From Cyanobacteriota bacterium (lineage in GTDB: Bacteria; Cyanobacteriota; Cyanobacteriia; Thermostichales; Thermostichaceae), in contig JANRIL010000044.1 in assembly GCA_033764955.1 (NCBI GenBank), positions 1 to 64,000 on the forward strand: 64,000 nucleotides of DNA, written 5' to 3'. The notes beneath the pieces were generated by a model. It did no database searches and was not told the DNA's origin. It worked only from the letters and a program-made list of their open reading frames with translations. The stretch's first letter is position 1; every line of letters starts with the position of its first letter. A program made the translations under genes and the position numbers. This document shows, piece after piece, positions 1-64,000 of the stretch.

Positions 1-284
1 CTCTCAATAACAGCTACGCATGGGTAGGTATGGGGAGGGAGAGGTTGGGGTCGGAGAGGATCCCTAGTTTTCCCGTGAAAATACTCAATTCAGAAGTTGA
101 TTTTCTGCCAAAATATCTGTGGTTTATCGGAAATAAGATAGATTTTCTATTGCTGATGGGTAAGGGTATCTCTCGTAGATTCCTTTGTGGAAAATACGCG
201 AATCTCAGTTCTTATCATTGGCTTAGGATGATTCCTCAAAACCAGTGGGTGAAACTATAGGGAGGTAAAAATGAGGGGTGTTTC

Positions 285-527
285 ATGCCTCCAAAAATTC
301 AAACTCCTTGCCTGCTTTTGCTGGGTTTATTATTTATTGGGTTTGGGGATCAATTGTTGCCAAAGCCTCTCGATGATCTCAGCCTCAAAACCCGCTCACA
401 GATTACTTCCTTGGTCTTAACCGCCTTTCACCGAGGATTACAAGAACTCCCCAGAGATGAGCGAGCTGCCCATAGCCGCGAACAACTTAAACAGGTTCAA
501 TGTCAACTTGAGCAGATTTGCTCTTGA
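285..527 (+). CDS. Small hypothetical membrane-anchored protein (cyanobacterial type)
   Basis: 80 aa with an N-terminal hydrophobic stretch followed by [12 protein letters not shown]; its 3' end overlaps lipB convergently by 25 bp. Confidence 0.55.
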
Positions 528-1237
528 GGGATGGGATCCCTCCCATCTAACCAATCGGCCATTCCAACAAGATAAGGATCCAAGTCAAATTGCCGACAAA
601 ATGCCTGAACAATTAGGGATCCCACCCGCTCCATTTCAATATCTGGACAAAACTGAGCTAGGGATCCCGTTACCCGATCCGACAACCCACAGGCCACGAT
701 GCGCTGATAGGCGCTGAGATCGGGGCAGACATTGAGGGCAAAACCATGAAAGGTAATCCAGCGGGTGACACGGATCCCGATAGCCGCTACTTTCACCCCC
801 TCTAGCCACACCCCGGTCAAGCCCGCCTCACGTTCCCCCCTCAACCCTAAACCCCCTAAGACATCCAGCACAACCTCCTCCAGTTGCCGCAAATACCAGT
901 GGAGATCCTGGCGATGTCGCCGCAAGTTGAGAATCGGATAGCCCACCCACTGCCCTGGTCCATGATAGGTGACCTCTCCCCCCCGCTCCACCCGATAGAG
1001 AGAATATCCCTCCACTTGCTGGGGATCGAACTTGAGAAAGCGTGGATCGGATCCCTCCCCCAGCGTGTAGACAGGAGGATGGGTCAGCAACAGTAGCCCA
1101 TCGGGGAGGCTGGGATCCCGTTGCAGTCGGGCAACCCGTTGTTTTTGCCAAGCCCAAGCCCTGCCATACTCCGTCAACCCAGGCATTGCAATCTCCAGTC
1201 GTACCACTGCTGCTACTCCCGCTAGCCACTCCCCCAT
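503..1237 (-). CDS. lipB: Lipoyl(octanoyl) transferase
   Basis: Motifs [32 protein letters not shown] and the catalytic CG. Confidence 0.95.
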
Positions 1238-1246
1238 CTCTGGGTC

Positions 1247-2941
1247 TTAAAATTCATAAATCTGCCAGAGGGCTTGGGCGGTCATACCCAGCCCCATGAA
1301 GGTTACCAACAGGGCACTAGCCACGGGCAGAAAGCGCAAGGAAGGCAGACGAGTGGGCATCTGCTGAAAAAACGGCTGGGCATAGATCAAAACTAGCCCC
1401 ACCCCTGTTAGCACTGCCGCCAAGCCAAGACTAAAGGCTGTCACCAGCAGCAATCCCAAACCCACTTGATGGAGGGCAATCGCACTCAACATCACCACTA
1501 AAGCCGAGGGACAAGGCATCAACCCACCGGAGATGCCCAAACCCAAGAGACCAACCCAACTTAAGGGCGCTCCGTCAGAACTCGTTGGGAGATGGGAATG
1601 AGGCGTGCCCGCTCCGTGAGCATGGAGGTGCTGATGGTGGTGGTGGCTGCCGTGGCGGTGATCAGGGTGACCAGTTGCAAAGTGGTGTTGGGGATGGTGG
1701 TGGTAATGGTGATGGGGGATTTCATGCCAATGGGAATGCGAAGAAAGGGAAATATGGTCAGGGGAGGGATCCCCCAGAGAATCACTGATATCGTCAGGGA
1801 TCCCTCCGTGGAGATGGGAGTTAACCCCTTGGGAAGATAAGGCTGAGGATCGTCTCCAACGCTGACGGCATAGGCTAATGCCAATTATAATCACTAACAG
1901 GCCAGAGATTAAACTTAACCACGGAAACAATTGCTCTGTCAAGAACCAGCGGGATGTGCCCAGAGCTAACACCCCTAGTCCAATCACCCCCGCCATGTGG
2001 GTTACCGTTGTGGTTAACCCCAGCAATAGAGCATGGGCAGCCGTGCCACGGGATCCCACCAAATAAGCGGCCACCATACTTTTGCCGTGTCCCGGCGTGA
2101 GGGCATGAAAGCCCCCCCACAAAAAGGCAATTCCCAGTGCCACCAGCCATGCCGGCTGATCCGTTCCCGTCGTGATCAGGCGGGTAAAGGCATCTTCCTG
2201 TCGCCCCAGTAATCCCAGCGATCCCCCCTCCGCCAGGGATGCCGCGATCTCCCTCCTTCGCTCTGATCTCCCTGCTAGTTGAGAATTTTTTGTGTTGTCA
2301 ACCAACACCGATCCGGCTGGATAGAGGGTAAACTCGCCTGACCGTTGATCGAGGGGGCTGCTTAGCCGCTCTTGCGGATATGCCTGGAGACGTTGGCTGA
2401 GGCTTTCGGTCGGCAACTCGGAGCTAAACGGGATCCCCTCGGCCGCTGTCAGGGTAATTTCTCGCCAACCCAAGCGATGAGCATCACTCCTATCCACAAA
2501 CTGCATGGGGATAGATGCCGTCAACGGGGGAAGGGTGGCTCGCCATTGGCAGGTGAGGCGGAGGGTGAGCAAGTTGGCCACTCCTGGAGGAAAGGCGATT
2601 TGGCTGTCCATCAAGGTCAATGGCAGCTCCGTTGCGGCGGCCTGCAAGCTGAGGCTGGTCTGGATACTTCGACAGCGCTGGGCTGGATAGTCGAGAAATT
2701 CCTCTGGGTCAGGGGTGCGATTGTGATTGCCATCTAACCGATGAATCTCCTGAAAGGCCGGAATTTCTGCCATGTCTAGCACATAGTCAACCGTGAGATA
2801 GGAGGGATTGATCTCTAGCCCCGCGTAGTGGTTGACGGTAAAGTTGCCGAGGGGATGGGCACTCACGCCAGTTCCCGCCAGCAGGGTCAAAAGTAGAGCC
2901 ACCCAGATGGGGGTGAGCCGTCGCCGCATCAGTCGCAACAT
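1247..2941 (-). CDS. High-affinity Ni/Co transporter (NiCoT/RcnA-like) fused to an N-terminal exported domain
   Basis: Signal peptide then AHPLGNFTVNHY; membrane domain with HALTPGHGK, a long His-rich loop and GLMPCPSAL. Confidence 0.85.
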   Translation of the reverse strand: MLRLMRRRLTPIWVALLLTLLAGTGVSAHPLGNFTVNHYAGLEINPSYLTVDYVLDMAEIPAFQEIHRLDGNHNRTPDPEEFLDYPAQRCRSIQTSLSLQAAATELPLTLMDSQIAFPPGVANLLTLRLTCQWRATLPPLTASIPMQFVDRSDAHRLGWREITLTAAEGIPFSSELPTESLSQRLQAYPQERLSSPLDQRSGEFTLYPAGSVLVDNTKNSQLAGRSERRREIAASLAEGGSLGLLGRQEDAFTRLITTGTDQPAWLVALGIAFLWGGFHALTPGHGKSMVAAYLVGSRGTAAHALLLGLTTTVTHMAGVIGLGVLALGTSRWFLTEQLFPWLSLISGLLVIIIGISLCRQRWRRSSALSSQGVNSHLHGGIPDDISDSLGDPSPDHISLSSHSHWHEIPHHHYHHHPQHHFATGHPDHRHGSHHHHQHLHAHGAGTPHSHLPTSSDGAPLSWVGLLGLGISGGLMPCPSALVVMLSAIALHQVGLGLLLVTAFSLGLAAVLTGVGLVLIYAQPFFQQMPTRLPSLRFLPVASALLVTFMGLGMTAQALWQIYEF

Positions 2942-3027
2942 AAAAGGGGGTCTCCAACGAAGAGGAAAGGAGGGGAGAACATCCAGCCGTGGTCAGGTCA
3001 GCCACAAGCTCACAATGGGGATCCTCC

Positions 3028-4227
3028 TCACGCCGCCGCGGAGAAGAGAGCCTGGAGTTGCGATTTCAGTTGTTTTGCCGCCAGGGCATAGCCCCCATCG
3101 GCTCCATCCACAAAATGAACGTGATGACCATTGCGCTCAAACACCAGACAGGTCATGAGGGCGCGATCCGTGACATGCAGGCCATAGACAAGGGATCCTG
3201 CTTCATGCAGGCTATCCAGCTTTTGCTGTAACTGTTGCCGTTGCTGGGCATTGCCTTGGATGACCATACGTAGGGCATCATCAAACTTTTCGTAGTCGGT
3301 GGCTTGGCTAATTTCCTGGCGGTGGGATCCCCAGTCCATGTCGGCGGTTTTGATCCGCAGATTCATAAGCAGGTTGCCCAGACAATTGAGATGCTTGAGA
3401 TGCTGGCGATAGCGGGTTTGCTGAGAAGCCGCTTGACCGTAGGTTCTGACTTTGGTTTCCAGTTGCAGGCGCTGATCCTCAAAGGTGAGTTTGAGGGTGC
3501 TGGGGAGCACAGGTCGCCGTTGGTCACTATCGCCATAAATAGTTTCTAGGGTCAGCAAAACTTCTCGGTAAATGGAGGGATGCTGGCTGCTATCAGGGTG
3601 GGTTGCCATCACCAATAAACTGACGATTTCTCCCCGTTTCGCCGGAATATCTTGCCAGCGGCATTCCAAGCCGGAATAGTCCGCCGTCGCTGTCAGGGGG
3701 GTGTGGGCATCAGCAAAAAAACGATAGGCGCGCCCCGCCTCCGATTTGATCAACTGCTCAACATATTTCAACCCTCCCCCCATAAATATCGCCTGCTGAT
3801 AGCTGTTGGATACCTGCCACTTGGCGATGTTGAGGGCGTGTCCTGCTTCCTGAATCACCCCCACAGGCACAATTGCCGCCCGCAACTCAAAGTCAAATGC
3901 TCGTGCCGCCATCTGTTGGGTGGCCTGCAAGGTTTGACTGGCCGCCTGCCACAAATGGGGGGGAATCAAAACCGCCGCCCCATCCCCCCCAAACACAAAA
4001 GGCATCTGGTGATTGGGAATGAGGTTGAGGAGAGCCACGATCGTTGAGGCAGTAACCAAGTTGACTTCTTTGTAGCGTCCCTGCTCAATGGCACGGGTGG
4101 AACCCCGGATATCGGTGATGACCAGATGCCAGTCGGCGGGCACAGGGCTAAAGGGATCCGCCTCGGTGATGTCGAGCAAGCGATGGATGGGCTGGAGTCG
4201 CTGATAAAAGTCGGCAGAAGTAGTCAT
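3028..4227 (-). CDS. DUF3095 family protein (nucleotidyl-cyclase-like motifs)
   Basis: WHLVITDIRGSTRAI...YKEVN, FVFGGDGA, GLECRW, KFDDALRM, HVHFVDGADGGYALAA. Confidence 0.85.
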   Translation of the reverse strand: MTTSADFYQRLQPIHRLLDITEADPFSPVPADWHLVITDIRGSTRAIEQGRYKEVNLVTASTIVALLNLIPNHQMPFVFGGDGAAVLIPPHLWQAASQTLQATQQMAARAFDFELRAAIVPVGVIQEAGHALNIAKWQVSNSYQQAIFMGGGLKYVEQLIKSEAGRAYRFFADAHTPLTATADYSGLECRWQDIPAKRGEIVSLLVMATHPDSSQHPSIYREVLLTLETIYGDSDQRRPVLPSTLKLTFEDQRLQLETKVRTYGQAASQQTRYRQHLKHLNCLGNLLMNLRIKTADMDWGSHRQEISQATDYEKFDDALRMVIQGNAQQRQQLQQKLDSLHEAGSLVYGLHVTDRALMTCLVFERNGHHVHFVDGADGGYALAAKQLKSQLQALFSAAA

Positions 4228-4240
4228 CCGTTCCGCCTGC

Positions 4241-5608
4241 TTACGAAAGGAACCGTGGAAGGGAGCGGAGGGTTTGGCGAGCGAGTGCCGCTTGCTGGGG
4301 GTGAAAGTAAGGATTGAGGCGGAGGGCTTGTTGCAAAGCTCGCTGTGCCTCTGACTGATGGCCGAGATGCCAAGCGATCATACCGGCGTGAAACAACAAC
4401 CTAGCATCCTGGGTTCCGTAGCGACGAGCCTGCTGCATCACCCGCTCCGCCTCTGCCCAGTCTCCCCCCATGGCTAGTGCCCAAGCGTAGGTGTCATAGG
4501 CCAGAATATCCGGTCGATTGGTCAACTCTTGGTGAGCTATCTCTACCGCCTTCTCCAGATGAATGCCATGGTCGCTGTAGTAGCTGGCTAAGGCTCGATC
4601 ATAGATGCCCTGCACCGTACTCAAATGCCCTACCACCTCGATTAAGGCTTCTGTGGCTAAAGCTGCCTTTTCATCCCCCAGTGCCCGTTGGGCATCCGCC
4701 TGAATCCCCAGGGTTTCCACCAGTGGGCTCCCTTGGTTGGCCTGCTCCGCCACCCGCAACGCCTCCCGCCAGCGCTGCTGTCCGGCATAGAGCTTACTCA
4801 GCCCGATCAGGGATCCCATCGCCTGTGGATAAAGCTGGAGAGCCTCCTGGTAGCGCCGTTCGGCCTGGGCGGCCTGCCCTTGGGCAAAGGCCAAATCCCC
4901 AGCTCGTCCATGAAACCAGGCACGGGTTTCCGCCGGAACCGTATAAAAGCGATCCAGAGAATGCATGGCTTGCTCGATCAACGCCTGAGCCTGATCCAGG
5001 TGTCCAGTTAACTCCAGATAGTGCGCCCTGACCGCCTGATAGCCCGGTTGACCAAGGGGGGAGGGATCCCGCGGCGGATCCTGCAAAAGTTGCTGAGCGG
5101 CTTCGTAGTTACCCAATTCCATCTGAATTGAGGCCATCAGGGATCCCGTTTTGAGGGAGGATCCCGCCAGTTCCACCTCCCCTAGAGCCTCCCGAAAGCG
5201 ATGCTGGGAGAGGAGCGCCGAAGCCAAAAGCAGACGGCTGGCTTGATTACCCTGATCTTGCAGGGAGAGAGAACGGCGAGCTGCTGTTTCGGCGCGCCGC
5301 AGATCCTCCACATCCATGCGTTCCCGAAAGCGTTTTAGGTATTCGCCGGCCAACAGCCGTAACCCCAAAAAGCTGGGTTTCTCACGCGCCAACTGTTCGT
5401 AGGTGGTGATGGTTGCGGAGCGTTGCAGATAGTCAGGATAAACCGGAGCCATTGCCGGGATCCCCTGCACAGCCAAGACGGGCTGAGCCAACCCCAGCAC
5501 TAACCCCAGCAACACCGATAGCAGTGGAAAAAGGATCCCCATAGTTTTTGACAGAAGTGATGCCAATTCAGTGATGCCAATGATGGCAGGTGATGGCAAG
5601 TGATCCAA
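4241..5608 (-). CDS. Exported tetratricopeptide-repeat protein
   Basis: Signal-like hydrophobic N-terminus and Ala/Leu-rich TPR helices (e.g. LFHAGMIAWHLG...ALRLNPYF); true start may be downstream at MGILF. Confidence 0.85.
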   Translation of the reverse strand: MDHLPSPAIIGITELASLLSKTMGILFPLLSVLLGLVLGLAQPVLAVQGIPAMAPVYPDYLQRSATITTYEQLAREKPSFLGLRLLAGEYLKRFRERMDVEDLRRAETAARRSLSLQDQGNQASRLLLASALLSQHRFREALGEVELAGSSLKTGSLMASIQMELGNYEAAQQLLQDPPRDPSPLGQPGYQAVRAHYLELTGHLDQAQALIEQAMHSLDRFYTVPAETRAWFHGRAGDLAFAQGQAAQAERRYQEALQLYPQAMGSLIGLSKLYAGQQRWREALRVAEQANQGSPLVETLGIQADAQRALGDEKAALATEALIEVVGHLSTVQGIYDRALASYYSDHGIHLEKAVEIAHQELTNRPDILAYDTYAWALAMGGDWAEAERVMQQARRYGTQDARLLFHAGMIAWHLGHQSEAQRALQQALRLNPYFHPQQAALARQTLRSLPRFLS

Positions 5609-5654
5609 ACAGATGGCTCAGGCAGCGCTTTTGGACAGGTTGGACTGGCTCGAC

Positions 5655-6293
5655 CTAAATAGGACTGCCCAGGTAGGGAAAGGTATTGGTAGCTCCAATC
5701 GCCTCTGGACCCACATTATCTGTGGTCAACTCAGGGATCGCCCCCTCTGTCACCCCTGTTACCGCATCCCCAAAAACAACGGAAAGGGTCACATCAATCG
5801 GATCATCCGCTGGACGACGCCCACCAAAATTAGCCGGAGCCGCTCCCAAACTGGCTAATTCCGTTCCAAAATAAATCCCATCTTGCAGAGAAAGATCGGC
5901 TTCGATCACATCAGGAATCACCACCAAAATCACCGCATCTGCAATACTTTGGGGTCGCCCAATCGCATTGATAAAGTTGCGGATAAAGCTGGATTGAAAA
6001 GCCGTATCACCGGTGGGGGCGCTGCGGTTGCTGGCATCATGAGCACTGAAATCCATGAACAATTCATTGAGGGCGGGAACGGCCAACCGCTCTAATTGGG
6101 CATAGACCTGTGGGGGACTGACGGGAGGAATCGAGCTACTGCCACTGTCTCCACAGCCCGTGATGAATAACACTCCCACCAGCAAAACAACTGCTAAGCA
6201 TTGTTGACCATAGGATCGGAGCATCCGCCATTGGGATCCGATCGGCTGCTTCCCACGCATGACTTTTAATGACTGGGGCTTTAACATAATCAC
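5655..6293 (-). CDS. DUF4331-related lipoprotein (C-terminal-half-like)
   Basis: Lipobox LFITGC; QLERLAVPALNE, GGRRPADDPID, DNV...FPYLG motifs. Confidence 0.75.
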   Translation of the reverse strand: MIMLKPQSLKVMRGKQPIGSQWRMLRSYGQQCLAVVLLVGVLFITGCGDSGSSSIPPVSPPQVYAQLERLAVPALNELFMDFSAHDASNRSAPTGDTAFQSSFIRNFINAIGRPQSIADAVILVVIPDVIEADLSLQDGIYFGTELASLGAAPANFGGRRPADDPIDVTLSVVFGDAVTGVTEGAIPELTTDNVGPEAIGATNTFPYLGSPI

Positions 6294-6317
6294 AAACTCC
6301 TTTTTTACCCTTTTTGC

Positions 6318-7073
6318 TTAGATACTGGTGGTCATCCACACGCCAATTTGGGATCCCCCTAGAGCACTTCTCGGCAACTCAATCACAAAGGAATTGACAT
6401 TAAAGTCCGCTAACAAATCGGTAGCAACCCCTGGTGGATTGAAGGACAACACTTGGAAGGGTGGATCGGGGTTGGGCTGATTTAGGTAGTTGCGATCGGG
6501 GATAATTTCAAAGAAACGAGCCAGGTCAAAAAAGAAGGGATCCTTCCGCAGTCCAGCAAAAACCTGAATATCTCCCGGCAGTGTAAAAACCTCGTTGACA
6601 GGCCCTGTCCCCGCCAGAGAAATGAGGGTTGAGCTTACTCCCGTTTGATTGGGGGTGCCGGGGCCAAACACACTCACCGACTGATCGGGATCCGTTCCGT
6701 TAAACTGAAACTGAATCACCAAATCTTCGATGGTATCTCCGGTATTATCAATCTTGAACTGATACAAAATAGCCGGATCAAAAGGACGGGATCCCCCACG
6801 GGGAATTAGCGGATCAAAATCCATCGCTAAAACCACTCGATCGGGATCATCTGGACTTTCAAACACATAGAGATCGGTAAGATCAGCAGCAGGCAAATCA
6901 AATCCCAAAAAGGTTGTGTCTTGGTGATCGGAAGCATGAGCGGGTGAACTGACGCCTGCCCAGACCAGGATCAGACCGGCAAGCAGCAAACCAATGGGTC
7001 GAAATAACCCAGTGATAACGGTTGAGAAATGGCTTATCAACGGGTGGCAAGTTAAAGAATCGGATTGATTCAT
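6318..7073 (-). CDS. DUF4331 family exported protein (N-terminal-half-like)
   Basis: Signal peptide ending AHA-SDHQD; DLTDLYVF, YQFKIDN, VFAGLRKDPFFFD, NVNSFVIELP; GAGGAG SD upstream of ATG 7073. Confidence 0.8.
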   Translation of the reverse strand: MNQSDSLTCHPLISHFSTVITGLFRPIGLLLAGLILVWAGVSSPAHASDHQDTTFLGFDLPAADLTDLYVFESPDDPDRVVLAMDFDPLIPRGGSRPFDPAILYQFKIDNTGDTIEDLVIQFQFNGTDPDQSVSVFGPGTPNQTGVSSTLISLAGTGPVNEVFTLPGDIQVFAGLRKDPFFFDLARFFEIIPDRNYLNQPNPDPPFQVLSFNPPGVATDLLADFNVNSFVIELPRSALGGSQIGVWMTTSI

Positions 7074-7259
7074 ATCTCTCCTCAAGAGGGTAATGGAGCG
7101 CCAAAAAATCTAGACATTAACTGCTTAGCCTCAGATTGACAGTAACACGTTCTGAAAACCCCGAATTTCCTTCAATAAATATATGGAACCTGATCAACCA
7201 AACCGGTCGGGATAGGGATCCCTACTTTGAGTTGGCTGATCTCTATCTATGACCAAAAT

Positions 7260-7649
7260 CTATGACAAAACAGTCACTTTCCCAACCATACTGGGATGAA
7301 TATCACAAAAGTATTCTTGTACCCCAGCCGTAGTGAATTCCACAACTTTGCTTTCTCCCTTTTTGAGACGACCGGTGCCGGTAAAGGTCGCCCCATTAGT
7401 GGGTGTGGCCGTGTGGGGAGTAGAGTCTTGGTTGGTAAAGGTAACCCGGCCACCCTGCTTGACCACCACCTCAGGCGGCAAAAACTGAAAACCCTGGATC
7501 GTGACCGCTACCTCTGTGGCAGCCTCCTGAGGGGATCCCGACGATGCCACGGATCCCGACGACCCCAACCCTTTCAGCCAGACAATCACGCCAGCGTTGA
7601 CGGCTGTGGCCACACCGGACCATAGCAGGATGCGGCGAGAGATACTCAT
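7260..7649 (-). CDS. Cupredoxin (amicyanin/plastocyanin-like type-1 copper protein)
   Basis: FQFLPPEVVVKQG, PHTAT and YFCDIHPSM supply the His, Cys, His, Met ligands; SRRILL Tat-like N-terminus. Confidence 0.88.
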   Translation of the reverse strand: MSISRRILLWSGVATAVNAGVIVWLKGLGSSGSVASSGSPQEAATEVAVTIQGFQFLPPEVVVKQGGRVTFTNQDSTPHTATPTNGATFTGTGRLKKGESKVVEFTTAGVQEYFCDIHPSMVGKVTVLS

Positions 7650-7760
7650 AACAGCGAGGCTCCACAAGACTTGACCTGCAAACCATTTCAAGGATCCCCC
7701 CTTCCCTACTGAGCTAAGGGTAGTCAGACGGGAAGGAGGAGAACCATTCGGAGACCGTAT

Positions 7761-8417
7761 CTAGACTTTCAAAATCCAGGCATCGCGGGTATCCGAGCTA
7801 ACGAAAGCAGAAGGGACAACCGCAATCTGGGCATCTAGGCTGTGAAAGACGGCGCGGATTTTGGTGGCATGAGCCACTTCGTTAGGACCAATCGTGCTAG
7901 CCGCTGCCACCAAGTCTTTGTTAGAAAGCTGACTAAAGGCATCGTTGTAGGCCAAAGCCGCATCATACTCCAAAGCCAACGCTAGCTTGGCAATATTGGC
8001 ATCGGAGTCCAACCCTCCTTCTTTGGCATCTAAGTAGGTGGAGAGGTCATAGCTATCTCTAGCCGGAGCAGGGGTGCCCCCCAAACTTTTGACGGCTCCC
8101 GCCAAGACATCGCGGTGTTGCTCGTGATCTTTGAGGTTGCCCGTTGCCACCATCAGCACCGTTTTGCCGACATCGCTGGTAGACAGCTTGCCCGCCGCCG
8201 TTGTATAAGCCCAGATCGCCTGCTGCTCCAGATCGATAGCCGCGTTAAGAATGGCAATGTCAGCATTGTTGTCTTGGGCGGAGCTGGGGCGAGAGAGAGC
8301 TGTCAAGCCTAGCGCTCCTCCCACGCCTGCGAGTGCACCCGCTAGGAGGATGTGTCGCCGAGAAGACTGGGGAGCAACGTCCGCAATCCGTTGCGGCAGG
8401 GTTAGTTTTACCTTCAT
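7761..8417 (-). CDS. Tat-exported ferritin-like domain protein
   Basis: SSRRHILL twin-arginine signal; ILNAAIDLE, HEQH, LALE, EVAH carboxylate/His pattern. Confidence 0.85.
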   Translation of the reverse strand: MKVKLTLPQRIADVAPQSSRRHILLAGALAGVGGALGLTALSRPSSAQDNNADIAILNAAIDLEQQAIWAYTTAAGKLSTSDVGKTVLMVATGNLKDHEQHRDVLAGAVKSLGGTPAPARDSYDLSTYLDAKEGGLDSDANIAKLALALEYDAALAYNDAFSQLSNKDLVAAASTIGPNEVAHATKIRAVFHSLDAQIAVVPSAFVSSDTRDAWILKV

Positions 8418-8560
8418 CTCTAAAAATCTCCTAGAAAAAGTCTACGTCCAACCATTGAATCTCTGGAGGGCATCGGTTGAGAGCGGAGCCGTTCTGAGTC
8501 GTTATGGGTTTTATCCCTGTCTGGCTTAGCTCTATCGGTCAACCGACTTCCACAAGGAGA

Positions 8561-8586
8561 TACGCTTGCTCTTGGGGGATGGATCT
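8561..8586 (-). promoter_or_regulatory. Candidate ECF-sigma promoter for the ferritin/cupredoxin cluster
   Basis: Minus strand reads AGATCC-N16-CGTA, about 145 bp upstream of the ferritin-like ATG. Confidence 0.4.
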
Positions 8587-8750
8587 CTGGAGGAATCTCT
8601 GTCTGGGGGAGGAGCACCCAAGCGGCACCTGAGGCAGGGGGATGGGGGACAAAACCCTAGTAATCTTAACCAAGATCACAGGATTTGGCGGGTTGGCCGT
8701 GGGTGACTTGGGGATCCCTATGAAGATTTTCGATAATCCTTTTTTTTAGG

Positions 8751-8848
8751 AAATCCACAGCCTTTCCCCAGGTTTTCCACAGGTTGACCGCCCGTTTTCC
8801 ACAGATAGAACCCCGGCTCACCAACCTTTCATGCCCTTCTGTGGAAAA
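8751..8848. promoter_or_regulatory. Cluster of cyanobacterial-type DnaA boxes
   Basis: AAATCCACA 8751, CTTTCCCCA 8762, TTTTCCACA 8773 and 8795 (11-bp register); inverted TGTGGAAAA 8840. Confidence 0.7.
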
Positions 8849-9102
8849 CCCCAGCCCAGACTGTTTATGGCGATATATGTTGCGGAATGTAACAAAATCC
8901 TAGCGTTTTTTGCCATGATTCATCCCAAAAATGGTCGGATCTCTGCTCTCAAACCCTGACAAACGATTGACATCCCTGGAGGGGGTGAAGGCAAAATAAG
9001 CGAACCTTCTTCTCCTTCCTCTCTCGGTCTGTTGGAGTGGGGATTGGGGGATTGAGGATGGCGGGGATGGTCTGGTTCGGAGTTGTCTGCGGAGCAATGT
9101 TT

Positions 9103-9303
9103 ATGAAGCCCTTAAGTGTCAGTATTCTGGCGGAGATTCCAGAAGAGTTGCACGATACCCTCAAAGGCTATCTTTCCAGCCATCCTGACTGGGATCAGGA
9201 TCGCGTGTTTACGGCAGCGCTCTCCCTGTTTCTCTTGCAAAACGGAGACACGGATCGGCGGGCGGCTCGCATCTACCTCAATAGTTTGTTTCAGCGCAGT
9301 TGA
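9103..9303 (+). CDS. DUF2811 family protein
   Basis: VSILAEIPEELH...YLSSHPDWDQDRVFTAALSLFLLQNG; GGAG at 9091. Confidence 0.9.
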   Translation: MKPLSVSILAEIPEELHDTLKGYLSSHPDWDQDRVFTAALSLFLLQNGDTDRRAARIYLNSLFQRS

Positions 9304-9365
9304 GTCAGAGCCTTGATCCGTGCTAAGAGGGATCCCGGAGCAGCAGGCAAGGGGGCAGTTGGCAG

Positions 9366-11108
9366 ATGGCAGGGGGTTTTGGCAAAAAGTGGTTATCGCC
9401 TGGGCAAATCCAAACCCTCCGCCAGCAAGCGAGCAGAGCGCTACAACAAAGGGATCTGGCAACCGCCATTCGGGTTTTGCAAGAGGCATTAGCGACCACT
9501 CGCTCGCTGCCTACCCAACAGGAGTTGCATCGGGATCTGGGGGATCTTTATAGACATCAGCAGACCTGGGATCCCGCGATTCGTCATTATCAAGAAGCCT
9601 TGCGCCTGCATCCCAACTCCCCTGAGCTGCTTTATCGCCTGGGTAATATTGCTGTAGCTCAGGCTCGTTTCAGCCTCGCCGTGGACTATTATCAACAGGC
9701 ACTCACCCTCAAGCCCCACGATCGAGCGGTACTCAGCAATCTGGCTCATGCGTTTTTGCAACTCCAACAACTGGATCAAGCCAAGCGCTGCTATCAAGAG
9801 TTGATTGCCCAGGATCCCCAAAATGTCGAATGTCTGGGTAGCCTAGCCCATTTGCTGATGACAGCAGGGCAGGTGGAGGCGGCAATTGAATATTATCAGC
9901 AGGCAATCTTGCTGGCTCCCACGGATGCCAGACTCTATAACAATTTGGGCAATGCCCTGCACAGCATCGATCGCCTGGATGAAGCCATTCTGGCCTATCA
10001 AAAGACGCTGCAACTCCGTCCGACCGATCCGCAGGCATACAACAATCTCGGCATCGTTCTGCAGGAAAATGGTCAGGTTGCCGAAGCCATCCATCTTTAT
10101 CAAGAAGCGATCCGCCGGGATCCCATCGCCGCCGCCGCTCACTATAACTTGGGGACTGCTCTTCTCTCCTTGGGAGACTGGGAGCAAGGGTGGCAAGAAT
10201 ATGAATGGCGCTGGATGCAGCCCCAGGCGACTCCCCGCGGCTTTGCTCAGCCTGTTTGGGACGGAACCGCCACCGCTTGCCTGTTGCTGCACAGCGAGCA
10301 GGGGTTGGGAGACACCCTCCAGTTTGTCCGCTATGTGGTAGAGGTACGGCAACGCTGTCACCGTCTGTTGCTAGAGTGCCAACCGCCGCTGGTCTCTCTC
10401 CTCAAAACCCTAGCGGAAGTGGATGAGGTCATCCCGCAGGGATCCCCTTTGCCCGCTTTTGACTGTCATGCCTCTCTGCTCAGCCTGCCCCGCATCCTGC
10501 AAACCCGCCTGGATAGCATCCCGCCCCCCCGCCCCTTTCAACTACCCTCTCCGCTTCCCCCCTTTACCGACCGGCTAGCCAACGATCCGACAGCCCGCAA
10601 AATCGGCATCGTCTGGGCTACAGGCTATCGCCCAGATTTGGATCTGCAACGCACCTATCGGCAAAAATCCTGCCCCCTTGGTTATTTCTTGGAATTGCTG
10701 GATTGGCCTTCCGTTGCCCTCTACAGCCTGCAAGTGGGTGGCAACGCCCCTGATTTGGATCCCTTCCTCCCCCACCCTCGTCTCCACCCTTTGGCTCCTC
10801 ACCTCAAAGACTTTGCAGACACAGCCGCTGCCATCCGCCAACTTGATTTAGTGATCAGCGTGGATACCGCTGTCGTGCATCTAGCGGGCAGCTTAGGGAT
10901 CCCCACTTGGCTGCTGTTGCCCTTTGCCAGTGATTGGCGCTGGTTAGTCAACCGCCGTGATAGCCCCTGGTATCCCAGTCTCCGCTTGTTTCGCCAATCA
11001 CAGGCGGGGGATTGGCAGGGTGTCTGGCAAGCGGTGAAGCAATCGTTAGCCCTGGAATGGACGCTCCATAGCAATCGGGATCCTAGTCACCCCATAGACT
11101 ATGCATAA
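9366..11108 (+). CDS. TPR-repeat protein with C-terminal glycosyltransferase family 9-like domain
   Basis: Multiple TPRs (YNNLGNAL...); EQGLGDTLQFVRY, DFADTAA, LDLVISVDTAVVHLAG, DWRW, SPWYPS. Confidence 0.9.
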   Translation: MAGGFGKKWLSPGQIQTLRQQASRALQQRDLATAIRVLQEALATTRSLPTQQELHRDLGDLYRHQQTWDPAIRHYQEALRLHPNSPELLYRLGNIAVAQARFSLAVDYYQQALTLKPHDRAVLSNLAHAFLQLQQLDQAKRCYQELIAQDPQNVECLGSLAHLLMTAGQVEAAIEYYQQAILLAPTDARLYNNLGNALHSIDRLDEAILAYQKTLQLRPTDPQAYNNLGIVLQENGQVAEAIHLYQEAIRRDPIAAAAHYNLGTALLSLGDWEQGWQEYEWRWMQPQATPRGFAQPVWDGTATACLLLHSEQGLGDTLQFVRYVVEVRQRCHRLLLECQPPLVSLLKTLAEVDEVIPQGSPLPAFDCHASLLSLPRILQTRLDSIPPPRPFQLPSPLPPFTDRLANDPTARKIGIVWATGYRPDLDLQRTYRQKSCPLGYFLELLDWPSVALYSLQVGGNAPDLDPFLPHPRLHPLAPHLKDFADTAAAIRQLDLVISVDTAVVHLAGSLGIPTWLLLPFASDWRWLVNRRDSPWYPSLRLFRQSQAGDWQGVWQAVKQSLALEWTLHSNRDPSHPIDYA

Positions 11109-11170
11109 ATCCCATATTTAGTGTTTAGTAAAAGATATTTTTAATATAAACACTACTGATAGATTTATGC
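11103..11170. repeat. 68-bp AT-rich imperfect inverted repeat
   Basis: Nested arms GCATAAATC/GATTTATGC, TAGTGTTTA/TAAACACTA and TAAAA/TTTTA. Confidence 0.7.
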
Positions 11171-11415
11171 CTAAAAAACATGAGGAATAAGCCTTGATTT
11201 GCAGCGCTCTCCGGTTCATTTTCTAAGGAAAATTTAGGGATTCAGTTAAAGCACGCATGTCCAATGCCACTATCCTTTGATAGACTCACAATTAATGATG
11301 ATATTTTTGTAAACTAATCTCTTCTAAGGCGTGTTTGGGCAACTTATGATGCCCTCTTGGCTTAAGAAGTCTTCCCTTCATTCTCTCACTTTAGTTGGCA
11401 AGTCGAGGTTCATCG

Positions 11416-11652
11416 ATGCTCATTCTTTCTCCTACCGATGTCCAACGCCATTTATCCATGACCACTGAGCAAGAGAAGCGTGAAGTGATTGTTTATCGCA
11501 GCAAACAATATGCCCTTAAGGATAGTTTTCAGACCCTCCAAGAGGCAACGGTTTCTTGCCGCTATTGGTTAGATCGGGGTGTATTTAACATCATTACGAA
11601 AGAGCCAGATTCTATCAAAACATGGGCTTTAACCGAAAAAACGGCTTCTTAG
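11416..11652 (+). CDS. Small hypothetical protein
   Basis: 78 aa, GAGG SD upstream of ATG 11416, globular-looking composition. Confidence 0.6.
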   Translation: MLILSPTDVQRHLSMTTEQEKREVIVYRSKQYALKDSFQTLQEATVSCRYWLDRGVFNIITKEPDSIKTWALTEKTAS

Positions 11653-11756
11653 ATAGACTTTTCCCCCGCTCGTTCCATAAGGGATCCACTTTCACCTTTC
11701 ATCTTTCCGGCGGTGGGGTTTTATCGAGACCACCCAACCGATGGGGGATCCCTACA

Positions 11757-12404
11757 TTAATGAGACGCTGCCAAAACCAATGGCTGCAAAAATTCATCAT
11801 CCAGCGATGTGTGGAGATAGCAGATACAGCCCCTCTCCGTGGTGAGGGTATGGACAGTGCCCGTTGGGATATAAAGATAGTCTCCCGCTGCCAAGGCTTG
11901 CCCATTCACACTTAAGTCCCCCCCTAGCATATAGATCTCTTCAGGGATAGGGTTGCGGTGCGCTGGATAACAAACCCCCGCCTCCGCTTTCAGCAAACAA
12001 CTAATACTCCGCGTTTCCTCATCGACATACAGTTGAACGATCTCTACCCCCTCCTGAAAGGGTTGCCAAACTTGCTCAGCTTGTCTGAGTGACGTTAACG
12101 CCGCTTCCCTATGATCCGCGATCCCCGTTTGGATCTGCTGCCACACTCGTTCCTTCAGATTGGGGTTGAGGGGCAACGGCGCTGTTTGATAGGGCCAAGC
12201 GGCTAAGACACTATCCGCAGATGCCGGCATCGCCGAGTTTGCTGCGCTACTCCATTCTGGGTCTATTTCTACATGGGTTTCTGAATCGAGAATGCCCAGT
12301 TGACAGAGGGCGCTCAGTGTAAATGCATCCGCTTCGACCATTGACCTCGCCAATGAACTTGGATTTTGATCATAGCCTGCTCCCTGGCTGGACTGGGTGG
12401 CCAT
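11757..12404 (-). CDS. ChrR-like cupin-domain protein (anti-sigma-like)
   Basis: PNLKERVWQ linker; LLKAEAGVCYPAHRN...EEIYMLGGDL...GDYLYIPTGTVH. Confidence 0.8.
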   Translation of the reverse strand: MATQSSQGAGYDQNPSSLARSMVEADAFTLSALCQLGILDSETHVEIDPEWSSAANSAMPASADSVLAAWPYQTAPLPLNPNLKERVWQQIQTGIADHREAALTSLRQAEQVWQPFQEGVEIVQLYVDEETRSISCLLKAEAGVCYPAHRNPIPEEIYMLGGDLSVNGQALAAGDYLYIPTGTVHTLTTERGCICYLHTSLDDEFLQPLVLAASH

Positions 12405-12463
12405 TGTCACACCTCTGACCAGGGATCCCACGCCCTAGCCGGATCCCCCAAAGCCCAGCTAGC

Positions 12464-12979
12464 TTAACAGCCCAGCGACTCACGGGTATCTCGTCCCGTC
12501 ACCGGATTGGTGCCACTAGCATACTTGCACAAAATATTCAGTCCATCTTGGCGAATCAGGGCATCCGTAAAGTCCGCCCCTTCAATTTGAGCATCCTCCA
12601 CCTTAGCCAGCCACATCAAACTATTTTCCAAAATGGCTCCCCGCAGATCTGCCCCCGCTAAGTTCGCCATATCGAGGGTGGCTCCCGTCAAGTTGGCCGC
12701 CTGCAAGTTGGCATGGCTGAGATTGGCCCCAAATAAATTGACCCCTGCCGCTTGAACATGGTTGAGGTCGCTTTGTCGTAAATTGGCTTTGACAAAGGAA
12801 GAGTCCCGCAAATCTTGCCCCGCAAAGTTGCGCCCTTGCAGGTCCTCTTTGGTAAAGTCAGCCGCCCAGACGGGGGTGAATGGACAACTCCACAACCACA
12901 GCAGGACAGCCATAATCACGAGCCAACCAGGGATCGCTGGTTGTTGGCGCATTGGCATCGGCTGACGGCGAACACCCAT
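12464..12979 (-). CDS. Pentapeptide-repeat protein (lumenal type)
   Basis: Signal peptide, A(N/D)Lxx repeats, C-terminal LC...ASGTNPVTGRDTRESLGC. Confidence 0.92.
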   Translation of the reverse strand: MGVRRQPMPMRQQPAIPGWLVIMAVLLWLWSCPFTPVWAADFTKEDLQGRNFAGQDLRDSSFVKANLRQSDLNHVQAAGVNLFGANLSHANLQAANLTGATLDMANLAGADLRGAILENSLMWLAKVEDAQIEGADFTDALIRQDGLNILCKYASGTNPVTGRDTRESLGC

Positions 12980-13124
12980 ACTGGTTATCCTGTGTGTTTT
13001 GGTTTTGTTGCAGTGGTCTATGGGGATGCCTGGAGGTCTGAAAATGGCTAGCCCCTCCTCTACATTTCACCAGAAAATAGGGATCCCTGACGCATTTCTC
13101 CGGCCATCTCCGTTATTTTTGCGC

Positions 13125-13451
13125 TCAAGAATCTGCCCGTTCCAAATCGGCCAGCCGAGCTTGCAACTGGCGAGCCACCATCGAAAAACCAGGCCGTTCA
13201 CCCAGAGGCAGGATCAGCATGGTCAAGATGCCCATCCCCATCCCCATCCCCAAGACCCAACCCAAAGGCAGGGCCACTGACTGGAGAGCAACAAACTTGA
13301 GGATGACCGCCTGTGGATGGGCGGCCACCAGGGTAGCCACGCAGACCAAGAGCATCACCATTCCCAGTAAATTGACAATAGCCATCACAGCAATCCAAGT
13401 TGAAAGGTTTTTGGGCAACAGTTGACTGACAGGGGAGACATCAGTAGGCAA
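13125..13451 (-). CDS. Hypothetical membrane protein (2 TM)
   Basis: Two hydrophobic segments plus a short coiled C-terminus; co-directional with neighbours. Confidence 0.5.
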   Translation of the reverse strand: MPTDVSPVSQLLPKNLSTWIAVMAIVNLLGMVMLLVCVATLVAAHPQAVILKFVALQSVALPLGWVLGMGMGMGILTMLILPLGERPGFSMVARQLQARLADLERADS

Positions 13452-13472
13452 ATTTTCCGGCAGGAGACGGGA

Positions 13473-14078
13473 TTAGGGATGGGGCAAAAAAATACGTTGA
13501 TTTCCTCCACTATCGTCAAATCCGACGCTGCCATATCCCAAGAAATAATCAAAAGGCCGCTCACCAACCGGCTGGGCGTGGATACCAAATAAATAAGTCC
13601 CGGAACGTTGGGGAGTCGAAATGGGATCCAGACCAATCGTGATCGTGGATCCCGCCGCAATCGCAGGGGTAAAGCGGATTTCAATCTGGGGACGTGCCTC
13701 TTTGGAAAGCGTCACCTCAGCCGGAATGGGAGGAGCTTCTGAATGCCAGCGGGATCCGGCCACCACACGGATCCGCTCAGGGCTGATCCGGAGGGCTTCC
13801 GGGTTCCGACTTTGCTCAATCACTACCGTTTGTAAGGCTTCTTCAGCATCGGCAGGTAGGTCGAGGGTAAACTGCAACGTTGCTCCGCGGGTGCGAGTGG
13901 TGCGGGGGCTGACGGAGCTATGGCTGAGGCGCGGCACCTCACGGAAATAGGTGATGCCACCGAGACCTTGCACCGCTAGGGCGGGATCCCCGACCAATAG
14001 GCTGCCACTGCGGCACAAACTGAGACTCATCACGGCCATCAATCCAAAACCAGCCCGCCGAGCCATCAACTGATCCAT
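13473..14078 (-). CDS. DUF2808 family exported protein
   Basis: Signal peptide; TYFREVPRL, FTLDLPADAEEAL, GTYLFGIHAQPVG...YFLGYG. Confidence 0.8.
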   Translation of the reverse strand: MDQLMARRAGFGLMAVMSLSLCRSGSLLVGDPALAVQGLGGITYFREVPRLSHSSVSPRTTRTRGATLQFTLDLPADAEEALQTVVIEQSRNPEALRISPERIRVVAGSRWHSEAPPIPAEVTLSKEARPQIEIRFTPAIAAGSTITIGLDPISTPQRSGTYLFGIHAQPVGERPFDYFLGYGSVGFDDSGGNQRIFLPHP

Positions 14079-14215
14079 GAGTTTTCTCCTGAATACTAGC
14101 CATGATTTGAGAAGATCCTCATCTAAAGCTGCTCTGGGTTGGGAAACTCCGTGCTTTAGGGGGGGGAGGATGTCAAAATAAGCATCGTTACCACATCCTA
14201 GCTATTCTTTATCTT

Positions 14216-15310
14216 ATGGTTGACGTTTTGGTGATTGGGGCTGGTATGTCTGGGCTGGTCTGTGCCCGTCAACTGATGCGTGCCGGACTGGATGTGGTGG
14301 TCTTGGAAAAGTCAGCCGGAGTGGGGGGACGGATGGCAACGCGGCGCATTACCCCCAGCCCAGGGGAAGCGGCGGTGATTGTGGATCATGGGGCACAATA
14401 CCTGACAACCGATACCGACGCCCTGCATCGCTTACTTAAGGAATGGCTGACCCTTGGCCTTGTGGTGGAATGGACTCGCGCGCTGCATATTTTGGATGAA
14501 ACGGGACTTCATCCCGACAGTGTGGAGAGGCATCACCCCCGCTATGTTTGTCCGGCGGGTATGACGGCTATTGCCAAGTATCTCGCGGATGCTTTAACTA
14601 TCCATACCCAAACTAAGGTGGTCGGGATCCACCTCGCACCGATGGGATGGCAAGTCACGACTGAGCAGGGCACCCGCTATACGGCGGCCAATTTGGTGAT
14701 GGCTTTGCCGGCTCCTCAAGTGCTGGAACTGCTGGCGGAGCTGTTGACAGAGGCTTCGGCGGCGATGAAGGGATTGCTGGATTCTGCCACTTATCTTCCC
14801 TGCTTGGCCGTCATGGCGGGCTATCCGTTAACCACTCCCCTGCCCAGTTGGAAAGGGATCTGTTGTCAGGGGGATGAAAAACTGGCCTGGATTGCCCTCG
14901 ACAGCAGTAAACGTCCCCAACCGGCTTCCCCGGTTGTGGTACTGCACGCTAGCCCAGAGTTTTCGGCACAGCACCTCGAAAAGGATACAGAGCAACTGCA
15001 AGCGGTGGGATCCCAACTCCTCAAACATGCGGCTCAACGGTTGGATCCCTGGTTGAGAACCCCGGTCTGGATGCAGGTGCATCGCTGGCGCTATGCTCTG
15101 CCGGAGGAGAGCGTGGGGATGGCGAGTCTTGCTACCCGCATGTCAGGGGGGGGATCCCAAACTTTTCCGTTAATCTGTGCGGGGGACTGGTGCGGGGGGG
15201 GCAAGATCGAAGGGGCTTGGTTATCAGGGCATGATGCCGCTGAACAGCTATTGTATGAATTAGGGATCCACACCATTCCCTCCCGCTTTTCCCCTGCCGG
15301 AGCCAGCTAA
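14216..15310 (+). CDS. Renalase-like FAD-dependent oxidoreductase
   Basis: VIGAGMSG, EKSAGVGGRMATRR, DHGAQY, HRWRYALP, GDWC...EGAWLSG. Confidence 0.9.
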   Translation: MVDVLVIGAGMSGLVCARQLMRAGLDVVVLEKSAGVGGRMATRRITPSPGEAAVIVDHGAQYLTTDTDALHRLLKEWLTLGLVVEWTRALHILDETGLHPDSVERHHPRYVCPAGMTAIAKYLADALTIHTQTKVVGIHLAPMGWQVTTEQGTRYTAANLVMALPAPQVLELLAELLTEASAAMKGLLDSATYLPCLAVMAGYPLTTPLPSWKGICCQGDEKLAWIALDSSKRPQPASPVVVLHASPEFSAQHLEKDTEQLQAVGSQLLKHAAQRLDPWLRTPVWMQVHRWRYALPEESVGMASLATRMSGGGSQTFPLICAGDWCGGGKIEGAWLSGHDAAEQLLYELGIHTIPSRFSPAGAS

Positions 15311-15425
15311 TCTGCTTCGCCATTGGTGTTAACAGGGGTGGTGAAGGCAACAATTTTTACGATTAACCCTAAAAGTCTGTGTCATAATATCAACTAATAT
15401 TTCCTTTCTGAGAGACGCTCCCCCT

Positions 15426-15629
15426 ATGGCTATTTCTCGCAACCGCAGCCGCGCCAGTTCTGAAGGCAATCCTCAAAAATTTATAGATATGGCCAGTGAA
15501 TTGTTTGGATCCCGTTCCTCCCAGGGAAAAGGCAAAACGGTCGCGGATCGTTCCTCCTATGCTTCTGCCGGAAATCCTAAGCAATTTCTAGATATGGCTA
15601 GTGAATTGCGCCGCCCCACCCAGTATTAA
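15426..15629 (+). CDS. 67-aa protein with two GNPxxFxDMASEL repeats (candidate phycobilisome-core-binding peptide)
   Basis: In-frame internal duplication 105 bp apart with codon-level divergence; TGnCATAAT at 15380-15388; hairpin at about 15660-15683. Confidence 0.75.
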   Translation: MAISRNRSRASSEGNPQKFIDMASELFGSRSSQGKGKTVADRSSYASAGNPKQFLDMASELRRPTQY

Positions 15630-15712
15630 TCAAATTCTGTGCATTGAAAATCCTGTGAAGGGCTAGTTGTGATGGCTAGTCCCTGGACAACTCCCACTGC
15701 TTCCCTTCACCC

Positions 15713-16015
15713 ATGCCGCACTTTCCCCCCTCTCCCCCCTCCCCTTCCGATCCATCCGGATCCCTGACACTTTTGCCGCCTTCTCAATATAAAACCTGTC
15801 GTATTCGCGTGCCCGACCAAGAGGGGTCCTTGGCTGCGATTCAAGCTAATGGTGAGTTTTACAGCTTTTTTCGGGTGGTCAACAATTGGGCAGAAGCAGA
15901 ACGGCTGGGATCCCGCCTTCAGAAGGCAGGGGATCGCCTTCAGATTACCCAGTTGCCCAAAGGACTAGCCATTTGGATTTGGGAGTCAGAGGCGATCGCC
16001 AAAAAATCACGATGA
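15713..16015 (+). CDS. Conserved-looking cyanobacterial hypothetical protein
   Basis: QYKTCRIRVPD...LAAI...FYSFFR...AIWIWE pattern. Confidence 0.7.
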   Translation: MPHFPPSPPSPSDPSGSLTLLPPSQYKTCRIRVPDQEGSLAAIQANGEFYSFFRVVNNWAEAERLGSRLQKAGDRLQITQLPKGLAIWIWESEAIAKKSR

Positions 16016-16291
16016 TTTAGCTCCATATCCGGTTGTTCCACTGAAACAACTGAAAATAAAGCTGAAAAACCCCGAACATTTTTACCCGCAATGACCTAGG
16101 GTGAGATGGGCTTTCTCCGCTACTCCTAACCAATGGTCTGCCTCCGTAGAGAACTATTCCCCCTTCTGTTTGCGGAATAGAGGCGTTAAAGCTATTAGCA
16201 AAATTCATCATCCAAGATAGTCATCCGCAAAACTTTTCTCCGAATCGCTGAAGTAAGATATTGGGTATTCTCCAGCAACGTAGGCAGTGAG

Positions 16292-19200
16292 ATGCACCCA
16301 CAAGAGCAGGATACCTGGCTGGGTAAAACTATTGGCGACGATCAGCGATATTTACTAGATGCCCTTCTAGGACAGGGCGGCATGGGTCGAGTTTTCAAAG
16401 CGATCGATCAACGTCTTTCCACACCAGAAAAGCTAGTTTATTGTGCGGTTAAATTTATTTTGGTAGATCTTGGTTCCGATGCGGGTGTAAAGTTGCGCTT
16501 TCAACGGGAAATGCAAACCTGTGCCCTATTGCGTCACCCCTATATTGTGGAAGCTCTAGATTGTGGGGTGATCCCCATGATGGTGGCAAGCCAGCGCAAA
16601 GAATTTCCCTTTTTGGTGATGGAATTGGTGGATGGTTCAACACTGAGCCAGGTATTGAAGCAAGAACGCAGACTGGATCCGAGACGAGCCGTTAAGATTG
16701 CCCGACAGGTGACTCAAGCATTACAAGCGGTGCATAAAGGAGTCATCTTAGATGGCAAGATCATGCGATTTATCCACCGCGATCTGAAGCCTGCTAATGT
16801 GTTTTTATTACACCCGCAAACCCCTCAAGAAACGGTTAAATTGGGTGACTTTGGCCTTGTAAAAGCCATCGGAGAATCGGGGGATCAAAACCTGACCCGC
16901 ACGGGCACATTTGCCGGATCCCCTGAATATTGTTCACCGGAACAATTTGAAGAATTTAAGGATGTAGACGCTCGCGCTGATATTTATAGCTTAGGCTGTA
17001 TTCTCTATCGCATGGTGAGTGGAACCAATCTCTTTAACCTGCCAGGAAAACTGAGTTTTTCCGAGTGGGTGACGGCTCATTACGAACACCCTGTGGCTCC
17101 TTTTCGTCCCGAACTTGGGATCCCAGAGGCTCTACAAGCGGTGATTTTTCGCTGTTTAGAAAAGGATCCTGAACAACGTTATGCCTCAGCACAAGCACTG
17201 GATCAGGCTTTAGCTGTGATTGCTCCCACCCTAACGGCGGCAACCTCTCCTGCTCCCCGCACTTTTGCCGGGGATCCCTCCCTCAATCTCACTTCACTGC
17301 CGACTCAAACGGCCCCAGCTTTGGATGAAATTGGCGAGATGTTAAATCGCTACTATCAATCCCGCAGCCTAACCGTACAAATTAAGCAGCAGGGTTCAGA
17401 GTTAGGTATTTTAATTAACCGACCGGACGAGGATCCGCTAGATTATCCCACCCTCACGACAGAGATTAGCCAGCACCTCGCCACCCTCAATTTAGAGCAT
17501 ATTGAGAAGGTAAAGCTGTTCAGCCGTCCACAAGGACGACATCAACCGGATTGGCAAACTCAGATTTCCTTAAATGCACTACATCCATCATCCACCCTTC
17601 CCCAACCGCGAGCTTCTGATCCGGAGTCACTCACCTCAAAATCATCACAAACTCTGGAGTCAGCTACTGATAAAGATAGTTTTAAGTTATCTGATTATTG
17701 TTTTGTGAGAAATCGCCTTTTGTTGACTACTTCACTTCCTGATCCAGAGGCAGAAGTGGGGCAAGCGATTCGCTTTTTTCATGAACTGTCCTTAGCTGAT
17801 CAAAAAATAACGCTAGAAGCATTGACCCATTTCTTTAAGAATTTACACCAACATAAACCTGAAGCTGAGAGCTCCTATCGTCTTCATTTGAGTTTGTTGT
17901 TACAGCAGTGGTTAGAAGGTTTGGAAAAGCTCAACGAGCGGCAACTGCAATCCGTGGCAATCTGGCTGAGCCGCTATTGCTTGGATCCTGAAAAAGTTTT
18001 ACCACGAGTGACGGCCAGCTTTTTAGCGGCCACTGAGGCGGCTGAGCTGGCAAAGCAGGATCCCAAACTTGTGGGTCGCAAGTCTCAACATCCTCAAAAG
18101 CTCAAACCAGAGAAAGTAATTTACTATGCTCGCTCCCATTGGATTATATTTATCTGGCCAACTCTGCTGGCTTGCCTACAACTTTTAGTTGCTTATCTGG
18201 AGTTGAATTTAACCCCCGTGGTTTTGTTGGCTTGGCTAGATGTGATGCTTAGCCCAACATTTTTGGCTTTATTTGTTATCTTGCCAATTCTTCTCTATCG
18301 AGCTATTGGATCCGTTTTCAAGTTGATTGCTCTGCTAGACCCAGTAAAGTGGTTAAGGACTTATCCCATAGCTATTGTCAGCACACTTGTCGTGATATTT
18401 TTAGGATTTTTGCCTGCTTTTTCAGTCCCCCCCATGTGGGTTTGGCCAATTATTTTGATCCTGATTTTTGTGGCATTTATTTTGCAATTTTATCAATCAT
18501 CTTGTGCGTATAACAGATCCATTATGGCTTTAACCGACCAGGGAAGAATCTTAATTAAATCTGGGGAAATCACCCCTCAAGATCTAATCAACCCTCAATT
18601 AGAATCCTTCCGAGCTGATGAAATTACTGAGATCAAAATCTCTCAGGGATCCTGGCAAAAATTGGCTGATTTTGGTTCTGTTCGTATTATGGCCGAAATG
18701 CGAAGTAGCCTCACTTTGTATGCAGTGGCGAATCCCCAGCAATTCAAATTAACCTATCAAAAGCAAATTGCCAAACTCCGCCAAGAGAAACAGAATTTAC
18801 AGATTTCCCAAACCATACAACGGGATCCCTGGATTAATCGGGAAATTGGTGTTAGCAATCGCTACCGTCTAGATTCCTTGATTGGTACGGGAGGCATGGG
18901 AAAAGTCTATAAGGCGTTCGATCAGGAATTGTATTTAACCGTTGCTGTCAAGTTTATGATGATTGATGGGCAACGGGATCCCGAAAGTCTAGGACGATTT
19001 GATCGAGAGATGAAAGCTTCCATCTATCTGCAAAACGATCGGGTGGTCAAAATACTTAACTCTGGGTTGATGACTCATCCTGAAACGGGTCAGGGATCCC
19101 TACCTTTTTTAGTGATGGAGTATATGGCAGCTCCAACCCTAGCCCAAGTTTTACAGCAACAGCCTAAATTTCCTGTGGCTCGCACCCTACATTTAATCAA

Positions 19201-19741
19201 TGAGATGGCTTTGGCTTTGCAGACACTTCACCAGGGAGTTAATTTTCAAGGGAAGCACTTTACGTTTGTCCATCGGGATCTGAAACCTGCCAATATCTTT
19301 TTACTCTCCACTTCTGAAGAAAAAGAATCTATCAAGTTAGCTGATTTTGGGCTTGTTAAGATTCAGGGATCCCGCCAATTGGAAGATAACCCCGACGATC
19401 AAGGACGATTTATGGGAACTGCTCGCTATGCTGCCCCTGAACAATGTCAAGGGCGTGAAGAGATCGATGGGCGGGCAGATATCTATAGTTTGGGGGTGAT
19501 CTTTTATGAAATGCTTTCGGGTACTAACCCGTTTGGGCTGACCTCTCAAGCAAATGCGACACAATATCTCTTTTCTCATTTGCAAAAACAGCCAATTCCC
19601 TTTCCCACTTATCTGAAAATCCCAGCGTCGGTTACCGCCATCGTGATGCGTTGTCTGAAAAAAAATCCACAAGAGCGATATAGCAGCGGCTCTCAACTGA
19701 GTGCTGATTTGCAAACCTGTCTCACCAACTTGGGCGGCTAA
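16292..19741 (+). CDS. Membrane protein with two Hanks-type Ser/Thr kinase domains and a central TM plus bacterial PH-like region
   Basis: Both ends have GxGGMG, AVK, HRDLKPAN, DFG, (S/A)PEQ and DIYSLG; about 4-5 hydrophobic helices in the middle. Confidence 0.92.
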   Translation: MHPQEQDTWLGKTIGDDQRYLLDALLGQGGMGRVFKAIDQRLSTPEKLVYCAVKFILVDLGSDAGVKLRFQREMQTCALLRHPYIVEALDCGVIPMMVASQRKEFPFLVMELVDGSTLSQVLKQERRLDPRRAVKIARQVTQALQAVHKGVILDGKIMRFIHRDLKPANVFLLHPQTPQETVKLGDFGLVKAIGESGDQNLTRTGTFAGSPEYCSPEQFEEFKDVDARADIYSLGCILYRMVSGTNLFNLPGKLSFSEWVTAHYEHPVAPFRPELGIPEALQAVIFRCLEKDPEQRYASAQALDQALAVIAPTLTAATSPAPRTFAGDPSLNLTSLPTQTAPALDEIGEMLNRYYQSRSLTVQIKQQGSELGILINRPDEDPLDYPTLTTEISQHLATLNLEHIEKVKLFSRPQGRHQPDWQTQISLNALHPSSTLPQPRASDPESLTSKSSQTLESATDKDSFKLSDYCFVRNRLLLTTSLPDPEAEVGQAIRFFHELSLADQKITLEALTHFFKNLHQHKPEAESSYRLHLSLLLQQWLEGLEKLNERQLQSVAIWLSRYCLDPEKVLPRVTASFLAATEAAELAKQDPKLVGRKSQHPQKLKPEKVIYYARSHWIIFIWPTLLACLQLLVAYLELNLTPVVLLAWLDVMLSPTFLALFVILPILLYRAIGSVFKLIALLDPVKWLRTYPIAIVSTLVVIFLGFLPAFSVPPMWVWPIILILIFVAFILQFYQSSCAYNRSIMALTDQGRILIKSGEITPQDLINPQLESFRADEITEIKISQGSWQKLADFGSVRIMAEMRSSLTLYAVANPQQFKLTYQKQIAKLRQEKQNLQISQTIQRDPWINREIGVSNRYRLDSLIGTGGMGKVYKAFDQELYLTVAVKFMMIDGQRDPESLGRFDREMKASIYLQNDRVVKILNSGLMTHPETGQGSLPFLVMEYMAAPTLAQVLQQQPKFPVARTLHLINEMALALQTLHQGVNFQGKHFTFVHRDLKPANIFLLSTSEEKESIKLADFGLVKIQGSRQLEDNPDDQGRFMGTARYAAPEQCQGREEIDGRADIYSLGVIFYEMLSGTNPFGLTSQANATQYLFSHLQKQPIPFPTYLKIPASVTAIVMRCLKKNPQERYSSGSQLSADLQTCLTNLGG

Positions 19742-19806
19742 TGTTTTGAGTATCAGTGGTCTTTAGTAACTGTAGATTTCAGAATCAGTATTCTAAGGCT
19801 GGGGGA

Positions 19807-20457
19807 TCAGTAAACTACTTCGTAGTCTGCTTTTTCGGCACTATGTAGTTTCCAGTATTCTTCCGCAATCTTTTCGCTGCTGTATTTGGGATCCGCCCCA
19901 TTAATCGTGCCACAGATGGTGATTGTACCCACTTTGATGGCGGTTTCGGCCAGGGCAGCGTGAAGAGCATTAGCTAACACACGGATCCCGGCTTTGCCGA
20001 TGGAAAGGGAGACAAAATCGGGGTGAGGGTAGAGGGCGAACCCGCCTCCAGTGAATAGGATCGTTCCCTGATTGTGGGACTGCATAGCGGGCAATACCGC
20101 TTCTACCGCCACGATCGCCCCAGCCACATTGGCGCGAAAATCATTCACTAAGGTGTCAAAACCCGTTTGCAGAACACTTTCCATGCGGGGAACCGCAGCG
20201 TTGTAAACCAGCACGGAGGGATCCCCCAGTTGGCTTTTCAGGCTGCTAAAGGCGGCTGTCACCGCTAGGGGATCCCCAGCGTCCGCCACAAAAGAATGAG
20301 CCGAGTAGCCCAGGGCAGCTAGCTTCTCTTGATAGCCTTGCAACTTAGCGGCATCACGAGCCAGCATGGCAATGGCAAACCCTTCTCTGGCAAAGCGTTG
20401 AGCAATTGCCATACCATTGCCTTCACCCATGCCGACAATCACGCAAATCTTGGTCAT
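19807..20457 (-). CDS. Short-chain dehydrogenase/reductase
   Basis: VGMGEGNG Rossmann motif, LVYNAA, LSIGKAG. Confidence 0.9.
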   Translation of the reverse strand: MTKICVIVGMGEGNGMAIAQRFAREGFAIAMLARDAAKLQGYQEKLAALGYSAHSFVADAGDPLAVTAAFSSLKSQLGDPSVLVYNAAVPRMESVLQTGFDTLVNDFRANVAGAIVAVEAVLPAMQSHNQGTILFTGGGFALYPHPDFVSLSIGKAGIRVLANALHAALAETAIKVGTITICGTINGADPKYSSEKIAEEYWKLHSAEKADYEVVY

Positions 20458-20489
20458 TCTTGGTCGCTCCTCCCTAGATTTTGTGGATA

Positions 20490-21077
20490 TTACTGGGCGC
20501 GAGTAAAGCGTTGCTCCACAAAGAGAAACTCTGACTCTCCCGGAAATTTGGCAAAGATGCGCTGTACATTGCGATCGGGGTCGAGGATCTCAAACTCAAA
20601 CCGCAATTCCCGCTTCCGCCCACTGGGTTCGGATCCCAGCCCAGCCTCGGTACTCTCCCCAAGCATGGAAAATTTGTTAGGAGTTTCATCCCCGCGTCCG
20701 GCATAAACCATCTGCCCCGGCTCGAAGGTATCAACCGTTACTAACTCAAAGCGACCTTCCAGGTTGTTGTAGCCCAAAATGCCATCCCGTGCCGAGGGGT
20801 TGCCCGCAAATACCCCCCGCAGCTCTTCATAAATATACCGACCGTCCAAGATCTTGCGGCGGCTAGCTCGGAGATCCTTCGAGGTGATCGGCTCAGCGCC
20901 CGCCTCAGGATATACCAGCATTTCGACGGTCCACTCCCCCACCAACGGATCCAACCAGGTGTGCTTTTCTCCCGGCATGGCTAGGCGGGCAGAAGCAGGC
21001 ATCTCTGAAGTTTGCCCCAACACAGGGGATCCCGTTATAGTCAGTGCCAAAAGATAGGCCACAATACTTCTTTTCAT
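20490..21077 (-). CDS. DUF1579-like exported protein
   Basis: Signal peptide; PGEKHTWLDPLVGEW, ILDGRY, GYNN. Confidence 0.75.
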   Translation of the reverse strand: MKRSIVAYLLALTITGSPVLGQTSEMPASARLAMPGEKHTWLDPLVGEWTVEMLVYPEAGAEPITSKDLRASRRKILDGRYIYEELRGVFAGNPSARDGILGYNNLEGRFELVTVDTFEPGQMVYAGRGDETPNKFSMLGESTEAGLGSEPSGRKRELRFEFEILDPDRNVQRIFAKFPGESEFLFVEQRFTRAQ

Positions 21078-21141
21078 AGCGACATAACTCCAATTCAAAA
21101 ACAGTCAATCAACGCAAGTAATGACTTAATGAAAGAAAAAA

Positions 21142-21588
21142 TTATCTCAAGATCAAAGGAGTCAAAACGGGAGCCATTAACATTTCAAACTCAAGATTGG
21201 TGGCACTGACAATATTCTCGATGATTTTGACGTTTTGCAGCCGCATCACATGGGTTTCATCAAAGGTGATCACTCGCTGGGTAGCAGCCATCCCAAAAAA
21301 GTCTTTGGTATGTTGCTGAACCGATTGAAAGCGCACCACCACTCGCTCGTCAGTCGCAAATATATCCAGAATTTTCAGGGGTTCGACCTGAGGGAATGCC
21401 TCCCGAAAACTGCCAAAAACCTGCACATATTCTTCAATGCCATCAATCGGGCCACTGGGTTTTAAGCCCGTGAAGACTTGCACCCGATTATCCAAAACTT
21501 GGGGAGCAATACTAAGATTGCCGTGACCCAAATACCCCTCCACAAATTGACGCGCCACCTCTAGGTTAGTCCTTGTTTGTTCGGTCAT
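21142..21588 (-). CDS. SnoaL-like / ester cyclase family protein
   Basis: NLEVARQFVE...FREAFP...VVVRF...HTKDFFGMAAT. Confidence 0.85.
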   Translation of the reverse strand: MTEQTRTNLEVARQFVEGYLGHGNLSIAPQVLDNRVQVFTGLKPSGPIDGIEEYVQVFGSFREAFPQVEPLKILDIFATDERVVVRFQSVQQHTKDFFGMAATQRVITFDETHVMRLQNVKIIENIVSATNLEFEMLMAPVLTPLILR

Positions 21589-21772
21589 GAATAGACTCCT
21601 AAAAATGAGGGAATAGTACTCCTCACCAACCCAAGAAAACTCAACAAACCAAATAATTGATCAAAGCGATGTAACAATTTCTATCTATTAACTAAATTAG
21701 TGACAGAATAGATATAAGTCAAATCGAACTTAACAATAAAATTCATCAATAAAATCAATACTAAGCTTACGC

Positions 21773-22693
21773 ATGGAATCCATAGACTTAAGTTCTGTAG
21801 ACCTGAACTTGCTAGTGGCCTTTGAAGCCCTCTTTACCGAACAGAGTGTGACGGCGGCGGCTCAACGGTTGCACATTGGGCAACCCGCCATGAGTGCGGC
21901 TCTGGCTAGGTTGCGCGTTTTGTTAGGAGATGAGTTGTTTGTGCGGGTGGGGCGGCAGATGAGACCCACTCCCAGAGCAACGGAGCTGGCTCCGGCTATT
22001 CGGCAAGCTCTCACCCAGATTCGTCAGCTTTTGACAACCAGCCAGCCGTTTGATCCGATCACCGCTCAACGCAATTTTGTCATCGGCAGTTCCGACTATT
22101 TCACCACCTGGCTCGCTCCCCACCTGATTCAAGCCAGCCAGGGATCCCAACGGGGGTTGACCTGGGAACTCACCCACTTTCATAAAGAGGAGGTGCCAGC
22201 CCTGTTAGAGCGGGGGGGGATTGATGTGGCGCTGGGCACTTTTACGGATTTACCATCGGGGATCCACCAGCAACCCTTGATCGAGGAGCGCCTGGTGGGC
22301 ATCTGTCGCCCTGGACATCCCGCTTTGCACCCCAACCTCTCGGATGTGGAGTATGCCGCCATGCCCCATGCCCTGTTTACGCTGCGGCGGGATCGGGTCG
22401 GTGAGGTGGATCGGGTGTTGGCACAACGGCAGCTACGGCGGCGGATCGTCTTGACCACCTCCTATTTTTTGGTGCTGCCCTCGATGATGGCGGCTAGTGA
22501 TTTGGTGTCCGCCGTGCCGTTGCATTTGGCACGACACTTTCAGGAGCAAGGGTTGGTAGAGCTGTTTGAGCTACCGGTGGCGACGGAGCCGTGGATGATC
22601 TCGCTGATCTGGAGTCGATTGCTGGATCAAGATCCCGCCCATCAATGGTTGCGTCAGTTGATCCAGCAATCGGTTACTCGTTTATCCGACTAA
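21773..22693 (+). CDS. LysR-family transcriptional regulator (NodD-like)
   Basis: DLNLLVAFEAL...SVTAAAQRLHIGQPAMSAALARLR...DELFVR; DPAHQWLR. Confidence 0.95.
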   Translation: MESIDLSSVDLNLLVAFEALFTEQSVTAAAQRLHIGQPAMSAALARLRVLLGDELFVRVGRQMRPTPRATELAPAIRQALTQIRQLLTTSQPFDPITAQRNFVIGSSDYFTTWLAPHLIQASQGSQRGLTWELTHFHKEEVPALLERGGIDVALGTFTDLPSGIHQQPLIEERLVGICRPGHPALHPNLSDVEYAAMPHALFTLRRDRVGEVDRVLAQRQLRRRIVLTTSYFLVLPSMMAASDLVSAVPLHLARHFQEQGLVELFELPVATEPWMISLIWSRLLDQDPAHQWLRQLIQQSVTRLSD

Positions 22694-22702
22694 AATGGCA
22701 GC

Positions 22703-23797
22703 CTAGAGTTGTTTTTGAATTTGGTCAAAGATGGCTCCGTCATCAAAGAACTTTTCCTGAATAACATCCCATCCCTGCAAATCTTCCACAGTAAATAGTG
22801 TCTCAACCGGAGCAAATTTGTTTTGGAACCCTTCTAGTTCTTTTTCATCCACAGGACGAAACCCAACTGAAGCAAAGATCCGTTGGACTTCAGGAGTATA
22901 GAGATAGTTGACAAATGCCTCAGCTACTTCTCGCGTTCCTTTTTTATCAACCACGGCATCCACCACTGCGATTGGATTGTCAATGGAGATGTTGACTTTG
23001 GGGACAACGTAGGTCAATTTATCTCCATTTAGCTCCGCCAATAGCACCTCATTTTCATAGTTGATCAGAGCATCTCCCTGATTTTTCTTGACAAAAATAT
23101 CAGTGGCTTCTCGAGCATCCCTCGGCAAAATCGGCACATTCTGATAAACCTGTGTGACAAATTCCTGCGCCTGGGCGTCATCTCCACCCGTTTGGGTGAC
23201 GGATCCCCACAATCCCAGGAAATTCCAACGGGCACCACCGGAGGTTTTGGGGTTAGCCGTCACCACTCGAATTTCTGGTTTAGCCAGATCTGCCCAATCT
23301 TGGATCCCTTGGGGATTGCCATCGCGGGTTACAATCACCGCCACCGAACGGGTGATAATCCCGCCGTAGGGAACTTCTTCCTCCCATCCCTCATCGATTA
23401 AGCCTGCCTCTTCAATGCGTTGGGTATCAAGGGCCAGCGCCAATGCCACCACATCTGCCTCTAGCCCGTCGATCACGGCACGAGCCTGGGATCCCGATCC
23501 GCCATAACTGGTATCAATGGTTACTTGCTGTCCTGTCTTTTGTTTCCAGTCTTCCACGAATTTCGGAATGATCCGGTCATAGGCGGCTTTGGTCACAGCA
23601 AAAGAAACCAGGGTCAAATTCACCTCGTTTTCCTGGGCTTGGGCGATCAGAGAAAGGCTGGAATGGCTTCCCGTCAGCCCTAAGCCGATCACTAAGGCTC
23701 CACTAATTGCCCAAAAGCTCTGACGAATACCACGATTCCACAACGACGCTGGCATATGCTCCATCCTTAACAATGTTTCAGAAAAATGTTCAGACAT
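22703..23797 (-). CDS. sbpA: Sulfate ABC transporter substrate-binding protein
   Basis: SYGGSGSQARAVIDGLEADVV, NPKTSGGARWNFL, AREAT, INYENE. Confidence 0.95.
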   Translation of the reverse strand: MSEHFSETLLRMEHMPASLWNRGIRQSFWAISGALVIGLGLTGSHSSLSLIAQAQENEVNLTLVSFAVTKAAYDRIIPKFVEDWKQKTGQQVTIDTSYGGSGSQARAVIDGLEADVVALALALDTQRIEEAGLIDEGWEEEVPYGGIITRSVAVIVTRDGNPQGIQDWADLAKPEIRVVTANPKTSGGARWNFLGLWGSVTQTGGDDAQAQEFVTQVYQNVPILPRDAREATDIFVKKNQGDALINYENEVLLAELNGDKLTYVVPKVNISIDNPIAVVDAVVDKKGTREVAEAFVNYLYTPEVQRIFASVGFRPVDEKELEGFQNKFAPVETLFTVEDLQGWDVIQEKFFDDGAIFDQIQKQL

Positions 23798-24163
23798 GGC
23801 CGATAGAGGCTGGTTGATGGATCCACCCGCCCATTACCCCCCTTTTCCCCTGACAGCGGCTAGGTTGGGGTTGACAGGTCTAGATACTCCGGTAGCTCTA
23901 TCGACTTACTGGTGTTTATATGAGTTTATGTGAATCTCATTTGCAGCGCAAGACAAATGTAGAATTTTTCTGTTTGAGGCAGACTGGAATCCTATGCTAA
24001 GTTGAGTTTGTGCTCTGCTCTAATGCGCTGACTGCCTTGGCCAGCTAAGGGATAGTTAGGATCGCCTGAGATAGCTTGGTGAAAGCATGGTTGCCGTTCT
24101 CGAAATCGGCTGGCATCAGACATAGGCATCAGAAATAATAGAGATACCTTTTGGCGACCAACC

Positions 24164-24580
24164 ATGCGAAAGCGCGTCACGCTCATTTTTCCTCGCCACC
24201 TGGTGAATGTGCCCCTCACCTATCGCTTAGCCAAAGATTTTGATGTGGCGGCCAATATTGTGCGTGCTAGGGTGGCACCCGACGAGGTGGGAACCTTGGT
24301 AGTGGAACTTTCTGGGGATATTGATCAGGTGGAAGCCAGCCTAGAATGGGCACGTTCCCTGGGCATTGAAGTCGCCGAACGTACCCGCGAGATTCAAATT
24401 GACCCAGAGCGCTGTGTGGATTGTGGGTTATGCACGGGGGTTTGCCCTACCGAGGCTCTGCGTATTCATCCCCCCGACTGGAAGCTGGAGTTTCTGCGGA
24501 ATCGCTGTGTGATTTGTGAGCAGTGCATTCCCAGTTGCCCAGTCATGGCGATTTCCTTGGGATCCCCGATAGCGCTCTAG
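24164..24580 (+). CDS. NIL-domain 2x[4Fe-4S] ferredoxin
   Basis: N-terminal NIL-like region; CVDCGLCTGVCP and CVICEQCIPSCP. Confidence 0.92.
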   Translation: MRKRVTLIFPRHLVNVPLTYRLAKDFDVAANIVRARVAPDEVGTLVVELSGDIDQVEASLEWARSLGIEVAERTREIQIDPERCVDCGLCTGVCPTEALRIHPPDWKLEFLRNRCVICEQCIPSCPVMAISLGSPIAL

Positions 24581-24616
24581 ATTGGCGCTAACACTCTGTA
24601 TATGGATAGGTTTGAA

Positions 24617-25015
24617 ATGATTGAATCTCTCGATCACCTCGTTCTAACCGTCAGCAATCTGAGAGCTACTCTTGACTTCTACACCCATGTGATGGGGATG
24701 GAAGTGATAACGTTCGGACAAGAACAGGGGGAAGGCAGAAAAGCCCTCCGGTTTGGGCAACAAAAAATGAATCTACATGAACAAGGCAAGGAATGGGATC
24801 CAAAAGCAGCCCATCCCCTACCCGGTTCAGCGGATCTCTGCTTTATCACCCAACAACCTTTATCGTCGGTGATGGCGGATCTAGAGAGAAAGGGAGTTGC
24901 TGTACTGCTAGGCCCCGTCATGCGAACCGGAGCAATGGGAGTAATGGGATCCATTTATTTTCGGGATCCCGATGGCAACCTGATCGAACTGGCTAATTAT
25001 TCCCATGGGGGATAG
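24617..25015 (+). CDS. VOC/glyoxalase family protein
   Basis: LDHLVLTV, QKMNLH, PGSADLCF, SIYFRDPDGNLIEL. Confidence 0.92.
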   Translation: MIESLDHLVLTVSNLRATLDFYTHVMGMEVITFGQEQGEGRKALRFGQQKMNLHEQGKEWDPKAAHPLPGSADLCFITQQPLSSVMADLERKGVAVLLGPVMRTGAMGVMGSIYFRDPDGNLIELANYSHGG

Positions 25016-25111
25016 GGTTGCTATTCTGACTGGTTGTTCTGAAGCATTGTGTTAACCCAAACCTTGAGAGGGGCTATCATCCACCTTTTATCAAGCGGTC
25101 ATCGGGATGGC

Positions 25112-25591
25112 TTAGGCTAAAAATCGACCGGACTTCCCCCCCACTTTTTCCCGCAGATGGATCCCCTCGATGCGGATCGTCTTTTCCAGCGCTTTAGCCA
25201 TGTCATAAAGGGTGAGAGCGGCCACTGATACAGCGGTGAGCGCCTCCATTTCTACTCCTGTGGCCGCCGTGGTTTTGACCGTAGCCACAATCTGATACCC
25301 CGGTAAATCTTTATCCGCCTCGATTGCCACTTGGATCCCGGTCAGGGGTAGCGGGTGGCAGAGGGGAATCAATTCCGAGGTGCGCTTTGCTGCCATGATC
25401 CCCGCTAGGCGGGCGGTTTCCACGACATTGCCCTTAGTAGTCTGTCCGGCGGTGATGGCGGCGAGGGTGTCTGCCTGCATGCGCACCTGTCCGATAGCCG
25501 TCGCTTGGCGAAAGCTGGGGGACTTGTCCGTTACATCCACCATCTGAACGTGGCCGGCTTCATCCAGATGGCTTAGTCCCACCTCACCCAC
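25112..25591 (-). CDS. moaC: Cyclic pyranopterin monophosphate synthase MoaC
   Basis: LSHLD...[34 protein letters not shown]. Confidence 0.96.
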
Positions 25592-26073
25592 TAGTAACGC
25601 ACCCAGGTATAGGCGGCATCCGACAGCACCGGCACCTCGGCATAACGACCGCGCCCACTCTGCACTACCGCAAAAAGGCTAACCCCCACAATGCCCAAAA
25701 AGACGGTTGTCGCAACGGTTTGTAAGAGTAAACCGAGGGGTAATCCCGCAAAGATACTAGCCACTAGTTGCATGAGAATGCCGGCCAAAAACACAACAAT
25801 ATCCAGCAAGAGAGCTTGCATGGTGTTGAAGCGAATGAAATGGGCAATGCGGGTGTTGCGAATCACCAAAAATAACAGCAGAAAAAAGACCAGCAGGGAT
25901 CCCATGCCTGTGGCTAAGGGCAGCAGGCGAAACAAAGGGGAAAACAACACCGCCAAAACAGGAATCGTCTGAAAGAGGGAAGCCCCAAAAGGAATGACTG
26001 CCAAGATCGGCAGCAGATAAGGCAAAGCTCCAAAAATGCGATGGTTGGGTTGAATATCGCCGCGCCAAGTCAT
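25591..26073 (-). CDS. Tic20 family membrane protein
   Basis: MTWRG...[39 protein letters not shown]. Confidence 0.92.
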
Positions 26074-26162
26074 GACTGGTTGATCCCTTTGTCGATAGTG
26101 TGCCGGATCCTTCTCAGGAGATGGGATTATTCTAGCCCTTCCGCTCGGTGCCTCACCAATAC

Positions 26163-27131
26163 TCAAGCCCGTAGTAGCTGATGGCCTGCAAAATCCCCCA
26201 AAATTCTCACCTCTGGCTCCAGCAAGAGCGACCATTGGCGAAAAACTTGCTCCTGAATGTGGCGGATCAAATGATGCACATCCATGGCGGAGGCTTGATC
26301 GAGGTTAAGAATAAAGTTGGCATGACGCTCCGCCACTTGGGCGCGACCAATTTGATGTCCTTTCAGACCAGCCTGCTCGATCAACCAACCTGCCGTGTGG
26401 GATTGAGGATTGCGAAAAACACTGCCACAACTGGGCAAGTCATAGGGCTGAGAACGGCGGCGTTGCTCCCAGTTGGCCTGGGTGTGCGCCCATATCGCTG
26501 TCGGATCCCCAGTGGGGTGTAGCTGAAAGTAGGCTCCCGTCACCACCCAAGAGCGCCCCTGCAAAAGCGAATAACGGTAGCCAAAAGCTAGCTCTGGCAC
26601 CGATAGAGTGCGCAGGTGATGATCATCATCCAAGACCGTCACCTCGGTTAGGGTGTCGGCGGTGGCCCAGCCGTGGGCACCCGCATTCATCACGACGGCT
26701 CCCCCCACGCTGCCAGGGATCCCAATCCCCCATTCCAGGCCGCTCCAACCCTGCTGAGCTGCCAGCCGCACCACTTTGACTAAAGGTTCTCCGGCGGCAG
26801 CCCACAACCGTCCCTCTCCCAAAATCCGAATGCCATGTAGCTTGCGGGTGTTGAGCACCACCCCCCCTAAGCCGCTGTCACTGATCAACAGGTTACTGCC
26901 TGCCCCCAATACCGTCACCGGCATCCCCTGCTCGTCGGCCCAGCCCAAAAGTTGTTGAAGATCCGCAAGGGTACGGGGTTCGCCATACCATTCCGCCAGC
27001 CCTCCCACCCGAAACGTCGTCAAGGGAGCCAGATAAACATCTCGGCGCAATAACCCCTGTCCCTCTCTGCCCAGTAGAGGATCCCCCCGCTCAGGGGAGG
27101 CAGGAGATTGTGGCTGATCCATCGAGATCAT
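26163..27131 (-). CDS. murB: UDP-N-acetylmuramate dehydrogenase
   Basis: TTFRVGG, GAGSNLL, GIPGSVGGAVVMNAGA, SCGSVFRNP, HANFI. Confidence 0.96.
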   Translation of the reverse strand: MISMDQPQSPASPERGDPLLGREGQGLLRRDVYLAPLTTFRVGGLAEWYGEPRTLADLQQLLGWADEQGMPVTVLGAGSNLLISDSGLGGVVLNTRKLHGIRILGEGRLWAAAGEPLVKVVRLAAQQGWSGLEWGIGIPGSVGGAVVMNAGAHGWATADTLTEVTVLDDDHHLRTLSVPELAFGYRYSLLQGRSWVVTGAYFQLHPTGDPTAIWAHTQANWEQRRRSQPYDLPSCGSVFRNPQSHTAGWLIEQAGLKGHQIGRAQVAERHANFILNLDQASAMDVHHLIRHIQEQVFRQWSLLLEPEVRILGDFAGHQLLRA

Positions 27132-28534
27132 GACACCAACACCTCGGCGGTAGGCACTAAAGAGGCTTCTCGCTTTTGTGAATATGCTTTGATTGTGGCG
27201 GGAATTTGTTGATTGAGATCACCAGCCCCCAAAAAGATCACTACATCTTCTGGTTGTAGGCGACTGGCTAACGACTCCCCCAAATTAGCCAAAACAGGCT
27301 CGTAATACACCTCCCCATGCCACTGGGAAATGGCCGCCGCCAGCTTGAGGCTGCCACTCTGGGCGGGATCCACCTCTCCGGCTGCGTAGGTAGGGGTGAT
27401 CACTACCACATCCGCCTGCTCAAACGCATGAACAAAGTCGTGAAACAGAGAAGCAAGCCGACTATGGCGATGGGGCTGAAAAACCGCGACCACCCGCCGT
27501 TGTTGCAGACGAGCCGCCGTTAACGTGGCCTGAATTTCACTGGGATGATGGGCGTAGTCATCGATGAAGACCACCTCCCCCACCTGCCCTTTGCGTTCAA
27601 AGCGGCGATGGGCACCCACAAATTCTGCCAAAGCTTGGGCAATCAAGGGGAATGGTAAGCCCAGATGCCGACCCACCGCTACTGCTGCCAGTGCATTACT
27701 GAGGTTATGGGATCCCAACACCTGCAAAGATAGGTGCCCTAGATGACTGCCTTGCTCCCAGATCTCCGCCTGCGTACCCGCTGGAGAATAAACGATCTGC
27801 TTGGCTTGATAGGCCGCTTGGGGGTGATCGGCGATACTATAGCCCAACCCCACTGGCAAGTGAGCCGCCACATTCGGACAATCGAGGGAAGCCACGACCA
27901 CCTGACACTGCTGGGCGTAGTGCTGAAAAGCCATGATCACCTGCTCCAGACTGGTATAGTGATCGGGGTGATCCAGTTCGATATTGGTGATCACGCCAAT
28001 CTGGGGATAGAGGTGTACCAGCGATCCATCCGATTCATCCACCTCCGCCACCCAATACTCCCCTTGACCAAGTCGGGCATTGCCCCCCCACGCATCCACC
28101 TCACCCCCAATGATCAAGGTGGGATCCCAACCTGCCTTCAGCAACATATAGCCAATCATGCTACTGGTGGTGGTCTTGCCGTGGGTGCCGGCTACGCCGA
28201 TGCTGGGGCGATCATTAAAAATTTTGGCCAGCAAATCGGCTCGATGATAAATCTGTAACCCGCGAGCCAGTGCGGCGGCAATTTCTGGGTTGTTGGTGCG
28301 AATGGCGCTGGAGTAGATGACCTGGGGATCCCCTTGCAAATGCTCAGCAGCATGGCCTTGATAGATGTCAACCCCCAAAGATTGCAATTGGTCGGTACGA
28401 GCATTGCGGGAGAGATCGGAGCCAGCCACCTGATGGCCTTGCTTGACCAAAATATGGGCTAGGGCGGACATGCCGACACCGCCAATCCCGATGAAATGAT
28501 AGGATCCCGGCCTTGAGGCATCTTGGGTACTCAC
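27128..28534 (-). CDS. murC: UDP-N-acetylmuramate--L-alanine ligase
   Basis: HFIGIGGVGMS, GTHGKTTT, EVDESDGS, DDYAHHPSEI, FQPHR. Confidence 0.96.
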   Translation of the reverse strand: MSTQDASRPGSYHFIGIGGVGMSALAHILVKQGHQVAGSDLSRNARTDQLQSLGVDIYQGHAAEHLQGDPQVIYSSAIRTNNPEIAAALARGLQIYHRADLLAKIFNDRPSIGVAGTHGKTTTSSMIGYMLLKAGWDPTLIIGGEVDAWGGNARLGQGEYWVAEVDESDGSLVHLYPQIGVITNIELDHPDHYTSLEQVIMAFQHYAQQCQVVVASLDCPNVAAHLPVGLGYSIADHPQAAYQAKQIVYSPAGTQAEIWEQGSHLGHLSLQVLGSHNLSNALAAVAVGRHLGLPFPLIAQALAEFVGAHRRFERKGQVGEVVFIDDYAHHPSEIQATLTAARLQQRRVVAVFQPHRHSRLASLFHDFVHAFEQADVVVITPTYAAGEVDPAQSGSLKLAAAISQWHGEVYYEPVLANLGESLASRLQPEDVVIFLGAGDLNQQIPATIKAYSQKREASLVPTAEVLVS

Positions 28535-28670
28535 TCGCGCTCACTCCTGACACCACACCTAATATCAGGGCACATAATACCAATAAATGCCTATGGGCGG
28601 TAGATTATCCGGTTGCTTTTGCGGAGCTAGGGCAACTCATAACAGGTGGTTTTGTCCCATTGACTCTGCT

Positions 28671-29363
28671 TTAATCAGACAATTTTTCTAAACTTGCGCG
28701 CGCTTGGTTGGCCACCTGCTCCATGGGATCCGCCGCTAATCGCTGTAGGCCAGGGCGAACCTGCTCCCCACCAATTCGTGCCAAGGCCAAGCCAATCCGG
28801 TAACGCAACTGCCAGTCGTCCGCCCCAATAAATTTCTCCAAGACGGGGATGGCGCGGGGATCGGCGAGATCCCCCAGGGCGGCGGCGGCGGCGGTGCGAA
28901 TCAAGTCACTCCCTTGATCTAGGGCTTGCATGAGGGTTTCCACCGCTTCAGGGTTTCCCAACTCCCCCAACGCCGCCACAATGCTAAACTGCACCAACCA
29001 CTCGCTTTCCCGCTGATAGGCTTCTAGTAAGTCGGTCAGGGCTTGCGGCTGTTTGAGATCCCCCAAGGCGGCGGCGGCGGCGGCGCGCACATCAAACTCA
29101 GGATCCTCTTTCAGGGATTGCTGCAACAAGGCCAAGGCGGCACTGGGATCCCCCAACGTCAGGGTTCCGATTTGGCTGATGGCGGCATAACGCACCCTGG
29201 CATTATTGTCGCGGGCGGCTTTGACCAACAAGTCAAAACCAACATCCGGATGGAGATAGCGGGTTTGGTTGACCGCACGCAGCCGATCCCCTAAATCTTG
29301 AGAGTCTAGGAGATCGGCCACATCGCCGGGGGTAAGACTGGCTGAACCAGAGCTAAAACTCAT
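28671..29363 (-). CDS. nblB: HEAT-repeat protein NblB (phycobilisome degradation)
   Basis: LLDSQDLGDRLRAVNQ, NARVRYAAISQ, EWLVQFSIVAALGELG; divergent from rpsO. Confidence 0.8.
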   Translation of the reverse strand: MSFSSGSASLTPGDVADLLDSQDLGDRLRAVNQTRYLHPDVGFDLLVKAARDNNARVRYAAISQIGTLTLGDPSAALALLQQSLKEDPEFDVRAAAAAALGDLKQPQALTDLLEAYQRESEWLVQFSIVAALGELGNPEAVETLMQALDQGSDLIRTAAAAALGDLADPRAIPVLEKFIGADDWQLRYRIGLALARIGGEQVRPGLQRLAADPMEQVANQARASLEKLSD

Positions 29364-29489
29364 ATCAAGGTCTCCGTAGGGGGTCTTTGCAAGGGATCCA
29401 TCAAAACTGCCAGCCGAGAACCAGGGTGATAGCAATCCTCAAAAAACGAATGCTATCATTTTTAGGCAGTGCCTACTTTTCCCAATCTT

Positions 29490-29765
29490 ATGCCTTTGTT
29501 GCAAGCCCTCAAGCAGGAGATCATCAGCGAGTATCAAGTCCACGAAACCGACACCGGATCCTCGGATGTGCAAGTGGCGCTTTTAACCAACCGCATCAAT
29601 CAGTTGAGCCAGCACCTCCAAAAAAACCCCAAAGACTTTAATTCTCGGCGGGGACTCCTGATCATGATCGGCAAGCGCAAGCGCCTTCTCGACTATATTG
29701 CCGCTCACTCCCCACAACGGTTCCGCGAGATTACCTCCCGCCTCAATATCCGTGTGAAGAAATAA
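29490..29765 (+). CDS. rpsO: 30S ribosomal protein S15
   Basis: HETDTGSSDVQVALLT...HLQKNPKDFNSRRGLL...GKRKRLLDY. Confidence 0.98.
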   Translation: MPLLQALKQEIISEYQVHETDTGSSDVQVALLTNRINQLSQHLQKNPKDFNSRRGLLIMIGKRKRLLDYIAAHSPQRFREITSRLNIRVKK

Positions 29766-29768
29766 CCC

Positions 29769-30275
29769 ATGCCGGCTCGTCAGTCTGGAGACAAGCGCAA
29801 AAAGGCACCAAGGGGTAAGCTACGCCCATCCTCAACCCAAGCAAACGCTTCTCCCAGCCAATCCACGCCGCGCTCTTCCCCCTCGTCCCTGCCTGCGGAA
29901 GAGCGATCCAACTATATTCCGCCGGAGGTCAGCCAGCGGATGATTCGGCGTGTCGTCTGGTTTTGCGGGATCCCGACGCTACTGGGGGTGAGCAGCTTTG
30001 GGGTGAACTATTACCTGCTGGTGAATCACATCGTTACCCTTCCCCCCGCCTTTACCTTTGTGGAAACCCTGGCACTGTTTGGTCTGGGGTTTGTGGGTAT
30101 TAGTTATGGGGTGCTCTCCGCCTCCTGGGATCCCCAACCGGGATCCCGGTTGGGTTGGTCGGAGTTTCGGCAAAATCTGGGGCTGACCATCAACCAGTGG
30201 CTGCAACCCAGGGGTTCGGTCAGCCATCAACCGGATCCGACAGACTCAACCTCAACAGGAGACTCGGAACCATGA
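29769..30275 (+). CDS. PAM68 family PSII assembly protein (DUF3464)
   Basis: IPPEVSQRMIRRV...GIPT, GISYGVLSASWD...GSRLG; lies directly downstream of rpsO. Confidence 0.92.
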   Translation: MPARQSGDKRKKAPRGKLRPSSTQANASPSQSTPRSSPSSLPAEERSNYIPPEVSQRMIRRVVWFCGIPTLLGVSSFGVNYYLLVNHIVTLPPAFTFVETLALFGLGFVGISYGVLSASWDPQPGSRLGWSEFRQNLGLTINQWLQPRGSVSHQPDPTDSTSTGDSEP

Positions 30276-31336
30276 TTGTAGTCATGCAAGTGGGTACACC
30301 CATGCAGGCGGTGGAACAACTCAGCCAGCAATTTAGTGAGATGGGCTTGGTTCCCGAAAAGATTATTGGCAAACATAAGATCGTGATTGGCTTGGTGGGA
30401 GATACGGCCAATCTCGATGAGAGCACCATTCAGCAATACAGCCCCTTTATTGAGCAAGTGTTGCGGGTTGAGAAAAAGTTTAAGCGAGCCAGCTTAGAGT
30501 TTCGCCACGGCGAGCCAACTACCGTCACCGTCGAGACGCCGCGTGGAGCCGTTCAGTTTGGGCAACTGCATCCGCTTGTCGTGATGGCAGGACCTTGCTC
30601 CGTGGAAAACCACGAGATGATCGTAGCGACAGCTCAGCATGTGGCGGCAGCGGGCGCGCAACTGTTGCGGGGGGGAGCCTACAAACCCCGCACCTCACCC
30701 TACGATTTTCAAGGACATGGCGAAAGTGCTCTCGATCTGTTGCTGGCTGCCCGCCAAGCCAGTGGTTTGGGCATTATCACCGAGGTGATGGATACGGCGG
30801 ATGTGGATAAGATTGCTGCCGTTGCGGACATTTTGCAGGTGGGAGCGCGCAATATGCAGAATTTTGCCCTGTTGCGGCGGGTAGGATCCCAGCCCAAACC
30901 AGTATTGCTGAAGCGAGGACCAGCCGCGACGATCACCGAGTGGCTGATGGCAGCGGAATACATTCTAGCGGCGGGCAACTCCCAGGTTTTGTTGTGTGAA
31001 CGGGGCATTCGCACCTTTGACTCGGAATACACCCGCAATACCCTCGACCTCTCGACCATTCCGGTGTTGCGCTCCCTCACCCACCTGCCCATTGTCATTG
31101 ACCCCAGCCACGGCACAGGCAAATCTCAGTGGGTGCCCTCCATGAGCAAAGCCGCTCTTGCCGCCGGAGCGGATGCCCTATTGGTGGAGGTTCACCCTAA
31201 CCCTGCCAAAGCCCTCTCGGATGGCCCGCAATCCCTCACCTTTGCCAAATTTGATGAGCTGATGGGAGATTTGTCTCACCTAGGGCAAGCCTTGGGTCGC
31301 TGGCCGCTAGCGGCTCCTCTGGTGGCTTCCCTCTAA
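30272..31336 (+). CDS. aroF: 3-deoxy-7-phosphoheptulonate (DAHP) synthase, type I-beta
   Basis: MIVVM N-terminus, AGPCSVE, GGAYKPRTSPY, GARNMQNF, LCERGIRTF, DPSHGTG. Confidence 0.96.
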   Translation: MIVVMQVGTPMQAVEQLSQQFSEMGLVPEKIIGKHKIVIGLVGDTANLDESTIQQYSPFIEQVLRVEKKFKRASLEFRHGEPTTVTVETPRGAVQFGQLHPLVVMAGPCSVENHEMIVATAQHVAAAGAQLLRGGAYKPRTSPYDFQGHGESALDLLLAARQASGLGIITEVMDTADVDKIAAVADILQVGARNMQNFALLRRVGSQPKPVLLKRGPAATITEWLMAAEYILAAGNSQVLLCERGIRTFDSEYTRNTLDLSTIPVLRSLTHLPIVIDPSHGTGKSQWVPSMSKAALAAGADALLVEVHPNPAKALSDGPQSLTFAKFDELMGDLSHLGQALGRWPLAAPLVASL

Positions 31337-31337
31337 C

Positions 31338-32264
31338 TTGGCTGTGACTGATTTGCCGCCTGGAGTGGGCTGTTGGTCACGGCGACGGGCGACCATCCGC
31401 ATCGCTAGTGCCTCTCTGCTGGCGGGGTTATCCCCCACCTTGGCTGAAAGCAAAGTTATTGGGCTAGCGCCGGAAGATTTTGCTGTCATCCTAAACTTGC
31501 GGACCGGATGGATAGATCAGATCTGGCATCCCCAGCAATTGGATCGTCGGCAAGCCCCTCCCGCCTCCCTCGCTAAGTTAGTGACTGCGGCTATCGCTTT
31601 GGAGTCTGGCCTTACCAATCCCGCCCGCCGCATTCCCTGTCCCGGTTGGTTTCAGCCCCCAGGATCTCCGTCCACACAGCGCTTAGCCTGTTGGGATCAT
31701 CGCGGTCATGGATCCCTCAATCTGGTGGAGGCACTGGCTCACTCTTGTAACGTACATTTCTATACGCTAGGCCGAGAGTTGGGGCGGCAACGACTCTGGC
31801 AAGGATTAGAGCAGTTTGGCCTGGGGAATGGAGACTATTCAGGCCAAGCCCCGTTGCTGGCGGTGGGGGAGGATCCGCATCTACAGGTGAATGGATGGCA
31901 ATTGCTGCGGCTGATCGCCCTGATTGCCCGTCAAGGCCAAGGGATCCCTGAGGGAGATATCACCTTCCCTTCCCTTCCACTAGCCGACTCCATTTGGCAA
32001 ACTCTGACGGCAGGGATGGTAGCTGCCACTCAGATCGGGACGGCTCAGGGGATTGGGGACTCTGGACAGGCGATTGCCGTCAAAACGGGGACATCAGCGC
32101 GGCTGGCTCATCCACAGTGGGCAGAAGACTTTCAAGCTTGGTTAGGGGCTTTTTGGCCGGCTCAGGATCCCTTATGGGCGATGCTTCTCTATCTGCATCG
32201 GGGCAAAGCCTACCAAGGAGGCATTGGGTTGGCGCGCCAGATCATCACCGCCCAATCCAACTAG
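31338..32264 (+). CDS. Penicillin-binding protein, transpeptidase domain only
   Basis: SxxK (PASLAK), SxN (HSCN) and KTG motifs; start codon uncertain. Confidence 0.8.
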   Translation: MAVTDLPPGVGCWSRRRATIRIASASLLAGLSPTLAESKVIGLAPEDFAVILNLRTGWIDQIWHPQQLDRRQAPPASLAKLVTAAIALESGLTNPARRIPCPGWFQPPGSPSTQRLACWDHRGHGSLNLVEALAHSCNVHFYTLGRELGRQRLWQGLEQFGLGNGDYSGQAPLLAVGEDPHLQVNGWQLLRLIALIARQGQGIPEGDITFPSLPLADSIWQTLTAGMVAATQIGTAQGIGDSGQAIAVKTGTSARLAHPQWAEDFQAWLGAFWPAQDPLWAMLLYLHRGKAYQGGIGLARQIITAQSN

Positions 32265-32317
32265 CCCTCCCTTAAAAAACTATCCGCTCCCAATCCGAGT
32301 CGCCAAAGGGGGCAAAG

Positions 32318-32490
32318 CAGGGAGAGGGAGCGGTCTAGCGGGTCAACAAAGTTGAAACCAGACTGCCGGGAGGAAACCCCAGTCGGGCAAACCTTGAAGC
32401 CACATCAGCGTCCTGAAGGGTCTAGGCTTTGTCTCAACTAGAGAACAGCCCCGGCGCACAGCCGATTCAATTCAACGTGATGACCCTGAC
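32318..32490 (-). ncRNA. ssrS: 6S RNA (cyanobacterial SsaA/SsrS type)
   Basis: Minus strand carries CACGTTGAA...GTGCGCC...GCTGTTCTC...GTGGC...AAGGTTTGCCCG...CAGTCTGGTTTCAACT, matching cyanobacterial 6S blocks as I recall them; long self-complementary rod; ends approximate. Confidence 0.75.
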
Positions 32491-32658
32491 GTTTACTACT
32501 ATCTTGCATCCACAAGTCTCCCTTACTAAACGACCCTACGAGATTAGCACAACCGAACACCAGACTCAGCCCTGGATAAGCTTTCCTTGGCGAATTTGCT
32601 AAAGATCCTAGTTATGCTTATAGGCAACCATCCGATGCGGCTCACAAGAGGAGTTCCG

Positions 32659-33153
32659 GTGACTAGTCAACCTTCTATCTCTGATACCCAGGGTGAACGC
32701 AAGCAAGTCCGGCATGTCATGGTGATTGACGATAACAAAGGACGGCGCACGATCTCTCTGGAAGCTGCCACCTACTCAATTGGCCGGGATCCCAGTAACG
32801 GTATTGTTCTCAACTCCAGTTTTGCCTCCCGCCAACATGCCATCCTGTTGCGAGTCCCCATTCCAGGGGCTAACGCCTACTTATTTCGGATTATTGATGG
32901 CAATTTGCAGGGCAAGCGCAGCACCAACGGCATTACCGTGAATGGGCAACGCTGCTATTCCCATGACCTCAGCCACGGCGACATCATCATCTTTAGCAGC
33001 GATGTGACCGCGGGCTATTATGTCAGCGCCAACCTCTCTAACGAAGAATTTGCCCGTTATACCGAGAAAGTGGATTTTCGCAGTGCCAAATTTCAATCCA
33101 GTGATCCCCATCAAACCAGCTTTGAGCGCCTGCCGCCCCGGCTACAAAACTGA
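32659..33153 (+). CDS. FHA domain protein
   Basis: YSIGRD, ASRQHA, RSTNG; AGGAG SD before GTG 32659. Confidence 0.92.
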   Translation: MTSQPSISDTQGERKQVRHVMVIDDNKGRRTISLEAATYSIGRDPSNGIVLNSSFASRQHAILLRVPIPGANAYLFRIIDGNLQGKRSTNGITVNGQRCYSHDLSHGDIIIFSSDVTAGYYVSANLSNEEFARYTEKVDFRSAKFQSSDPHQTSFERLPPRLQN

Positions 33154-33467
33154 GGGGAATTTCCTGGCCTGACTTGCCCTCCACTCCGTCACCTCCGATG
33201 ATAGAAGAGGGATCCCTTGTGGCTATTTTCATCCAGAAGGTTGAGTTTGGCAGGGCAAATGGGCAAGCTAGGCTTTATCCCGTTCCCGTCTTCAACCAGA
33301 GCTAGCCCGTGACTGGATGCTCTCGTTCCGCAAGCTACGACTACCGCAAGCGTATGGTGTAGGTGAGACATGGGTAGGTTTGGCATAGTCAGCGATCCTG
33401 GCGACCCCGCTGCACGTATCTTTCAAGAGACATGGTGTGGAAGGGATCCCTGGCAAGGAGGTGAGCG

Positions 33468-34130
33468 ATGAAGCGTGTTTTAGTGGTGGATGATGATCCG
33501 ATTTCCTTAAAAGTTTTGAGTCGGCACCTAGCCCAACACGGTTACCGAGTTTGTACGGGGGTGTCAGGGGTGGAAGGATTGAAGCTGTTTGGGCAAGAGA
33601 CGCCTGATGTGGTGGTGTCGGATGTGATGATGCCCGATATGGATGGCTTCGAGTTTTGCCATCAATTGCGCCAACAACGGGGGGGGGAACTGGTTCCTTT
33701 CATCTTTTTGTCTTCTCGTGGAGAGGTGGAAGATCGGGTGCAGGGGTATGAGTGGGGAGCCGATGACTATATGATCAAGCCCGTGGAACCACGGGAATTA
33801 GTCGCTAAAATTGAATCTCAAATTGAACGTTCGCGGCGGATGCAAGCGGAGATCCTGCGGTTAATTCAAAAGCAGCCGGAACCGGTGGCCGTAGTTAGCC
33901 CTCCTCAGCCCGTCGATCTGCCCCTGACGGCGGCGGAAGAGCGGGTGTTTCGAGAAGTGATCCGCGGAGCCACCAACAAACAAATTGGTGAGAAACTCTA
34001 TATCAGTCCCCGCACCGTGCAAACCCATCTGACCAACATTTTGAGCAAGCTCTCCCTAGAAAATCGTGCCCAACTGGTGCGTTTTGCTTTTGAACAGGGC
34101 TATTCGCGGGGAGAGGTGGAATCCCCCTAG
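33468..34130 (+). CDS. NarL/LuxR-family response regulator
   Basis: VVDDD, SDVMMPDMDG, DDYMIKP; LTAAEERV...NKQIGEKLYISPRTVQTH HTH. Confidence 0.95.
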   Translation: MKRVLVVDDDPISLKVLSRHLAQHGYRVCTGVSGVEGLKLFGQETPDVVVSDVMMPDMDGFEFCHQLRQQRGGELVPFIFLSSRGEVEDRVQGYEWGADDYMIKPVEPRELVAKIESQIERSRRMQAEILRLIQKQPEPVAVVSPPQPVDLPLTAAEERVFREVIRGATNKQIGEKLYISPRTVQTHLTNILSKLSLENRAQLVRFAFEQGYSRGEVESP

Positions 34131-34154
34131 AAGCCGGGATCCCCATCTTCCTGC

Positions 34155-35423
34155 CTACGCGAAGGTCTCTGAGAAAAACGCTACTGCCTCCCGTAGGCTG
34201 GCCAAAAAGGTATCGATATCCGCCAGGGTGTTGTAAAGATAAACACTGGCTCTGGCGGTAGATGGCACCTGCAAATAGCGGTGGAGGGGTTGGGTGCAGT
34301 GGTGTCCAGCGCGAATGGCGATCCCCGCTTGATCGAGTAAGGTCGAAAGATCGTGGGGGTGAATGGCGGCGGCGGAGAAACTGACCAAACCGGAGCGATG
34401 CTGCCGCGATCCATAGACGGTGATCCCAGGAATCTCCTGGATCCCTTGCAGTAAATGGTGGGTCAGGGCTTGTTCGTGGGCATGAATTCGTTCCAGGCCA
34501 ATCGTTTGTAAATAATCCACCGCCGCCCCTAGCCCGACCGCTTGGGCAATCGCCGGAGTGCCGGCTTCAAACTTGTGGGGCACATCAGCATAGGTGGCGT
34601 GATCCAAAAAGACATCCGCGATCATCTCTCCTCCCCCCAAAAAGGGCGGCATCGATCTCAGGAGATCGAGCTTGCCATAAAGGCAGCCAATCCCCGTTGG
34701 GCCACACATTTTGTGACCGGAAAAAACCAGCCAATCACAGTCCATCTGCTGCACATTCACCGCCATGTGGGGAATACTTTGGCAGGCATCCACCAACACT
34801 TTCGCGCCGTAGTGGTGGGCTTTAGCGATGATCGTTTCCACTGGATTAATGGATCCCAGCATGTTAGAGACATGCACGACGGCGACCAGTTTGGTTCGGT
34901 CATGCAGCAGCGAAGCAAACTGATCGAGATCTAAGTTGCCCTGGCTATCTAACTCAATAAACCGCAAAATGGCTCCCGTTTTCCGGGCAATCAGTTGCCA
35001 GGGAATCAGATTGCTGTGGTGCTCCATCACCGACAAAATGATCTCGTCCCCCGCCTGTAGGCTAGACAAACCCCAGCTATAGGCCACCAAATTGATGGCT
35101 TCGCTGGCATTGCGGGTATAGATGATCTGCTGGGGAGATGCTGCGCCGATCAAGCTGGCAATTTTTTGCCTGGCTCCTTCATAGGCATCGGTGGCTTCAT
35201 TACTGAGGGTATGTACTCCCCGATGCACGTTGGCGTTGGAGTGACGGTAGTAATGATTCAGGGCATCCAGGACGGCTTGGGGTTTTTGGGAGGTGGCCGC
35301 ATTATCCAAGTAGACGAGCGGATGACCATGTACCTGCCGCTGCAAAATCGGAAAGTCACTCCGCACCTCTAGCGCTAGATCATCGGTGGAAGGAGTGAAA
35401 GGAGCAGTCAGAGTGGAAGTCAT
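34155..35423 (-). CDS. sufS: SufS-family cysteine desulfurase
   Basis: YLDNAATSQKP, ANVHRG, MEHHSN, SGHKMCGPTG, RAGHHCTQPL. Confidence 0.96.
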   Translation of the reverse strand: MTSTLTAPFTPSTDDLALEVRSDFPILQRQVHGHPLVYLDNAATSQKPQAVLDALNHYYRHSNANVHRGVHTLSNEATDAYEGARQKIASLIGAASPQQIIYTRNASEAINLVAYSWGLSSLQAGDEIILSVMEHHSNLIPWQLIARKTGAILRFIELDSQGNLDLDQFASLLHDRTKLVAVVHVSNMLGSINPVETIIAKAHHYGAKVLVDACQSIPHMAVNVQQMDCDWLVFSGHKMCGPTGIGCLYGKLDLLRSMPPFLGGGEMIADVFLDHATYADVPHKFEAGTPAIAQAVGLGAAVDYLQTIGLERIHAHEQALTHHLLQGIQEIPGITVYGSRQHRSGLVSFSAAAIHPHDLSTLLDQAGIAIRAGHHCTQPLHRYLQVPSTARASVYLYNTLADIDTFLASLREAVAFFSETFA

Positions 35424-35592
35424 GGGGAGGGATCCAAGTGGGCTTCTATGCTTCAGTATGGCACTTGACGTGGATTCTGTAGTGTAGCTAACGGGGAGGA
35501 TCCTGCTGCTACCCGCCACGGTTGTCAGGGATCCCTAAATTGTCAACTAAGCTAGAAGTGATGCCTTTTTTCTGCCTCGATGTTTGTTATCT

Positions 35593-35955
35593 ATGGGTCG
35601 TTCTAAACCTTCTCCACCGGATCGCGCCAAAACCCTGCTTCGGCAAAGTCAGCCGCTGCTGCTGGAGGTTTTCACCGAGGCTCGCCTCCTTTTCAAGCGT
35701 TGGGATAGCCACCTGGATCGGATGATCCGGCAACGGGGCATGAAGGTGGATGCGTCGGTTCCGAAAGTTCTGATTTATGTGTTGCTAGCGGTTGTGATTT
35801 TGCTGATTCCACCCCTAACCCTTGTGGTGGTGATCGTGGGCTTAACTTGGTTTGCCATCCGCCTGATCAGCAAGCAGCAGCAGCAACAACAGGCAAACCG
35901 CTATCAACGGCAGCGCCAATATTTGACGAAGGGGGAAGCGGAGGAAGATCCTTAA
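35593..35955 (+). CDS. Hypothetical membrane protein
   Basis: Hydrophobic hairpin followed by a poly-Q tail. Confidence 0.6.
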   Translation: MGRSKPSPPDRAKTLLRQSQPLLLEVFTEARLLFKRWDSHLDRMIRQRGMKVDASVPKVLIYVLLAVVILLIPPLTLVVVIVGLTWFAIRLISKQQQQQQANRYQRQRQYLTKGEAEEDP

Positions 35956-36221
35956 ATCGGGGATTTGGGATAGCGAGCTTTGGTCACAATGATGATGCTA
36001 ATCAGCAGAATGGTAACGGTGTTGGCAACCGTAATCGCCAGATCGTGGCGCAATATTCCATAGATATCCCACATGACAATCCCCACCCCAAATAGGAGTA
36101 AATAAGGCCAGGAAAAATCCTCAGCACTGCGGCTTTGCCAGGTTTTGCGAGCTTGCGGAAAGAAGCTGGCGGTGGTTAAACAGCCCGCCAATAGACCGAT
36201 CCAACTGGTGACATCGTTCAT
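35952..36221 (-). CDS. SemiSWEET (PQ-loop) transporter
   Basis: IGLLAGCLTTASFFPQ...SAEDFS...WDIYG...AN; 89 aa, 3 TM. Confidence 0.9.
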   Translation of the reverse strand: MNDVTSWIGLLAGCLTTASFFPQARKTWQSRSAEDFSWPYLLLFGVGIVMWDIYGILRHDLAITVANTVTILLISIIIVTKARYPKSPI

Positions 36222-36242
36222 GGTCGTCCTCTTGAAATCCCC

Positions 36243-37412
36243 TTAGTCTTTTTGAAATCCTCGCAGGCAATGCTCATTAGCGGTCAAACCTCGCCCTTGT
36301 AAGAGTACCCAAAACCCACCCAATCCCAGGGGATCCATCAGGCTATGCAGGCGATGTCGCCGCTGCCAAATCTCTCCTAAGGGCTGATGGGAAGAATGAC
36401 TTAACTGGGCTATGCGATCTAGTAACCCCAGATGGGCTAAAAAGCTATCTTGCTTGACCAATCCCAGAGGGCGCAACCCATAGTGCTCTCCATAGCGCTG
36501 AAGGGCGGTGAAATCGACATGGGCGGTGAGATCTTGGGATCCCATTTGCTGATAGTAATCGGTGTGGGTGGTATGTTGGCGATAACAGAGCAGGCTGCCC
36601 TGGCTGCGACTGGGATGGTAGTAGCGCTCGGCAGAATAACCATAATCAATGGTCAGCAGATATCCTCTGGACAGCTTGGCTGCCACCTGCCTTAGCCAGT
36701 CTCTCACACCAAGATTCACCTCCGTATGATAGCCATCAGGGTAGATGGGATCCGTCAGATCCATGCCGATTATTGGCCAATGTTCCATTAACTCAGGTGT
36801 CGAGGGATCCCCCGTCACCTCCTGCCAGCTTCCCTGTTCGTCTAGGGTGAGATAGATTTCTTGCACCTGACCGGACTGCACCACCAGCCGATGCACAGGA
36901 AAAGCATCCACCAATTCGTTAGCAAAAAAACACCCCGTCACCGACTGATCGGGTAAATCCTCCCAATCCAACCAACGCACCTGGGAAAACCCAGCCAGTC
37001 GCTCCTCCTGCTGGGGTCGCCAAGCCGCCGATTTTTCCAGGATCCCGTAGGCAATCCCCTCGGCAAACTCAGGATGGTGTCCCTCCAAATAGGTGAGAAT
37101 ATCCGCCGCCAGCTTGCCGGAGGCGGATCCCATCTCGATCAGGCTAAAGGGGCGCGGGCACCCCAAAACCTGCCACATCTCAAGTAGTTGTTCCGCTAAT
37201 AACTCACCAAAGTCACTGGTCAGCTCAGGGGCTGTCAAAAAATCTCCCTGACGGGTGATCTTCACCTGCCCAGACGTGTAGTAGCCATAATCGGGGTGGT
37301 AGAGGAGCGCCTCCATCACCTGGGCAAACGTCAAGCGCTGATGCTCCATCACCTGTGAGCGCAGCCAAGTCGCTAAATCCCCCTCAACAGAGGAGATGAG
37401 GGAAGAGGACAT
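36243..37412 (-). CDS. MidA/NDUFAF7-family SAM-dependent methyltransferase
   Basis: LYHPDYGYY, GDFLTAPE, FANELVDAFP, LTIDYG, QDLTAHVDF. Confidence 0.92.
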   Translation of the reverse strand: MSSSLISSVEGDLATWLRSQVMEHQRLTFAQVMEALLYHPDYGYYTSGQVKITRQGDFLTAPELTSDFGELLAEQLLEMWQVLGCPRPFSLIEMGSASGKLAADILTYLEGHHPEFAEGIAYGILEKSAAWRPQQEERLAGFSQVRWLDWEDLPDQSVTGCFFANELVDAFPVHRLVVQSGQVQEIYLTLDEQGSWQEVTGDPSTPELMEHWPIIGMDLTDPIYPDGYHTEVNLGVRDWLRQVAAKLSRGYLLTIDYGYSAERYYHPSRSQGSLLCYRQHTTHTDYYQQMGSQDLTAHVDFTALQRYGEHYGLRPLGLVKQDSFLAHLGLLDRIAQLSHSSHQPLGEIWQRRHRLHSLMDPLGLGGFWVLLQGRGLTANEHCLRGFQKD

Positions 37413-37438
37413 CAGGGATCCCTCTCAAGGATGACAAC

Positions 37439-37984
37439 TTAATAGGCATCCTGTAACTCGTAAAAGTCAGGGGTGATATAGTCTTTACGCATCGGCCACC
37501 CTACCCAATCTTCCGGCATCAAAATGCGCTTCAGGTTGGGATGTCCCTCATAGATAATGCCGTACATATCATAGGATTCCCGTTCCTGCCAGTCGGCAGA
37601 TTTCCAGATCCAATAGACGGAGGGCAGACGGGGATCCTGGCGGGGTACGCTCACCTTAACCCGTACTTCGGCGGGACGATCTGCCTGATCCGTGACTTTG
37701 ATCAGGTGCAGGACGCTCACCAACGGTTGCCCTGCTCCCAAATCGTAGGCACATTGGTATTGTAAATAATTAAATCCATAGGCATAGAGGGCGGTGCAGA
37801 GGGGCAGCAAAAACTCCCGTTCTACCCCCAAAACCTCCACTTCCGCGTGATCTCGCCCCAAAACCTCGTGGTCAAAGCCATTCTCAACAAGAAACTGAGA
37901 AACTGGCCCCCGCTCCACCGTGGCTACTGCGGCGGAAGTAGACTCCGCTGGTTCTGGCTGTTGGGGGTCGGTAGTGGTGGTCAT
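37439..37984 (-). CDS. ndhJ: NDH-1 subunit J
   Basis: [43 protein letters not shown]. Confidence 0.97.
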
Positions 37985-37985
37985 C

Positions 37986-38756
37986 TCAGTTGCCTCCCCG
38001 CAGCGCTTTCACTTCTTCAGGGGAGAGCCGCAAATCGGCAGTCTGGAGCGCGGGAGGAACGGGTAAGCCAATGGCTGCCGCCAATTCGGGAGGAGGCGCT
38101 TGCCGAGATTCACTCTCCAAATATTCCCCGGTCAGGATTTCCGGTACAGCTTGCATGCTGTGGCTAACGGTGTGATAGCGGTGGGTGGGCAAAAGGTAGC
38201 TGCGTTCCCGCATATCTTCCGCCGCAATTTTTTTCCGCAGCTTGACGATGGCATCCATGATTGCCTCGGGGCGGGGTGGGCAACCGGGGATATAGACATC
38301 CACAGGGATTAACTTATCCACACCTCGCACGGCGGTATAGGAGTCAGAACTAAACATACCCCCCGTGATGGTGCAGGCTCCCATGGCGATTACATATTTG
38401 GGTTCTGGCATCTGTTGATAAAGCTTGACAAGGGCGGGAGCCATTTTCATGGTCACGGTTCCCGCCGTGATGATCAGATCAGCCTGTCGGGGGGAAGAAC
38501 GGGGCAATAACCCAAACCGATCAAAATCGAAGCGGGATCCGATCATGGCGGCAAACTCAATGAAGCAGCAGGCGGTGCCGTAGAGCAACGGCCACAGACT
38601 AGACATCTTGGCCCAATTGTAGAGGTCATTGACCGTCGTCAAAACGACATTGTTGGAGAGATCGGAGGTAACCTGGGGAGCCAGCGGCGGAAACATCAAC
38701 TCAGGCGGTGCTGCTTGGGCGGCGGTTGGGGCTGTCAAATTATCATTCATGACCAT
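37986..38756 (-). CDS. ndhK: NDH-1 subunit K
   Basis: [36 protein letters not shown]. Confidence 0.97.
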
Positions 38757-39109
38757 TCCAATGCTCCTTTTCTCCATGCATAGACCAGACCCACCACCAA
38801 AATGGCGATAAAGATGAGGGCTTCTACAAACGCTAACAAGCCTAACCGATGAAATGCCACCGCCCAGGGATAAAGAAAGACCGTTTCCACATCAAAGATG
38901 ACAAAAACAAGGGCAAACATGTAGTAGCGAATGTTGAACTGAATCCAAGCTTGTCCGAAGGGATCAATGCCCGATTCGTAGGTGCTGCGGCGTAAGGCTC
39001 CGCGACGGCTGGGAGCCAGCAAGGCTGAAGCAACCAAAGCCGCCACCGGTAACAAAGCGCACAACAGCAGGAAAACCAAAAAGTAATCGTAACCGGTCAG
39101 GACAAACAC
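38747..39109 (-). CDS. ndhC: NDH-1 subunit C (3)
   Basis: [42 protein letters not shown]. Confidence 0.97.
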
Positions 39110-39245
39110 AGGGTGCTCAACAATAAGTTACGCTCTCAGCATACCGTGATTTTTTGGCTTCACCGCACTTCCCCAGCCCTGATCCGGGGGATCTCAGGAT
39201 TGAAAAATCAGATGGTAGGGATAGGCAGAATGGGGGGAGGGATCC

Positions 39246-40778
39246 CTAGTTGAGGAGACCTAACCATTCCGCCAAAAATGGGGGGAGCGGCAGGATAATC
39301 ATCACCAAAAAGGTGAGAATCAGTAATCCCAGCAGGTCGCGTCCTTCGTTGAGTTCAGTGACATCGTTGAGGGTGGGTTCATCGGCACTGGAGATAAAAA
39401 ACAATAAAAGCGCCCACAGCAATAGCCAGGGCTGCACGGTCAGCGCCAAGAGTAATACCAGCAGGCGGGTTACCCGTCCCACATTCGCCCCCACCTGTTG
39501 TCCATAGACGGCATGAACAATATGTCCACCATCCAGTTGACCAATCGGCATCAGATTGAGGGCAATCACCAACAACCCCAGCCATCCGGCAAAAGCGAGG
39601 GGATGCAGTTGAATAACATAGCCCGGAACAAGGGTGGATCCCATGATCAGGCGAGCCAGTACCCCCAGCAACAGAGAGAACTTAGGATCCATGGTTTGGA
39701 AGATGAGCAAGTTGGGCTGGTTGGGTTCGGTTGGCGGGGCGATTTCCGTTTCGGAGAGGCTTAACCCCACCCCCAACATCAGGAGAGCTACGATTCCTCC
39801 AGCCAATGGACCAGCCACCCCCAGATCAAAGAGCGCCTTGCGGTGGGGAACGGGTTCTTTAATCTGGACAAAAGCTCCGAAGGTACCCAGGGCAAAGGGA
39901 ATAGGGATGAAATAGGGCAGGGACGTTTGGATGCGATAGCGACGAGCCATCCAGTAGCGAGCCAGTTCATGGGATCCCAGAATGGCCACGATGGCGAGGG
40001 CATAGGGGAGGCCAACCAGCAGATGTTGGGGGGCTAAGACAAACTGGAGGGGCAACAGTTGCGCCGGATCTACTCCGGCGGCAAAGGCTCCGGCACTGAG
40101 GGTGCAATAGACCGTACAGAGCAGCAGCGTTATCGCCAGACCGGGCTGCTCAGCCGTTGTGGAGGGGTCGCGGCGAGCGGCGGGGTTGGGCACTAGGGCA
40201 AAAAAGGGCTTTCCGGCAAATCCCTCTTGCAAAACCACCAAGAAGCGATTGCCGAAGGTCTGTTCTACATTGGCGCGCACCAGATCATAGGCTTCGCTGG
40301 CATCCACCCGCAGATTGCCCCGACAGATGATGGCTTGGGGGCGATATTCCACATTCTGCAAATAAAAAACATTCCACGGAAAGCAGCCACTCAAATGTTC
40401 GCGGGGAACTTCGGAAATGGGGGTATGGTTGAGGGCGGCAGCCATAGCAGGGCTAGTGGGAGGGATAGGGTAAACCGATGGCTGTGCTGATGGGGAGGGC
40501 TGAGCCTCTGGGGATGGGGTCGGTGCTCCCATCGTTTGCTGTTTGGCACGGCGCAGCAACAGCACCACCACCACGTAGGATCCGAAAAAAAGGATTAACT
40601 TTAGCCAGGCAGGCAAGTCATAGGCAAACACCTGCTTACTCACCACCACAGCACTGGGAGGGGTGATCATGACCATCCACAGGAGTTTCCAGGGAAGTGT
40701 GGGGAGGCGGGTGAGCGTCCAGCGCAGGAGAATGTAAAATCCCCAGCCAACTAGGGCAAGAAGAATCCAGTCTGCCAT
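39246..40778 (-). CDS. Site-2 protease (M50) family protein, EGY-like
   Basis: HELAR (HExxH variant), PYFIP, AGPLAG, LNLMPIGQLDGGH. Confidence 0.9.
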   Translation of the reverse strand: MADWILLALVGWGFYILLRWTLTRLPTLPWKLLWMVMITPPSAVVVSKQVFAYDLPAWLKLILFFGSYVVVVLLLRRAKQQTMGAPTPSPEAQPSPSAQPSVYPIPPTSPAMAAALNHTPISEVPREHLSGCFPWNVFYLQNVEYRPQAIICRGNLRVDASEAYDLVRANVEQTFGNRFLVVLQEGFAGKPFFALVPNPAARRDPSTTAEQPGLAITLLLCTVYCTLSAGAFAAGVDPAQLLPLQFVLAPQHLLVGLPYALAIVAILGSHELARYWMARRYRIQTSLPYFIPIPFALGTFGAFVQIKEPVPHRKALFDLGVAGPLAGGIVALLMLGVGLSLSETEIAPPTEPNQPNLLIFQTMDPKFSLLLGVLARLIMGSTLVPGYVIQLHPLAFAGWLGLLVIALNLMPIGQLDGGHIVHAVYGQQVGANVGRVTRLLVLLLALTVQPWLLLWALLLFFISSADEPTLNDVTELNEGRDLLGLLILTFLVMIILPLPPFLAEWLGLLN

Positions 40779-40960
40779 GCGTGCGGTTTGTCCTTCGAGA
40801 TGGGCAAAAGCCAGTCAGCACTCACCCTCCCTAGGATCAAGGGGAGGCTCTACCCTTCCCTATGAGCAAGCTAGCTAGCCCATCCATTCTACTGCACCAC
40901 CTGAGCTAGCCAAAACCACCTCTGGGTAGTCCTTTCTGGACAGCAGGGTAGGGTGAGCGT

Positions 40961-42676
<1,716 letters not shown>

Positions 42677-42949
42677 TCAGGGCTACCTTTGATTTAAGCA
42701 GGACAAGGGATCCCTAGTTGCTCTATTTTGCCCATCTCAATCTGGAGCAAGGGGGCTAGAGCGCAGACAACATCCTGCTCGGTCTGGCTGATTGCCTACG
42801 ATCCCATGAGTCCCCACCGTTGAGGGTCTTCAGTCACTACGGAGACAGTCAGGGGAATGTGACTAGGGAAGGGATCCCTTGATAACGCTTATCATGAGAG
42901 GTAACAAAATGTAACAGACCTCCCACGTATTCTTTTCTCAGGAGCATTT

Positions 42950-43837
42950 GTGCTGACTGCTTCCCCACCCCTTGATCGTTTGACCTGGACATGGCAGGGT
43001 TACCCCATTCAATACACCGTGATGGGATCCGGTCAGCCGCTGCTGTTGATTCATGGCTTTGGCGCTTCTATTGGGCATTGGCGTCAGAATATTCCGGTGC
43101 TAGCGGAGGCAGGCTATCAGGTCTGGGCGATTGACCTGTTGGGGTTTGGCGGTTCAGGGAAACCTCCGATTGCCTACAGCCTATCCGTCTGGCAGGAGAT
43201 GCTCAAGGATTTTTGGCAGCAGCACATGCAAAAACCCACTATCTTTGTGGGCAACTCAATTGGAGGGCTGCTCAGCTTGATGATGGTGGCGGATCATCCT
43301 GACTTGGCGGCGGGAGCGATCTTGCTCAACTGTGCGGGCGGACTCAATCATCGCGCCGACGAACTCAACCCTTTTCTTGCCCTGATCATGGCTAGCTTTA
43401 CCCGCCTGGTGGCAACGCCGATCATCGGGGAATGGCTGTTTGAGCAGATTCGGCAAAAATCACGGATTCGTAGCACCTTGCAGCAGGTTTATTGCCATCC
43501 GGCGGCGATCACCGATGAGTTGGTGGATTTGCTCTATCAACCCGCCTGTGATGTAGGGGCACAAAAGGTGTTTGCCTCGATTTTGACGGCTCCGGCAGGC
43601 CCCCGCCCAGAAGAACTGTTGCCTAAGCTGCGCCATCCCCTGCTGGTGTTGTGGGGAGAAGGGGATCCCTGGACACCTATTCAACGGGGCAAAACTTTTG
43701 AACAGTATGTTTCGAATCTCGATTATCAATTCATCGGCATTCCTGAGACCGGACATTGCCCCCATGATGAGCGCCCGGAGTTGGTGAACCGCTTAATGCT
43801 CGATTGGCTCGACCAACGGTTCTCTAGGCAAAACTAG
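42950..43837 (+). CDS. Alpha/beta-fold hydrolase
   Basis: LIHGFGAS, DLLGFG, GNSIGG nucleophile elbow, GHCPHDE. Confidence 0.93.
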   Translation: MLTASPPLDRLTWTWQGYPIQYTVMGSGQPLLLIHGFGASIGHWRQNIPVLAEAGYQVWAIDLLGFGGSGKPPIAYSLSVWQEMLKDFWQQHMQKPTIFVGNSIGGLLSLMMVADHPDLAAGAILLNCAGGLNHRADELNPFLALIMASFTRLVATPIIGEWLFEQIRQKSRIRSTLQQVYCHPAAITDELVDLLYQPACDVGAQKVFASILTAPAGPRPEELLPKLRHPLLVLWGEGDPWTPIQRGKTFEQYVSNLDYQFIGIPETGHCPHDERPELVNRLMLDWLDQRFSRQN

Positions 43838-43853
43838 CCGGGATCCCTTTTGT

Positions 43854-46043
43854 CTAGCGGTTCCCCCAACGCAGCACTCCCCATAGATTTGAGTAGTCAT
43901 CCGTCCAGAGGGGATCCGTGGGCTGAGGGGTTAATCGCTGCCAGCGGGAGTCGGAGGCCAGCCTCGCCAAATCAGCATCCTCAGGACTTGCCATCACCAC
44001 CCATTCGGAGGGCAAGTGACCGTTTTGCTGGGCGACAAGCGGCAGGGATAGATCCCCCTGGTGCCAAGCCCATAGGTTTTCTTGGGCGGCCAGTCTCGCC
44101 AGGAGGGGAGCAAGCTCTAAATAGCGATTGGTGATATTGAAGATCAGCCACCCGTGGGGATTGAGGTGGGCTTGATAGATCTGGAGGGCTTCGTGGGTGA
44201 GCAAATGCACCGGCACGGCATCGGAACTAAAGGCATCCAAGACAATCCAGTCATAGTGGGTGGTGCTGGCCTCCAGGCTCAATCGTCCATCCCCTACAAT
44301 CACCTCGACCGCCGCCTCGGCCTGAGATAGATAGGGAAAATAGTGGCGGGCAAGCTCTTCGACCAGCGGGTCAATCTCAAAAAACGTCCAGGATTGCTGG
44401 GGGGTGGCATAGGCCATGAGGGTACCAATTCCCAAGCCCAAGACCCCTATCGTTGTTAGGGATCCCTGGGGGCGAGCCGCAAACAGTTGCCCGACGGGGC
44501 CAGCTTGCGTGAAATAGGTGAGGGGTAGGGTGGGCTGATCCAGATTGACCATGCCGTGTAAAGTCGTGCCATGCAAGAGTCGCCGCCAACGGGGAGTGGG
44601 GGAGGCGGAGTCAGCAGGTTGTGCACTTTCTACCACCCGATATAGCCCAAAGAAACTGCGTTGGCTGTCTACCACCTCGGCACTCAAGCCGATCAGGGGT
44701 TGACTGAGCAGCAGCAGCAACAGGCCAGCACCGATCGCCTGTGCCCAGCGCGGTATCCTCAACACCTGGCTGATCCCCCAGCCCAGACCGATCACCAGTA
44801 AGCGTCCGATCCATCCCTGTTGCCACGAACTGGGATCCCAACCCAGCAGTAAAACGGGTACCAGCAACCCCAAGCTGAGGGGAGGGATCCCTCGCCAGAA
44901 CCTAGGGATCGCTGACCACCCGGATAACAACAAGACGGATAGCAGCAGGGCAAAGGGATATTCCACCACACTGTTGAACAGTAAAGGGGCAACAATCGCG
45001 TTGAAGATCCCCCCCACCCCCCCGCCCAGGGCAATCCAGAGATAAAATTCGGTCAGATAGGTGGCAGAGGGGCGCAGGCGAGCCAGTTGCGCGTGGGCAT
45101 TCCAGGTGGCCACCCCAAAGGTGAGCAAATGCAGTGGCAACAGCAGCCCAGCCGGACGGACGATATTCAAAACTTGCGCCCCCAGTACGAGCGTCACCAA
45201 GCCGGGGAGGATGCCTGTCCAGATCGCTGACGGCCAGTGGGGATCCCGCCCAAACACCGCCATAAAGGTTGCCAGATAGAGGGCAAGCGGAATTGCCCAC
45301 AGCAGGGGAATCGCGGCAATATCGGTGGTTAGATAAGTGGTGACCCCCAGCAACAAACTGGAGGGAATCGCCGCCAAAATCCCCCAGCGCCAGCGCTCCC
45401 GCCAAGTGGGTGGAGGCGAGGGATCCCCTTCTCCCGCCGGATCTTTCTCCTGATCGGCACGAGCCGGGGATCCCTTCAGGTTCAACATCATCACACCAAT
45501 GCCCAGCGCCAGCAGTCCATAACCCCAACTCCAAAGGGAGCGTTGCTGCGTGAGAGAGAGCAGAGGTTCCAAAAGCAAGGGATAGCCCAACAATCCCAAC
45601 AGACTGCCCGCATTGCTGGCCACATAGAGAAAATAGGGATCCCGACTGGGGGCATGGAGGCTAAACCACCGTTGGAAGAGAGGCGCTGTGATAGCCAAAC
45701 AAACAAAGGGGAGTCCGACGGTCAAAGTCAGCACCGCCAATAACCAGAGAATGGGTTGATCGATCGATAAAACGGGGAAGCGCAGTCCAATCGGTAAACT
45801 CAGAGCGGCCAAACCCCAGAACAGCAGGTAACCGATCCGTTGTTGAGCAAAGCTTCTCCATTGACTCAGCCAATTTGCATAGCTATAGCCCAGCAGCAAC
45901 GCCATTTGAAAAAAGAGGAGGCAGGTATTCCAGACGGCTGGGGATCCCCCCAAGAGAGGCAAAACCAGCTTGCCCACCATCAACTGCACCCAAAACAGCA
46001 AAAAGGCACTGAAAAAAACAAGACCAGAAACGAGAATTAGCAA
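43854..46043 (-). CDS. Fused membrane / spermidine-synthase-like methyltransferase
   Basis: Many TM helices, LLGGSPAVWNTC, DPYFLYVASN, HGTTLHG, GLGIG, DAFSSD, WTDDYSNL. Confidence 0.9.
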   Translation of the reverse strand: MLILVSGLVFFSAFLLFWVQLMVGKLVLPLLGGSPAVWNTCLLFFQMALLLGYSYANWLSQWRSFAQQRIGYLLFWGLAALSLPIGLRFPVLSIDQPILWLLAVLTLTVGLPFVCLAITAPLFQRWFSLHAPSRDPYFLYVASNAGSLLGLLGYPLLLEPLLSLTQQRSLWSWGYGLLALGIGVMMLNLKGSPARADQEKDPAGEGDPSPPPTWRERWRWGILAAIPSSLLLGVTTYLTTDIAAIPLLWAIPLALYLATFMAVFGRDPHWPSAIWTGILPGLVTLVLGAQVLNIVRPAGLLLPLHLLTFGVATWNAHAQLARLRPSATYLTEFYLWIALGGGVGGIFNAIVAPLLFNSVVEYPFALLLSVLLLSGWSAIPRFWRGIPPLSLGLLVPVLLLGWDPSSWQQGWIGRLLVIGLGWGISQVLRIPRWAQAIGAGLLLLLLSQPLIGLSAEVVDSQRSFFGLYRVVESAQPADSASPTPRWRRLLHGTTLHGMVNLDQPTLPLTYFTQAGPVGQLFAARPQGSLTTIGVLGLGIGTLMAYATPQQSWTFFEIDPLVEELARHYFPYLSQAEAAVEVIVGDGRLSLEASTTHYDWIVLDAFSSDAVPVHLLTHEALQIYQAHLNPHGWLIFNITNRYLELAPLLARLAAQENLWAWHQGDLSLPLVAQQNGHLPSEWVVMASPEDADLARLASDSRWQRLTPQPTDPLWTDDYSNLWGVLRWGNR

Positions 46044-46220
46044 AGCAAGCTAGGCTCCAGGTCAAGGGATCCCTGTTTATCTTAGTGATCCTAGTCAGCA
46101 AATCCACCCCTTCTCCAGACGGATCTGGCTATTCAATCGAAACCGTGGGAGCCTGGGCTGAGTCTAATCACTGATCACAAGTCATTGGCCAATCCACAGT
46201 TCTGCACAGAGGAGATGGAC

Positions 46221-47282
46221 ATGGGCAAGCACTTTCCGCCACATTTATGGACACTGGTATTCAGCAGCTTGAGCCTGCTATTGCCCGCTTGTCTTGCTCA
46301 AGATGCTTCGCTCTCTAAAGTTTTGCCAACCCAGGCAGAGCCCCTTTCGTTATCCGCCTCTGCTCAATCCACGACCATCTCATCTACCCGTTTGCGACAG
46401 GCCGCTCGTTACTCCGCTCGCAAGGGAGGATTATCGATGGTGGTTTGGCAGGGCAATCGGATCCTTTTTGAGCAATATGAACGGGGCTTTAGTGCCGACA
46501 GTGCCCACCCCATCTACAGTGGAACCAAAAGTTTTGTGGGAGTGCTGGCAATAGCCGCCAGTATGGATGGTCTGCTCAGCTTTGAGGAGTTGGTCTCAGA
46601 CACGATTCAAGAGTGGCAAGCTGATCCGCAACGGTCTGAGGTGACAATTCGCCAACTCTTGCAGTTGATCAGTGGGGTGGATTCTGGAGAACTTGGTCAA
46701 CCTCCCACCTATGCTGAGGCGATTGCCTATCCGAGTCTGGCGCAGGCAGGCACAACCTTTGATTATGGGCCTGTTCCTTTTCAGGTATTTGGTGAGTTGA
46801 TGCGGCGCAAGCTGCTGGCAGAAGGGAAAGATTTGCCCACTTACTTGCAGCAACGCATTTTTGACCCTTTGGGCATCACCTGGGCAGATTGGGAAGTGGG
46901 GGAGGACGGCTACTGGAATGTATCGTCGGGAGCGGTCATGCAGCCCCAAGCATGGGGAACCTTTGGCCTGTTGCTGCTGGGGCAAGGGGAATGGCAGGGG
47001 GAGACGATTTTGGATGCTCAGCTCTTGGCCAGTAGTTGGCAAGGGACGGATCCCAATCCTGGCTATGGCACCACATTTTGGTTAAATGCCCCAGGCATCC
47101 TACCCGATGATCAACCGGGGAACCCGATAGGGGCGGGGCCAAGCGACACGGTGATGGCCGCCGGAGCCGCCGGACAACGGCTTTATGTGATCCCTTCCCA
47201 GGATGTGGTGATCGTCAGGCAGGGCTTGGCGTTGCGAGGGGAGTTTGTGGACGCTGATTTTTTAAGAATTTTATTTCCCTAG
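46221..47282 (+). CDS. Serine hydrolase (beta-lactamase class C-like), probable lipoprotein
   Basis: LLPAC lipobox-like, YSGTKS (SxxK), TIRQLL, AAGAAGQ. Confidence 0.88.
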   Translation: MGKHFPPHLWTLVFSSLSLLLPACLAQDASLSKVLPTQAEPLSLSASAQSTTISSTRLRQAARYSARKGGLSMVVWQGNRILFEQYERGFSADSAHPIYSGTKSFVGVLAIAASMDGLLSFEELVSDTIQEWQADPQRSEVTIRQLLQLISGVDSGELGQPPTYAEAIAYPSLAQAGTTFDYGPVPFQVFGELMRRKLLAEGKDLPTYLQQRIFDPLGITWADWEVGEDGYWNVSSGAVMQPQAWGTFGLLLLGQGEWQGETILDAQLLASSWQGTDPNPGYGTTFWLNAPGILPDDQPGNPIGAGPSDTVMAAGAAGQRLYVIPSQDVVIVRQGLALRGEFVDADFLRILFP

Positions 47283-47306
47283 AAAAATGGTTCTTTATCC
47301 GAATCC

Positions 47307-47768
47307 TTACTGCCATTCGGGCTTGAGGGTGGCAAAGTTTCCTTGGTCTGTTCCCAGATGACAATCAACACAACTGGTCACCCGCACGGGGCGAGGAAAA
47401 TCCACTTGCAGATGCAGGGCTTTGAAATAGCGAGAGTCTGCCAACCGGAAGGGAACCGACTCCCGCGTCAGCAACGATTTTGAGTTTTGTTTCAGGTAGT
47501 TCCAGGCCAATTGCAGAGGGACACCCGTGGGTAAGGGAATCTGCTGTCCATAGTGATTGTTATCCAAGAGCAGGCGTTGCCAGGTTTGGCTGGGCATGAC
47601 TTCGGCGGGCAAAGCCAGATGGCAGCTGCCACAGGCTTGCACATAATTACTTTGCTCGATTTGGGCTTGGGTCAGGGAGGACTGGGCAGCAACCTGCCAA
47701 CCCAAGAGTAGCGAGATAGCCAGGATCCCGATTCCGATCCTCAAGCGATAGTGGCGGTAGGGTCGCAT
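47307..47768 (-). CDS. Dihaem cytochrome c
   Basis: Signal peptide; CGSCH and CVDCH; PSQTWQRLL...HYG; YFKALH. Confidence 0.88.
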   Translation of the reverse strand: MRPYRHYRLRIGIGILAISLLLGWQVAAQSSLTQAQIEQSNYVQACGSCHLALPAEVMPSQTWQRLLLDNNHYGQQIPLPTGVPLQLAWNYLKQNSKSLLTRESVPFRLADSRYFKALHLQVDFPRPVRVTSCVDCHLGTDQGNFATLKPEWQ

Positions 47769-47876
47769 GGCTAGTCTCTCCTTGGTTTGGTAAGCCTGTC
47801 ATCCATCATCCACCCCTTTAGACGGACTGGCTTTTGACGATAGTTCCTCTCCCCCACTCAGGTGGCATTGGGGAAG

Positions 47877-49097
47877 CTAGGGGCTAGGGGATCCCTCGAC
47901 CATCACCGGAACGGCAGAATTGAGGGTGGTGCCATTGCCCAGTTGTCCAGACAGGTTATATCCCCAGCAACGGGCGGTTTGATCGGTGAGCAAAGCACAG
48001 CTATGCCCCTCTCCCAAACTGAGGGCAATCGCGGGGGGCAAGCCCTTAACCGTGACAGGAATCGGGGAGCTTTGGGTGGTACCATCCCCCAACTGACCTA
48101 AAATATTGGCTCCCCAACACTTTACCGCCCCACCTGCCACCACCGCACAGGCATGGTAACTGCCCGCTGCAATCGCCTGAGCCTCGCCGATCCCATTCAC
48201 AAAAACGGCTGCCCCCGGCACATCCAGGGATCCATTGCCCAGTTGCCCAAAATCATCCACCCCCCAGCACCGCACCCGCCCATCCCGCAAGAGGGCGCAG
48301 GTGAACCGGTTTCCCGCCGCCAATCCCTGCCCATTCACGACCCCTTGCATCGGTATCGGCTGATAGGATCCCGAACCCAAGCCAAAATCTCCCCAACAAC
48401 TGACCCCTCCGGTTGGCAACAAGCCACAGGTATGGACAGCCCCCGCCGCCACCCCCACCACCGCCCCCAGATGGCGTACCGCCACGGGCTGAGCCGCCGC
48501 CGTCCCCGCATCTACAATCGTGCCCACCTGCCCTAACAGATTGGATCCCTGGCAATAGATGGCGGGTGGCTGCGACAAAAAACAGGCATGATGTCGCCCC
48601 AGCGAGATGGACTGGACGGGATCCCCCAGAGGGACGGCGGTGGGTTGAGGGGTATGAACGGCGCTCACCTCCCCAGAGGGCAACCTATCGGATCCCCAGC
48701 AAACAGCCTGCCCGGTTGCACGCAAGGCACAGGTTTGGGATCCCTCAGCGGCGATGCCAATCACCTGACCCACCCCTGCCACCCGCACCGGACGTAAAAC
48801 GGGCTGCTGAGCAGACAAGCCCAACTGCCCCTGTTGATGGGATCCCCAACAAAACACCTCTCCCCCCACCGACACGCCACAGGTGTGCTGTCCGCCCGCT
48901 GCAATCGCCTTGAAGGTCAAGCTCTCAGCAGAATAGCTGGCTTGACCACCCACCGACTGACTGAGCAGCAGAAAACCCACACCGCCCCATAGCCAGCCAT
49001 AGGGATCCCGCCACCCCAAAATAGGCCGCAGAGAATTTCTGCCCGCCAGGGCTGAGCTAGTCAATCTAGAAAAAAAGAACCCAAACAAATCAGGCAA
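47877..49097 (-). CDS. RCC1-repeat (beta-propeller) exported protein
   Basis: About 7 repeats of AGxxHTC...GxVxCWGxNxxGQLG; start uncertain. Confidence 0.88.
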   Translation of the reverse strand: MPDLFGFFFSRLTSSALAGRNSLRPILGWRDPYGWLWGGVGFLLLSQSVGGQASYSAESLTFKAIAAGGQHTCGVSVGGEVFCWGSHQQGQLGLSAQQPVLRPVRVAGVGQVIGIAAEGSQTCALRATGQAVCWGSDRLPSGEVSAVHTPQPTAVPLGDPVQSISLGRHHACFLSQPPAIYCQGSNLLGQVGTIVDAGTAAAQPVAVRHLGAVVGVAAGAVHTCGLLPTGGVSCWGDFGLGSGSYQPIPMQGVVNGQGLAAGNRFTCALLRDGRVRCWGVDDFGQLGNGSLDVPGAAVFVNGIGEAQAIAAGSYHACAVVAGGAVKCWGANILGQLGDGTTQSSPIPVTVKGLPPAIALSLGEGHSCALLTDQTARCWGYNLSGQLGNGTTLNSAVPVMVEGSPSP

Positions 49098-49121
49098 GGG
49101 AATTGTTCAAATCAATGACCA

Positions 49122-50243
49122 CTAGAACTCCGTCTGGGCAGAGTCCAGCAGCGATTGTAACTGATCGAGGGCTTCCTGGGCAGATTGAGCCTGCTCCGAA
49201 AGGGACTGTACTACCTGGGTGCTGGATTGAGCTGCCGTCACGGTACTGCTACTCTTGCGTTGAATCCGATCCGCCAATCCCCGAATTCGGCTACTGGCTT
49301 CTGTGGTGCGCCCTGCTAATTTACGAATTTCTTGGGCAATGGCGCCAAAGCCCCCGACCGAACTACCGGAACGATTGGCTTCCACGGCGGCGTTAAAGGA
49401 GAGCAGGCGGATGTATCCGGCCACTTCCACAATCAAGTCAGCGATGGTGTTGATTTCCCGTAACTCCGTTTGCAGATCTTGACTACTGCGGGAGATTTCT
49501 TCCGCCAGACTCCGCACGGCTTCCACCCCTTCAAACGTGGCCGCAAAGGTGGATCGCCCTTTTTGCGAAAGCAGTGTACTGATATCCAAAATGCGCGAGT
49601 TGAGCATCGCCAACTCTTCAGAACGAGCTTGAGCCGCCTGTCGCTCCACTTCCAGCGCCAGATTTTGTGCCAAAATTTCCGACTGCTGCCGCTCTAGATC
49701 CTGGGCATAGCGTTGACTGCGTACCCGTTCCTTTTCCAAAACCACCATCACCTGCTTCATATTGTCTTGCTGCTCTTCAATCTTGCGCTTGGTTGCCAGG
49801 TGGACTTGTGCTTGTGCCACCAATAAAATGGGCAGATCCAGGAGGCGATAGTCATTGGGGGCATATTCCACCACAACGGGGTCATAGATTGTTTCTTCGG
49901 GGCGCTGAAAAGCCAGAGTGGAGGCATCCACAACATTGCTCTCCCCTGGCAACAAGATAAAGTCCCGTTGGTGATATTCAATCATTGAGCTAATCGGACG
50001 CTTCAGAAACACATCCAGACCATAGGGGCGACTGAGCATCCACTCCAAGATGGCTCGCCGCGTCAACATCCCCAACAGCTCGCCATCCCGCAGCACCACC
50101 ACTCCACAGAGTTTGTTGTCGTCCTCAAGGCGGCGGACGACGTTTTCACAGGGAGTCTCCTCCGTCACCTGAAAATCGATTAAATCGAGGTCTTTGAGCT
50201 TGGCATCGGTGGAGAGTTCGTTCATGGTTACAACGGTTGTCAT
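49122..50243 (-). CDS. Soluble methyl-accepting chemotaxis protein with N-terminal CBS-like pair
   Basis: CBS-like GVVVLRDGELLGMLTRR; coiled coil; MCP tip LLSFNAAVEANR...GFGAIAQEIRKLA; no TM. Confidence 0.85.
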   Translation of the reverse strand: MTTVVTMNELSTDAKLKDLDLIDFQVTEETPCENVVRRLEDDNKLCGVVVLRDGELLGMLTRRAILEWMLSRPYGLDVFLKRPISSMIEYHQRDFILLPGESNVVDASTLAFQRPEETIYDPVVVEYAPNDYRLLDLPILLVAQAQVHLATKRKIEEQQDNMKQVMVVLEKERVRSQRYAQDLERQQSEILAQNLALEVERQAAQARSEELAMLNSRILDISTLLSQKGRSTFAATFEGVEAVRSLAEEISRSSQDLQTELREINTIADLIVEVAGYIRLLSFNAAVEANRSGSSVGGFGAIAQEIRKLAGRTTEASSRIRGLADRIQRKSSSTVTAAQSSTQVVQSLSEQAQSAQEALDQLQSLLDSAQTEF

Positions 50244-50714
50244 AAGAGTACCTCTATGGAAAAGCCCTGCTCTGACCGCTCAAGTTAGTATTAGCTCAAG
50301 ATCTACCTCTAAGAACCGGGAAATTTAGGCCACAGCTACCCCCAATCTCCTTCTCCCTATTTTTAGAAGCCTATGCAGACTGAGAGGCTTCATTCTAGGA
50401 GGTAGACAATAGGAGTTGGACAGAGGATGGCTAACAAAAATGATGGGCAGTAAGGATCCAACCCCTCGGAGCAAGCTTCTCCGTAGTCATTCCTGCCTTA
50501 TCAGTAAATCTTTTAACTCTTATTTAACACGAAGTCTGAGCGGCGATAGTTAAGCGGCGCTTAAGGGAAGCCTCAACAAAGGGTTGTCCCCAGAAAATTG
50601 TTACTAAAAACCTAGTTTAGGAGGGGAAAGCGGGATCCGGTTCCCCCACAGCCTGAAGGAGATTTTTCAGATTGTCCAAAGGGGTGTGGACTCGCGATGG
50701 TGACCCCTTCAGGG

Positions 50715-51230
50715 TTATTGAGGGGGATCCTGGGTTTCGGCTGGAGGGGGGGTAGGTCTAGACTGGGATCCCGTCAGCATCGCCTGTAACAACAGCAATC
50801 CTACCCCCAGGTTGATGGCTACATCCGCCACATTAAAGACAGGAAATTGGATGGCAATCACATTCAAGAAATCCACGACGTATCCGGTGGCAAAACGGTC
50901 GATGCCGTTGCCCACAGCTCCCGCCAAAATCAGACCATAACCGATTTGTTCCCGCCGAGGCAGGGGAAAGCGCAGGGCGAAGATCAGCAACCCCACCGCC
51001 ACCGCCAACGAGATCCACTTGAGAAAGCCCCCCGACTCCTGAAACAGACTCCAGGCAGCTCCCGTATTTTCCACATAGGTGAGGTGAAACACCCCTGGCC
51101 ACAGTTCGATCTCTGGTCCTGGCAACAACCGTGCCACTGCCCACTGCTTGGTGAGGCGATCCAAAAGAATGGCGACAAGCGCCGCCAGCCAAAACCCAGG
51201 GTTAGGGAGACGAGTCAATCGGGCAATCAA
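50715..51230 (-). CDS. lspA: Signal peptidase II
   Basis: DRLTK, NTGAAWS, GAVGNGIDR, VVDF, FPVFNVAD. Confidence 0.95.
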   Translation of the reverse strand: MIARLTRLPNPGFWLAALVAILLDRLTKQWAVARLLPGPEIELWPGVFHLTYVENTGAAWSLFQESGGFLKWISLAVAVGLLIFALRFPLPRREQIGYGLILAGAVGNGIDRFATGYVVDFLNVIAIQFPVFNVADVAINLGVGLLLLQAMLTGSQSRPTPPPAETQDPPQ

Positions 51231-51306
51231 GGGATCCTCACCAGCAACAGCACAAACTCAATCGAAGGGCAGCATCATGACTAGCGGATCCCTATCCTAA
51301 ACCGAG

Positions 51307-52521
51307 CTAGGGGGTTTCGGTTTGTTGCCAAGCCCACTGTGCGGCCAACCAGACCGTTTGGACGGGAACTTTGGCCTGTCCTGCTAGTTTGGCACAATCC
51401 CGAAACTCCGGTTGCCCATTCACAATCTGCCCGTACTGGCGAGCCACTTTCATCCCCACCTCCCCATAGCGAGTGGAAACCTTGACTATTTCTCGCGCCA
51501 GCAGGGTGCGTTGTTGCTGGCAACGGCGGATCCCGAGGGTGGTGGTTTCGCGGAAGATAATCTGTTCGCACAAGCTGGCACGGTCGGGTGGCACGATCAC
51601 GCTCAAGAGAGTGGCTGAGCGGCTTTGTTTCATGGTGATAGCTTGGGTAAACACATCGAGGGCACCCGCTTGAAACAATTGATCAAAGACATAGCCAATG
51701 ATCTGAGGGTTGAGATCATCAATTTGGGTTTCTAGGAGGGTGACGGTTTCCGTCAGATCGAGACCGCTGCTTTCCCCTAGCCATAAGCGAAGAATGTTGG
51801 GAATGGCGAATTCTTTGGTGCCGGCTCCCCGCCCGACTTTTTCCACCCGCAGGGCAGGACAGGGGCCAAAATCACTGGCTAGGGTGACGGCCAGGGCGGC
51901 TCCTGTGGGGGTGACCAGTTCCGCTTCAATGCCATTGCTATAGACGGGCACACGGGCATCTTCCCAGAGTTGAATGACGGCGGGTACGGGTACGGCCAAC
52001 TGACCGTGAGCCACCTGCACCCAACCTCCCCCGATCGGATGGGGAGAGCAGATCAGTTTTTCCACCTTGAGCCAGTCCAACCCCAGGCAGGTGCCAACAA
52101 TATCTACAATCGCATCCACCGCTCCCACCTCATGAAAATGCACCTTGGTGATGGGTTGCTGATGCACTTTGGCTTCCGCTTGCGCCAGTTTATAAAAAAC
52201 CTCCTGGCTGCGGAGCTTGGCCTGGGGAGGCAGCGTAGCTGATTCGATCATCTGGCGAATTTCCGGCCAGTGGCGGGCATGGGGATGGTCATGATGGGAT
52301 CCCTGGGCATGGGCATGTTCTGACATGACATCGACGAAGACATGTTTGGCGGGTTGGCCGCAGCGATGCACATCGCTCACCGTCAGTTGAAATTCTCCGG
52401 CTAAGCCTAGGCCGCGCAACTGCTGGGTGAGATAGTCAATCGGTACTCCACAATCAATTAGCGCCCCCAAGCACATGTCTCCGGCAATGCCTGCTGAGCA
52501 ATCTAAATAGGCAAGTTTCAT
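51307..52521 (-). CDS. larC: Nickel-pincer cofactor biosynthesis protein LarC
   Basis: YLDCSAGIAGDM, His-rich patch, HFHEVGAVD, ELVTPTGAA, ETQIDD, ETTTLGIR, PEFRD. Confidence 0.93.
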   Translation of the reverse strand: MKLAYLDCSAGIAGDMCLGALIDCGVPIDYLTQQLRGLGLAGEFQLTVSDVHRCGQPAKHVFVDVMSEHAHAQGSHHDHPHARHWPEIRQMIESATLPPQAKLRSQEVFYKLAQAEAKVHQQPITKVHFHEVGAVDAIVDIVGTCLGLDWLKVEKLICSPHPIGGGWVQVAHGQLAVPVPAVIQLWEDARVPVYSNGIEAELVTPTGAALAVTLASDFGPCPALRVEKVGRGAGTKEFAIPNILRLWLGESSGLDLTETVTLLETQIDDLNPQIIGYVFDQLFQAGALDVFTQAITMKQSRSATLLSVIVPPDRASLCEQIIFRETTTLGIRRCQQQRTLLAREIVKVSTRYGEVGMKVARQYGQIVNGQPEFRDCAKLAGQAKVPVQTVWLAAQWAWQQTETP

Positions 52522-52563
52522 AAGCTTGAGCGTCTCGATGAGCTTGTTCTGGCTGTAACCCTA

Positions 52564-54519
52564 TTATTTATCCCGTTCAATACCGCCGCGCACCTCTGTC
52601 TCCCCCTCTGGCCCCTCCCAATTAAAGTTGTCAATCCGCAGTTCGACAGCTCCGGTTTGCCGAACCGGATTAAACTGTACCGACAGGCCGTAGGTGCGGC
52701 GGTCATAGCCTAGGGTATAGGTGGTATCTACCCGTTGTCCCGATTGCAAATCCACAGTAGTTTGTGCCCCAACTCGGATCGGTCCATAAATTTGCTGGAG
52801 AAAGCCAAGAATGAGTTGTTCACGGGTGGTAATCCGGTCAAACAAAAAGGGAGATGCCCCCGCCAAAAAACCGTTGGAATAGGTAACGTTAATATTGGTG
52901 AAATCAAACGCATCCGCTTGAAAATCTCCCAAAATAGCGTTGAAGCCAATCGTGCCTGACACATAGCTTTGGGCTTTGCCATCGGAGTAAAACGACTGAC
53001 TGCTACTCACCCCCGTATTCAGCCACAATCCCTGCTCAATCGGCGTCGGACTAAACCGCAGCGTCATGGGGGATCCAACCGCTAGGGATCCCTCTGTTTC
53101 GGCTTCCGGCGACCAAAGGGCAAAGGAACGGCTGAGGGCTGTGCCCAGTTGCAGGCGGGAGAGTTGTAGGCGTTCGGTGGTGGTTTTCGCCAAAGTCGGA
53201 TCGGCGTCAATTTCGGCTTGACCGAGGGCATCAATTTGATCGGCAGAAATTTGATAGCTGAGATCGATCCCCGTTTCTCCCATCGGAATGACGGGGGAAC
53301 TGTAGGTGACCCCCAACCGATTTTGCACGATCTGAAACCCCAGCAACCCGCTAAAAAAGCGTTGACGATGGGCGTAGGTATAGGTGACTTGGCCGCCATC
53401 CCCCGTCGGAATTCGTTGTTCGATCTGTATCCGAAGGCGATCCGCCAATTCTTCAAAGACGAGGCCGCGCAGTTCGGCCAAAACATGGGTAGCTTGGCCG
53501 TCGGGATAGGCAACCCGCAGCCTGGTTTGCACCCCCACCCCATCCAGCAACCCTTGATTACTGCCCAATAACCGTTGCGGATACAGTTGGGGGGAGAGAA
53601 CGAAGCTAAAACGGGGATCCCTAGATAGCTCAAAGTTGGGCTGAATCGTCAAGCCTCGCCGCTGATCTTCGCGGTCGAAGTCATCATAAAAAATCGAGAT
53701 GGGTGTTTGCCGCTGAAATTGATCGAGGCGAAAGCGAAGGGGGACGGGCAGAAAAAAAGCCTGGTCAAAAGCCAGTTGACCCGCCTCAGCGTTGATAATG
53801 CTGCTGCCATCCGCTTGTCGTTGGGAGGTGACTAGAGGACTGCGGATTTCGAGTTCCGGCGGATCGAGGGGATCGTTGGTAATGCGAACATTTTCTCCCT
53901 GCCAGTTTTGGGCATCAAACCGAATCCGCTCCGCTCGAAAGCGAACGATACGCGCTCCAGGGCTGGGGGAAGGGCTGGGCAAGGGATCCCCGATCCGATC
54001 ATTGGTCAGTCCTGCGTTGCGGGTATCGCTGGGCAGGCTGGCGATATCAATCTCCCCGGAGGCTTGGTCGAGGGATCCCGTTTCTTGTGTGAAATCGTAG
54101 GTGAGGCGTTCTCCCCTAATCACTTGTTGTCCCAATTCCACCTGCACATTGCCCTCGGCGGTGACGGTGCGTTGCTTGAGATCAATCCGCATCCGCTCGG
54201 CTCGCAACCGCGAACGCCCCAGTTTCATCTCGACATTGCCAATCGCCTCAAACACCTCCTCCACCGGATTGAAGGTTTGCTGATCGGAGCGCAGTTGCAG
54301 AGCTTGGGCACTCAGGTGTAGCGCGGGGGCGGCGGGATCCGAGGGGGGTAGGGGGGTAGGAAGGGGCTGAAGCTGCTGAGCTTGGGGGAGGGGCTGACGC
54401 AGTTGCTGGGCTGCTGAGGGGGGCTGCTGAGCCATCAGGGATCCCTCTGGCCGGATAGGCAGGGTAGCCACAGCCAAGGGATCGGTGAATAAAGGCAGCA
54501 GGAGAGAAAAAAAAGGCAT
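52564..54519 (-). CDS. LptD/OstA-like outer-membrane protein (cyanobacterial DUF3769-type)
   Basis: OstA-like N-terminus (AIGNVEM, AEGNV...GQQVIRGERLTYDF); beta-barrel C-terminus QQIYGP...RRTYG...NPVRQ...RIDNFNW. Confidence 0.8.
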   Translation of the reverse strand: MPFFSLLLPLFTDPLAVATLPIRPEGSLMAQQPPSAAQQLRQPLPQAQQLQPLPTPLPPSDPAAPALHLSAQALQLRSDQQTFNPVEEVFEAIGNVEMKLGRSRLRAERMRIDLKQRTVTAEGNVQVELGQQVIRGERLTYDFTQETGSLDQASGEIDIASLPSDTRNAGLTNDRIGDPLPSPSPSPGARIVRFRAERIRFDAQNWQGENVRITNDPLDPPELEIRSPLVTSQRQADGSSIINAEAGQLAFDQAFFLPVPLRFRLDQFQRQTPISIFYDDFDREDQRRGLTIQPNFELSRDPRFSFVLSPQLYPQRLLGSNQGLLDGVGVQTRLRVAYPDGQATHVLAELRGLVFEELADRLRIQIEQRIPTGDGGQVTYTYAHRQRFFSGLLGFQIVQNRLGVTYSSPVIPMGETGIDLSYQISADQIDALGQAEIDADPTLAKTTTERLQLSRLQLGTALSRSFALWSPEAETEGSLAVGSPMTLRFSPTPIEQGLWLNTGVSSSQSFYSDGKAQSYVSGTIGFNAILGDFQADAFDFTNINVTYSNGFLAGASPFLFDRITTREQLILGFLQQIYGPIRVGAQTTVDLQSGQRVDTTYTLGYDRRTYGLSVQFNPVRQTGAVELRIDNFNWEGPEGETEVRGGIERDK

Positions 54520-54601
54520 GACCCATCAAAAAGCGGGCGGAGGGAATAGAAACAACGCTCTAACGTTAGGGTAGCGGCAAGGCTGACTACTGGCTTGCTG
54601 A

Positions 54602-55462
54602 TCAACTGGGTAGGTTTGGCAAGGGTGAAGAAGGCAGCAATACCCGATTGAGTTTGCCAGAGCGGTAGCCCTCTAGATCGAGACTGACATAGAGAAATCC
54701 TGCTGACCGAAAGGTCTCCACCAAGCTGGGAAGATCGGTGGTTTGCATAAAGGTCAACAGATGCTCTACAGGTAGCTCAATGCGGGCGGTATCCTGCTCC
54801 GAGCGCACCCGTACCTGTCGCCACCCCAACCCGCGCAGATAGCGCTCGGCGGCGGCTACCCGTGCTAACTTGGCGGCGGTGATGGCCTCTCCGTAGGGAA
54901 AGCGAGAACTTAGGCAGGGTTGAGCGGGTTTATCCCACCAGGGCAAGCCGAGATGGTGAGATAGCTGCCGCACCTCCAGTTTACTGATACCCCATTCGGC
55001 GAGGGGTGAATAAACCCCTCGTTCCCGCGCCGCCTGCACCCCTGGCCGATAATCCTGCAAATCGTCGGCATTCAAACCATCCAAGACAACCGCGTAGCCG
55101 CGCTCCCTAGCCCACTGGCGCAGGGTATCATGCAGTTCTCGTTTACAGAAGTAGCAGCGATTCACAGGGTTGGCGGCGTAATCGGGATCCCCCAATTCGT
55201 CGGTTTCGACAATCTCGTGCCGCAGTCCCAGATAGTCGGCTTGGGCGATGGCCTCATCCAGGTCTTCCGGCATCAGCGATACGGAGTTAGCGGTGACAGC
55301 CACCGCTTGGGATCCCCAGACATCGTGAGCCAACTTCGCCACCAGCGTGCTGTCAATGCCACCGGAATAGGCCACCACCACCGGGGACATCCCCCCAATG
55401 GACTGATGCACTCCGGCTAGCTTGGCGGCTAAGGCTGGACTCCAATCAATGAACGGACTCAT
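54602..55462 (-). CDS. larE: ATP-dependent sacrificial sulfur transferase LarE
   Basis: PP-loop AYSGGIDS, NRCYFCK, DYRPG, KPAQPCLSSRFPYG, GYRSGKLN. Confidence 0.95.
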   Translation of the reverse strand: MSPFIDWSPALAAKLAGVHQSIGGMSPVVVAYSGGIDSTLVAKLAHDVWGSQAVAVTANSVSLMPEDLDEAIAQADYLGLRHEIVETDELGDPDYAANPVNRCYFCKRELHDTLRQWARERGYAVVLDGLNADDLQDYRPGVQAARERGVYSPLAEWGISKLEVRQLSHHLGLPWWDKPAQPCLSSRFPYGEAITAAKLARVAAAERYLRGLGWRQVRVRSEQDTARIELPVEHLLTFMQTTDLPSLVETFRSAGFLYVSLDLEGYRSGKLNRVLLPSSPLPNLPS

Positions 55463-55651
55463 GATCTCGTGATCACCCTAAACTGTTTTTGATTCATGCT
55501 TAGTATCCCCCCATTTCCCCAGTTCCTCCAATGCCCATTAGGGAAGATTCCGCGACGGTCTAGCTCGACAACGGCCAAAAAGCAGCCGAAGCCGAAGCAA
55601 ACAAATGGCTGGATGAATGGTGTATGGGTTGTGAATGGATAGTCATTCTGT

Positions 55652-56533
55652 ATGTTTCATTTAGCTTTATGGTTAACCTCCATGTTTAACTTGATGTTGA
55701 AAAGATTGCTGAAGTTCTGCTTGTGGCGGGTTGGACTTTATTTCATTTTGGGTTTGATCAGTTTGGTGATGATAGGACCACTTTTATGGTTGTTGAGTAC
55801 GTCACTGAAATCATCTGGCGAAAATATTTTTGCCTATCCACCACAATGGTTACCGCAGTTCCCCACCTTGGCTAACTTTCGCCAAGTATGGCAGAACTAC
55901 CCATTCTTCCGCTATTTGCTGAATAGTTTAGGAGTGGCTGTCATCACCGTGATAGTGAATTTATGGTTATCGGCACTGGCGGCCTATCCGTTAGCTCGCT
56001 TTCAGTTTGTCGGCAAGTCGGTTTTTTTCTGGTTAATGGTGGGATCCCTGATGATCCCTTTTCAAATTACAATGATTCCACTTTACATATTGGCGGTTCA
56101 ACTGAACCTCCGCAACTCCTACTTGGGTCTAATTTTTCCCTATGCCGTCTCTGGTTTTGGCATCTTTTTGCTGCGACAAGCTTTTCTCTCCATCCCGCGT
56201 GAGTTAGAAGAGGCTGCCCGTATGGATGGGGGATCCCCTTGGCAAATTTGGCAGCACATTATGTTGCCAGGGATCCAACCGGATCTGATCACGTTGGCCA
56301 TCTTTACGTTTGTGGGAATGTGGGGAGACTTTCTCTGGCCTTTGTTAATGCTTGATGAGCCACAAATGTTTACATTGCCTTTAGGAGTAGCCTCTTTAGC
56401 CAGTGCGTTTGCCTCCGATTGGCGACTGATTGCCGCCGGATCCATCCTGGCTATTCTGCCTGTTACCGTTATTTTTATGGTGATGCAGCGATATATCATT
56501 CCCAATGAAACCAGCAGTGGATTGCAGGGATAA
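55652..56533 (+). CDS. Carbohydrate ABC transporter permease (MalG-like)
   Basis: EAA loop IPRELEEAARMDG; WGDFLWPL; start uncertain. Confidence 0.93.
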   Translation: MFHLALWLTSMFNLMLKRLLKFCLWRVGLYFILGLISLVMIGPLLWLLSTSLKSSGENIFAYPPQWLPQFPTLANFRQVWQNYPFFRYLLNSLGVAVITVIVNLWLSALAAYPLARFQFVGKSVFFWLMVGSLMIPFQITMIPLYILAVQLNLRNSYLGLIFPYAVSGFGIFLLRQAFLSIPRELEEAARMDGGSPWQIWQHIMLPGIQPDLITLAIFTFVGMWGDFLWPLLMLDEPQMFTLPLGVASLASAFASDWRLIAAGSILAILPVTVIFMVMQRYIIPNETSSGLQG

Positions 56534-56620
56534 TAGGGTTCAAAAAAGCTCAATCTCAATCTAAAATCAGCAAAATATAGATTGGATATGGATTCAATTG
56601 AGTTAAGGATAAATCTCAGA

Positions 56621-58990
56621 TTAAATCTCAATATTTGTCTCAGATCGAGAAGAGGCATCTGGGATCCAGACGCGAAAGTGAGTCCATCCGGCTTGGCTGC
56701 TGACCACGATATCTCCCTTTAATTGATTGACCAACTGTTTGACCAACGCTAATCCTAAACCCGTGCCACCGTGCTTCCAGCGATCCACTTGGCGAATCCG
56801 ATAAAACTTGTTAAATAGCTTGGGTAGCTCCTCATGACTAATCTCACTGCTATTGCTAACAATCAGTTGGATACCTGATGACAGAGAAGATAACTCTAGC
56901 CGAATGAGACCTCCATCTGATGTATATTTGATGGCATTTCCAATCAATTCTCGTCCAATTCGATTGAGATAGGATAGATCTGACCAGAAGGGTTCCGTTA
57001 CATTCAGGCAAGCCAGAAGAATTTGCTGCTGTTTTTGCTCAGCTTGCAGATTTACCGACTGGATCAACTCAGATATCCACGCTTCCAAATAAATCGGTTC
57101 TGCATACAGTTCTTGCTGGCTAAATTCTTCTTTTTGCAGATCCAATAAATCATTGATTAACGTGATTTGTCGCTCACACTCGGAGATTGCCAACTGATAA
57201 TAGGTTTGCTTCTTTTCAGGATCTGAAGTCATCTCTAACAAACGCAGCGCCATCCGCATACTGGTGAGGGGAGTACGCAGTTCATGAGAAACGGTGCTGA
57301 CAAAATCATCCTTCAGTTCATTGAGAGCTTCTAATTCCCTAACTTGTGCCTGCACTGCTTGATAAAGCCGTGACTGACGAATGGCGATAGCACATTGATT
57401 GGCAACCTGCTCGACAAGGCGCACTTCCTGCCAGTTAAAATAGTCATGATTGGCACGAAATAACCACATATCTCCCAACATTTCTTGGTCATCCCGAAGT
57501 GGACAAGCCAAAATAGCGTATTGCGATTCATCCCCTCGTATGGCCGTATCGAGGTTGACCACAAAACACCACTGAATGGATTTTCCTGCCAGGAGGGTGC
57601 GATACGGTTCTACGTAAGGTTTTATTGAAATCTTTTTACCCTGTGCTGGCATCACTTTTTCTACCTGAGGTAAGCTGGGCAGATACTCACAATAAATTGT
57701 GCTCGACATTTCCTGAGGATTAAATATCCCCGTGTCACAGCACATTACCCCCAGTTCGGATCCCAACTCTTGCACGGCTGATTGTAATATTTGTTGTTCA
57801 TCCAAACTATCCCGTACTTTGTCAGTAATCCGCCGTAGAAGTGCCTCAAAATCAAGGGATTTTTCTAACTGCTCCGTGCGATCTTGAATCTGTAACTCTA
57901 GGCTCAAATTGAGAGATTGAACTTGCTGATAAAGCTCAGATTGTTGAATGGCAATCGCTAACCGGTTGGCTAATTTTTGCAGGAGTTCTTTTTCCCAGGC
58001 TTGCCATATCCGCTGGTTTTGGCACTGATGAATCATCACAAGACCCCATAAATAGTCACCCTGAAAGAGAGGGGTGACCAAACTAGCTGTGATTTGGAAT
58101 TGGTTGAGTAGATGAGCATAGCAAGGATCCAGGGTTGCGCTTGCTCTATCCTCAATGGCATGAACGGTGGGCCGAGAAATGCTGGGATCCCTTCCCTCTG
58201 CTGGCCAGACCGAGCTTAAGCAGGCATCCGCTATCGATTGTCCGGCTATGGAGAACAGGGGATCAACAACCGATTCTTCAATGATGATCAGATGATCCTC
58301 CGCCTGTCGCTGACCAATAACCACACGATCGGCGTGTAAAATGGTACGAATTTCCGTAACTGTTGTATGCAAAATATCCTTCAGATCGAGCGACTGGCGA
58401 ATTTTTTGCATAATCGCACCCAGCATTTTTTCGGCAGCCAGTTGATCCTGTAGGCGATCTTCTGCTCGTTTGCGTTCACTAATGTCTTGAAAGGTACAAA
58501 TAACATGCTGAATTTCCCCCTGCTCGGTTAGGCGCGGTTCAGCATTGACCAATAGCCAAATCCGATCCTGATGACGAGGGCGATAAACCCCCATCACTAC
58601 ATGGCGAATTGGTTGCCGGGTGGCAATCGCTTGGGGAACCGGGTGATCGGGGCCAGGAAAAGGTGACCCATCTTCGTGGATGACATGCCAATCGGGATCA
58701 AAAGAGGTTTTGCCCAACAGTTGCGCTTCGGTTAGCCCCAGTAAGGTGAGCGCCTGCTGGTTACTGGCTAAAATTTCAGCTCCTGCTCCCTGCACCAAAA
58801 CCCCCAACTCCAGATCATCAATCATGGCTTGAAAGCTGAGATTGATTGGGGATCCTAGGGAGGCTCCGGGGGCAACTGGCGATGACCGACTAGCCAGGGA
58901 TCCCTGTCGCCATCGGCTGAACTGCACCACCAATTCCCCCAGCCATTGCTGGATTTTGAGGCTGATATCAGTCAGGGAACAGGCAGTCAT
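56621..58990 (-). CDS. PAS-GAF-GAF histidine kinase with a cyanobacteriochrome-type GAF
   Basis: PAS (GKTSFDPDW); GAF with DACL, PCY and LWGLVMIHQC; SHELRTPL; NAIKYT; GGTGLGL. Confidence 0.92.
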   Translation of the reverse strand: MTACSLTDISLKIQQWLGELVVQFSRWRQGSLASRSSPVAPGASLGSPINLSFQAMIDDLELGVLVQGAGAEILASNQQALTLLGLTEAQLLGKTSFDPDWHVIHEDGSPFPGPDHPVPQAIATRQPIRHVVMGVYRPRHQDRIWLLVNAEPRLTEQGEIQHVICTFQDISERKRAEDRLQDQLAAEKMLGAIMQKIRQSLDLKDILHTTVTEIRTILHADRVVIGQRQAEDHLIIIEESVVDPLFSIAGQSIADACLSSVWPAEGRDPSISRPTVHAIEDRASATLDPCYAHLLNQFQITASLVTPLFQGDYLWGLVMIHQCQNQRIWQAWEKELLQKLANRLAIAIQQSELYQQVQSLNLSLELQIQDRTEQLEKSLDFEALLRRITDKVRDSLDEQQILQSAVQELGSELGVMCCDTGIFNPQEMSSTIYCEYLPSLPQVEKVMPAQGKKISIKPYVEPYRTLLAGKSIQWCFVVNLDTAIRGDESQYAILACPLRDDQEMLGDMWLFRANHDYFNWQEVRLVEQVANQCAIAIRQSRLYQAVQAQVRELEALNELKDDFVSTVSHELRTPLTSMRMALRLLEMTSDPEKKQTYYQLAISECERQITLINDLLDLQKEEFSQQELYAEPIYLEAWISELIQSVNLQAEQKQQQILLACLNVTEPFWSDLSYLNRIGRELIGNAIKYTSDGGLIRLELSSLSSGIQLIVSNSSEISHEELPKLFNKFYRIRQVDRWKHGGTGLGLALVKQLVNQLKGDIVVSSQAGWTHFRVWIPDASSRSETNIEI

Positions 58991-59203
58991 GCCAGATGCC
59001 TAAAGTCTAAAAACTATTGCACACCAAAATGGTGAGAAGCGTGGCTAATTATTCAAAATCATCCCTTTTTTCGTGGTTGAGACGAAAATATCAAGATTAT
59101 TCAGCGCATTTTCGCACGTTTTCGCACTTCAAAAATATCGGATGGCAATGGAGTTTGCTTCCCTCTTTCTCCTTTCACAGAGCCTTTGGAAGGTTATTCT
59201 CAT

Positions 59204-59614
59204 TTACCCTGGGCGGGAAATGGCTTCCCTTAACTTACCCCACCAGATCACCGCTATTTCAATTTGGCTAAAAGGAATACCAATTTGTTGTGGTAAAAAT
59301 AACAAGACAATCTTTCGGCCTTTGGGTGGTTTGAGTAAAGGCCAGTCAAAAATCTGTTGATCCACCTGTAACTGAATCTGATTGACCGCTGTGAGATCGA
59401 GGGTTTGCATGGCTTGTGGTTGTGGGTGGGCGGGTTTACCCCACGTCAGGGTGCTTCCTTGCCAACCCAGCACGGACTCCAGATCATACTTGCTGCGATC
59501 AAAGGCTTTCGCCCATTCCCGATAGGCTTCCACCTTGCGATATTCTACCCAGCCCAACCCAGCTAACAGTGAAAATGTGAACAGCAGGGGTAACCACAAT
59601 ACACCGCGTTCCAT
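59204..59614 (-). CDS. Conserved cyanobacterial hypothetical membrane-anchored protein
   Basis: MERGVLWLPLL...GWVEYRKVEAYREWA...KYD...LTWGKP. Confidence 0.8.
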   Translation of the reverse strand: MERGVLWLPLLFTFSLLAGLGWVEYRKVEAYREWAKAFDRSKYDLESVLGWQGSTLTWGKPAHPQPQAMQTLDLTAVNQIQLQVDQQIFDWPLLKPPKGRKIVLLFLPQQIGIPFSQIEIAVIWWGKLREAISRPG

Positions 59615-59746
59615 GACGATTGCCTTCCTTGTCTAAAAGGGATCCCTACTCTTTTGGCGGTATCGCTTAAAACTAGTGATTCCCGAAAACCTGCACTATA
59701 GTTGCAGTGGGGATTATGACTCAACGCAGGTGTTAGGAGCTTAGCT

Positions 59747-59932
59747 GTGGACTTTCCCGAAATTCAAGCCCTCGTGGAACGGGCACTGGAAGACAAAGAA
59801 CTCACCCGTGCCGAAATGGATGAAATCGTGGCCGCCATCACTGCTGATGGAGAGGTTTCGACGGAAGAAGCTCAGTTGATGGAACAAATCCGTGAAATGG
59901 TTCTGCGGCGAGAGATTCGCGTGGTGGACTAA
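59747..59932 (+). CDS. Small acidic protein with two D-x-x-(L/V)-(T/S)-x-x-E loops
   Basis: AGGAG SD; EDKELTRAE and ADGEVSTEE. Confidence 0.7.
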   Translation: MDFPEIQALVERALEDKELTRAEMDEIVAAITADGEVSTEEAQLMEQIREMVLRREIRVVD

Positions 59933-60531
59933 GGGGCAACTCCCCATCTCAGGTAAGGTAAATCTGTCGCCACCTCTCGAATGCGGGGGGCTGAGGCTAA
60001 CAATTGCCCGCAAGCATCCCAACTGCCACTCAGCAACATGCCACGGGATCCCTCATTCATTTGCAGAGGAGCCTGCTTTTCGCTCCAGCGAACCTGCATG
60101 GTTGTTAGATCAATCGTGATGGAGATCTGGGGATCTCGCGCCACCTCCGCTTGCAGTTGCTTGACCACCTCGGAGACCGCTACCACACAAGGGATCCCCA
60201 TCGCCAAGCAATTGCCGAAAAAGATCTCCGCAAAACTTTCCCCCACAATGGCGCGGATCCCCCAACGGGCAATCGCCTGAGGAGCATGTTCGCGGCTGGA
60301 ACCACAACCAAAGTTGCCATTTACCAGCAAAATCTCGGCTCCTTGATAGGCCGCTTGATCAAAGGGATGGGATCCCTGAGCTTGGGCGCGATCATCCTTG
60401 AAGACCTCGGATCCCAGCCCATCAAAGGTGACACAGCGCAAAAAACGCGCCGGAATAATCCGATCCGTATCAATATCATTGCCGGGAAGAGGGATCCCGC
60501 GTCCCGTTAGGGTGGTGACTTGGCTAGCCAT
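59929..60531 (-). CDS. leuD: 3-isopropylmalate dehydratase small subunit
   Basis: DIDTDRIIPARFL, NFGCGSSREHAP, SFAEIFFGN. Confidence 0.97.
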   Translation of the reverse strand: MASQVTTLTGRGIPLPGNDIDTDRIIPARFLRCVTFDGLGSEVFKDDRAQAQGSHPFDQAAYQGAEILLVNGNFGCGSSREHAPQAIARWGIRAIVGESFAEIFFGNCLAMGIPCVVAVSEVVKQLQAEVARDPQISITIDLTTMQVRWSEKQAPLQMNEGSRGMLLSGSWDACGQLLASAPRIREVATDLPYLRWGVAP

Positions 60532-60616
60532 GATCCAAAAATCTCAGACAACTGGTTTAGCTAGCTTAGCGCACCGAGGATCCCTGCTCTGTCTATTCGT
60601 TGTCTAGGCGGATGCT

Positions 60617-61717
60617 CTAGCTGGCTAAGGCTGGATAGTCGGTATAGCCCTTGGCATCCCCGCCGTAGAGGGTGGTGGGATCCAGAGGATTTAACTCACT
60701 TTGCTGACGGAAACGTTCCGGCAGGTCGGGGTTGGCAATAAACAACCGCCCAAACGCTACTAAATCCGCCTGCCCAGAGGCTAACACCTGATTTCCTCGC
60801 TGCCAGTCATAGCCTTCATTCACCATCAAGACTCCCTGAAAGCGTTGCCGGAAATAGGAGATCGGGATCATCACGCCCCCATAGCGCAAATCCGCTTCAC
60901 TGGCTTCTCGCAGGTGGAGATAGGCCAGACCAAAACGGTTCAACGCCTCGACTGCATAGCCAAAGGTGGCTTCGCTGTTGGAATCAGACATGCTGTTAAA
61001 CGTACCCCCAGGGGAAAGCCGCACCCCCACTCGGTTAGCCCCCCAGACTTGGCTAACCGCTTCGGTCACCTCTAAGAGAAGACGGGCGCGATTTTCAACG
61101 GATCCCCCATAGGCATCACTGCGATGGTTCGTCCCATCCCGCAAAAACTGATCCAGCAAATAGCCATTTGCCCCATGCACCTCTACCCCATCAAATCCGG
61201 CGGTCAGGGCATTGGCGGCGGCCTGTCGATAGTCAGCAATAATACGGGGAATTTCTGATGTTTCCAGCGCCCGTGGGGTGACATAGGGTTTGGAGCCTGT
61301 ATAAGTTAACACCTCTCCTTGGGGAGCAATTGCGGAAGGAGCTACGGGTAACTGGCCGTTGGGCAGTAAGTCAGGATGCGAGATTCTGCCTACATGCCAG
61401 AGCTGCAAAAAGATCCGCCCCCCCTTAGCATGAACCGCATCGGTCACCAGCCGCCACCCTTCTATCTGCTCCGGTGAATGGATGCCTGGGGTGCCGGGAT
61501 AGCCCACTCCTTCGGGAGAAATTTGGGTGGCTTCGCTGATCAACAAGCCTGCCGAAGCCCGTTGAGCATAATGCAGGGCATTGAGGGCAGTGGGGGCATT
61601 GCCCGCGCCCGCTCGATTGCGGGTGAGGGGAGCCATCACCATCCGATTGGCTAGTTGGTAAGGTCCCACCTGTAGGGGGGAAAATAAATCTACGGTTTGA
61701 GGTTCTAAGGTTAGCAT
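60617..61717 (-). CDS. nemA: Old yellow enzyme family alkene reductase (NemA-like)
   Basis: MAPLTRNRA, QLWHVGR, EVHGANGYL, YGGSVENRAR, FIANPDL, GYTDYP. Confidence 0.93.
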   Translation of the reverse strand: MLTLEPQTVDLFSPLQVGPYQLANRMVMAPLTRNRAGAGNAPTALNALHYAQRASAGLLISEATQISPEGVGYPGTPGIHSPEQIEGWRLVTDAVHAKGGRIFLQLWHVGRISHPDLLPNGQLPVAPSAIAPQGEVLTYTGSKPYVTPRALETSEIPRIIADYRQAAANALTAGFDGVEVHGANGYLLDQFLRDGTNHRSDAYGGSVENRARLLLEVTEAVSQVWGANRVGVRLSPGGTFNSMSDSNSEATFGYAVEALNRFGLAYLHLREASEADLRYGGVMIPISYFRQRFQGVLMVNEGYDWQRGNQVLASGQADLVAFGRLFIANPDLPERFRQQSELNPLDPTTLYGGDAKGYTDYPALAS

Positions 61718-61749
61718 CGCTTTACTTCCTACGAGTTGGGGTAGTTGAT

Positions 61750-61761
61750 TAGACTGGTCTA
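61750..61761. promoter_or_regulatory. NemR-type operator (partial) upstream of nemA
   Basis: TAGACTGGTCTA; the reverse strand shares TAGACCAGTC with the box at 62440. Confidence 0.7.
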
Positions 61762-61820
61762 TTCCTATACAGTCAATAACAGGTTGACCGGCTACCTTTT
61801 GGCTTGCTATCGCTTAGCCC

Positions 61821-62429
61821 TTAGGGATCCCTTTTCCCTGATCCTGGTTTTATCAACACATGATCAAATAAAATTGAGATAAAGGCATCAATGGGTTCTA
61901 AGCTTTTACTCACCTTCATTTGTAACAACGCTCCCTCCCATCCACTCATGCAAAACTCTGCCAAAAGACTGACATTCAAGTTGCTTGGAATTTCTTCCTG
62001 CTGCTGAGCCTGAGCCAAACATTGAGCAAATTGTTGTCGCCATTGGGCAAATACTTCAGCCAATTTGCAGCGAAAACTCTCCAGTTGATCCCCTAATTCT
62101 TGCCCCAGGTTTCCCAACAGGCAACCCTCCCGGCACTGCAAGGAAGCAAAAGCCTCCCGCTTGTCGGTAAAGTAGCGACGCAACCGCGTCAGCGGCGAAT
62201 AGGTTATGTCCAACAGATAGGCATCCAAAACCCGTTGATGGGCGGCGGCCTCCTGCTCAATCATCTGCAAGCCAAAGTCTTCTTTGCTGGTGAAGTAGTG
62301 GTAGAAGGATCCCTTGGGTACTCCGGTGGCCTGCAAGATCTCCTGGATGCCAGTGTGATGAAACCCCTTCTCGCGGATGATCTGGGTGCCTGCCTGCAAA
62401 AGTAACGCACGGGTATCAAGCTTGTTCAT
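61821..62429 (-). CDS. nemR: TetR-family regulator (NemR-like)
   Basis: GFHHTGIQEIL...VPKGSFYHYF.SKEDFG; GCLLGNLGQE redox Cys; adjacent to nemA. Confidence 0.9.
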   Translation of the reverse strand: MNKLDTRALLLQAGTQIIREKGFHHTGIQEILQATGVPKGSFYHYFTSKEDFGLQMIEQEAAAHQRVLDAYLLDITYSPLTRLRRYFTDKREAFASLQCREGCLLGNLGQELGDQLESFRCKLAEVFAQWRQQFAQCLAQAQQQEEIPSNLNVSLLAEFCMSGWEGALLQMKVSKSLEPIDAFISILFDHVLIKPGSGKRDP

Positions 62430-62439
62430 GACTAAAGAG

Positions 62440-62455
62440 TAGACCAGTCGGTCTA
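62440..62455. promoter_or_regulatory. NemR operator inside a sigma70 promoter
   Basis: TAGACC-AGTC-GGTCTA palindrome lying between TTGACA (62465-62460) and TACTCT (62441-62436, overlapping it by 2 bp) on the minus strand. Confidence 0.85.
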
Positions 62456-62475
62456 GGGCTGTCAAGAGGGTGGGT

Positions 62476-63999
62476 TCAATCGCTCGCTGAGTCAGGAGAG
62501 TGGGAGGAGTCTGGGGATCCCTGGGTGGGGGAAAACAGTTTTTCTAGAACTTGATTCAAGGTGGATTGCATCGTGATGCGTTCTTCATAGGCGGCCAAAA
62601 TCCGTGTTAGTTGGGGCAAGCGATCCCGTTCCGCCTCTAGAAAAAGGGGCTGAATGTAGAGGAGGGCATTTTGAATAGGAATGACCAACAGCGTACCGTA
62701 ATTAACACGGGATCCATGCTCACTCCACAGGGATATTTGCTCAGAGATCTCAGGATTTTGATTGATGCGAGCTTCCACCTGTTCAGGGCCGTAGATCAAG
62801 CGTTGCCGCGAAAATTCATAGACAACGAGTTGTCCATAATGCTCTCCATCACAACGGGCTGCCATCCAGGCAATCATATTTTGTTTGCTAAAGGGAGTAA
62901 ATTGAGACAGCAAGACAAATTCTGGTTCATTTTGGGCATTGGGCAATTCGGGCAGAGTTAAAATCAAGTATTGTGGCTGCATTGGTTGCAGTTTTTCATG
63001 GCGATATTGATTCGGAATTTGCCAGAGATCTTCGCGGTTATAGAAAATTTGTGGATCCACCATATGGTAGGTGGCATATTGCTGGGTTTGAATACGAAAG
63101 AGGTCTTGGGGGTAGCGCAGATGATTCTTCAGATCATCGGGCATCTCGGCAAAACGATGAAAGAGATCAGGGAAAATATGCTGGTAGGTACGAATTAAGG
63201 GATCCCCCTCATCCACCACATAAAAATCAACGCTCCCATCATAGGCATCAATGATTACTTTCACGGAATTGCGAATGTAATTGAAAGCATGGAGAGAGGC
63301 GGCTGGCTCGGAATAGGGATAGTAATTTGTGAGGGTATAAGCATCCAAAATCCAGTAGAGCTTTCCCTGGCTAATCACTAAATAGGGATCCGCGTCGTAG
63401 TCTAAAAAAGGAGCTAGGTGTTGAACCCGTTCTCGAATTTGCCGACGAAAGAGGAATTTGGTTTCTGGGCGAAACTCACGGCTGATTAAAATCCGTAGAT
63501 CTCGGAAATGCCAAGCAAACATCAGGCGTTGCCAGAGGTGAGGTACGGGCACTCCCCCGGATCCCTGATAGTTGCTATAGATATATTCATCGGCTTCGGG
63601 ATAGTCCAGTTCGCGGGCGGAGGTGCCGACAAAAATATCGGTGTCCGTCAATTCTCCGTAATAAATAGCTGGGTTACGGATGGTCATGGCTTCGTCCACA
63701 AGGGAATTCACTGATTTGGGAGGCAGATCAGAGATGAAGAAGGCGGGTAAACCCTCCGAGGTGACAACATTGACCGGACTGAGAGCCAGACCATAGCCGT
63801 GGGTATAAAAAAAGCGTTGGTTGATCCAGGTTTGAGCGGGTTCGGGCACACGCTGATAGTCCAGTTCGCGGGCAGAGTGCATCACTTGACGCAGTTCTCC
63901 GCCAATCCGATAGCGATCCACATCCACAAAGGGAAATTGATAGTAAGGGCGAATTTCCTGCAACTGTCGATAGGCGGCCAGCAGGGGATCCGGATCCCA
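62476..63999 (-). CDS. UPF0182 family membrane protein (5' part outside window)
   Basis: DVDRY, YTHGYG, DADPY, NYIRNSVK, HLRYPQDLF, YHM.DP..FYNREDLW, GTLLVIPI. Confidence 0.92.
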   Translation of the reverse strand, partial: WDPDPLLAAYRQLQEIRPYYQFPFVDVDRYRIGGELRQVMHSARELDYQRVPEPAQTWINQRFFYTHGYGLALSPVNVVTSEGLPAFFISDLPPKSVNSLVDEAMTIRNPAIYYGELTDTDIFVGTSARELDYPEADEYIYSNYQGSGGVPVPHLWQRLMFAWHFRDLRILISREFRPETKFLFRRQIRERVQHLAPFLDYDADPYLVISQGKLYWILDAYTLTNYYPYSEPAASLHAFNYIRNSVKVIIDAYDGSVDFYVVDEGDPLIRTYQHIFPDLFHRFAEMPDDLKNHLRYPQDLFRIQTQQYATYHMVDPQIFYNREDLWQIPNQYRHEKLQPMQPQYLILTLPELPNAQNEPEFVLLSQFTPFSKQNMIAWMAARCDGEHYGQLVVYEFSRQRLIYGPEQVEARINQNPEISEQISLWSEHGSRVNYGTLLVIPIQNALLYIQPLFLEAERDRLPQLTRILAAYEERITMQSTLNQVLEKLFSPTQGSPDSSHSPDSASD

Positions 64000-64000
64000 G

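Follow-up and report, generated by a model that had tools for sequence, protein, structure and literature searches.

A free-standing 67-residue protein with two CpcG-type docking motifs, a candidate ligand of the phycobilisome core in Thermostichus-type cyanobacteria

Introduction

In the 64,000-nucleotide stretch of cyanobacterial DNA analysed here (the window), one small gene encodes a basic protein of 67 aa that holds two copies of the docking motif known from the rod-core linker CpcG and hardly anything besides, and this protein is a stand-alone tandem form, itself new, of that known motif. On a comparison of sequences it is somewhat favoured that the protein would bind the phycobilisome core by lodging its two helices of CpcG type in a pair of allophycocyanin grooves. 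The wider proposal, in which the protein would consist of docking helices only, would be the first case of a multivalent ligand of allophycocyanin grooves that stands alone, and would tune or array the antenna in an undescribed way, is offered as a distinctly doubtful one.

The FxxM(A) helix has been described as the allophycocyanin-docking part of CpcG, ApcG, ApcI/LcpA and Lpp2, as far as the available parts of the sources go, and in the available part of the LcpA paper it is named the HIWA motif (helix interacting with APC) and reported in CpcG, ApcG, LcpA and Lpp2. In excerpts of the ApcG and ApcI preprints, the conserved Phe of the FxxM motif "interdigitates with ApcA", and the FxxMA helices described in these partial sources all bind allophycocyanin subunits. 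An initial annotation of this DNA had stated that the FxxM docking motif is also described for ApcG, and the ApcG and ApcI preprints and the LcpA paper, in the same excerpts, agree. The small non-classical linkers ApcG (2021-22) and ApcI/LcpA (2024-25), with one FxxMA helix each, have changed the view of phycobilisome attachment and regulation.

A small gene conserved in one cyanobacterial family

The open reading frame (Table 1) is a genuine gene, and selection on it is purifying. In a six-frame search, all 22 further genomes of the GTDB family to which the window belongs yielded homologues (E-values 1e-23 to 3e-12; identity 45-68%), all of them keeping both motifs and free of internal stops, which gives the gene the conservation in related genomes that the initial annotation had asked for. 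Start, frame and length class are kept in 23/23 family genomes, and among six Thermostichus-type homologues all 15 pairs have a dN/dS of 0.04-0.23. A chance ORF lying over a DNA repeat might be suspected where a reading frame is short and without an annotated family, but this has a negligible probability here, being already refuted by the conservation pattern and by the low dN/dS; the sequence is also called in public records, where the Thermostichus-type homologues are labelled "hypothetical protein". The two motif copies that had been claimed for the ORF are present, and the repeat can be seen in the DNA itself, where 46 nt (15458-15503 and 15563-15608) are 83% identical, in frame and 105 nt apart. 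The copies differ at the codon level, as was also claimed: among the ten positions of the 14-residue unit with the same amino acid in both, the codon differs at two and is the same at eight.

Table 1. Features of the 67-aa gene and of related proteins; G000 is the window's genome and G192 a genome of a distant cyanobacterial family
Feature	Position	Strand	Length or sequence	Basis and remarks
Candidate extended -10	15380..15388	+	TGTCATAAT (TGn + CATAAT)	about 38 nt before the ATG
Conserved block, presumed 5' UTR	15398..15416	+	ATTTCnTTTCTGAGA	6/7 aligned: window and five Thermostichus-type regions, not L004
Coding sequence, basic protein	15426..15629	+	67 aa	ORF, ATG start, stop codon included
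Motif copy 1, CpcG-type FxxMA helix	15465..15503	+	G14-L26, GNPQKFIDMASEL	motif position; AF2 helix; independent CpcG-helix HMM, 8.6 bits
Connector, conserved	15522..15548	+	Q33-D41, QGKGKTVAD	alignment; AF2 coil
Motif copy 2, CpcG-type FxxMA helix	15570..15608	+	G49-L61, GNPKQFLDMASEL, then RR	motif position; AF2 helix; 11.9 bits
P0011	G000:C27:64064-64459		132 aa	basic N-terminus, middle stretch and C-terminal helix, by sequence
P0012	G000:C44:154041-154376		112 aa	hydrophobic N-terminus; homologues in 12/101 genomes
Single-PF00427-domain linker without C-terminal docking helix	G000:C39:20618-21070 (L013:1378-1971)	-	176-197 aa	relatives L040-L042
G192 single-motif protein	L095:961-1320 (G192:C49)	-	119 aa	23.4 bits against the small-protein motif HMM

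Beyond the six-frame search, a family-profile search found the protein in 23/23 genomes of the phycobilisome-bearing GTDB family (the window's counted), in 0/7 of the sister family and in 1/371 other genomes of the class; by record titles and names, the largest genus of the family is Thermostichus / hot-spring Synechococcus. The sole match outside the family, in G192, is an acidic protein with a single motif, the C-terminal GNPEDFLEMAKEI, and judging from that motif the docking helix may have gone unrecognised in this protein too; a PDB search with it returned nothing relevant. Among 1.84 billion cluster representatives, HMMER retrieved only nine proteins at E <= 0.001, all of which were found in cyanobacteria save a dubious one of 631 aa. 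Seven of the matches are 67-72 aa long, the others being a 51-aa fragment, a 104-aa protein (P0003), which has three motif copies, and the 631-aa protein (P0010). The last of these is a proline-rich repeat protein with AGNPG[AT]FTD[IM] at least five times, and as the weakest match (E 5e-4) it is probably a chance likeness. No longer fused relative of the tandem-motif protein was found among the 1.84 billion representatives, and a word-based homologue search gave no match beyond the 67-aa protein itself.

Family databases gave the protein no name. A Pfam scan at E <= 10 returned no family and two chance matches only, an NCBIfam scan returned no family, and the Protein Atlas gave no usable feature match, and its structure matches are meaningless for a query model of low confidence. 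Two candidate identities were set aside on the Pfam scan at E <= 10: NblA, the small two-helix protein of phycobilisome degradation, for which there was no match, and a stress-repeat protein, which had no Pfam support. Neither a description of the protein nor a phycobilisome proteome that includes it was found in the literature; the available part of a 2026 review makes no mention of a 67-aa tandem-motif protein, and the available part of a 2023 inventory of Thermostichus phycobilisome genes gives apcC, apcE, cpcC, cpcD and cpcG as the only linker genes.

Of the two regulatory elements claimed by the initial annotation, the extended -10 and a downstream hairpin, the first was recovered and the second was not. 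The -10 element is present, and T15380, G15381, A15384, A15387 and T15388 are invariant in 7/7 upstream regions from three genera; its sequence would suit a promoter, and a simple sigma-70 scan, which needs a -35, returned 0 sites, no -35 being found. For the conserved block between this element and the ATG, which is shared across genera, an Rfam search gave nothing near threshold. Downstream, a terminator scan found 0 sites, and the fold of 15620-15720 (z -0.67) was equalled by 44 of 200 shuffles. All 24 listed metatranscriptome runs, taken from hot springs or mats and belonging to 19 studies, contain the locus of a Thermostichus-type homologue, as assembled contigs that are not proof of transcription. 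These contigs span the locus in 4/4 runs, telling no strand, ends or level, and they break within the gene near L008:1532-1606, where strain variants diverge.

Likeness of the two motifs to the CpcG docking helix

Both copies conform to the consensus G-N-P-x-x-F-x-D-M-A-S-E-L. An AF2 model built from a 14-sequence alignment places helices at residues 16-33 and 51-62, on both motifs, with coil elsewhere and no strand, so that the FxxMA signature, F-x-D-M-A in both copies, falls within a short predicted helix; confidence in this monomer model is low (mean pLDDT 64.5, pTM 0.25). In both copies F, M/A and L stand at i, i+3/4 and i+7, forming a hydrophobic stripe as in the CpcG helices. The CpcG motif given in the initial annotation, A-G-[DN]-P-x-x-F-L-x-M-A, is indeed what CpcG/LRC1 chains carry, reading AG[DN]PxNFLxMA at residues 211-233. 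A set of 14 CpcGs from ten other families gives G-[DSI]-[PV]-x-x-[FY]-x-x-[MLV]-A-x-x-[ILVM], and the CpcG of family relatives reads PGDPENFLNMARML.

An HMM made only from the docking helices of the 14 non-family CpcGs (10 genomes) was run against the 48,087 six-frame ORFs of >=40 aa in the window's genome. The 67-aa ORF ranked first (E 1.7e-4, 23.0 bits, with 8.6 and 11.9 bits for the two copies), and the next ORF had E 0.1; with the database size kept equal, E was <= 0.0053 for 11 of the 14 family members and 0.44-1.9 for the other three. When the family profile was compared with family CpcG C-termini by hhalign, an alignment of 18 columns was obtained (E 5.8e-5, probability 65.6%), and BLASTP of motif copy 2 against the CpcG docking helix gave 7/13 identities at E 0.005. 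The alignment to CpcG C-termini that had been proposed as a check therefore finds a detectable likeness, with the forward HMM genome-wide and with hhalign. Against 177,635 distinct PDB sequences, the family profile had only two matches at E <= 10, LRC1 (8wql) and CpcG (7sc7), neither significant alone (E 1.5 and 1.6), and in both the aligned part is exactly the C-terminal docking helix (residues 214-233, KAGDPANFLAMAKQV, and residues 211-228, TAGNPMNFLGMARSI, respectively). On the side of the 67-aa protein, motif copy 2 is what aligns in the PDB chains and in the hhalign comparison.

The same comparisons bear on whether the likeness could be convergent or fortuitous, the protein being then an unrelated small, basic, disordered one (for example a stress, nucleic-acid-binding or ribosome-associated protein) whose helices bind another partner. 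This reading is possible, on the unlikely side. It draws on the shortness of the similarity, on a reverse test in which an HMM of 28 small-protein units scored the family CpcG helices at 7.5-8.4 bits, at noise level beside the best genome noise of 9.3 bits, on the lack of any lead from Pfam, NCBIfam or the Atlas, on antenna genes that show no synteny to the 67-aa gene, and on the position of the most conserved residues (QGxGK), which lie outside the motif and for which no counterpart was found in CpcG. Set against these points are the first rank of the 67-aa ORF in the forward search, the coincidence of the only two PDB matches, both rod-core linkers, at the docking helix, the F/Y, M, A, L stripe, which is seen in 14/14 CpcG helices and kept by both copies, and a distribution limited to cyanobacteria (nine clusters in 1.84 billion representatives, one dubious). 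As judged from the sequences, the link to the CpcG docking helix is real, but it rests on a short motif, the likeness spanning about 11-18 columns.

A conserved connector of fixed length

The stretch between the two motifs had been described as a basic flexible linker, and this description stands only in part: the connector is coil in the AF2 model, but it contains the protein's most conserved residues and is free of gaps. Residues A23, L26, Q33, G34, G36, K37, G49, P51 and A58 are invariant in the 14-sequence alignment, and G14, R30, D41, N50, F54, M57 and L61 come close to it. All 14 aligned sequences run from one motif to the other without a gap, and the spacing from F to F is 35 residues in 7/7 sequences examined. 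Because QGxGK is invariant, gaps are absent and the F-to-F spacing is constant, the connector is seen to carry a conserved motif of its own (QGxGK..D) and to have a fixed length. The protein as a whole counts 12 K+R and 6 D+E. A basic character is typical of linker polypeptides.

Antenna genes and genomic neighbourhood

The genes around the 67-aa gene have no relation to the antenna, and most of them are not conserved. A FAD oxidoreductase (by Pfam) adjoins it in the window and in one other genus, the neighbours at Thermostichus-type loci are an ABC permease, APS kinase and IleRS, and at the loci examined no linkage to phycobilisome genes was found. Directly downstream in the window lies an ORF of 100 aa (15713-16015, +) whose start is rich in proline and which matched nothing in Pfam, followed by one of 1149 aa (16292-19741, +) whose two ends are Ser/Thr kinase-like and whose middle is hydrophobic, as read from the translation.

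The antenna set of the window's genome is ordinary, with apcAB-apcC, apcD/F-type genes, an apcE that has three REP domains, and cpcBA-cpcC. This assembly, which is 89% complete, yielded no CpcG orthologue; CpcG is present in 22/22 other family genomes. The genome has three CpcD-domain matches and three Thermostichus-type relatives that were checked have four, the additional one lying within about 2 kb of cpcG in those relatives, and the missing cpcG is probably an assembly gap. In a complete relative genome (G019), two apcE-like genes were observed (C1:1817331-1819088 and 1852665-1854422, open frames of 952 and 905 aa), both carrying three REP domains.

A linker with a single PF00427 domain and without a C-terminal docking helix is kept in the window's genome and in 4/5 relatives checked, scoring 78 bits against an NCBIfam CpcG cut-off of 420. 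Its presence is what would speak for two further ideas, that the 67-aa helix docks elsewhere, for example on phycocyanin discs, or that it acts in trans as a tail of the PF00427-only linker. Either is improbable, since one relative (G007) has a homologue of the 67-aa protein but PF00427 matches only in ApcE, CpcC and CpcG, and since the FxxMA helices described in the partial sources cited above all bind allophycocyanin subunits. A split rod-core linker, composed of the PF00427-only protein and the 67-aa peptide, was likewise dropped as a candidate, G007 having the peptide and no such linker being found there.

Two further proteins with a terminal FxxMARDL helix, P0011 and P0012, are encoded in the window's genome (Table 1), and neither had a match in the PDB, Pfam or NCBIfam. 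Of 101 cyanobacterial genomes sampled, 67 have a homologue of P0011; the available part of the ApcI preprint gives homologues in 64%, its Table S1 listing 377 genomes, and P0011 is like ApcI/LcpA in sequence layout and in distribution. By their sequences, P0011 is a candidate ApcI-like protein and P0012 a candidate ApcG-like one, and the tandem protein comes on top of these single-helix FxxMARDL proteins. The two also bear on the idea that the 67-aa protein is simply an orthologue of ApcG or ApcI/LcpA that has diverged in this family; with those proteins it has in common a small size, a basic character and an FxxMA helix. That idea is very improbable: the protein has neither the N-terminal photosystem-binding region nor the middle beta region, the same genome already contains P0011 and P0012 with their FxxMARDL ends, and the motif of the 67-aa protein has the CpcG-typical G-[DN]-P cap, which P0011 and P0012 do not.

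A proposed role at the phycobilisome core

In the favoured reading, core binding by two docking helices, a small, basic and mostly disordered protein would present two amphipathic helices that copy the docking helix of CpcG, ApcG, ApcI/LcpA, Lpp2 and CpcJ. On each helix the face formed by Phe, Met, Ala and Leu would lie in the central groove of one ApcA subunit, and one molecule could fill two neighbouring grooves at once, because the helices keep a constant distance of 35 residues and a conserved QGxGK stands between them. This constant spacing, the conservation of the connector and the relative with three copies would together speak for multivalent binding at a defined geometry, and on the phycobilisome core the protein would then serve as a bivalent clamp or cap. 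ApcA binding, bivalency and any physiological effect are what we infer here. As to what such a clamp might do, we lean slightly towards a structural auxiliary core linker, which would fill or staple grooves unused by rods, over a competitor that displaces CpcG. The initial annotation had suggested that such a peptide might cap vacant rod sites, compete with CpcG or cross-link cores.

A protein consisting of two FxxMA helices alone would be a minimal bivalent probe of allophycocyanin grooves. If the multivalent reading is true, having two sites (or three, as in one relative) could let the protein prevail over CpcG, with its single helix, and so release rods, or could let it bridge the grooves of adjacent discs or of adjacent cores. 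If binding is true, the protein would bear on core stabilisation or rod release in hot-spring Thermostichus-type cyanobacteria and on the evolution of docking helices, which occur as the CpcJ tandem, the CpcG tail and a free peptide, and it might be a ready-made peptide tool for the manipulation of antenna size. As to its origin, the tandem protein may be a free-living remnant of a CpcJ-type tandem docking linker of Gloeobacteria. CpcJ-bearing cyanobacteria and the lineage of the window are both early-branching.

Comparison with known linkers

The initial annotation had allowed for the protein being an already described linker, and by layout it differs from CpcG, ApcG and ApcI, being set apart from the latter two by their descriptions. 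With CpcG/LRC1 it shares the signature G-[DN]-P-x-x-[FY]-[LIM]-x-M-A-x-x-[LIV] in a short predicted helix. It can be ruled out as a CpcG itself, since the PF00427 (PBS_linker_poly) domain is absent, and it has no match to the NCBIfam CpcG model. It also carries two copies of the docking helix where CpcG has one, and the residues that follow MA are S-E-L-R-R, as opposed to R-x-[IL]-N-P in CpcG.

Like the 67-aa protein, ApcG (Sll1873) and ApcI/LcpA (Sll1911/A0913) are small, lie outside the classical linker families and, according to the available parts of their descriptions, bind the core through a C-terminal FxxM(A) helix. The same descriptions give each of them one helix and an N-terminal part that binds photosystem II, whereas the 67-aa protein has two helices and nothing else. 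The layout of ApcI/LcpA (in about 120-130 aa, a disordered N-terminus, beta strands in the middle and one helix at the C-terminus) is not that of the 67-aa protein, and the layout of ApcG, compared by description (a conserved N-terminal domain, a positive middle and a single C-terminal PBS-binding helix), differs as well; no ApcG chain was among the PDB matches of the family profile at E <= 10.

Gloeobacterial linkers offer a parallel to the tandem arrangement. A PDB search with the C-terminal tail of one family CpcG also matched such linkers, among them Glr2806 of Gloeobacter (9k9w), with KPGDFANFLDMARG near its N-terminus, and CpcJ of Anthocerotibacter (8iml chain 3), with two tandem helices, FLDMAREL ... 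FLNMAKDL; the family profile of the 67-aa protein did not reach CpcJ in the PDB at E <= 10. Because CpcJ holds these two helices, tandem docking helices already exist inside a large linker, and in the available part of the source the inter-domain linker is described as attaching CpcJ to the core cylinders. The inter-domain linker has its FxxMA helices in tandem, as the 67-aa protein does, but in CpcJ they lie between two PF00427 domains of a protein of 531-729 aa, about 21 residues apart from F to F, whereas the 67-aa tandem stands alone, without PF00427, with 35 residues from F to F and with a QGxGK connector.
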